Positions 1 through 25,311 of a stretch of 25,311 nucleotides of DNA are shown here, piece by piece. A program made the position numbers and the translations under genes. The notes under the pieces were generated by a model that made no database searches, was not told the origin of the DNA, and saw only the letters and a list, made by a program, of their open reading frames with translations. The first letter of the stretch is position 1. Every line of letters starts with the position of its first letter. Origin of the DNA: a virus (lineage: Duplodnaviria; Caudoviricetes); IMG/VR virus record IMGVR_UViG_3300032329_000228, positions 1 to 25,311 of that record; one strand, 5' to 3'.

Positions 1-1
1 A

Positions 2-112
2 GTGCAAGTGTGCGTGCAACCCCCTCCAGGGGTGCACCGCACTCACTCTGTATAGAGTGTGAGTTAAGTGCGGTGCAGATTTTGGGTGCACCGGACTGTC
101 AGGAGAAGTGCA
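2..112. repeat. Cluster of six GTGCA repeats with nested inverted repeats; candidate replication origin
   Basis: GTGCA at 2, 14, 32, 73, 86 and 108; perfect 11-bp inverted repeat TGCACCGCACT (33-43)/AGTGCGGTGCA (67-77) enclosing CACTCT-gtat-AGAGTG (44-59). The repeats are seen directly; the origin function is inference. Confidence 0.55.
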
Positions 113-113
113 A

Positions 114-272
114 ATGACGGACATGGAATTGAGAGCGATCATGGCCGAAAGGGCCAAGCATGAGCTGGCCACAGCGCTGTTCATCTGCGCTACGGTGGCG
201 GGTTACTCGATCGGGGGCTGGGAAGGCTTCCTGGTCTTTTTGTTGTTCGCGGCTGTCGCGTCGAACGCGTGA
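114..272 (+). CDS. Small two-TM membrane protein, 52 aa (not in the ORF track)
   Basis: SD AGGAG at 101-105, ATG at 114, TGA at 270-272; MTDMELRAIMAERAKHELATALFICATVAGYSIGGWEGFLVFLLFAAVASNA has two hydrophobic stretches. Confidence 0.6.
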   Translation: MTDMELRAIMAERAKHELATALFICATVAGYSIGGWEGFLVFLLFAAVASNA

Positions 273-287
273 TGGGAGAATCGCGAC

Positions 288-890
288 ATGATTGAAACCC
301 AACATCAGGACATCGGTCAGCAGCTCCAGGACGCGGTGCTGAGGGCTGCGATGCCCGCTGAGGACGACTCAACGCCTGGCGCGTCAGAAACGCCAGAAAG
401 ACCGGAAAAGCCGTGGAATCCGAGGGACGGCAAGCCGCGCCCGAAGGGGCTCGCGGTGAGCCCGAAAAACGGGCAGCCGGTGCCGGTCGGACCAGGCCGC
501 GCACCAGGCACAAAGAACAAGCTCACCAACCTGCGCGAGGCCGTGCTCGAGGCCTTCGACCAGGTCGGCGGCGCTCAGTACCTGGCCAAGCTGGCTGAGG
601 GAACCTCGAGCGATCGGGCCGCGTTCGTGGGCCTGGTGAGCAAGGTGCTGCCGACACAGATCAACGCGAACGTCGAAGGCGGCGTGCAGGTGCAACTCAG
701 CTGGCTTGGCACGCGTCAGATTGGCACAACCGTGGCACAACCTGCGGACGTGGTCACGCAAGTCATTGATCTAGAACGGAAAACAGACGGCAGCTATCGG
801 ATTATTGATCCGGCGACTGCGCCGGCAGGGGCCGAGGCGCCGGCGGCAGGGGCAGGGCAGGAGCCCGTAGGAGGCGCCGATGCACCGTGA
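288..890 (+). CDS. terS: Terminase small subunit
   Basis: GRAPGTKNKLT..LREAVLEAFDQVGG..YL..LA...AFVGLVSKVLP resembles the GRPKGxxNK-type TerS family; lies upstream of terL; SD GGAG at 275-278. Confidence 0.75.
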   Translation: MIETQHQDIGQQLQDAVLRAAMPAEDDSTPGASETPERPEKPWNPRDGKPRPKGLAVSPKNGQPVPVGPGRAPGTKNKLTNLREAVLEAFDQVGGAQYLAKLAEGTSSDRAAFVGLVSKVLPTQINANVEGGVQVQLSWLGTRQIGTTVAQPADVVTQVIDLERKTDGSYRIIDPATAPAGAEAPAAGAGQEPVGGADAP

Positions 891-1073
891 CGCTACCACC
901 CCATGGCCTGGCTGTCGATCGCTGCTCCTGCGTGGATCTGGCCAGCCCTTGGCCCCGTCCTGGAACTTCCTGACCCCCCACCCCCTGTCGATCGGCAGGG
1001 CGGGGTCGGGCGAAGGCCGGGGCCCCCTCCCCAATTTCTGAAACCAAAAAAAGCACTCTGAGAAAAACGCAAC

Positions 1074-1391
1074 ATGACCACCACGACACCCTTAGGCGCC
1101 TGGCACTGCCCCGACTGCAAAACCCCGCCCGCTGAACCGCACAAGCCTGGTTGCTTCTTAGCGCCGAGCTGGGACAGCGTAAAACCGCATGACCCGGTCA
1201 ATCATCCTAAGCACTACACCGAGCACCCGTCCGGCGTTGAGTGCATCCAGGTGACCGAGCACATGAACTTCTGTCTCGGCAATGCCGTGAAGTACATCTG
1301 GCGAGCGGGCCTGAAGTCCGACAGCCCGATCGAGGACCTGAAGAAGGCGCGCTGGTACTTGGACCGTGAGCTTGAGAGGCTCACCAAGTGA
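1074..1391 (+). CDS. DUF3310 family protein (T7 gp1.7-like nucleotide kinase domain) with an N-terminal CxxC...H...C motif
   Basis: DPVNHPKHYT...GVECIQV..MNFCLGNAVKYIWRAGLK...IEDLKKARWYL is the DUF3310 signature. Confidence 0.85.
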   Translation: MTTTTPLGAWHCPDCKTPPAEPHKPGCFLAPSWDSVKPHDPVNHPKHYTEHPSGVECIQVTEHMNFCLGNAVKYIWRAGLKSDSPIEDLKKARWYLDRELERLTK

Positions 1392-2728
1392 ACCTCGCGG
1401 AATACCAACCCCGCGAGGTCTTCCTACCCCTGCACAACCGCGACAAGCGCTGGACCGTGGTTGTTGCGCACCGGCGAGCGGGCAAAACGGTGGCCATGTG
1501 CGCTGACCTGGTGATCGGCGCGCTCGAGACGGCGCTTCCGAAACCCCAATTTGCGTACCTTGCGCCCCAGCGGGACCAGGCCAAGCGTGTGGCGTGGACC
1601 TACCTCAAGGATTTAAGCCGGCCGTACTGGTCAAAACCGCCCAATGAGTCCGAGCTCAAGATCACCGTCAACAATGGCCACGGTGGCGAGAGCACGATCT
1701 ACGTCGCGGGCGCTGACAACTACGACGCGCTGCGCGGTATGTACTTTGACGGGGTCGTTTTGGACGAGACGGGACAAATTCGGCCCTCTGCCTGGTACAC
1801 GGTGCTGCGTCCGGCGCTGTCCGATCGTCGCGGGTGGGCGATTTTTGCCGGAACACCGGCCGGCAAGAACATGTTTTGGAATTTGCGCGAGGAAGCCCGC
1901 CTAAATCCTAAGACTCACCAGCTTCTCGAGCTGCCGGCGAGCAAAACGGGGATTATTCACCCTGACGAGCTGAGAGACGCGAAGGTCCAGATGACCGAGG
2001 ACGCGTTTGCGGTCGAATATGAGTGCTCGTTTGACGCGGCCGTGCCTGGCGCGTACTTCGCCAAGCTCTTGGGCGACGCGTACAACGAGGGCAGGGTGTC
2101 GAAATTCCCTGTTGACCCCGCATTCCCCGTCAACCTGGTGGCTGACTTGGGTTACACCGACTCATGCAGCTGGTGGGGCTGGCAAGACACCCGCGACGGC
2201 ACGCGAATCGTAGATTTCTACGAGGACGACAACCAGCCGATCCAGCATTACATCGATTGGATCAAGTCGCGGCCGTACATGGTCAACCCCAAGGGCATTT
2301 TCTTGCCCCATGACGCAAAAGCCAAGTCGCTGCAGACCGGCAAGTCGATCATCGAGCAATTCCTGGCCAACGGCATCCGGCCCAACCTAGTGCCCGAGAT
2401 GTCACTCCAGGACGGCATTGAGGCAGCGCGCCTGATCATCCCCCAGTGCTACTTCGATGAAGAAAAGACTTACGAAGGGCTTGAACATCTTCGTGCATAC
2501 ATGCGCGAGTGGGACGAACGCACGCAGACGTACCGCAACAAGCCTAAGCATGATCAACATTCGCACGGTGCTGACTCGTTCAGATATTTGGCTCTTGCTG
2601 CGAAGAGAGTGTCGCGGAATTCTTCCCGTGTTACTACAATCTCATCATTGCCCAGAAGCTCGAACTACGCCTTCGCGTTGAATGACATTTGGGATTGCCG
2701 GCCGAAAGAATCGGGAAGGATCGGATGA
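1388..2728 (+). CDS. terL: Terminase large subunit
   Basis: Walker A AHRRAGKT, Walker B VVLDE, coupling motif GTP, RNase H-like nuclease motifs DLG.TD and HGADSFRY; GTG start overlaps the upstream stop (GTGA). Confidence 0.95.
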   Translation: MNLAEYQPREVFLPLHNRDKRWTVVVAHRRAGKTVAMCADLVIGALETALPKPQFAYLAPQRDQAKRVAWTYLKDLSRPYWSKPPNESELKITVNNGHGGESTIYVAGADNYDALRGMYFDGVVLDETGQIRPSAWYTVLRPALSDRRGWAIFAGTPAGKNMFWNLREEARLNPKTHQLLELPASKTGIIHPDELRDAKVQMTEDAFAVEYECSFDAAVPGAYFAKLLGDAYNEGRVSKFPVDPAFPVNLVADLGYTDSCSWWGWQDTRDGTRIVDFYEDDNQPIQHYIDWIKSRPYMVNPKGIFLPHDAKAKSLQTGKSIIEQFLANGIRPNLVPEMSLQDGIEAARLIIPQCYFDEEKTYEGLEHLRAYMREWDERTQTYRNKPKHDQHSHGADSFRYLALAAKRVSRNSSRVTTISSLPRSSNYAFALNDIWDCRPKESGRIG

Positions 2729-4671
2729 TGGATCAAGCAAAGATCACCAGTGACAGCGACTTCAACAACTCCCCCACGGGATTAGCTGCGCGCTGGCAGA
2801 CAGAAATTGAAGCGGCCGGCAAGGAGCTGGGCAACTTTCACAAGGATGCGAACCGCATCACCCAGCGCTACCTGGACAAGCGCGATGCATACGGCCGCGA
2901 CGAGAGCAAAGTCAATTTGTTCTGGTCCACGATGCAGGTGCTGCTCTCCATGCTGTATGCACGGCCACCAAAGGCCGATGTGAGCCGCAGCTGGCAAGAC
3001 TACGACGACGACGTGGCACGCGTTGCCGGCACGATGCTGCAGCGCATGCTCAACCGCTCGTTTGACGACAACGTCAGCACCTGGGACACCAACGTGCGCC
3101 AGGGCATTGAGGATTGGCTCGTTGTCGGCATGGGCCAGATCTGGCTGCGTTACGAAGTCGAAACCGAAGAGTATGAAGTGCCCCCGGTGTTTGACGAGTA
3201 TGGCCAGGAGCTGAGCCCCGCCGAGATGGCCGAGAAGATCACCAACGAAGAGGCTGCCTGCGATTACATCTACTGGGAAGACTTCTTCTGGTCACCCGCT
3301 CGCACCTGGCATGAGGTGCGTTGGGTTGCCCGCCGCGTGTACATGACCAAGGACCAGCTCGAGGCGCGCTTTGGCCCAGAGATCGCCAACGTCGTCCCGA
3401 TGTCCGGCAACACCAAGCCCAAGGACGTGAATGACCAGACCACCAAGTTTGACCCCTGGAGCAAGGCGGAAGTCTTCGAGATCTGGTGCAAAGAAAAGCG
3501 CAAGGTCTACTGGTATGCCAAGGGCTGTGACGTGATCCTCGACGTGAAGGATGACCCCCTCCAGCTGGACAACTTCTTCCCCTGTCCCAAGCCTGTGGTG
3601 GCCAACGTCACCTCGAGCAATTTCCAGCCCCGCGCTGACTACATCTTTGCTCAGGACCAATTCAACGAGCTCGATGAGATCAATACCCGCATTACCTGGC
3701 TGACCCGTGCAGCCAAGGTGGTGGGCGTGTACGACAAGAGCGCCGAGGGCATTCAGCGCGTGTTCAACCAGGGCACTGAGAACCAGCTGATCCCCGTGGA
3801 CAATTGGGCGATGTTTGCTGAGAAGGGCGGCATCAAGGGCCAGGTTGACTGGATCCCGATCGAGCAAGTGGTCAACGCGATCGATCACTTGCGCCAGTAC
3901 CGCCAAGACAAAGTCATGCAGATCTACGAGGTGCTGGGCATTTCCGACATCATGCGCGGCAGCTCCAAGGCCAGCGAAACCGCTGCAGCCCAGCAGATCA
4001 AGGCGCAGTTTGGCAGCACGCGTATTCAGCTCAAGCAGTTCTACATCGCTGAGTGGATCACCGGCGCGTTGCGCATCAAGGCCGAGATCATCTGCAAGCA
4101 CTTTCAGCCTGAGACGATCCTGCGCCGCTCCAACATCGAGCGCACGCCTGACGCACCGTTGGCCATGCAGGCCATCCAGCTGCTGAAGGATGAAGAGCTC
4201 AGCGAGTACCGCATCAACATCGAGGCTGACTCGATGGCCGCATTGGACTGGGCCGCTGAACGTGACGCGGCCGTGCAGTTCATGCAGGGCCTGGGCGCAT
4301 TCATCTCTCAAGTGGCCCCAATGGCTCAGCAGATCCCTCAGGCCGCGCCTGTGTTGCTGTCTCTGTTGCAGTGGAGCGTGAGCAAGTTCCGCGTCAGCAG
4401 CGAGATCGAGAGCGTGCTCGACCAGGCCATTACCGGCCTGAAGCAACAGGGCATGCCCCAGCCTCAACCCAACCCCCTCCAAGACGCCGAGGTGGCCGAG
4501 AAGCAAGCCGGCGCAGCCGAGCGTATGGCCAAGGCCAAGAACACCAACATGGAAGCCTTGGGCAAAGAGGCTCAGTTGCGTGCGCTGGGCATCATGCAGC
4601 CGCAACCCAACTTGCCCCCCGCGCAGCCACCCATGCCCGCGCCTGGTAACGGCATGCCCCCAATGCAGTGA
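2725..4671 (+). CDS. Portal protein
   Basis: About 648 aa directly after terL; ATGA overlap at 2725 (2728 is an alternative start); helical, with an ETAAAQQIKAQFGS motif and a Q/P-rich C-terminal tail typical of podovirus portals. Confidence 0.85.
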   Translation: MMDQAKITSDSDFNNSPTGLAARWQTEIEAAGKELGNFHKDANRITQRYLDKRDAYGRDESKVNLFWSTMQVLLSMLYARPPKADVSRSWQDYDDDVARVAGTMLQRMLNRSFDDNVSTWDTNVRQGIEDWLVVGMGQIWLRYEVETEEYEVPPVFDEYGQELSPAEMAEKITNEEAACDYIYWEDFFWSPARTWHEVRWVARRVYMTKDQLEARFGPEIANVVPMSGNTKPKDVNDQTTKFDPWSKAEVFEIWCKEKRKVYWYAKGCDVILDVKDDPLQLDNFFPCPKPVVANVTSSNFQPRADYIFAQDQFNELDEINTRITWLTRAAKVVGVYDKSAEGIQRVFNQGTENQLIPVDNWAMFAEKGGIKGQVDWIPIEQVVNAIDHLRQYRQDKVMQIYEVLGISDIMRGSSKASETAAAQQIKAQFGSTRIQLKQFYIAEWITGALRIKAEIICKHFQPETILRRSNIERTPDAPLAMQAIQLLKDEELSEYRINIEADSMAALDWAAERDAAVQFMQGLGAFISQVAPMAQQIPQAAPVLLSLLQWSVSKFRVSSEIESVLDQAITGLKQQGMPQPQPNPLQDAEVAEKQAGAAERMAKAKNTNMEALGKEAQLRALGIMQPQPNLPPAQPPMPAPGNGMPPMQ

Positions 4672-4679
4672 GGTAACCA

Positions 4680-5039
4680 ATGACCAAAGCAGAAGATTTT
4701 GTAAGCAAGGCGCTGTTCGACCGGGACGCCGCGCACATCGCTCACTGGAAGACCAAGAGCTTTGCGGAGCACAAGGCCCTGAACGAGTTTTACGACGAGC
4801 TGCTCGAGCTCATTGATGGCTTTGTGGAGCAGTACCAGGGCTACTACGGCAACCGCATGGAGATCAAGCGCACCGGTGGCGACGTGGACAACATCCGCGA
4901 CGAGCTCGAGATGCGCGCTGAGTGGATCGAGCGCATGCGCTACGAGATCTGCGATCGCGATGAGACACCGCTGCAAAACACGATTGACGAGATCGTTCGC
5001 CTGTACCAGCACACCCAATACATGCTGACTCTGGAGTAA
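4680..5039 (+). CDS. Dps/ferritin-like four-helix protein (DUF5856-like)
   Basis: AHIAHW..KSFAEHKALNEFYDELLELIDGFVE keeps the Dps H-W...H..L.E.Y......D...E pattern; SD GAGG at 4670-4673. Confidence 0.7.
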   Translation: MTKAEDFVSKALFDRDAAHIAHWKTKSFAEHKALNEFYDELLELIDGFVEQYQGYYGNRMEIKRTGGDVDNIRDELEMRAEWIERMRYEICDRDETPLQNTIDEIVRLYQHTQYMLTLE

Positions 5040-5042
5040 GCC

Positions 5043-6860
5043 ATGGAGCAGACCTACATCGAAGAGACACCCGTCAAGCGCCGCTGGGCGGCAGCTCTAG
5101 CCGATGCCCTGCGCACGGCCCGCGACTACGGCAACAAGGTCCAGGTTCCAGAAGGCGCGCCCCTTGTTGGCGGTCTGAAGATGGGCGACATGTTTCTTGG
5201 CCAGGCGCCTGAAGGAGCCGACAGGCTAGCCTATGGTGAACGAATGACATCGGGCCGGGGCCAAACGCTTCAGATTCGACCTGAGACGCTAGACCTGGCC
5301 ATGCTGATGCCGATGCCTGGCGGCACGACATCGAGCATGGCAGCCAAGGCCGGGGCCCTGCGCAAGAACGTCAAGAACATCGATCGCGCTCGCCTGGGAC
5401 AGCTGATCCCTGAAGCTGAGGCAGACATCGCTCGCTCATACAAGGCGGACCCCCGCCTGCGCGGTGATGGCACAGTGCCCCGCGCTGAGGTGGAGACAGC
5501 GCTCGAGAACCGGGCGCGCTACCGCGACGAGCCCCAGACGCTGCCCAAAAAACCCACCGAAATGACTGACCAGGACTGGGCAGCCTTTGGTGCGCAGCAC
5601 GGTGTGGACATGAGCCAGAGCCCCATGCAGTCGCTGGGGATCTCGGACCTGACCACGCGCAAAGAGATCATGGTTCCTGGTGGCCTTGAGGGCAAGTTCA
5701 CGATCCCCGATCTGTTCCGCATCAAGGCCAACAACTTCGATCCCAACGCACTGCCCCAGGAGACGCATAACGCGCTCATGCAGAAGTTCCTGCGCACCTA
5801 TGAGCGCCAGGGCCCGCATGACCCCGTGGACACGTTCAACGACCTCAACTTTGCGTTGATGTCACCCAACGCGCCCCTGACCCCTAACGAGTTCCTGGCA
5901 CAGCGCTTCCGCGTGCGTGACATGGACGAGCTCAAAGCATTGGCCAACCGCGTGGGCGAGCCTGGCTTGGCGGCCACGATGGACGCTGAGGCCGGTGTCG
6001 GTGCAGCTGCTCGAGGTGGCTTAGGCGTCAAGGGCACGGCCAACATCGAGCACCAGGCACGCCTGGCGCAGCTGCTGCGTGACAAGCCTGAGATGTTCCG
6101 GCCACAGGACGGTGAGTCCCTGCGCGAAGTGGGCTGGCGCGTGATGAACCAAGTGCCTGGCCTGTCAGTGAAAACCGCTTCGCTTGGCGTGCCATGGACA
6201 GATCTCGGCAAGGCCAACACCAGCGCGGTGGATCTGCACATGATCCGCAACAACTACCAGCGCCTCATGCAGGAAGACCCTCAGTTCGCTGAGCGCGTGC
6301 AGTCCCTGGTGGCCAGCAATGCTCGCAAAGCGCCCATGAGCGAGGAAGAGGCAGCCATTAGCGTGATCTCTTCACACCCCGAGTGGAAGTACCGCATGAA
6401 GGGTGGGGAGCTCAATCCCAACGTGCCTGCCGAGCTCGCGCCTGAGAAGCTTGCCTATGAGCCCGACAAGTTCACGGTGGCCTCACCGTACTACCGCCGC
6501 ATCATGGACTACGTCGATGAGTCACGGGGCGCGAACCCCTCCATCGAGCTCTTCCCTGAGCAGTGGCGCCTATGGGATCGCTACCGCGGCCGCGTCGAAC
6601 CGCATGAAATGGCGCACCCCGACTGGCGCAAGCTTCCGCGCCAATCGTTCAACGAGCTGCAGGATTCCCTGACTGCACACAAAGAGCTGGGCTACACCGG
6701 CACTGCGCCGATCAAAGACGGTGGCGACTGGCGCCGCCTGTACTACGGCTTCACCGGCAACGAGGCTCCAGACCCCAACAAGGTCGTGATCAACGAAGCA
6801 AAGAAGGCTGCCATCTCCGCATTGCGCAGCAAGTCCAAAAAGGAAGAGGAAGAGAAATGA
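5043..6860 (+). CDS. Large head-module protein with a C-terminal HhH-GPD DNA glycosylase/AP lyase-like domain
   Basis: FALMSPN, HhH motif VPGLSVKTAS (K377), AVDLHMIR (D397) and terminal helix EQWRLWD match the layout of Nth/Ogg-type enzymes; the N-terminal ~250 aa are unrecognised. Confidence 0.6.
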   Translation: MEQTYIEETPVKRRWAAALADALRTARDYGNKVQVPEGAPLVGGLKMGDMFLGQAPEGADRLAYGERMTSGRGQTLQIRPETLDLAMLMPMPGGTTSSMAAKAGALRKNVKNIDRARLGQLIPEAEADIARSYKADPRLRGDGTVPRAEVETALENRARYRDEPQTLPKKPTEMTDQDWAAFGAQHGVDMSQSPMQSLGISDLTTRKEIMVPGGLEGKFTIPDLFRIKANNFDPNALPQETHNALMQKFLRTYERQGPHDPVDTFNDLNFALMSPNAPLTPNEFLAQRFRVRDMDELKALANRVGEPGLAATMDAEAGVGAAARGGLGVKGTANIEHQARLAQLLRDKPEMFRPQDGESLREVGWRVMNQVPGLSVKTASLGVPWTDLGKANTSAVDLHMIRNNYQRLMQEDPQFAERVQSLVASNARKAPMSEEEAAISVISSHPEWKYRMKGGELNPNVPAELAPEKLAYEPDKFTVASPYYRRIMDYVDESRGANPSIELFPEQWRLWDRYRGRVEPHEMAHPDWRKLPRQSFNELQDSLTAHKELGYTGTAPIKDGGDWRRLYYGFTGNEAPDPNKVVINEAKKAAISALRSKSKKEEEEK

Positions 6861-7180
6861 CCAGACGCCGCTGGATTCAGGATCGAAAGACGGGTGAGCT
6901 GATCGAAGTCACTCAAGACTATCAACCCGAGATGCGTACCGACTCCGGTGCGCTGTGGGGTGACCGATCGTATGAAGGTATGCAAGCGCCCGATGGGACC
7001 GATATTTCTTCACGCAGCAAGCATCGCGAGTACATGAAGGCCAAGGGCCTGACCACGATGGACGACTTCAAAGATTCTTGGGCGAAAGCCAAAGAAAGCC
7101 GCGAGCGGTACATGACCGAAGGCGGCTCATTCAAGCGTGCCGACATAGAGCGCGCAATTTACAAACTTCAAAACAGGTGA
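6857..7180 (+). CDS. Conserved phage head-module hypothetical protein
   Basis: APDGTDISSRSKHREYMKAKG resembles the small gene commonly found before the scaffold in such phages; ATGA overlap with the upstream gene. Confidence 0.7.
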   Translation: MTRRRWIQDRKTGELIEVTQDYQPEMRTDSGALWGDRSYEGMQAPDGTDISSRSKHREYMKAKGLTTMDDFKDSWAKAKESRERYMTEGGSFKRADIERAIYKLQNR

Positions 7181-7186
7181 TCACCA

Positions 7187-8323
7187 ATGAGCGAACCCAC
7201 GACGACGATGCGCGATGCCCTTGAGGCCGCGTTCAAGGAGGCCGACGAGCCTTTGCCACAAGACAACTCCGCGCCCGCGGCCGTAGAAACCGACTTGGCT
7301 GTTGCAGCCGAAGCGGTCAATACCACACCAGAGGCTCAGGAGGCGAGCCAGGACCTGAATGACCTTGCGCAAGACAAACCCCTGGACGAGAAGCCTCGCG
7401 ATGAGCAGGGCAAATTCAAGCCCAAGGACGCAACGCAAGAGCCGCTCGATCAAGGTATGCAACCAGGGCCAAAATCTGGGCCCAAGCAGCAGGCCGATCG
7501 AGCTCCGCAAGCCTGGCGTCCCGAGGTGCGCGAGCACTGGGCCCAGTTGCCCGAAACCGTCCGCTCTGAGATCCAGCGCCGCGAAGTTGAACATGCCAGG
7601 TTCATCCAGGAATCGTCAGAGGCGCGTAAGAACTACGACGCCATGCTCAAGACGATCGCCCCCTATGAGGCGTTCATCAAAGCCGAGAACAGCAACCCGA
7701 TCCAGGCGATCGACAACCTGATGAGCACGGCAGCACGCCTGCGCACAGGCACGGCGCCTGAGCTCGCCAACCTGGTGGCCGGCATTGTCAATCAGTACGG
7801 CACGGGCCGCTTTGGCAACCAGTTCATTGAGATGCTGGACAGTGCCCTTGCTGGCCAGGCCCCGCGCCAGGACCCACAGCAAGCAGCCATCGAGCAGGTG
7901 CTGAATCAGCGCCTGGCGCCCATGCAGAACATGCTGACGCAGTTCCAGCAGGCGCAGCTGGTGCAACAGCAACAGGTCGCGCAGGCCGCACAGAGCGAGG
8001 TGCAATCCTTCCTCGACCAGGCAGAGTTTGGCAACGACGTGCGCGAGGACATGGCCGACTTGCTCGAGGCCGCACAGCGCAAAGGGCAAAACCTGTCCCT
8101 GGCCGATGCGTACAAGAAGGCTTGCCTGCTCAACGACAACGTGCGTGCGGTCATCACACAGCGCATGAAAGCGAAGGGCGCGCAGCAAACCACCCAAGCA
8201 GCCCAACGCGCCAGGTCCGCTGCCGTGCAGGTTTCAGGAGCTGCACCGGTCGGCGCCATGCGCCAAGATCCCACCGACGTGCGCTCAGCGATTGAGGCAG
8301 CTATTGTGATGTCGTCAAGGTGA
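7187..8323 (+). CDS. Capsid scaffolding protein
   Basis: Immediately upstream of the capsid gene; acidic disordered N-terminus, RDEQGKF motif, APQAW, coiled coils, C-terminal helix DVRSAIEAA. Confidence 0.75.
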   Translation: MSEPTTTMRDALEAAFKEADEPLPQDNSAPAAVETDLAVAAEAVNTTPEAQEASQDLNDLAQDKPLDEKPRDEQGKFKPKDATQEPLDQGMQPGPKSGPKQQADRAPQAWRPEVREHWAQLPETVRSEIQRREVEHARFIQESSEARKNYDAMLKTIAPYEAFIKAENSNPIQAIDNLMSTAARLRTGTAPELANLVAGIVNQYGTGRFGNQFIEMLDSALAGQAPRQDPQQAAIEQVLNQRLAPMQNMLTQFQQAQLVQQQQVAQAAQSEVQSFLDQAEFGNDVREDMADLLEAAQRKGQNLSLADAYKKACLLNDNVRAVITQRMKAKGAQQTTQAAQRARSAAVQVSGAAPVGAMRQDPTDVRSAIEAAIVMSSR

Positions 8324-8332
8324 TTGCATAAT
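8304..8332 (+). promoter_or_regulatory. Sigma70-like promoter for the capsid gene
   Basis: TTGTGA (8304-8309), 17-bp spacer, CATAAT (8327-8332); overlaps the palindrome GTGATT-gcat-AATCAC (8320-8335). Confidence 0.45.
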
Positions 8333-8510
8333 CACACCATGAGGACGGGAAACTGTCCTCTGGTGTGCCCAAGCACCCCAGCCACCGCATGACTCGTTAG
8401 GAGACGCATCGGCGTCCCACCTACGGCAAAGACGGACTGAGATCGGTTCGCGTAGGCGCATCTGAAAAAGGTGAGCGAAAGCTCGTTTTAACTCAGATGA
8501 AGGAGTCATC
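8333..8510 (+). ncRNA. Structured RNA leader of the major capsid gene (candidate cis-regulator)
   Basis: Five predicted helices and two GAAA tetraloops; the closing stem ATGACTC (8389-8395)/GAGTCAT (8503-8509) overlaps the SD AAGGAG. Folded by eye. Confidence 0.6.
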
Positions 8511-9482
8511 ATGTCTTTTCCAAATGTCAGTGACATCGTCGCAACGACGATCCAGTCACGCACCCGTCAGATTGCTGACAACGTAACTAAAAACAACGCC
8601 CTGTTGTCCCGCCTTAACCAGCGCGGCAACGTCAAGACCATCTCCGGTGGTAACGTAATTTTTGAAGAACTCTCATTCGCTGAAAACGCGAACGGCGGTT
8701 TCTACTCTGGTTACGACTTGCTGCCTGTGGCTGCTCAAGACGTGATCAGCGCTGCTGAATACCAAATCAAGCAGTACGCTGTGCCCGTCGTGATGTCTGG
8801 CCTCGAGATGTTGCAGAACAGCGGCAAAGAGCAATTCATCGACTTGCTCGAGTCTCGCTTGAACGTGGCCGAGTCCACCATGGTCAACCAGTTGGCCCAG
8901 TCCATCTACTCTGACGGTACTGGCTCTGGCGGTAAGGAAGTCACCGGCTTGAACGCCGCTGTGCCTTCTGATCCTACGACTGGCACTTACGGTGGCATCA
9001 ACCGCGCAACTTGGACCTTCTGGCGCTCCAAGCTGTACGACTTTAGCGCTCAAAGCGTGACCCCTAGCGCAACCACCATTCAGGCTGGTTTGAACTCTTT
9101 GTGGTCTTCGCTGGTTCGCGGTACTGATCGTCCCGACTTGATCGTGTTGGACAACAACTACTGGACTTACTACATGGGCAGCTTGCAGGCTCAGCAGCGT
9201 TTCACGTCTCCTGAGACTGGCAACCTTGGCTTCCCCACGTTGAAGTTCATGGATGCTGACGTTGTGCTCGACGGTGGTATCGGTGGCTATTGCCCTGCCA
9301 ACACCGGCTTCATGCTCAACAGCAAGTACATCAAGTGGCGCCCTCACAAGGACCGCAACATGGTCCCATTGAGCCCCAACCGCCGCTACGCCATTAACCA
9401 AGACGCTGAAGTTCAGATCTTGGCATGGGCCGGTAACCTGACCACTTCTGGTGCTCAGTTCCAAGGTCGTATCCAAAACTAA
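8511..9482 (+). CDS. Major capsid protein
   Basis: 323 aa; ATTIQSR..IADNVTKNNALL..L...G...SGG..I N-terminus typical of a podovirus HK97-fold capsid family; strong SD; high-expression codon bias (TCT/GGT/ACT). Confidence 0.92.
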   Translation: MSFPNVSDIVATTIQSRTRQIADNVTKNNALLSRLNQRGNVKTISGGNVIFEELSFAENANGGFYSGYDLLPVAAQDVISAAEYQIKQYAVPVVMSGLEMLQNSGKEQFIDLLESRLNVAESTMVNQLAQSIYSDGTGSGGKEVTGLNAAVPSDPTTGTYGGINRATWTFWRSKLYDFSAQSVTPSATTIQAGLNSLWSSLVRGTDRPDLIVLDNNYWTYYMGSLQAQQRFTSPETGNLGFPTLKFMDADVVLDGGIGGYCPANTGFMLNSKYIKWRPHKDRNMVPLSPNRRYAINQDAEVQILAWAGNLTTSGAQFQGRIQN

Positions 9483-9514
9483 TTAGTTTGGTGGACCGTC
9501 GTGGGTCAACCTTT

Positions 9515-9554
9515 CCCGAGGGACTGGGTTGACCCACAACCCCTCGGGTTTTTT
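9515..9554 (+). terminator. Intrinsic terminator after the capsid gene, with a competing upstream helix
   Basis: CCCGAGGG (9515-9522)/CCCTCGGG (9541-9548) followed by T6. Confidence 0.6.
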
Positions 9555-9568
9555 GAAGGAGAAATGAA

Positions 9569-9754
9569 ATGGCAGTAACTTATGGTGCAGCAGTGTCTGC
9601 AAACGCCCCCGCAGTCGTTGATACCAATGCCTCTCAAGGCACTGGTGCAGTAAGCGAAGGCATCGGTTTGATCGGCGCCGATGGCGTCAGCATCGGTGGT
9701 TCCCGTATTGGCGGCTCCCCTGGTACTGATCTCAAGTTCGAGACAAACGTGTAA
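9569..9754 (+). CDS. Small Gly/Ala-rich protein, possible capsid decoration protein
   Basis: SD GAAGGAG; follows the capsid gene and shares its codon bias; function inferred from position only. Confidence 0.6.
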   Translation: MAVTYGAAVSANAPAVVDTNASQGTGAVSEGIGLIGADGVSIGGSRIGGSPGTDLKFETNV

Positions 9755-9770
9755 TTGAAAGAAAAAAAAG

Positions 9771-10382
9771 ATGAACCCCACGACACCCACTATCTTTGAA
9801 GAGCCTGGCGACTTCGCCAAACCGGATGAAACCCGGTTTAGCGCAGACAACAAGCTCTACGTCGAATTCTTCCGCAAGCCCGTCCTGCAACCCGGCAAAA
9901 GCCGCGAAGCAGGACGCGCTGTTTACGAAGAGGCCGACTACGTCCGCATTCATGTGCCAGGCGACAAGTCCTCGGTGATTGAACGTCCTCTGAGTCAGCA
10001 GGACGTTTTCCGCTTCCAGGACCGATACAACAAGTGGAAGGCTGGCCAGGACGAGGCTGTGACGGGAACCCCCCTGAGCGCTTTGCCTGGCATGAACCCT
10101 TCCAAGGTCGAGGAATACAAGTTTTTCAAGATCATCACCGTTGAGCAGCTCGCGGACGCCAATGACAACCTAGGCGGCAAGTTCATGTCTTTCCAACAGG
10201 ACAAGCAACGCGCCCAGGCATTCATGCAGGTCGCGGCCAACAACGCTCCGATCGAGAAGATGAACGCTGAGCTGGCCAAACGTGATGCAGAGCTTGAAGA
10301 GCTGCGTGCGATGGTCACTGCTCTCCAGGCCAACGCCAAGGGCGCCAAGCGCGCTGTCGCGGCCACCGCTGAAGCAGAGTAA
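9771..10382 (+). CDS. Conserved phage hypothetical protein (head-tail region)
   Basis: LYVEF..S.EAGR.VY....YVRI.VPGDK...RF...Y..WK...GTPL pattern with a C-terminal coiled coil; fits the operon. Confidence 0.75.
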   Translation: MNPTTPTIFEEPGDFAKPDETRFSADNKLYVEFFRKPVLQPGKSREAGRAVYEEADYVRIHVPGDKSSVIERPLSQQDVFRFQDRYNKWKAGQDEAVTGTPLSALPGMNPSKVEEYKFFKIITVEQLADANDNLGGKFMSFQQDKQRAQAFMQVAANNAPIEKMNAELAKRDAELEELRAMVTALQANAKGAKRAVAATAEAE

Positions 10383-10394
10383 CAGGAGTAGGGG

Positions 10395-11144
10395 ATGGCC
10401 TATCAAATCGTAAACGAATCGACCCTCTCGGCCATCGTGCAAAACGTGGCCTCGATGGTGGCCTTCCCCGTCCCTAACGACCCCGCCGGTGATCCTGATC
10501 CGACGGTGCAGCAGTTTGTGCAGGCCGCCAACATGGCCGGCATTGAGCTCTTGACCATGTACGACTGGCAAGAGCTCATCAAGAATTACCAGATCCCAAT
10601 CACGTCCGACACCAACGGGCAAAAGGAGAAGGCATTCAATCTGCCTGAAGACTTTTTTGATTGGATCGACCAAACCAACTGGAACGCGACAACGCAGTTC
10701 CCCTCACTGGGTCCAGTGTCGCCACAAATGTGGCAGCAGCTGCTGATCCGCACCACGTTGCCCACCCTGTCGTTCTACTGGCAGGTGCGCGACAACAAGA
10801 TCTACGTTCTCGCGCCGCCCAATTCGCCGCAGATCATGAACGTGTTCTACATGTCGCAGGCATGGGTGCGTGACCAGGATGATCCAACGCTATACAAGAA
10901 CCGCATCACCAAGAACGGTGATGTGGCGCTGCTCGATGCCACGCTGATTACGCTGTACACCCGCGTGAAGTGGCTCGAGATGAAGGGTCTGGACAGTGCT
11001 GCGGCCATGCGCGACTTCCAGATCGCATTTGAGAACCGTAAGGGATCAGCCAAGGGCGCGCCTGTGCTCAGCATGGCGCGTGACTTCCGCTTCCCATACA
11101 TCCAGCCCCTGGTCAACACGCCAGACACCAACTATGGATTCTGA
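10395..11144 (+). CDS. Head-tail adaptor (tail tubular protein A-like)
   Basis: 249 aa before the nozzle gene; helical N-terminus, DWQEL and F.LP.DF motifs; SD AGGAG. Confidence 0.7.
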   Translation: MAYQIVNESTLSAIVQNVASMVAFPVPNDPAGDPDPTVQQFVQAANMAGIELLTMYDWQELIKNYQIPITSDTNGQKEKAFNLPEDFFDWIDQTNWNATTQFPSLGPVSPQMWQQLLIRTTLPTLSFYWQVRDNKIYVLAPPNSPQIMNVFYMSQAWVRDQDDPTLYKNRITKNGDVALLDATLITLYTRVKWLEMKGLDSAAAMRDFQIAFENRKGSAKGAPVLSMARDFRFPYIQPLVNTPDTNYGF

Positions 11145-11146
11145 CC

Positions 11147-12742
11147 ATGCCGCTGGTACCACTCGCTCCCTTCAAAGCCCCTAGAAGGGCTGCCGCCGCA
11201 CAAACCGCGCAGCTGCAAGTCATCCCCGCGCCAACCGGTGGCCTGAACTACCGCGACCCGATCGCGGCCATGTCTCCCCTGGATGCGCTGGCCCTGACCA
11301 ACTTCATCCCGCGTCAGCAGGGCGTGGAGCTGCGCAAAGGATGGTTTTCTTACGCTGAGCTTGCAGAGAGCTCGATCGAGTCTGTCTTTGGCTACAAGGC
11401 GCCCGCCAACGCGGACGACAAGCGATTCATCGCGGCCAACGGCAACATCTATGACGTGACCGATCCAGGCGCCCCCGTGCTTGCTGTAACAGGCACGGGT
11501 AGTGATGACGACGAGTGGTGGACCACTCAATTCTCTACCCCCGCAGACACGTTCTTGCTGGCCGTATCGCCCGGCGCTGGGTACTGGACCTACAGCACCG
11601 GCACTGGCTGGGTCGATCGCACGGCGACAACCAATGGCTTGCCCACCAACGTGCGCACTGTGGCCGTGTGGAAGCAGCGCGTCTGGTTTACCGCTGAGGG
11701 TGATGCCAACGTCTACTATCTGGACAACGTCGATGTGGTGACGGGTAGCTGCACTTCGTTTGCCATGGGTTCAACCCTGCGCAATGGCGGCTATTGCTCC
11801 GCGCTGATCAACTGGACCATGGATGCCGGCTTCTCGATTGACGACTACCTCATCGTTGTCGGCACTGAGGGCGACATTGGCGTGTGGCAAGGCACTGACC
11901 CCACCAGCCCCGAAACCTTCAGTCTCAAGGGCGTTTGGTACGTTGGCCCCGTGCCCAAGCACGGCACATTCTTCACCCCGTTTGGTGGTGACGTGATGAT
12001 CGTCAGCGAGCTGGGCCTGGTTCCCATGTCCAAGCTGATCAATGGCCAGTACAGCGAAGACCAACAGATCGGCCCCGCGTCCAAGATCCAGTCAGTCTTT
12101 GCGCCTCTGGTGCGCAGGCTGATCAATGAAAAGTACTTCGATGTCTTTGTCGTCCCCTCTTCTGACGTGATGGTGATCAAGCTGCCGGCAGACGGCGGAA
12201 CCTACCGTCAGTTCGCGATGAATGTGATCACGGGCGCCTGGTGTCAATTCACCGGCATCCCAATGCGCTGCGCCGGCATCATCGGCGGCCGCCTGCTATT
12301 TGGCACGTCTGATGGCTTTGTTTGCGAAGGCCTGATCGGTGACAAGGACGGCGCGGACATCAACGGCGACGGCGGCAACTACGTCGAGGGAGACGTGCAA
12401 ACGTCCTTCCAGGCATTCAACACGCCTGCGCAGCTCAAGAAGTTTGGCATGGTGCGCCCCACGTTTATCGCCCTGGCCGCGCCTGCGATCAAGTTGCAGA
12501 TCAACACGCAGTTCCAGCTTTCCAACGTCGGGGGCTCACCGTTCTTCAGCAAGGACAGCGGTGCTGTCTGGGATGAAGGCGTTTGGAACACATCGACGTG
12601 GGTAGGTACTAATACTTACCAAGCGTGGGCTGGCACAACCGGCCTCGGATACTACGGCTCGCTGCGCATGAAGGTGCGTGGCCTGCCAGCAACAACCTTC
12701 ACGTCCTGCAACGTGATGACAGAACTAGGTGGAGTGATGTAA
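11147..12742 (+). CDS. Tail nozzle / packaged-DNA stabilisation protein (P22 gp10 / T7 gp12 analogue)
   Basis: 531 aa, beta-rich; PAPTGGLN N-terminus, WKQRVWF and WDEGVWN motifs; follows the adaptor gene. Confidence 0.75.
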   Translation: MPLVPLAPFKAPRRAAAAQTAQLQVIPAPTGGLNYRDPIAAMSPLDALALTNFIPRQQGVELRKGWFSYAELAESSIESVFGYKAPANADDKRFIAANGNIYDVTDPGAPVLAVTGTGSDDDEWWTTQFSTPADTFLLAVSPGAGYWTYSTGTGWVDRTATTNGLPTNVRTVAVWKQRVWFTAEGDANVYYLDNVDVVTGSCTSFAMGSTLRNGGYCSALINWTMDAGFSIDDYLIVVGTEGDIGVWQGTDPTSPETFSLKGVWYVGPVPKHGTFFTPFGGDVMIVSELGLVPMSKLINGQYSEDQQIGPASKIQSVFAPLVRRLINEKYFDVFVVPSSDVMVIKLPADGGTYRQFAMNVITGAWCQFTGIPMRCAGIIGGRLLFGTSDGFVCEGLIGDKDGADINGDGGNYVEGDVQTSFQAFNTPAQLKKFGMVRPTFIALAAPAIKLQINTQFQLSNVGGSPFFSKDSGAVWDEGVWNTSTWVGTNTYQAWAGTTGLGYYGSLRMKVRGLPATTFTSCNVMTELGGVM

Positions 12743-13803
12743 TGGCAAGAAAGAATGACTACGGTTTACCCGACGAGGATCTGCAACTGATTGCAGGAGC
12801 TCCTGACATCTTTGCCGGCGGCAAGTTTCTGCAAGGTCAAGGCTCGCGTGTGTCGCCTAGCGAGCTGATCAATGCCATACGCGCTTACGGCACGAACAAC
12901 TCCGGCTTCACGCAGTACGCTAATGCGGCGGGCCCCAACTCTGCCAGCGCTCGCACCATCCGCCGTGCGTTAAACAATCCCGCACGCCTTAGCATACCGC
13001 GTGTGAGTCGTCCCGTTACCGAGCCAGTGGATTCAACGGTCACTCGAGTACCACGCGTTGTCACTCCAACGTTTGGGCCAGTGCTGGTTGACGATACAAC
13101 TGACCCAGTGGTGGTTGACGATACAACTCCAACCACTCCAACTGATCCAACTACTCCTACTCGCCCAACAGTAAAGATTGCATCGGTCGTTACTCCCGAC
13201 ACAATCATTGACACTGACACGCCCGGCGGCACAGGCACAGACGGGACAGGAACCGACACAGTAGACGGCGGCACGGGTACTGATGGCACTGGTACTGGTG
13301 GTTCTGGAACCGGTGGCACTGGTGGGACCGGCGGAACCGGAACCGCAGGTGGTACGGGCACGGCTGGAACAGGCACGACTGGCTCTGCAACGACCGGCAC
13401 TACCGGTACAGGCACGACTGGCAATGGAGACTCGTTGCGGGACGCCATTACAGCCGCTGTCAATGGCTCAGGCGCGTCGGTAGACAATTCTGCAGCCGGT
13501 TTAAACGCTAGCGCGGCATCGAACAATACCCTTGGGTCAGCATTAGATGCCAGCCTAATGGCCGACTCTACAAAGCCAAAGGTTCCAAACGTCACGCTCG
13601 AGGTGGTCGGCGGCCCCATTGCATTGGACGACAAGGGAAGCACGTCTCAAACATTTGACTACCCCGAATTCCTGTCGCCTGAAGAGCTAAAAGCGTATGA
13701 GGCTTGGATGGCCACTCAGGGCGGGATCGGCGGTGGTGGCGGCGGTGTAAACGGCGGCGGCAAATATTTCGACGACCAAAGCGCGGCGACACTGGAGTTC
13801 TAA
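12742..13803 (+). CDS. Low-complexity Thr/Gly/Pro-rich protein, 353 aa
   Basis: ATG at 12742 overlaps the upstream TAA, with SD GGAG at 12731; PT repeats, about 65 aa of GTG repeats; its stop abuts the next start. Confidence 0.7.
   Translation: MARKNDYGLPDEDLQLIAGAPDIFAGGKFLQGQGSRVSPSELINAIRAYGTNNSGFTQYANAAGPNSASARTIRRALNNPARLSIPRVSRPVTEPVDSTVTRVPRVVTPTFGPVLVDDTTDPVVVDDTTPTTPTDPTTPTRPTVKIASVVTPDTIIDTDTPGGTGTDGTGTDTVDGGTGTDGTGTGGSGTGGTGGTGGTGTAGGTGTAGTGTTGSATTGTTGTGTTGNGDSLRDAITAAVNGSGASVDNSAAGLNASAASNNTLGSALDASLMADSTKPKVPNVTLEVVGGPIALDDKGSTSQTFDYPEFLSPEELKAYEAWMATQGGIGGGGGGVNGGGKYFDDQSAATLEF
13078..13128 (+). repeat. 27-bp-period tandem duplication (PV[LV]VDDTT x2)
   Basis: CCAGTG(C/G)TGGTTGACGATACAACT at 13078-13101 and 13105-13128, 23/24 identical. 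Confidence 0.85.
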
Positions 13804-14226
13804 GTGGAGCTTGTAACAGACACTCCCGGCGATCGCCCAATCGTGTGGGAGTGGCTGCACCGGAACGTGAATTTGCCCTGGTCGTCAGACCTGAAGACGA
13901 TTGGGGCGATGCGAGATGATGGGACAATCGCTACAGCGGTTGCATACAACGCGTGGACAGAGAATGCATGTTGGATGCACGTCGCGTTTGACACGACGCA
14001 CTCGTTGACTAGGAAGTTTTGGCGTGCGGCATTTGAGTATCCCTTTCTGAGCTGCGGCAAGGAAGCGGTTTACGGCCTCACACCAAAGCATCTTGAGGAT
14101 GCGTTGAATTTGAATGACAAGCTAGGGTTTCGACGTATCGCGGAAACCGTGGATTGTGTGATGTTTGAAATGCGGCGCGATGAGTGCCGGTGGATTAAGG
14201 AGAAAGATCATGGGCGGAAAAGCTAG
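13804..14226 (+). CDS. GNAT-fold acetyltransferase (T7 gp13-like position)
   Basis: AF.YPF...G...V.GL......AL.LN.KLGF motif; lies between the nozzle and ejection genes; GTG start. Confidence 0.75.
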   Translation: MELVTDTPGDRPIVWEWLHRNVNLPWSSDLKTIGAMRDDGTIATAVAYNAWTENACWMHVAFDTTHSLTRKFWRAAFEYPFLSCGKEAVYGLTPKHLEDALNLNDKLGFRRIAETVDCVMFEMRRDECRWIKEKDHGRKS

Positions 14227-15502
14227 CGCACCGGCAGCGCCTGACTACGTTGGCGCAACACAATTGCAGGGTCAGCTCTCGAAAGAGAACCTGAACATGC
14301 AGAACTACGCCAACAGGCCAACGATCAACACACCGTTTGGATCGCAGACCTGGGGCACTCAGACTGTCACCGATCCTTCCAGCGGTCAGGATGTCACGCA
14401 ATGGACGCAGAACACTACGCTCGCGCCTGCGCTTCAGTCCGCGCTTGATGCTCAGACGGGCTTGCAGGCGGACCGTAGCAACCTGGCGTCCGGCTTCATG
14501 GATCGGGTGAAGGGTGAGTATGCGCAGCCGTTTGACTACTCGACGCTGCCTCAGCTCACGTCGGCCAATCCCGCTGGCAACTTGCAAACGCAGACGGGCG
14601 ACTACTCCAAGAACCTTGCATCGTCATTCAACTTTGGCGCGCCGCTGCCTCAGTTTGACTCGAGCTATCGCGACACGGTGGCGAACCAGCTCATGCAGAA
14701 GATGCAACCGGTGCATGACTACCAGCAACGCCAAATGGAGACGAAGCTGGCCAACATGGGCTTCCATCCTGGCACGGAGGGTTACGACCGTGAGCTCAAC
14801 AACCTTTCACAGCGCCAGTCTGCCGAGCGTTACAACGCACTGAACACCGCTGGAGACGAGGCACAGCGCCTGTACAACATGCAGATGGGCACGGCTCAAC
14901 AGGGCTACCAACAGAACCTTGGCGCCGCTCAGTTTCAGAACCAAGCGCTTGGCCAAGCCTCTGCGCTTGATCAGTCACGCATGCAGGCGCAGAACCAGGC
15001 AATGCAACAACAGTATGGCCTCAATCAGCAATACGCCAACGCGCAGAACCAATTGCGCCAGCAGGCGATTGCCGAGCAGATGCAACGCCGCGGCATGTCT
15101 CTCAACGAGATGAACGCGCTGTTGTCAGGTCAGCAAGTGTCGATGCCTCAAATGCCCTCGTTTAGCCAATCTGGCCAGGCTCAGACGCCCAACATCCTGG
15201 GCGCAACGCAGATGGGCTACGACGCGCAGCTGGGCGCGGCCAACGCGCAGAACGCGGCCTTTGGCAACTTGCTGGGCGCTGGCGCTCAGCTGGGATCTGC
15301 TGCGTTCATGTTCTCTGACCGTCGCTTGAAGACCAATATCAAGCGCGTCGGCACTCACGCGATTGGCGTGGGCATTTACGACTACACAATGATGGGAATG
15401 TCGCAACGCGGTGTGATTGCGCAAGAGGTGGAGGCTGTACGTCCTGACTTAGTCAAACGTCACGCCAATGGTTACTTGATGGTGAATTACGGAGGCCTGT
15501 GA
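14210..15502 (+). CDS. Internal virion / DNA ejection protein with a C-terminal peptidase S74-like domain
   Basis: SD AAGGAG then ATG at 14210 (MGGKASAPAAPDY); ANRPTINTPFGS, Q-rich helices; SDRRLK...IY.Y...GVIAQEVE...P..V....GYL.VNY. Confidence 0.8.
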   Translation: MGGKASAPAAPDYVGATQLQGQLSKENLNMQNYANRPTINTPFGSQTWGTQTVTDPSSGQDVTQWTQNTTLAPALQSALDAQTGLQADRSNLASGFMDRVKGEYAQPFDYSTLPQLTSANPAGNLQTQTGDYSKNLASSFNFGAPLPQFDSSYRDTVANQLMQKMQPVHDYQQRQMETKLANMGFHPGTEGYDRELNNLSQRQSAERYNALNTAGDEAQRLYNMQMGTAQQGYQQNLGAAQFQNQALGQASALDQSRMQAQNQAMQQQYGLNQQYANAQNQLRQQAIAEQMQRRGMSLNEMNALLSGQQVSMPQMPSFSQSGQAQTPNILGATQMGYDAQLGAANAQNAAFGNLLGAGAQLGSAAFMFSDRRLKTNIKRVGTHAIGVGIYDYTMMGMSQRGVIAQEVEAVRPDLVKRHANGYLMVNYGGL

Positions 15503-15861
15503 TGAATGACGATCTGATGTTTGAGTACCTGGTCCAGATGGGCCAAATGCGTCCTGAGGAAGCCCAGCTCAAGAAGAAGCAGGCCATGGTTGACGCGTTG
15601 CGCGGCAACGCCATGACTCCGATGCAAGGCCAGATGGTGGGCAACCACTATGTCGCGCCTGGCATCGGTCAGGCCATTGCGCAACTTGGCCAAGGCTACA
15701 TGGCTGCCCAGCAGCAAAAGGGTGTTGACCAACAAATGCAAGGCATGAACGCCAATCAGGCTATGGCTTTGCAGCAAATGCGTGATCGCCTGCGTCGCAA
15801 GCAAATGGGCTTGACCGGTGACGGCAGCATGGACACGGCCGACTACGGGGGCTCGTACTAA
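15502..15861 (+). CDS. Small Q/M-rich internal virion protein
   Basis: SD GGAGG at 15491, ATG at 15502; GQMVGNHYVAP motif; within the ejection cluster. Confidence 0.65.
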   Translation: MNDDLMFEYLVQMGQMRPEEAQLKKKQAMVDALRGNAMTPMQGQMVGNHYVAPGIGQAIAQLGQGYMAAQQQKGVDQQMQGMNANQAMALQQMRDRLRRKQMGLTGDGSMDTADYGGSY

Positions 15862-15863
15862 TC

Positions 15864-17060
15864 ATGGACTACAGCCTCTTCAACCAAGAAGAGGAGCAAC
15901 CGTCCTACGGCCTCCTCAAGAAAGCCAAAGCCAGAATGTCGGCTGGCGGTACGTTGTCCAACAACGTTACGCCTGGCCGCACGATGCTGCCCAATTCAAT
16001 TGAAGCACTGCGCAGTCGCGCATCAGATTTGTACAAGCAAGGCGGGGATCTCTACGACCAAGATCCCGACATGAGCCAGCTCCAAGCGTTTGCTAAGTCG
16101 CGTGGCGACCAGGGCGACAGCTCGATGCTGACCGCGTTGGCGGCTCAGTATGCCGGCGAATCATTCCAGCCCGTGCAAGAGCAGCTGCTCAAAAAGGCGG
16201 CCGCAGCTCGCGACCCCATCAAGATGGGCAGCGGCTTGATCACGGCTGAAGGTCAGTACATCAAGGACCCCGAAGCAGCTCAGAACAAGAAGGCTGAGTT
16301 TTTGCTTCAGCAAGCCCGCATGTATGAGGGCCTTGCGCAAGCGGCCGAAACAAAGCAAGAGCAAATGGCCTACCGCGCTCAGCAAGATCGTTTTATGAAC
16401 GAGATCCGCGCCATGAACGCGCAGACCGCTCGCATGGCTGCGGGCAACTCTGGGGCAAACAAAGCGCCTGCTGGTTACCAGTGGGCCACCGGTCCCAACG
16501 GTGAACCGGCTCTCACGCACATCCCAGGTGGCCCAGCTGACCCAGCGGTCACGTCTGTAAAAGGCAACCCATCCGAGGATGAGCGCAAGTCTGCGGGCTA
16601 CGCGTTCCGCATGGACAACGCGCTGCGCTTGATCACTCAGCTCACAGGCAAGGACCCATCGGCTGAGACACCCAAGCTGATGCCAAGCCTTGCCGGCAAA
16701 GTGCCAATTGTCGGTGACGCGGCATCAACGATGCTCACGCCTGCCTCTCGCCAACGCGTCGAGAATGCGCAGCTTGATGCCCTCGATGCTGCTCTGACGC
16801 TTGCCACGGGCGCGGCGTATACCAAAGAGCAACTCAAAGGATTGGCGAAATCGTATTTCCCACAATACGGCGAAACCGATCCAGAGGTGATTAGCGATAA
16901 GAAGCGCCGATTGGCCGAGATCATTCAAACCGCAAAGATTCGTGCTGGTCGCGCTATGCCTCAGAACGGAGCTGGCGCAACTCCTGGTGGTGCAGGATTC
17001 GATAACAACGATCCTCTCGACTATCGCTCGCGATTCGGAGGCCGAAATGGACAAAATTAA
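15864..17060 (+). CDS. Internal virion / DNA ejection protein
   Basis: APAGYQW...G..L..IPGGPADP motif, E.ERKSAG.A.RM and TGAA...E.......YFPQ.G; position in the cluster. Confidence 0.65.
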   Translation: MDYSLFNQEEEQPSYGLLKKAKARMSAGGTLSNNVTPGRTMLPNSIEALRSRASDLYKQGGDLYDQDPDMSQLQAFAKSRGDQGDSSMLTALAAQYAGESFQPVQEQLLKKAAAARDPIKMGSGLITAEGQYIKDPEAAQNKKAEFLLQQARMYEGLAQAAETKQEQMAYRAQQDRFMNEIRAMNAQTARMAAGNSGANKAPAGYQWATGPNGEPALTHIPGGPADPAVTSVKGNPSEDERKSAGYAFRMDNALRLITQLTGKDPSAETPKLMPSLAGKVPIVGDAASTMLTPASRQRVENAQLDALDAALTLATGAAYTKEQLKGLAKSYFPQYGETDPEVISDKKRRLAEIIQTAKIRAGRAMPQNGAGATPGGAGFDNNDPLDYRSRFGGRNGQN

Positions 17061-18912
17061 GGTTTCGGAGATCCGCGAGAAGTTCCCGATGTACGGGGAC
17101 TTGAATGACGATCAGTTGCTGATTGCCTTGCGCAAAAAGTACTACTCGGACATCCCTGCAAACCGGTTCTACAGCAACATCGACTACGACACTGAGCGCG
17201 ATCGTCTGAACAAAGACCTGGTTGGCTCGATGTCTACGACCGAAAGGTTGGCCGCCGGCGCGGGCAAAGCATTCACCGACATTGGCCGCTCAGTGAAACG
17301 AGTGGGCAACATGATCGGGATTGGCGATTACGACGAGGCTGCGGCCAAGGCTGACGAGGCCCTGGACAAGCCTTTGATGAGCACCACCGCCGGCACATGG
17401 GGCAAAGGCCTCACTGACGCCGGCCTGACATTCTTGCCAGGCCTCGGTGCTGCCAACAAGATCACCCAGGGTGTTCAAGCCGGGGCGAGATTGTTACCCA
17501 AGGCCGCCGGCATGATGGTCCGCGGCGCTGCACCCTACGCCGGTGCAGCTGGATCTGGCGCAGCCATCGGCGCGCTGACGAGCCCAGAAGACATGTCTGG
17601 GGGCGCCACAACGGGCGCTTTGGCAGGTACTGCGGGCGAGGTGGGGGGTAGGGTTCTGTCGGCTGCTTATAGCGGCGCCAAGGCCGCTGTGGAGCCCCTG
17701 TGGCAGGCTGGCCGCGAGCGCGTGCTCAAGCGCACCCTGGATCGCTTTGCAACCGATCCTGCCAAGGTTCGCGCAGCTGCAGCCAATCCTGTGGAGTATG
17801 TGCCTGGCGTGACACCCACGTTGGCCGAGGCCACGATGGACCCCGGCATTGCCCAGCTGCAACGCGGCGCGGCCGCGAGCTCGTCTGACGTGGCGTCTGC
17901 CCTGGCTGAATCCCGTGGCCGTCAGTTCGCCGGCTACAAGGGCGTGCTCGATGACCTGGCCGGCAACGATGGCCGCATGGACTTCTTTACCGCTGCCCGC
18001 AACACGGCCGCCGACGACCTGTATGGCCAGGCTCGAGCTGCTGGTCTAGCTCCCACGCGTGAGGCTAACGCGTTGATGAAGGACCTCATGCAGAGGCCTT
18101 CAGTGCAGCGCGCCATGAACGAGGCGCGTCAGCTAGCGCGTGAAAAAGGCATCAAGATTGACGACCCCGCCGGCAGCGTCGAGGGCTTGCAGTTCGTCAA
18201 GAGAGCTCTGGATGGTCAAATCGGCGCGGCAAGAACGGCCGGCAACACTGAACTGGCCAGTGCGCTCAAGGAGACGCAAGACAAGCTCCTGGGCTATCTG
18301 GACATGGCTTCACCGCTGCATGGCGAGGCACGCCGCACCTTTGCGGAAATGTCGCGCCCAGTGAATCAGATGGCGATTGGCCAGAAGCTACGCGATACAG
18401 CATTGCCCCCGCTGACAGACTTCAGCAACGACACGCTTGCTCGCGTCAACGCAAACAGCTATGCAAACGCACTGCGCAACGCGGACAAGACTGCTCGCAC
18501 GGCCACGGGCCTTAAGAGCGCAACCATGGAAGGCGTCATGGACCCTGCGCAGATGGCGCAGCTCAATGGCATTGGCCAGGACATGGCTCGTTATGCCGCT
18601 GCTCAGGACCTCGCAAAGGTTCCCGGTTCACCGACAGCTCAGTACCTGGGCGCGCAGAACGTCATTCGCCAGTTCCTGGGCCCTCTGGGCATTCCTCAAT
18701 CGGCTGCCGATTCAATGGCCGGCAGAGTTGCTAGCGGCCTGATGACGTTCCCATTCAAGATGACGCAAAGCCAGACTGAGCAGCTGCTCGCTCGAGCTCT
18801 GACAGACCCCAAGACGGCTGCGAAGATAATGGCGGCTAAGGACCCGAAAACGGTTGTCGAGATATTGCGTCCATACGCAGCTCAGACAGCGATACAGATG
18901 GACACACAGTAA
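17047..18912 (+). CDS. Large internal virion / DNA ejection protein
   Basis: SD GGAGG at 17037, ATG at 17047; Ala/Gly-rich hydrophobic segments then a long helical region; last gene before the tail fibre. Confidence 0.7.
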   Translation: MDKIKVSEIREKFPMYGDLNDDQLLIALRKKYYSDIPANRFYSNIDYDTERDRLNKDLVGSMSTTERLAAGAGKAFTDIGRSVKRVGNMIGIGDYDEAAAKADEALDKPLMSTTAGTWGKGLTDAGLTFLPGLGAANKITQGVQAGARLLPKAAGMMVRGAAPYAGAAGSGAAIGALTSPEDMSGGATTGALAGTAGEVGGRVLSAAYSGAKAAVEPLWQAGRERVLKRTLDRFATDPAKVRAAAANPVEYVPGVTPTLAEATMDPGIAQLQRGAAASSSDVASALAESRGRQFAGYKGVLDDLAGNDGRMDFFTAARNTAADDLYGQARAAGLAPTREANALMKDLMQRPSVQRAMNEARQLAREKGIKIDDPAGSVEGLQFVKRALDGQIGAARTAGNTELASALKETQDKLLGYLDMASPLHGEARRTFAEMSRPVNQMAIGQKLRDTALPPLTDFSNDTLARVNANSYANALRNADKTARTATGLKSATMEGVMDPAQMAQLNGIGQDMARYAAAQDLAKVPGSPTAQYLGAQNVIRQFLGPLGIPQSAADSMAGRVASGLMTFPFKMTQSQTEQLLARALTDPKTAAKIMAAKDPKTVVEILRPYAAQTAIQMDTQ

Positions 18913-18925
18913 TTAGGAGAGAGCA

Positions 18926-21900
18926 ATGCCACGCAATAGTTCAGGTATTTACACGCTGCCAGGCGGCAACCCCGTTACCCCTGGCGACGTGATCGAGGCC
19001 GTGTGGGCCAACACGACGCTGGAGGACGTGGCTGACGCGCTGACCAACTCCCTGTCTCGCACTGGCGCTGGCGGCATGCTGGCGCCTTTCCGCATTGCTG
19101 ACGGCTCTGTCAGCGGCCCTGGTCTGTCGTTCTTAAACGAAACCAACACCGGTTTGTATCGCCAAGGCGCTGGCAACATGTATGTGGCCGTCACCGGTGT
19201 GAATGTCGCACAGTTCACGGCCAACGGTTTACTCATTCCTGTGGGCAAAACGTTCACCGCCCAAGGCGGCATCACAACGCCTACGTTGGATGTGACAACA
19301 TCGGCCACTATCGAGCTGGCCACATTGACAGGCACGGCCAAGCTTGGCAAATCCACAGGCACAGAGTCTTTGCGCGTCGTGCCTGCCGCGTCAGCTGTCA
19401 ACTGGTTACGAATCTTTGGTGGCGCACTTGGAATAAGCCCAACCATCGACGTGCAAGGCTCAGACACCAACATCAACTTGAACCTTGGAGCCAAGGGCGG
19501 CGGATCAGTAGTTACTGCAAGTCCTGTGGGCTTTGGCTCCACGCTGTCAGTCGTTGGCGAGATTACTGCCATCGGTGGCATCTCAGGCACAGTGACCTCA
19601 AGCAATGCGGTGCTGACTGGCGGCACTATCAATAACGTCGTGATTGGCGGCACAACGCCTCAAACAATCACCGGCACGACCATCACGTCCACTGTGGGCT
19701 TTGTTGGTAATTTGACCGGAAACGTCACTGGGAACACCACAGGAACGCACACAGGCGCGGTCGCAGGCAACGTCACGGGCAACGTGACTGGCAACTTGAC
19801 GGGCAACGTCACGGCCGCGTCCGGCACTAGCACGTTTGAGAACGTGACGATCAACGGCTCGCTGGACATGAACTCCGCGACCGGTAGCACCATCACTGGC
19901 TTGTCAACGCCTACGGCCGACAGCGATGCGGCCAACAAGGCCTACGTTGACAGCGTGGCGCAGGGCATCGATGCGAAGGCATCTTGCTTGGCCGCGACAA
20001 CTGCAAACATCACTCTGTCAGGCACACAGACGATCGACGGTGTGGCCGTTACGGCTGGCCAGCGCGTTCTGGTCAAGGATCAGTCGGTTTCTGCGAACAA
20101 CGGCATCTATGTGGCGTCCGCCGGCGGCTGGACGCGTGCAACTGACGCTGACACATGGGCTGAGCTGGTATCGGCCTACACGTTCATCGAGCAGGGCACA
20201 GCCAATGGCAACAACGGCTACATCTGCACGGTGCAAGCAGGTGGGACATTGGGCGTCACACCTGTCACTTGGGTTCAGTTCTCTGGCGCTGGTCAAATCA
20301 ATGCCGGCGCAGGTCTGACCAAGACCGGCAACACGTTGGCTGTCGGCACGGCCTCGAGCTCGCGCATTGTGGTCAACGCAGACGACATCGACTTGGCCTC
20401 CACCGGCATCACGCCTGGCACTTACAAGTCGCTGACGATCGACGCGTATGGTCGTGCCACGGCTGGTACGAATCCCACAACGCTGAGCGGTTATGGCATC
20501 ACCGACGCCTACACGATCGCCCAGGTTGACGCTTTGTTTGGCTCGACCACATCGGCTGCCGCGTCTGCGGCCGCTGCGGCCACAAGCGCATCCAACGCAG
20601 CCACCAGCGCGACCAATGCATCCAACTCCGCAACTGCGGCGGCTGGTAGTGCGACAAGCGCGGCTGCTACCTACACGACATTCAACGACCAGTACCTGGG
20701 CAGCAAGTCAAGCAACCCGACTGTGAACAACTCGGGCGGCGCATTGGTGGCCGGAAATCTGTACTGGAACAGCACAGCCAACGAGATGCGCGTGTACACG
20801 GGCTCCGCCTGGTTGACCGCATACCTGCCTGCCACAGGCTACCTCGCGCTGACTGGTGGAACGCTGACTGGCAACCTGACACTGCAATCGAACCTGATCT
20901 TTGACGGCAGTGCTCGACGCATTACCGGCGACTTCAGCAACAGCACGATTGCCAATCGCACGCTGGTGCAGAGCAGCACTACGAACGGCAACACGCAGCT
21001 TGGACTGATCCCTAACGGTACGTCGGTCAACTCTGCGTTCTTCGCGTACAACAATCCAGACCCCACCAACGCAAGCACTGCCGCTATGCGTGTCAACGCG
21101 TCTGAGATGGCTTTGATCAGCGGCATCACTGGCACTGGCACATACCTGCCAATGGCCTTCCTGACGAACAACAGTGAGCGCGGCCGCATTACGACGACCG
21201 GCAACTGGTTGATCGGCAGCTCGACCGACAACGGCACTGACAAGCTCCAGGTCACTGGCAGCATGTCTCTCAGCAGCGCCTTGCGCGTTGGTACGTCGCC
21301 TTCTGCTGGTACGTCAGGCCAGGTGCTGACATCGGCTGGTGCAGGTGCGGCTCCCATTTGGTCCACTCCTGCGGTGACCGCACCTGCCGGTTCTACTGGC
21401 CAAGTGCAATACAACAACGCAGGCGCGTTTGGTGCGCTATCTGATGGCACTGCCGGTCAGGTTCTCACCTCGGCTGGTTCTGGTGCTGCGCCTACTTGGT
21501 CTACTCCGGGCGGCGGTTCGTGGGTATTTTTGTCAAGTGCATCTGCGTACTACTCATCCTATGTCGACTTCACCGGTTTTGTTACCTCTACATATGAAAC
21601 TTACGCGGTGATCCTAACTTCATATAATGTCAACGGCGGGAGTTACGGAGGATTTCAGTTTTATGTTGATGGAACTCTTCGAACTGCAAACTATTCAGGT
21701 GCTGGTTTTTATGTGGATAACGGTGCAAACCTTGCAGGACGTGGACCTGCCGATTCATCAAACATGCGAATTACAAATGCGGCTAATTCCCAGCAGTTTG
21801 GAATTGTTTACATAAATTCAAATCAGTTTAATTCTTTGTCCGGAGATATGCGGCCTACTATTCTTTCTCAATTAGCAGGCGGTTCGATGGTTTATTACAA

Positions 21901-22012
21901 CACAGCTGGTAGTCTAAATAACACAGGTGTGGTTTCTGGTATCCGGTTTATGAATTTTGGCGGCGGGACTATTACGGGCCGCTTTGATTTGTATGGCATT
22001 AAACGCAGTTAA
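18926..22012 (+). CDS. Tail fibre protein (mosaic)
   Basis: MPRNSSG.YTLP.GNPV anchor; GN[LV]T repeats (19706-19813); DAANKAYVD; ANITLSG.QTIDGV...G.RVLVKDQ...NGIY; GYGITDA; Ala/Ser linker; two GQVLTS repeats. Confidence 0.88.
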   Translation: MPRNSSGIYTLPGGNPVTPGDVIEAVWANTTLEDVADALTNSLSRTGAGGMLAPFRIADGSVSGPGLSFLNETNTGLYRQGAGNMYVAVTGVNVAQFTANGLLIPVGKTFTAQGGITTPTLDVTTSATIELATLTGTAKLGKSTGTESLRVVPAASAVNWLRIFGGALGISPTIDVQGSDTNINLNLGAKGGGSVVTASPVGFGSTLSVVGEITAIGGISGTVTSSNAVLTGGTINNVVIGGTTPQTITGTTITSTVGFVGNLTGNVTGNTTGTHTGAVAGNVTGNVTGNLTGNVTAASGTSTFENVTINGSLDMNSATGSTITGLSTPTADSDAANKAYVDSVAQGIDAKASCLAATTANITLSGTQTIDGVAVTAGQRVLVKDQSVSANNGIYVASAGGWTRATDADTWAELVSAYTFIEQGTANGNNGYICTVQAGGTLGVTPVTWVQFSGAGQINAGAGLTKTGNTLAVGTASSSRIVVNADDIDLASTGITPGTYKSLTIDAYGRATAGTNPTTLSGYGITDAYTIAQVDALFGSTTSAAASAAAAATSASNAATSATNASNSATAAAGSATSAAATYTTFNDQYLGSKSSNPTVNNSGGALVAGNLYWNSTANEMRVYTGSAWLTAYLPATGYLALTGGTLTGNLTLQSNLIFDGSARRITGDFSNSTIANRTLVQSSTTNGNTQLGLIPNGTSVNSAFFAYNNPDPTNASTAAMRVNASEMALISGITGTGTYLPMAFLTNNSERGRITTTGNWLIGSSTDNGTDKLQVTGSMSLSSALRVGTSPSAGTSGQVLTSAGAGAAPIWSTPAVTAPAGSTGQVQYNNAGAFGALSDGTAGQVLTSAGSGAAPTWSTPGGGSWVFLSSASAYYSSYVDFTGFVTSTYETYAVILTSYNVNGGSYGGFQFYVDGTLRTANYSGAGFYVDNGANLAGRGPADSSNMRITNAANSQQFGIVYINSNQFNSLSGDMRPTILSQLAGGSMVYYNTAGSLNNTGVVSGIRFMNFGGGTITGRFDLYGIKRS
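21308..21508 (+). repeat. Two 63-bp GT.GQVLTSAG.GAAP.WSTP repeats in the tail fibre
   Basis: Copies at 21308-21370 and 21446-21508; 18/21 aa identical, with diverged synonymous sites. Confidence 0.85.
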
Positions 22013-22021
22013 GGAAAACAC

Positions 22022-22279
22022 ATGAAACGTACAGCAATCGTGAATGGTGAGGTAGTCGATCTTACAGCCGAAGAAGAAGCGGCATTTAATGCAATAGAAG
22101 CTGCGCATGCAGCCGAACAAGCCGAACTTGCCAGGACGCAATATCAACGCGACCGCGCCGCTGAGTATCCGCCGATTGCCGACTACATCGACGGCATCGT
22201 CAAAGGCGACCAAGCGCAGGTGCAGGCATACATCGATGCGTGCCTGGCTGTGAAGGCTAAGTACCCGAAACCGGAGTGA
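22022..22279 (+). CDS. Tail fibre-associated (chaperone-like) protein
   Basis: YQRDRAAEYPPI.D..D...K...........AVKAKYPKP motif typical of small genes following fibres; SD AAGGA. Confidence 0.75.
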   Translation: MKRTAIVNGEVVDLTAEEEAAFNAIEAAHAAEQAELARTQYQRDRAAEYPPIADYIDGIVKGDQAQVQAYIDACLAVKAKYPKPE

Positions 22280-22282
22280 TCC

Positions 22283-22603
22283 ATGACCACCTACGCGTGG
22301 CAGTTCGATTCGCTTGATGTCTTTCCGACGTATTCGACAGTGACTGACGCGGTAGAGAGCATGCACTGGCGGCTCACGGCTGATTACGGCCTTGGCCACC
22401 AGGCGCAGGCATACGGAGAGCAGAAGACCGGCCCGATCGATGTGAACAACTTCATTCCTTACGCGAGTCTGACGTTGGCAGATGTGCAGGGCTGGTGTGA
22501 GACGCAGATGGGGCCTGAGTTGGACGTAGTGAAGGCCGCGCTGGTTGGTCAGATCAACGAGCAGATTGACCCGACTACGGTGTCATTAGCACCGCCGTGG
22601 TGA
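22283..22603 (+). CDS. Conserved phage hypothetical protein (post-fibre)
   Basis: Y.W...L......V...HWR...FIPY..LT...V.GW.....PW pattern; SD GGAG. Confidence 0.75.
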   Translation: MTTYAWQFDSLDVFPTYSTVTDAVESMHWRLTADYGLGHQAQAYGEQKTGPIDVNNFIPYASLTLADVQGWCETQMGPELDVVKAALVGQINEQIDPTTVSLAPPW

Positions 22604-22660
22604 TGCGATAATCGCCACACATAATAATTTCATCAACCCACGACATCCCAGGAGATTCAA

Positions 22661-22837
22661 ATGGAAATTTCAATTCAACTTGAGCTGAACGAAGTCAACG
22701 CGGTACTGGATGCCATCGGTCAATTGCCGACGAGCTCCAACACATGGCCCATCGCGGCCAAGATCCGCGCCCAGGCAGAAGTACAGCTTCCTAGAAATAC
22801 TGAAGGAGCTGGGGATGAAGGAAGTACCACTGACTGA
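22661..22837 (+). CDS. Small hypothetical protein, 58 aa (not in the ORF track)
   Basis: SD AGGAG at 22650; MEISIQLELNEVNAVLDAIGQLPTSSNTWPIAAKIRAQAEVQLPRNTEGAGDEGSTTD. Confidence 0.7.
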   Translation: MEISIQLELNEVNAVLDAIGQLPTSSNTWPIAAKIRAQAEVQLPRNTEGAGDEGSTTD

Positions 22838-23000
22838 TGCTCAGATTGAGGCGATCGCGGAGCGCGCTGCCGAGGTCGCCTTGAACAAGGTCTACACCGA
22901 AGTAGGCAAATCAGTTCTCAAGAAACTGGCATGGGTCACAGGCGTAGCAGTGCTTGGCCTGTTCATGTGGCTAGCCGGCCACAACGCCCTACCTAAGTGA
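22815..23000 (+). CDS. Small single-TM protein (holin/antiholin-like), 61 aa
   Basis: SD AAGGAG at 22803, ATG at 22815; C-terminal TM LAWVTGVAVLGLFMWLAG. Confidence 0.7.
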   Translation: MKEVPLTDAQIEAIAERAAEVALNKVYTEVGKSVLKKLAWVTGVAVLGLFMWLAGHNALPK

Positions 23001-23007
23001 GCCCGCC

Positions 23008-23505
23008 ATGATCGACCCGATCAGCGCGCTAGCCGGCATTCAGTCGGCAATCAAGACGGTTAAGAAGGCTGCGCAAGTAGCACAAGACATCGGCTCCCTC
23101 GCGCCGATGATCGGAAAGATGTTCGATGCCAAGAGCGCCGCCACCAAGGCAATGGTGGAGGCCAAACGCTCTGGCAAGGGCTCAAACATGGGCACCGCAC
23201 TGCAAATCGAGATGGCGCTTGAGCAAGCTCGCGCATTCGAGGAAGAGCTAAAGATGCTTTTCATGCAGGCCGGCAAGATCGATGTCTGGAACAAGATCAA
23301 AGAGCGCGCTGCGCTAATGGATCTTGAAGACGCAAAGATGGCCAAGGCAGCCAAAGAGGAAGACAAAAAGCGCAAGGAGAAAGAGGCCGAGATGCAAGAA
23401 ATCGTTCTTGTCGTTGGCGCTGTCTCGTTTCTGCTTTTACTGATCGGCATCGGCATCAATGAGCTGATGGAGTTCTGCCACACAACGCACCGCTGCGGTC
23501 GATGA
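23008..23505 (+). CDS. Coiled-coil protein with a C-terminal TM segment
   Basis: MIDPISALA N-terminus, charged coiled coil, TM IVLVVGAVSFLLLLIGIGI. Confidence 0.75.
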   Translation: MIDPISALAGIQSAIKTVKKAAQVAQDIGSLAPMIGKMFDAKSAATKAMVEAKRSGKGSNMGTALQIEMALEQARAFEEELKMLFMQAGKIDVWNKIKERAALMDLEDAKMAKAAKEEDKKRKEKEAEMQEIVLVVGAVSFLLLLIGIGINELMEFCHTTHRCGR

Positions 23506-23651
23506 ATGAGTACCAGAAACAATTCGACCTTGTTTGCAAAATCATTTGCTATGGATGCGCAGCCTGGTGGTTTCTGGGCTTCTTGAGGTTCCTGCCTGAC
23601 GATCTGTCAAACAGGATTGTGAATTTGTTGCTTTCAAAGATTGGGCTGTAA
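23502..23651 (+). CDS. Small hydrophobic/amphipathic peptide, 49 aa (not in the ORF track)
   Basis: ATGA overlap with the upstream stop; ends 2 nt before the holin start; MNEYQKQFDLVCKIICYGCAAWWFLGFLRFLPDDLSNRIVNLLLSKIGL. Confidence 0.65.
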   Translation: MNEYQKQFDLVCKIICYGCAAWWFLGFLRFLPDDLSNRIVNLLLSKIGL

Positions 23652-23653
23652 CT

Positions 23654-24157
23654 ATGTTGTCTCTACTCTCGACCCTCGGCGGCTTGCTGATTTCTGGCTT
23701 GCCAAAGCTCCTGGAGTACTTCCAGAACAAGTCAGACCAGAAGCATGAGCAGGAGCTCGCTCGCATCCAGTCCCAGAAGGAGCTCGAGCTGGCCGCCAAG
23801 GGCTTTGCAGCTCAGGCCAGGGTAGAGGAGATCAAGTTCGACCAGATCGCCTTGCAGACCGATGCCCAGATGACTGAGGCCGCGCTCAAGCACGATGAAA
23901 AGATCATGGAGCGGGCCAGCACCTGGGTGGTCAACTTCGTGGGCACTGTGCGCCCCGTGGTGACCTACATCTTCGTGCTCGAGCTGTGCGCGATCAACGC
24001 CTGGATTGCGTTCTACGTCTACGACCACCCGCACCTGGTGCAAAGCATGGACGACCTGATCCGCGTCTCTGACATCATCTTCAGCACTGACGAGATGTCG
24101 ATGCTGGGCGGCATCATCGGCTTCTGGTTTGGCTCACGCAGCTGGAGCAAGAAGTGA
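23654..24157 (+). CDS. Holin (3-TM, GTA-holin-like)
   Basis: Three hydrophobic segments; AS.WV......VRP..TY and IIGFWFG.R motifs; directly upstream of the lysozyme. Confidence 0.75.
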   Translation: MLSLLSTLGGLLISGLPKLLEYFQNKSDQKHEQELARIQSQKELELAAKGFAAQARVEEIKFDQIALQTDAQMTEAALKHDEKIMERASTWVVNFVGTVRPVVTYIFVLELCAINAWIAFYVYDHPHLVQSMDDLIRVSDIIFSTDEMSMLGGIIGFWFGSRSWSKK

Positions 24158-24675
24158 AACTGTCGGATCAGGGCGCTGCCCTGATGCACCGCTTTGAGGG
24201 CTACCGGACCAAGCCGTACCTGTGTGCCGCTCACATGTGGACAATCGGATACGGCCACGTCCTTCACCAGGAGCAGATCCGCCTGCCGGTGGTCAGGACG
24301 CCCGAGAACAAGGCGCCGATGATCAGAAAGGAGTTCCCGCTTGCGACTCAATACAACCGCACTTGGAGCAAGGAAGAGATTGACCAACTATTCGCTGATG
24401 ATGTCGCGTCTTTTGAACGCGGTGTTCTACGGCTTGCTCCCCGCCTGGATGGGCTTCAAGGGCCTTTTGACGCTTGCGTCTCTTTCGCGTTTAATGCCGG
24501 TCTAGGCAACTTCCAGCGCTCCCAGATTCGTATCAAGGTAAACAGGGGCGATTGGCAGGAAGCTGCCGACGCGTTCAGACAGTGGACGAAGGGCGGCGGC
24601 AAGGTGTTGCCGGGCCTTGTTACCAGGCGCGATGCAGAGCGCGAGCTGTTCCTAAAAGGTGTGCCAGAATCGTGA
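24154..24675 (+). CDS. Endolysin, GH24 phage lysozyme
   Basis: FEG....Y.C....WTIGYGH (E-x8-C-x5-T triad), FDA.VSF.FN.G and GGKVLPGLV.RR..E..LF. Confidence 0.93.
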   Translation: MKLSDQGAALMHRFEGYRTKPYLCAAHMWTIGYGHVLHQEQIRLPVVRTPENKAPMIRKEFPLATQYNRTWSKEEIDQLFADDVASFERGVLRLAPRLDGLQGPFDACVSFAFNAGLGNFQRSQIRIKVNRGDWQEAADAFRQWTKGGGKVLPGLVTRRDAERELFLKGVPES

Positions 24676-24711
24676 CACAGCGAGAGCTGTTTGTAGATGC
24701 CATTGAGAGTT

Positions 24712-24740
24712 AAGGCCCTGATTACTCAGGGCCTTTTTTT
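24712..24740 (+). terminator. Rho-independent terminator of the late/lysis operon
   Basis: AAGGCCCTGA-ttac-TCAGGGCCTT followed by a T-run. Confidence 0.85.
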
Positions 24741-24748
24741 CATGAACC

Positions 24749-24795
24749 GACTGTTAATCCGCAGGTCCCTGGTTCGAGCCCAGGTCGGGGAGCCA
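24749..24795 (+). other. 3' half of tRNA-Asn(GTT), att core; not a complete tRNA
   Basis: GACTGTTAATCCG (anticodon GTT), T-arm CCTGGTTCGAGCCCAGG, acceptor strand TCGGGGA-G-CCA; no D-arm or 5' acceptor strand upstream. Confidence 0.92.
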
Positions 24796-24864
24796 AAGAA
24801 TCAAGCAGTTAGGCATAGACCGGATGCTGTTGTCATAGGACTGTGCCACGGATGTGCCACTGAT

Positions 24865-25311
24865 TTAAAAGGAAACTCGCTCGGCGGCCTTGGCCAGGTG
24901 CTCGGGCGAGAGGTGCGCATACCGCTGAACCATCAGCGGCGTGTGCCACCCACCCAGCTCCTGCAACACCGACAGCGCCGTGCCTTCCATGGCATGCCAG
25001 CTGGCCCAGGTGTGCCGCAGGTCATGGAACCTGCACCAGGGCACGCCAGCGCGCTTCGTGGCCGCCTTCCAGGCGCTACCCCACACCTCGGTGAGATCGC
25101 CCCACACGCGGCCCGTGCGCGGTCCTTCGATCGACTCCAGGATCGCTTTGGCGTGCGGGTTGAGCGGGACCAGCAGGCGGCTGCCTGCCTTCGTCTCGTC
25201 AGCCTGGACCACCACCATGCCGCGCTCCAGGTTCACGTTCTCCCAGGTCATGCCAAACAGGTTGGCGCGGCGCATGCCGGTGAGCAGTGCCATGCGCACC
25301 ACCTTGCGGTA
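24865..25311 (-). CDS. int: Tyrosine recombinase/integrase, C-terminal part (5' end outside the window)
   Basis: Catalytic motifs TGMR, TK, FHDLRHT, LGGW and RYAHL; next to attP. Confidence 0.95.
   Translation of the reverse strand, partial: YRKVVRMALLTGMRRANLFGMTWENVNLERGMVVVQADETKAGSRLLVPLNPHAKAILESIEGPRTGRVWGDLTEVWGSAWKAATKRAGVPWCRFHDLRHTWASWHAMEGTALSVLQELGGWHTPLMVQRYAHLSPEHLAKAAERVSF

Follow-up and report, generated by a model that had tools for sequence, protein, structure and literature searches.

A conserved two-state leader RNA ahead of the capsid gene of Mx8-like podoviruses and its possible role as a protein-triggered translational switch

Introduction

Few descriptions exist of how tailed phages balance capsid against scaffold, and the one that we found is for P22. 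The stretch of DNA analysed here (the window, 25,311 nt) is one phage record, 71% complete, with genes for terminase, portal, a 107-aa protein, a 378-aa putative scaffold, the major capsid protein, tail and lysis proteins and a fragment of an integrase. The capsid gene (8511-9482, + strand; phrog_9953, NF033394 capsid_maj_Podo) is the one that the leader in the gap would control. Its product resembles those of the cultured phages BUCT555 (72% identity), Myxococcus phage Mx8 (65%) and Mx9 (63%), and the Mx8 lineage is described, in the accessible part of PMC10386132, as podoviruses related to P22 in structural genes. An earlier note, made from the letters of the window alone, had suggested that the gap encodes an RNA which hides the capsid gene's ribosome-binding site and sets the scaffold:capsid ratio, or else a structural RNA.

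Structure and position of the capsid leader

At 187 nt, the gap between the putative scaffold and the capsid gene, noted earlier as one of the longest, in fact exceeds all others among the 25 gaps that separate called genes of the window, and every stem drawn in the earlier note was found in its place. The four-way junction that they form is the minimum-energy fold of 8325-8525 (-79.4 kcal/mol, z -5.26), none of 200 shuffles being as stable, and the reverse strand folds less stably (z -3.24). On the + strand the first elements are hairpin P1 (8333-8367), made of a variable-sequence stem (8341-8360) and an extension (8333-8339/8361-8367), and hairpin P2 (8365-8376), which is GTGC/GCAC with a variable loop and exclusive with the P1 extension. 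They are followed by the anti-SD strand (8389-8395), which in the junction pairs with 8503-8509, by stem P3, by P4 (8420-8456; CCTACG/CGTAGG and CGGACT/GGTTCG) and by the P5 arm (8459-8499). The last segment (8500-8513) holds the Shine-Dalgarno sequence (SD) AAGGAG at 8500-8505 and the capsid start codon at 8511-8513.

Two features were missed in the earlier note, a sigma70-like promoter and a second, exclusive fold built on invariant bases. The promoter (8304-8332, + strand) has a -35 element TTGTGA at 8304-8309, in the end of the upstream gene, and a -10 element CATAAT at 8327-8332. One such site was found against 0.7 expected, which is weak alone; related leaders repeat a -10-like hexamer and, where A8339 stands, a purine in 91 of 97 cases, the other six not being parsed. 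We infer a transcription start at 8339 (+ strand), the same place at which an HNH gene, discussed below, has its start codon without an SD in L008, L031, L064 and L909. Because the promoter ends at 8332, positions 8333-8338 are probably upstream of the start. The P1 extension would require a read-through RNA, in which it would disrupt P2. Contigs from RNA runs of four studies span the leader and the capsid gene and begin at 8348, 8355 and 8372, none reaching upstream of 8348; this is a weak hint, since contigs cannot show starts and the upstream gene is more divergent. A leaderless open reading frame of 17 codons at 8339 was considered and rejected, its frame not being conserved.

No family of Rfam 15, with riboswitches, ribozymes, GP20-a/b and Mu-gpT-DE among those covered, reached its gathering threshold in the window, in agreement with the novelty supposed earlier; by E-value there were four sub-threshold hits only, and 20 loci of other leader classes gave no match to Rfam 15. 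Look-alikes of TPP, glycine, guanidine-III, SAH and ZTP riboswitches, twister, group I P7 and T-box, judged by what we take to be their characteristic features, fail on the order of elements and on Rfam.

Conservation in related phages

Capsid searches and two independent DNA patterns gave 97 distinct leaders of Mx8-like podoviruses, which we call class A (one leader without a parsed start was left out), with a mean identity of 63%, 35 nt of the upstream gene included. Viral hits of the 5' pattern lie 136-155 nt before a capsid start in 116 of 119 cases, two of the others being at contig ends and one a chance match. Looser DNA patterns gave mostly chance matches (capsid-encoding loci in 3 of 120, in 0 of 119 from the single metagenome scan and in 2 of 61 from genomes), and one further loose pattern had a single useful match, inside an HNH gene. 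The two genome loci lie in bins labelled Polaromonas and Sericytochromatia, which are weak hints of the host.

In tests that compared each strand's own partner with permuted partners, and that ignore relatedness, permuted partners did as well in 0 of 5000 permutations for the anti-SD:SD helix, in 0 of 5000 for each of P5 and P3, and in 37 of 5000 for outer P4. The junction as a whole had a covariation score of 0.195 on a 30-row MAFFT alignment, against 0.105 when shuffled. This alignment mis-registers the anti-SD helix (33% of cells paired), and support for that helix therefore comes from the permutation test and from the pairing of 3-4 SD bases in 88 of 97 leaders. Among the hairpins, the inner pairs of P1 change on both sides in 8 of 8 cases; P2 is identical in 95 of 97 leaders and stays paired through G-U in both variants. 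The P1 extension keeps its pairing at bases upstream of the predicted start, with a compensated U-A in five leaders. A GTGTGCC:GGCGCAT helix, whose 5' side is invariant, is also possible.

The permutation results indicate that the SD-hiding junction is under selection. An RNA that hides the capsid SD, as proposed earlier, is thus conserved, covarying and located directly 5' of the capsid gene. The other suggestion, a free structural RNA, is unlikely because the + strand has no terminator-like site and the last helix includes the SD. In the reading with a hidden SD the leader may set the scaffold:capsid ratio.

A second, exclusive fold

Four segments that are invariant or nearly so in class A, CAGCCACCG, GGAG, CCACC and CGGACTG, are left unexplained by the junction, in which CAGCCACCG is unpaired, and are explained by a second fold. 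This is a single arm, made of invariant bases, with two 3x1 loops in which CCA stands opposite A (CCA/A loops). In the outer loop (8379-8439, + strand) CAG 8379-8381 pairs with CTG 8437-8439, CCA 8382-8384 lies opposite A8436, and CCG 8385-8387 pairs with CGG 8433-8435. Both of its strands are invariant in 97 of 97 leaders; as its helices never vary, they are without covariation in class A, and the case for them is made by invariance together with the recurrence of the loop elsewhere. The inner loop sits on P3 (8399-8422, + strand), with AGG 8399-8401 paired to CCT 8420-8422 and A8402 opposite CCA 8417-8419. The P3 stem itself (8403-8407/8412-8416) is paired in all 97 leaders, in seven paired types. 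At 8399:8422, the inner-loop pair, 96 of 97 leaders retain pairing (A-U in 84, G-C in 11, C-G in one), and 78 of 97 do so at the rival junction pair 8422:8454, a pattern of compensation that favours the loop pair over its competitor.

With the anti-SD strand enclosed in the loop arm, and with both halves of P4, a competitor for both loops, taken up by it, the two folds are mutually exclusive, while P5 fits both. Of the earlier interpretation, a conserved SD-hiding RNA absent from Rfam has been upheld; the junction, however, is only one of two folds. Judged by sequence comparison, this leader is a conserved element in a fixed position with two mutually exclusive folds and a loop that recurs throughout the lineage.

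The loop in other capsid leaders

Among 129 distinct capsid-upstream regions, the 119 of 60-420 nt fell into 38 classes by DNA similarity, and loops were counted in the 37 non-A classes, with a single representative per class, the class of discovery being left out. They contain 39 CCA/A loops, against 3.3 in shuffles and one on the reverse strand, and all other 3x1 loops together are not enriched (338 versus 352). At least one CCA/A loop is present in 19 of the 37 classes and two or more in 13. Nine different combinations of closing pairs occur, so it is the loop itself that is conserved: across classes its four bases are retained and the closing pairs are free. Within 200 nt upstream of the capsid start the density is 0.53-0.66 loops per 100 nt, versus about 0.05 over flanking genes; around the scaffold start, in up to 32 class representatives, it is 0-0.03 loops per 50 nt. 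In the window no second strong copy was found ahead of other genes. The loops are located 45-190 nt from the start codon, and one leader (L666) has three tandem stand-alone copies.

When UCA and GCA are allowed beside CCA, low-cost loops occur in 25 of 37 classes versus 2 of 74 coding controls. The low-cost loop was not found in the other 12 classes, BUCT555 and Mx8 among them, nor in relatives with gaps of 9-32 nt, so this control is not universal. Mx9 and Mx8 do carry the CCA/A loop, Mx8 twice, at costs of 3.1 and 6.8. The BUCT555 locus (L771, 1660-1800) has a near-consensus promoter and a capsid leader with a CAA bulge in place of CCA/A, possibly a variant of the loop module. The literature covered, which leaves most subscription papers outside, yielded no description of the leader RNA or of the CCA/A loop. 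We regard the element as real and conserved, a capsid leader of two states whose loop module recurs throughout the lineage, and as apparently uncatalogued, the candidate DNAVirus_5613 discussed below being known by description only.

Opening of the ribosome site

In the computed folds the ribosome-binding site (RBS) is cheaper to open once the loops have formed. When both loops were forced in 45 class-A leaders the median opening cost fell from 9.8 to 5.2 kcal/mol, by more than 1 in 42 of 45, and in the window leader from 6.9 to 3.6 kcal/mol. The outer loop frees the SD by its geometry, and the class-A calculation is therefore not independent proof. In the nearest-neighbour model the loop fold itself costs a median of 9.6 kcal/mol in these 45 leaders. 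In the window the junction stays the minimum up to a bonus of 4 kcal per loop; at 5 kcal the inner loop alone forms and the SD is still paired. Read-through and promoter transcripts do not differ in the model (in the window, 6.9 versus 7.1 in one calculation and 9.9 versus 9.8 in another).

In the non-A classes, which allow a fairer comparison, 21 of 61 CCA/A loops are pre-formed, versus 2 of 278 decoys. Conditional ones open the RBS by at least 1.5 kcal in 9 of 25 cases versus 7 of 73 decoys (p 6e-4, the loops not being independent). Commonly one loop serves as an anchor and a second, conditional one is in competition with a helix that hides the SD; several classes have pre-formed loops only, with RBS opening unchanged.

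We propose that 8339-8513 is the 5' leader of the capsid mRNA and would act as a two-state translational switch. On its own it would fold into the four-way junction with the SD hidden (OFF). Binding of both CCA/A loops by a protein, likely one of head assembly and most likely free scaffold, would stabilise the alternative arm, which traps the anti-SD strand and leaves the SD free (ON). The loop arm would be complete at 8439, before its competitors at 8445-8509 are transcribed, and could be captured. The purpose would be to match capsid synthesis to the scaffold available. To this reading, a protein-triggered ON switch acting through CCA/A loops with scaffold as the most likely binder, we give a probability of about 0.5.

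HNH endonuclease alleles

In L008, L031, L064, L066, L071 and L909/L910 an HNH gene replaces the whole leader between scaffold and capsid. It begins at the predicted transcription start, without an SD, in four of four cases with upstream DNA, and ends at the capsid SD. The gene matches phrog_1035 (E 1e-7) and has the motif VDH..LHV..NL, which we take to be that of the HNH family. It is present or absent at the same site among phages with 97% identical capsid. Two features of homing endonucleases were looked for and found, the HNH motif and a conserved site that is occupied in some phages only, which suggests a putative homing endonuclease.

The capsid-linked HNH genes (L008, L031, L064, L066, L909; 52-88% identical) have both loops in their coding sequence in 5 of 5 cases, one pre-formed with changing flanks and one conditional; they are one related family, so these are not five events. 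HNH relatives elsewhere have two loops in 1 of 37 cases and a pre-formed loop in 0 of 37. The conditional loop lowers RBS opening in three of the four tested. As both loops sit in its coding sequence, the invader would preserve the control when it takes over the site, and its decayed remnant would become a leader. Class 1 (L022, L024, L026, L062, L077, L692 and others) is an example: the last 130 nt of these leaders are decayed HNH 3' ends with a readable remnant PLQGTNVC, and 11 of 17 match the HNH 3' end in DNA, which no other class does. Class 1 and class 8, two of the 37 non-A classes, keep in 19 of 19 leaders an exclusive helix that reaches the SD, in four compensated versions. On a quick capsid tree without L008 and L031 the leader classes are intermingled, with L064 among class-A phages. 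L137 has an opposite-strand gene with an HNH motif about 40-640 nt upstream of the leader, between scaffold and promoter, and its leader is intact.

Tentatively, and with rather more doubt than confidence, these alleles could be joined with the switch into one picture: Mx8-like podoviruses would couple capsid synthesis to free scaffold through an activating four-base operator, CCA opposite A, needed so much that it is written into the reading frame of an invading homing endonuclease and left behind on its decay as a new leader. If this is true, repeated HNH invasion and domestication would help to explain why dozens of unrelated leaders share only the CCA/A loop. In the HNH alleles a selfish gene carries the regulatory RNA of its host gene in its coding sequence and would later become a non-coding leader, which is a concrete route to new cis-regulatory RNAs. 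A four-base, lineage-wide RNA module that is predicted to activate is testable, since the Myxococcus phages Mx8 and Mx9, both cultured, carry it, and synthetic circuits could profit from an ON switch that is small, portable and responsive to a protein.

Candidate binders

Four complete relatives (G001, G002, G003 and G005) and Mx8 have only packaging and virion genes in common at E 0.001, a comparison in which one shared gene could be missed, and a conserved phage binder should therefore be one of these. No zinc-finger or other non-virion gene beyond those for packaging is common to the five. Free scaffold is probably the binder; in its favour, activation by it would give a balanced feedback, and the scaffold of P22 is reported to regulate translation. 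The gene upstream of the leader (7187-8323, + strand) is itself a putative scaffold, by its position between portal and capsid and by a weak similarity: it is a homologue of Mx8 p47, has no match in Pfam or PHROG, and its nearest named Atlas cluster is PF09306 at 0.88, a look-alike that is weak and no more than a lead. Similar short helices stand at its two ends (MRDALEAAF and VRSAIEAAI), both kept lineage-wide, and possibly these are two capsid-binding helices. A second candidate is the basic protein of 107 aa (6857-7180, + strand), homologue of Mx8 p46, whose structure model is poor (pTM 0.35) and gave no fold match or family. Nothing singles out scaffold over capsid, the 107-aa protein or a host protein.

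Alternative explanations

The loops could instead be the operator of a repressor, with excess capsid or scaffold binding the array and lowering translation, and the junction secondary. Many copies being pre-formed (21 of 61) would suit this, and negative feedback is the usual logic of homeostasis. Autoregulation by the P22 scaffold, known from the accessible part of 10.1101/2022.12.13.520362, where it is reported to regulate translation by acting on its own synthesis, also speaks for it. The likeness between P22 and the capsid leader is a feedback of head assembly at the level of translation. They differ in that the leader element precedes the capsid gene, not the scaffold's own start, and in its predicted sign, which is activation. 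In P22 the autoregulation is a repression. The distance of the loops from the start codon (45-190 nt) and the fact that, where loops compete with a helix, that helix hides the SD stand against a repressor, and we consider it unlikely. Slightly less credence is given to a switch without any trans factor, in which CCA/A would be an architectural module resembling a C-loop and folding kinetics or the choice of transcript would decide, as in T4 gene e. C-loops alter helical twist (PMC8570644, accessible part), and the pairing of the P1 extension upstream of the predicted start, with its compensated U-A in five leaders, fits such a view; however, predicted RBS opening in the window is equal for both transcript forms, and the tandem copies of L666 and the retention of the loops in the HNH gene suit a binding site better.

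Another role of the loop array might be to tether scaffold on the capsid mRNA for co-translational nucleation of procapsids, with the effect on the SD secondary. Loops only ahead of the capsid gene, and classes with several pre-formed copies and unaffected RBS opening, would agree with tethering, but class A, classes 1 and 8 and the HNH alleles all retain exclusive helices that hide the SD, and this makes it quite improbable. A small-molecule riboswitch appears more improbable again: class A does recall one, with about 35 bases invariant and a layout of aptamer and expression platform, but the controlled gene is structural, there is no Rfam match even by E-value, and the four loop bases alone are kept across classes while closing pairs are free. 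Least credible of all is a phage small RNA that would open the leader by pairing (anti-antisense), even if the unpaired CCA could seed such pairing. In a complement search that covered lengths of at least 10 nt, no conserved complement was found in the window and two complete genomes; the best outside complements, of 11-12 nt, fall at different places of the leader in the window and in the two complete relatives, and matches to CGGTGGCTG in the window are at chance level.

Comparison with known systems

The protein-triggered ON switch proposed here has its closest parallel in Com of phage Mu, a protein whose binding to an RNA element, upstream of a structure that inhibits translation, uncovers the start signals of mom (PMC6483171, accessible part). 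The RBS is sequestered in a stem of the unbound capsid-leader RNA too, and binding of a phage protein is likewise proposed to raise translation. Com, however, is a dedicated zinc finger of 62 aa that acts on one hairpin of a modification gene, whereas here 2-4 copies of a 3x1 loop precede a capsid gene. A Com-like CCCC zinc-finger gene was not found among the genes common to the four complete relatives and Mx8, and the 107-aa protein has no cysteine motif.

In T4 the RBS of e, soc, 49 and I-TevI is hidden in long transcripts and free in those from late promoters (PMC3014915, accessible part). Both systems have an internal promoter, here a predicted one, in a hairpin ahead of a late gene, and an SD-hiding helix. 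In T4, however, the short transcript is without the anti-SD strand, whereas here that strand (8389-8395) lies 50 nt downstream of the predicted start. The capsid leader is therefore not a case of the gene e mechanism, since the anti-SD would be in both transcripts, which are predicted to be equally closed. The C-loop is an asymmetric loop of hairpin stems whose long strand usually starts with C and which can bind protein, such as VIRP1 in a viroid (accessible parts of PMC9516175 and PMC8570644). The 3x1 CCA/A loop is likewise asymmetric with a leading C, a resemblance in outline only; the C-loop descriptions in those parts include neither its strict lettering with unconstrained closing pairs nor a role in an RBS switch.

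Fremin et al. 2023 (PMC10690425, accessible part) list DNAVirus_5613, a candidate structured RNA found upstream of 52 capsid_maj_Podo genes at a distance of at most 25 bp, genes of the same NCBIfam family as the capsid gene behind the leader. It is 86 nt long, flagged as palindromic, with one covarying base, and comes from wetland and peat samples; the comparison is by this description only. Its table rows, as far as accessible, describe no function or loop, and motif words of the leader are absent from the three supplementary files searched for this comparison. The words capsid and head are absent from the main text of Weinberg 2017.

Other features of the window

After the capsid stop (9482-9569) strong hairpins end in a T run, a possible partial terminator that would put capsid above the downstream genes. 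Between portal and head genes (4680-6860) there are a DUF5856/Dps-like gene and a gene of 605 aa with integrase-repeat-like units, of which Mx8 has none there. A structured GC-rich gap of 183 nt (891-1073) lies ahead of a DUF3310 gene and the terminase. At the other end, after a terminator-like hairpin (24712-24740) and adjoining the minus-strand integrase (24865-25302), 24748-24795 is the 3' part of a tRNA-like sequence, presumably Asn-like, in which ARAGORN found no full gene; this end of the window is likely the attP of a temperate phage.
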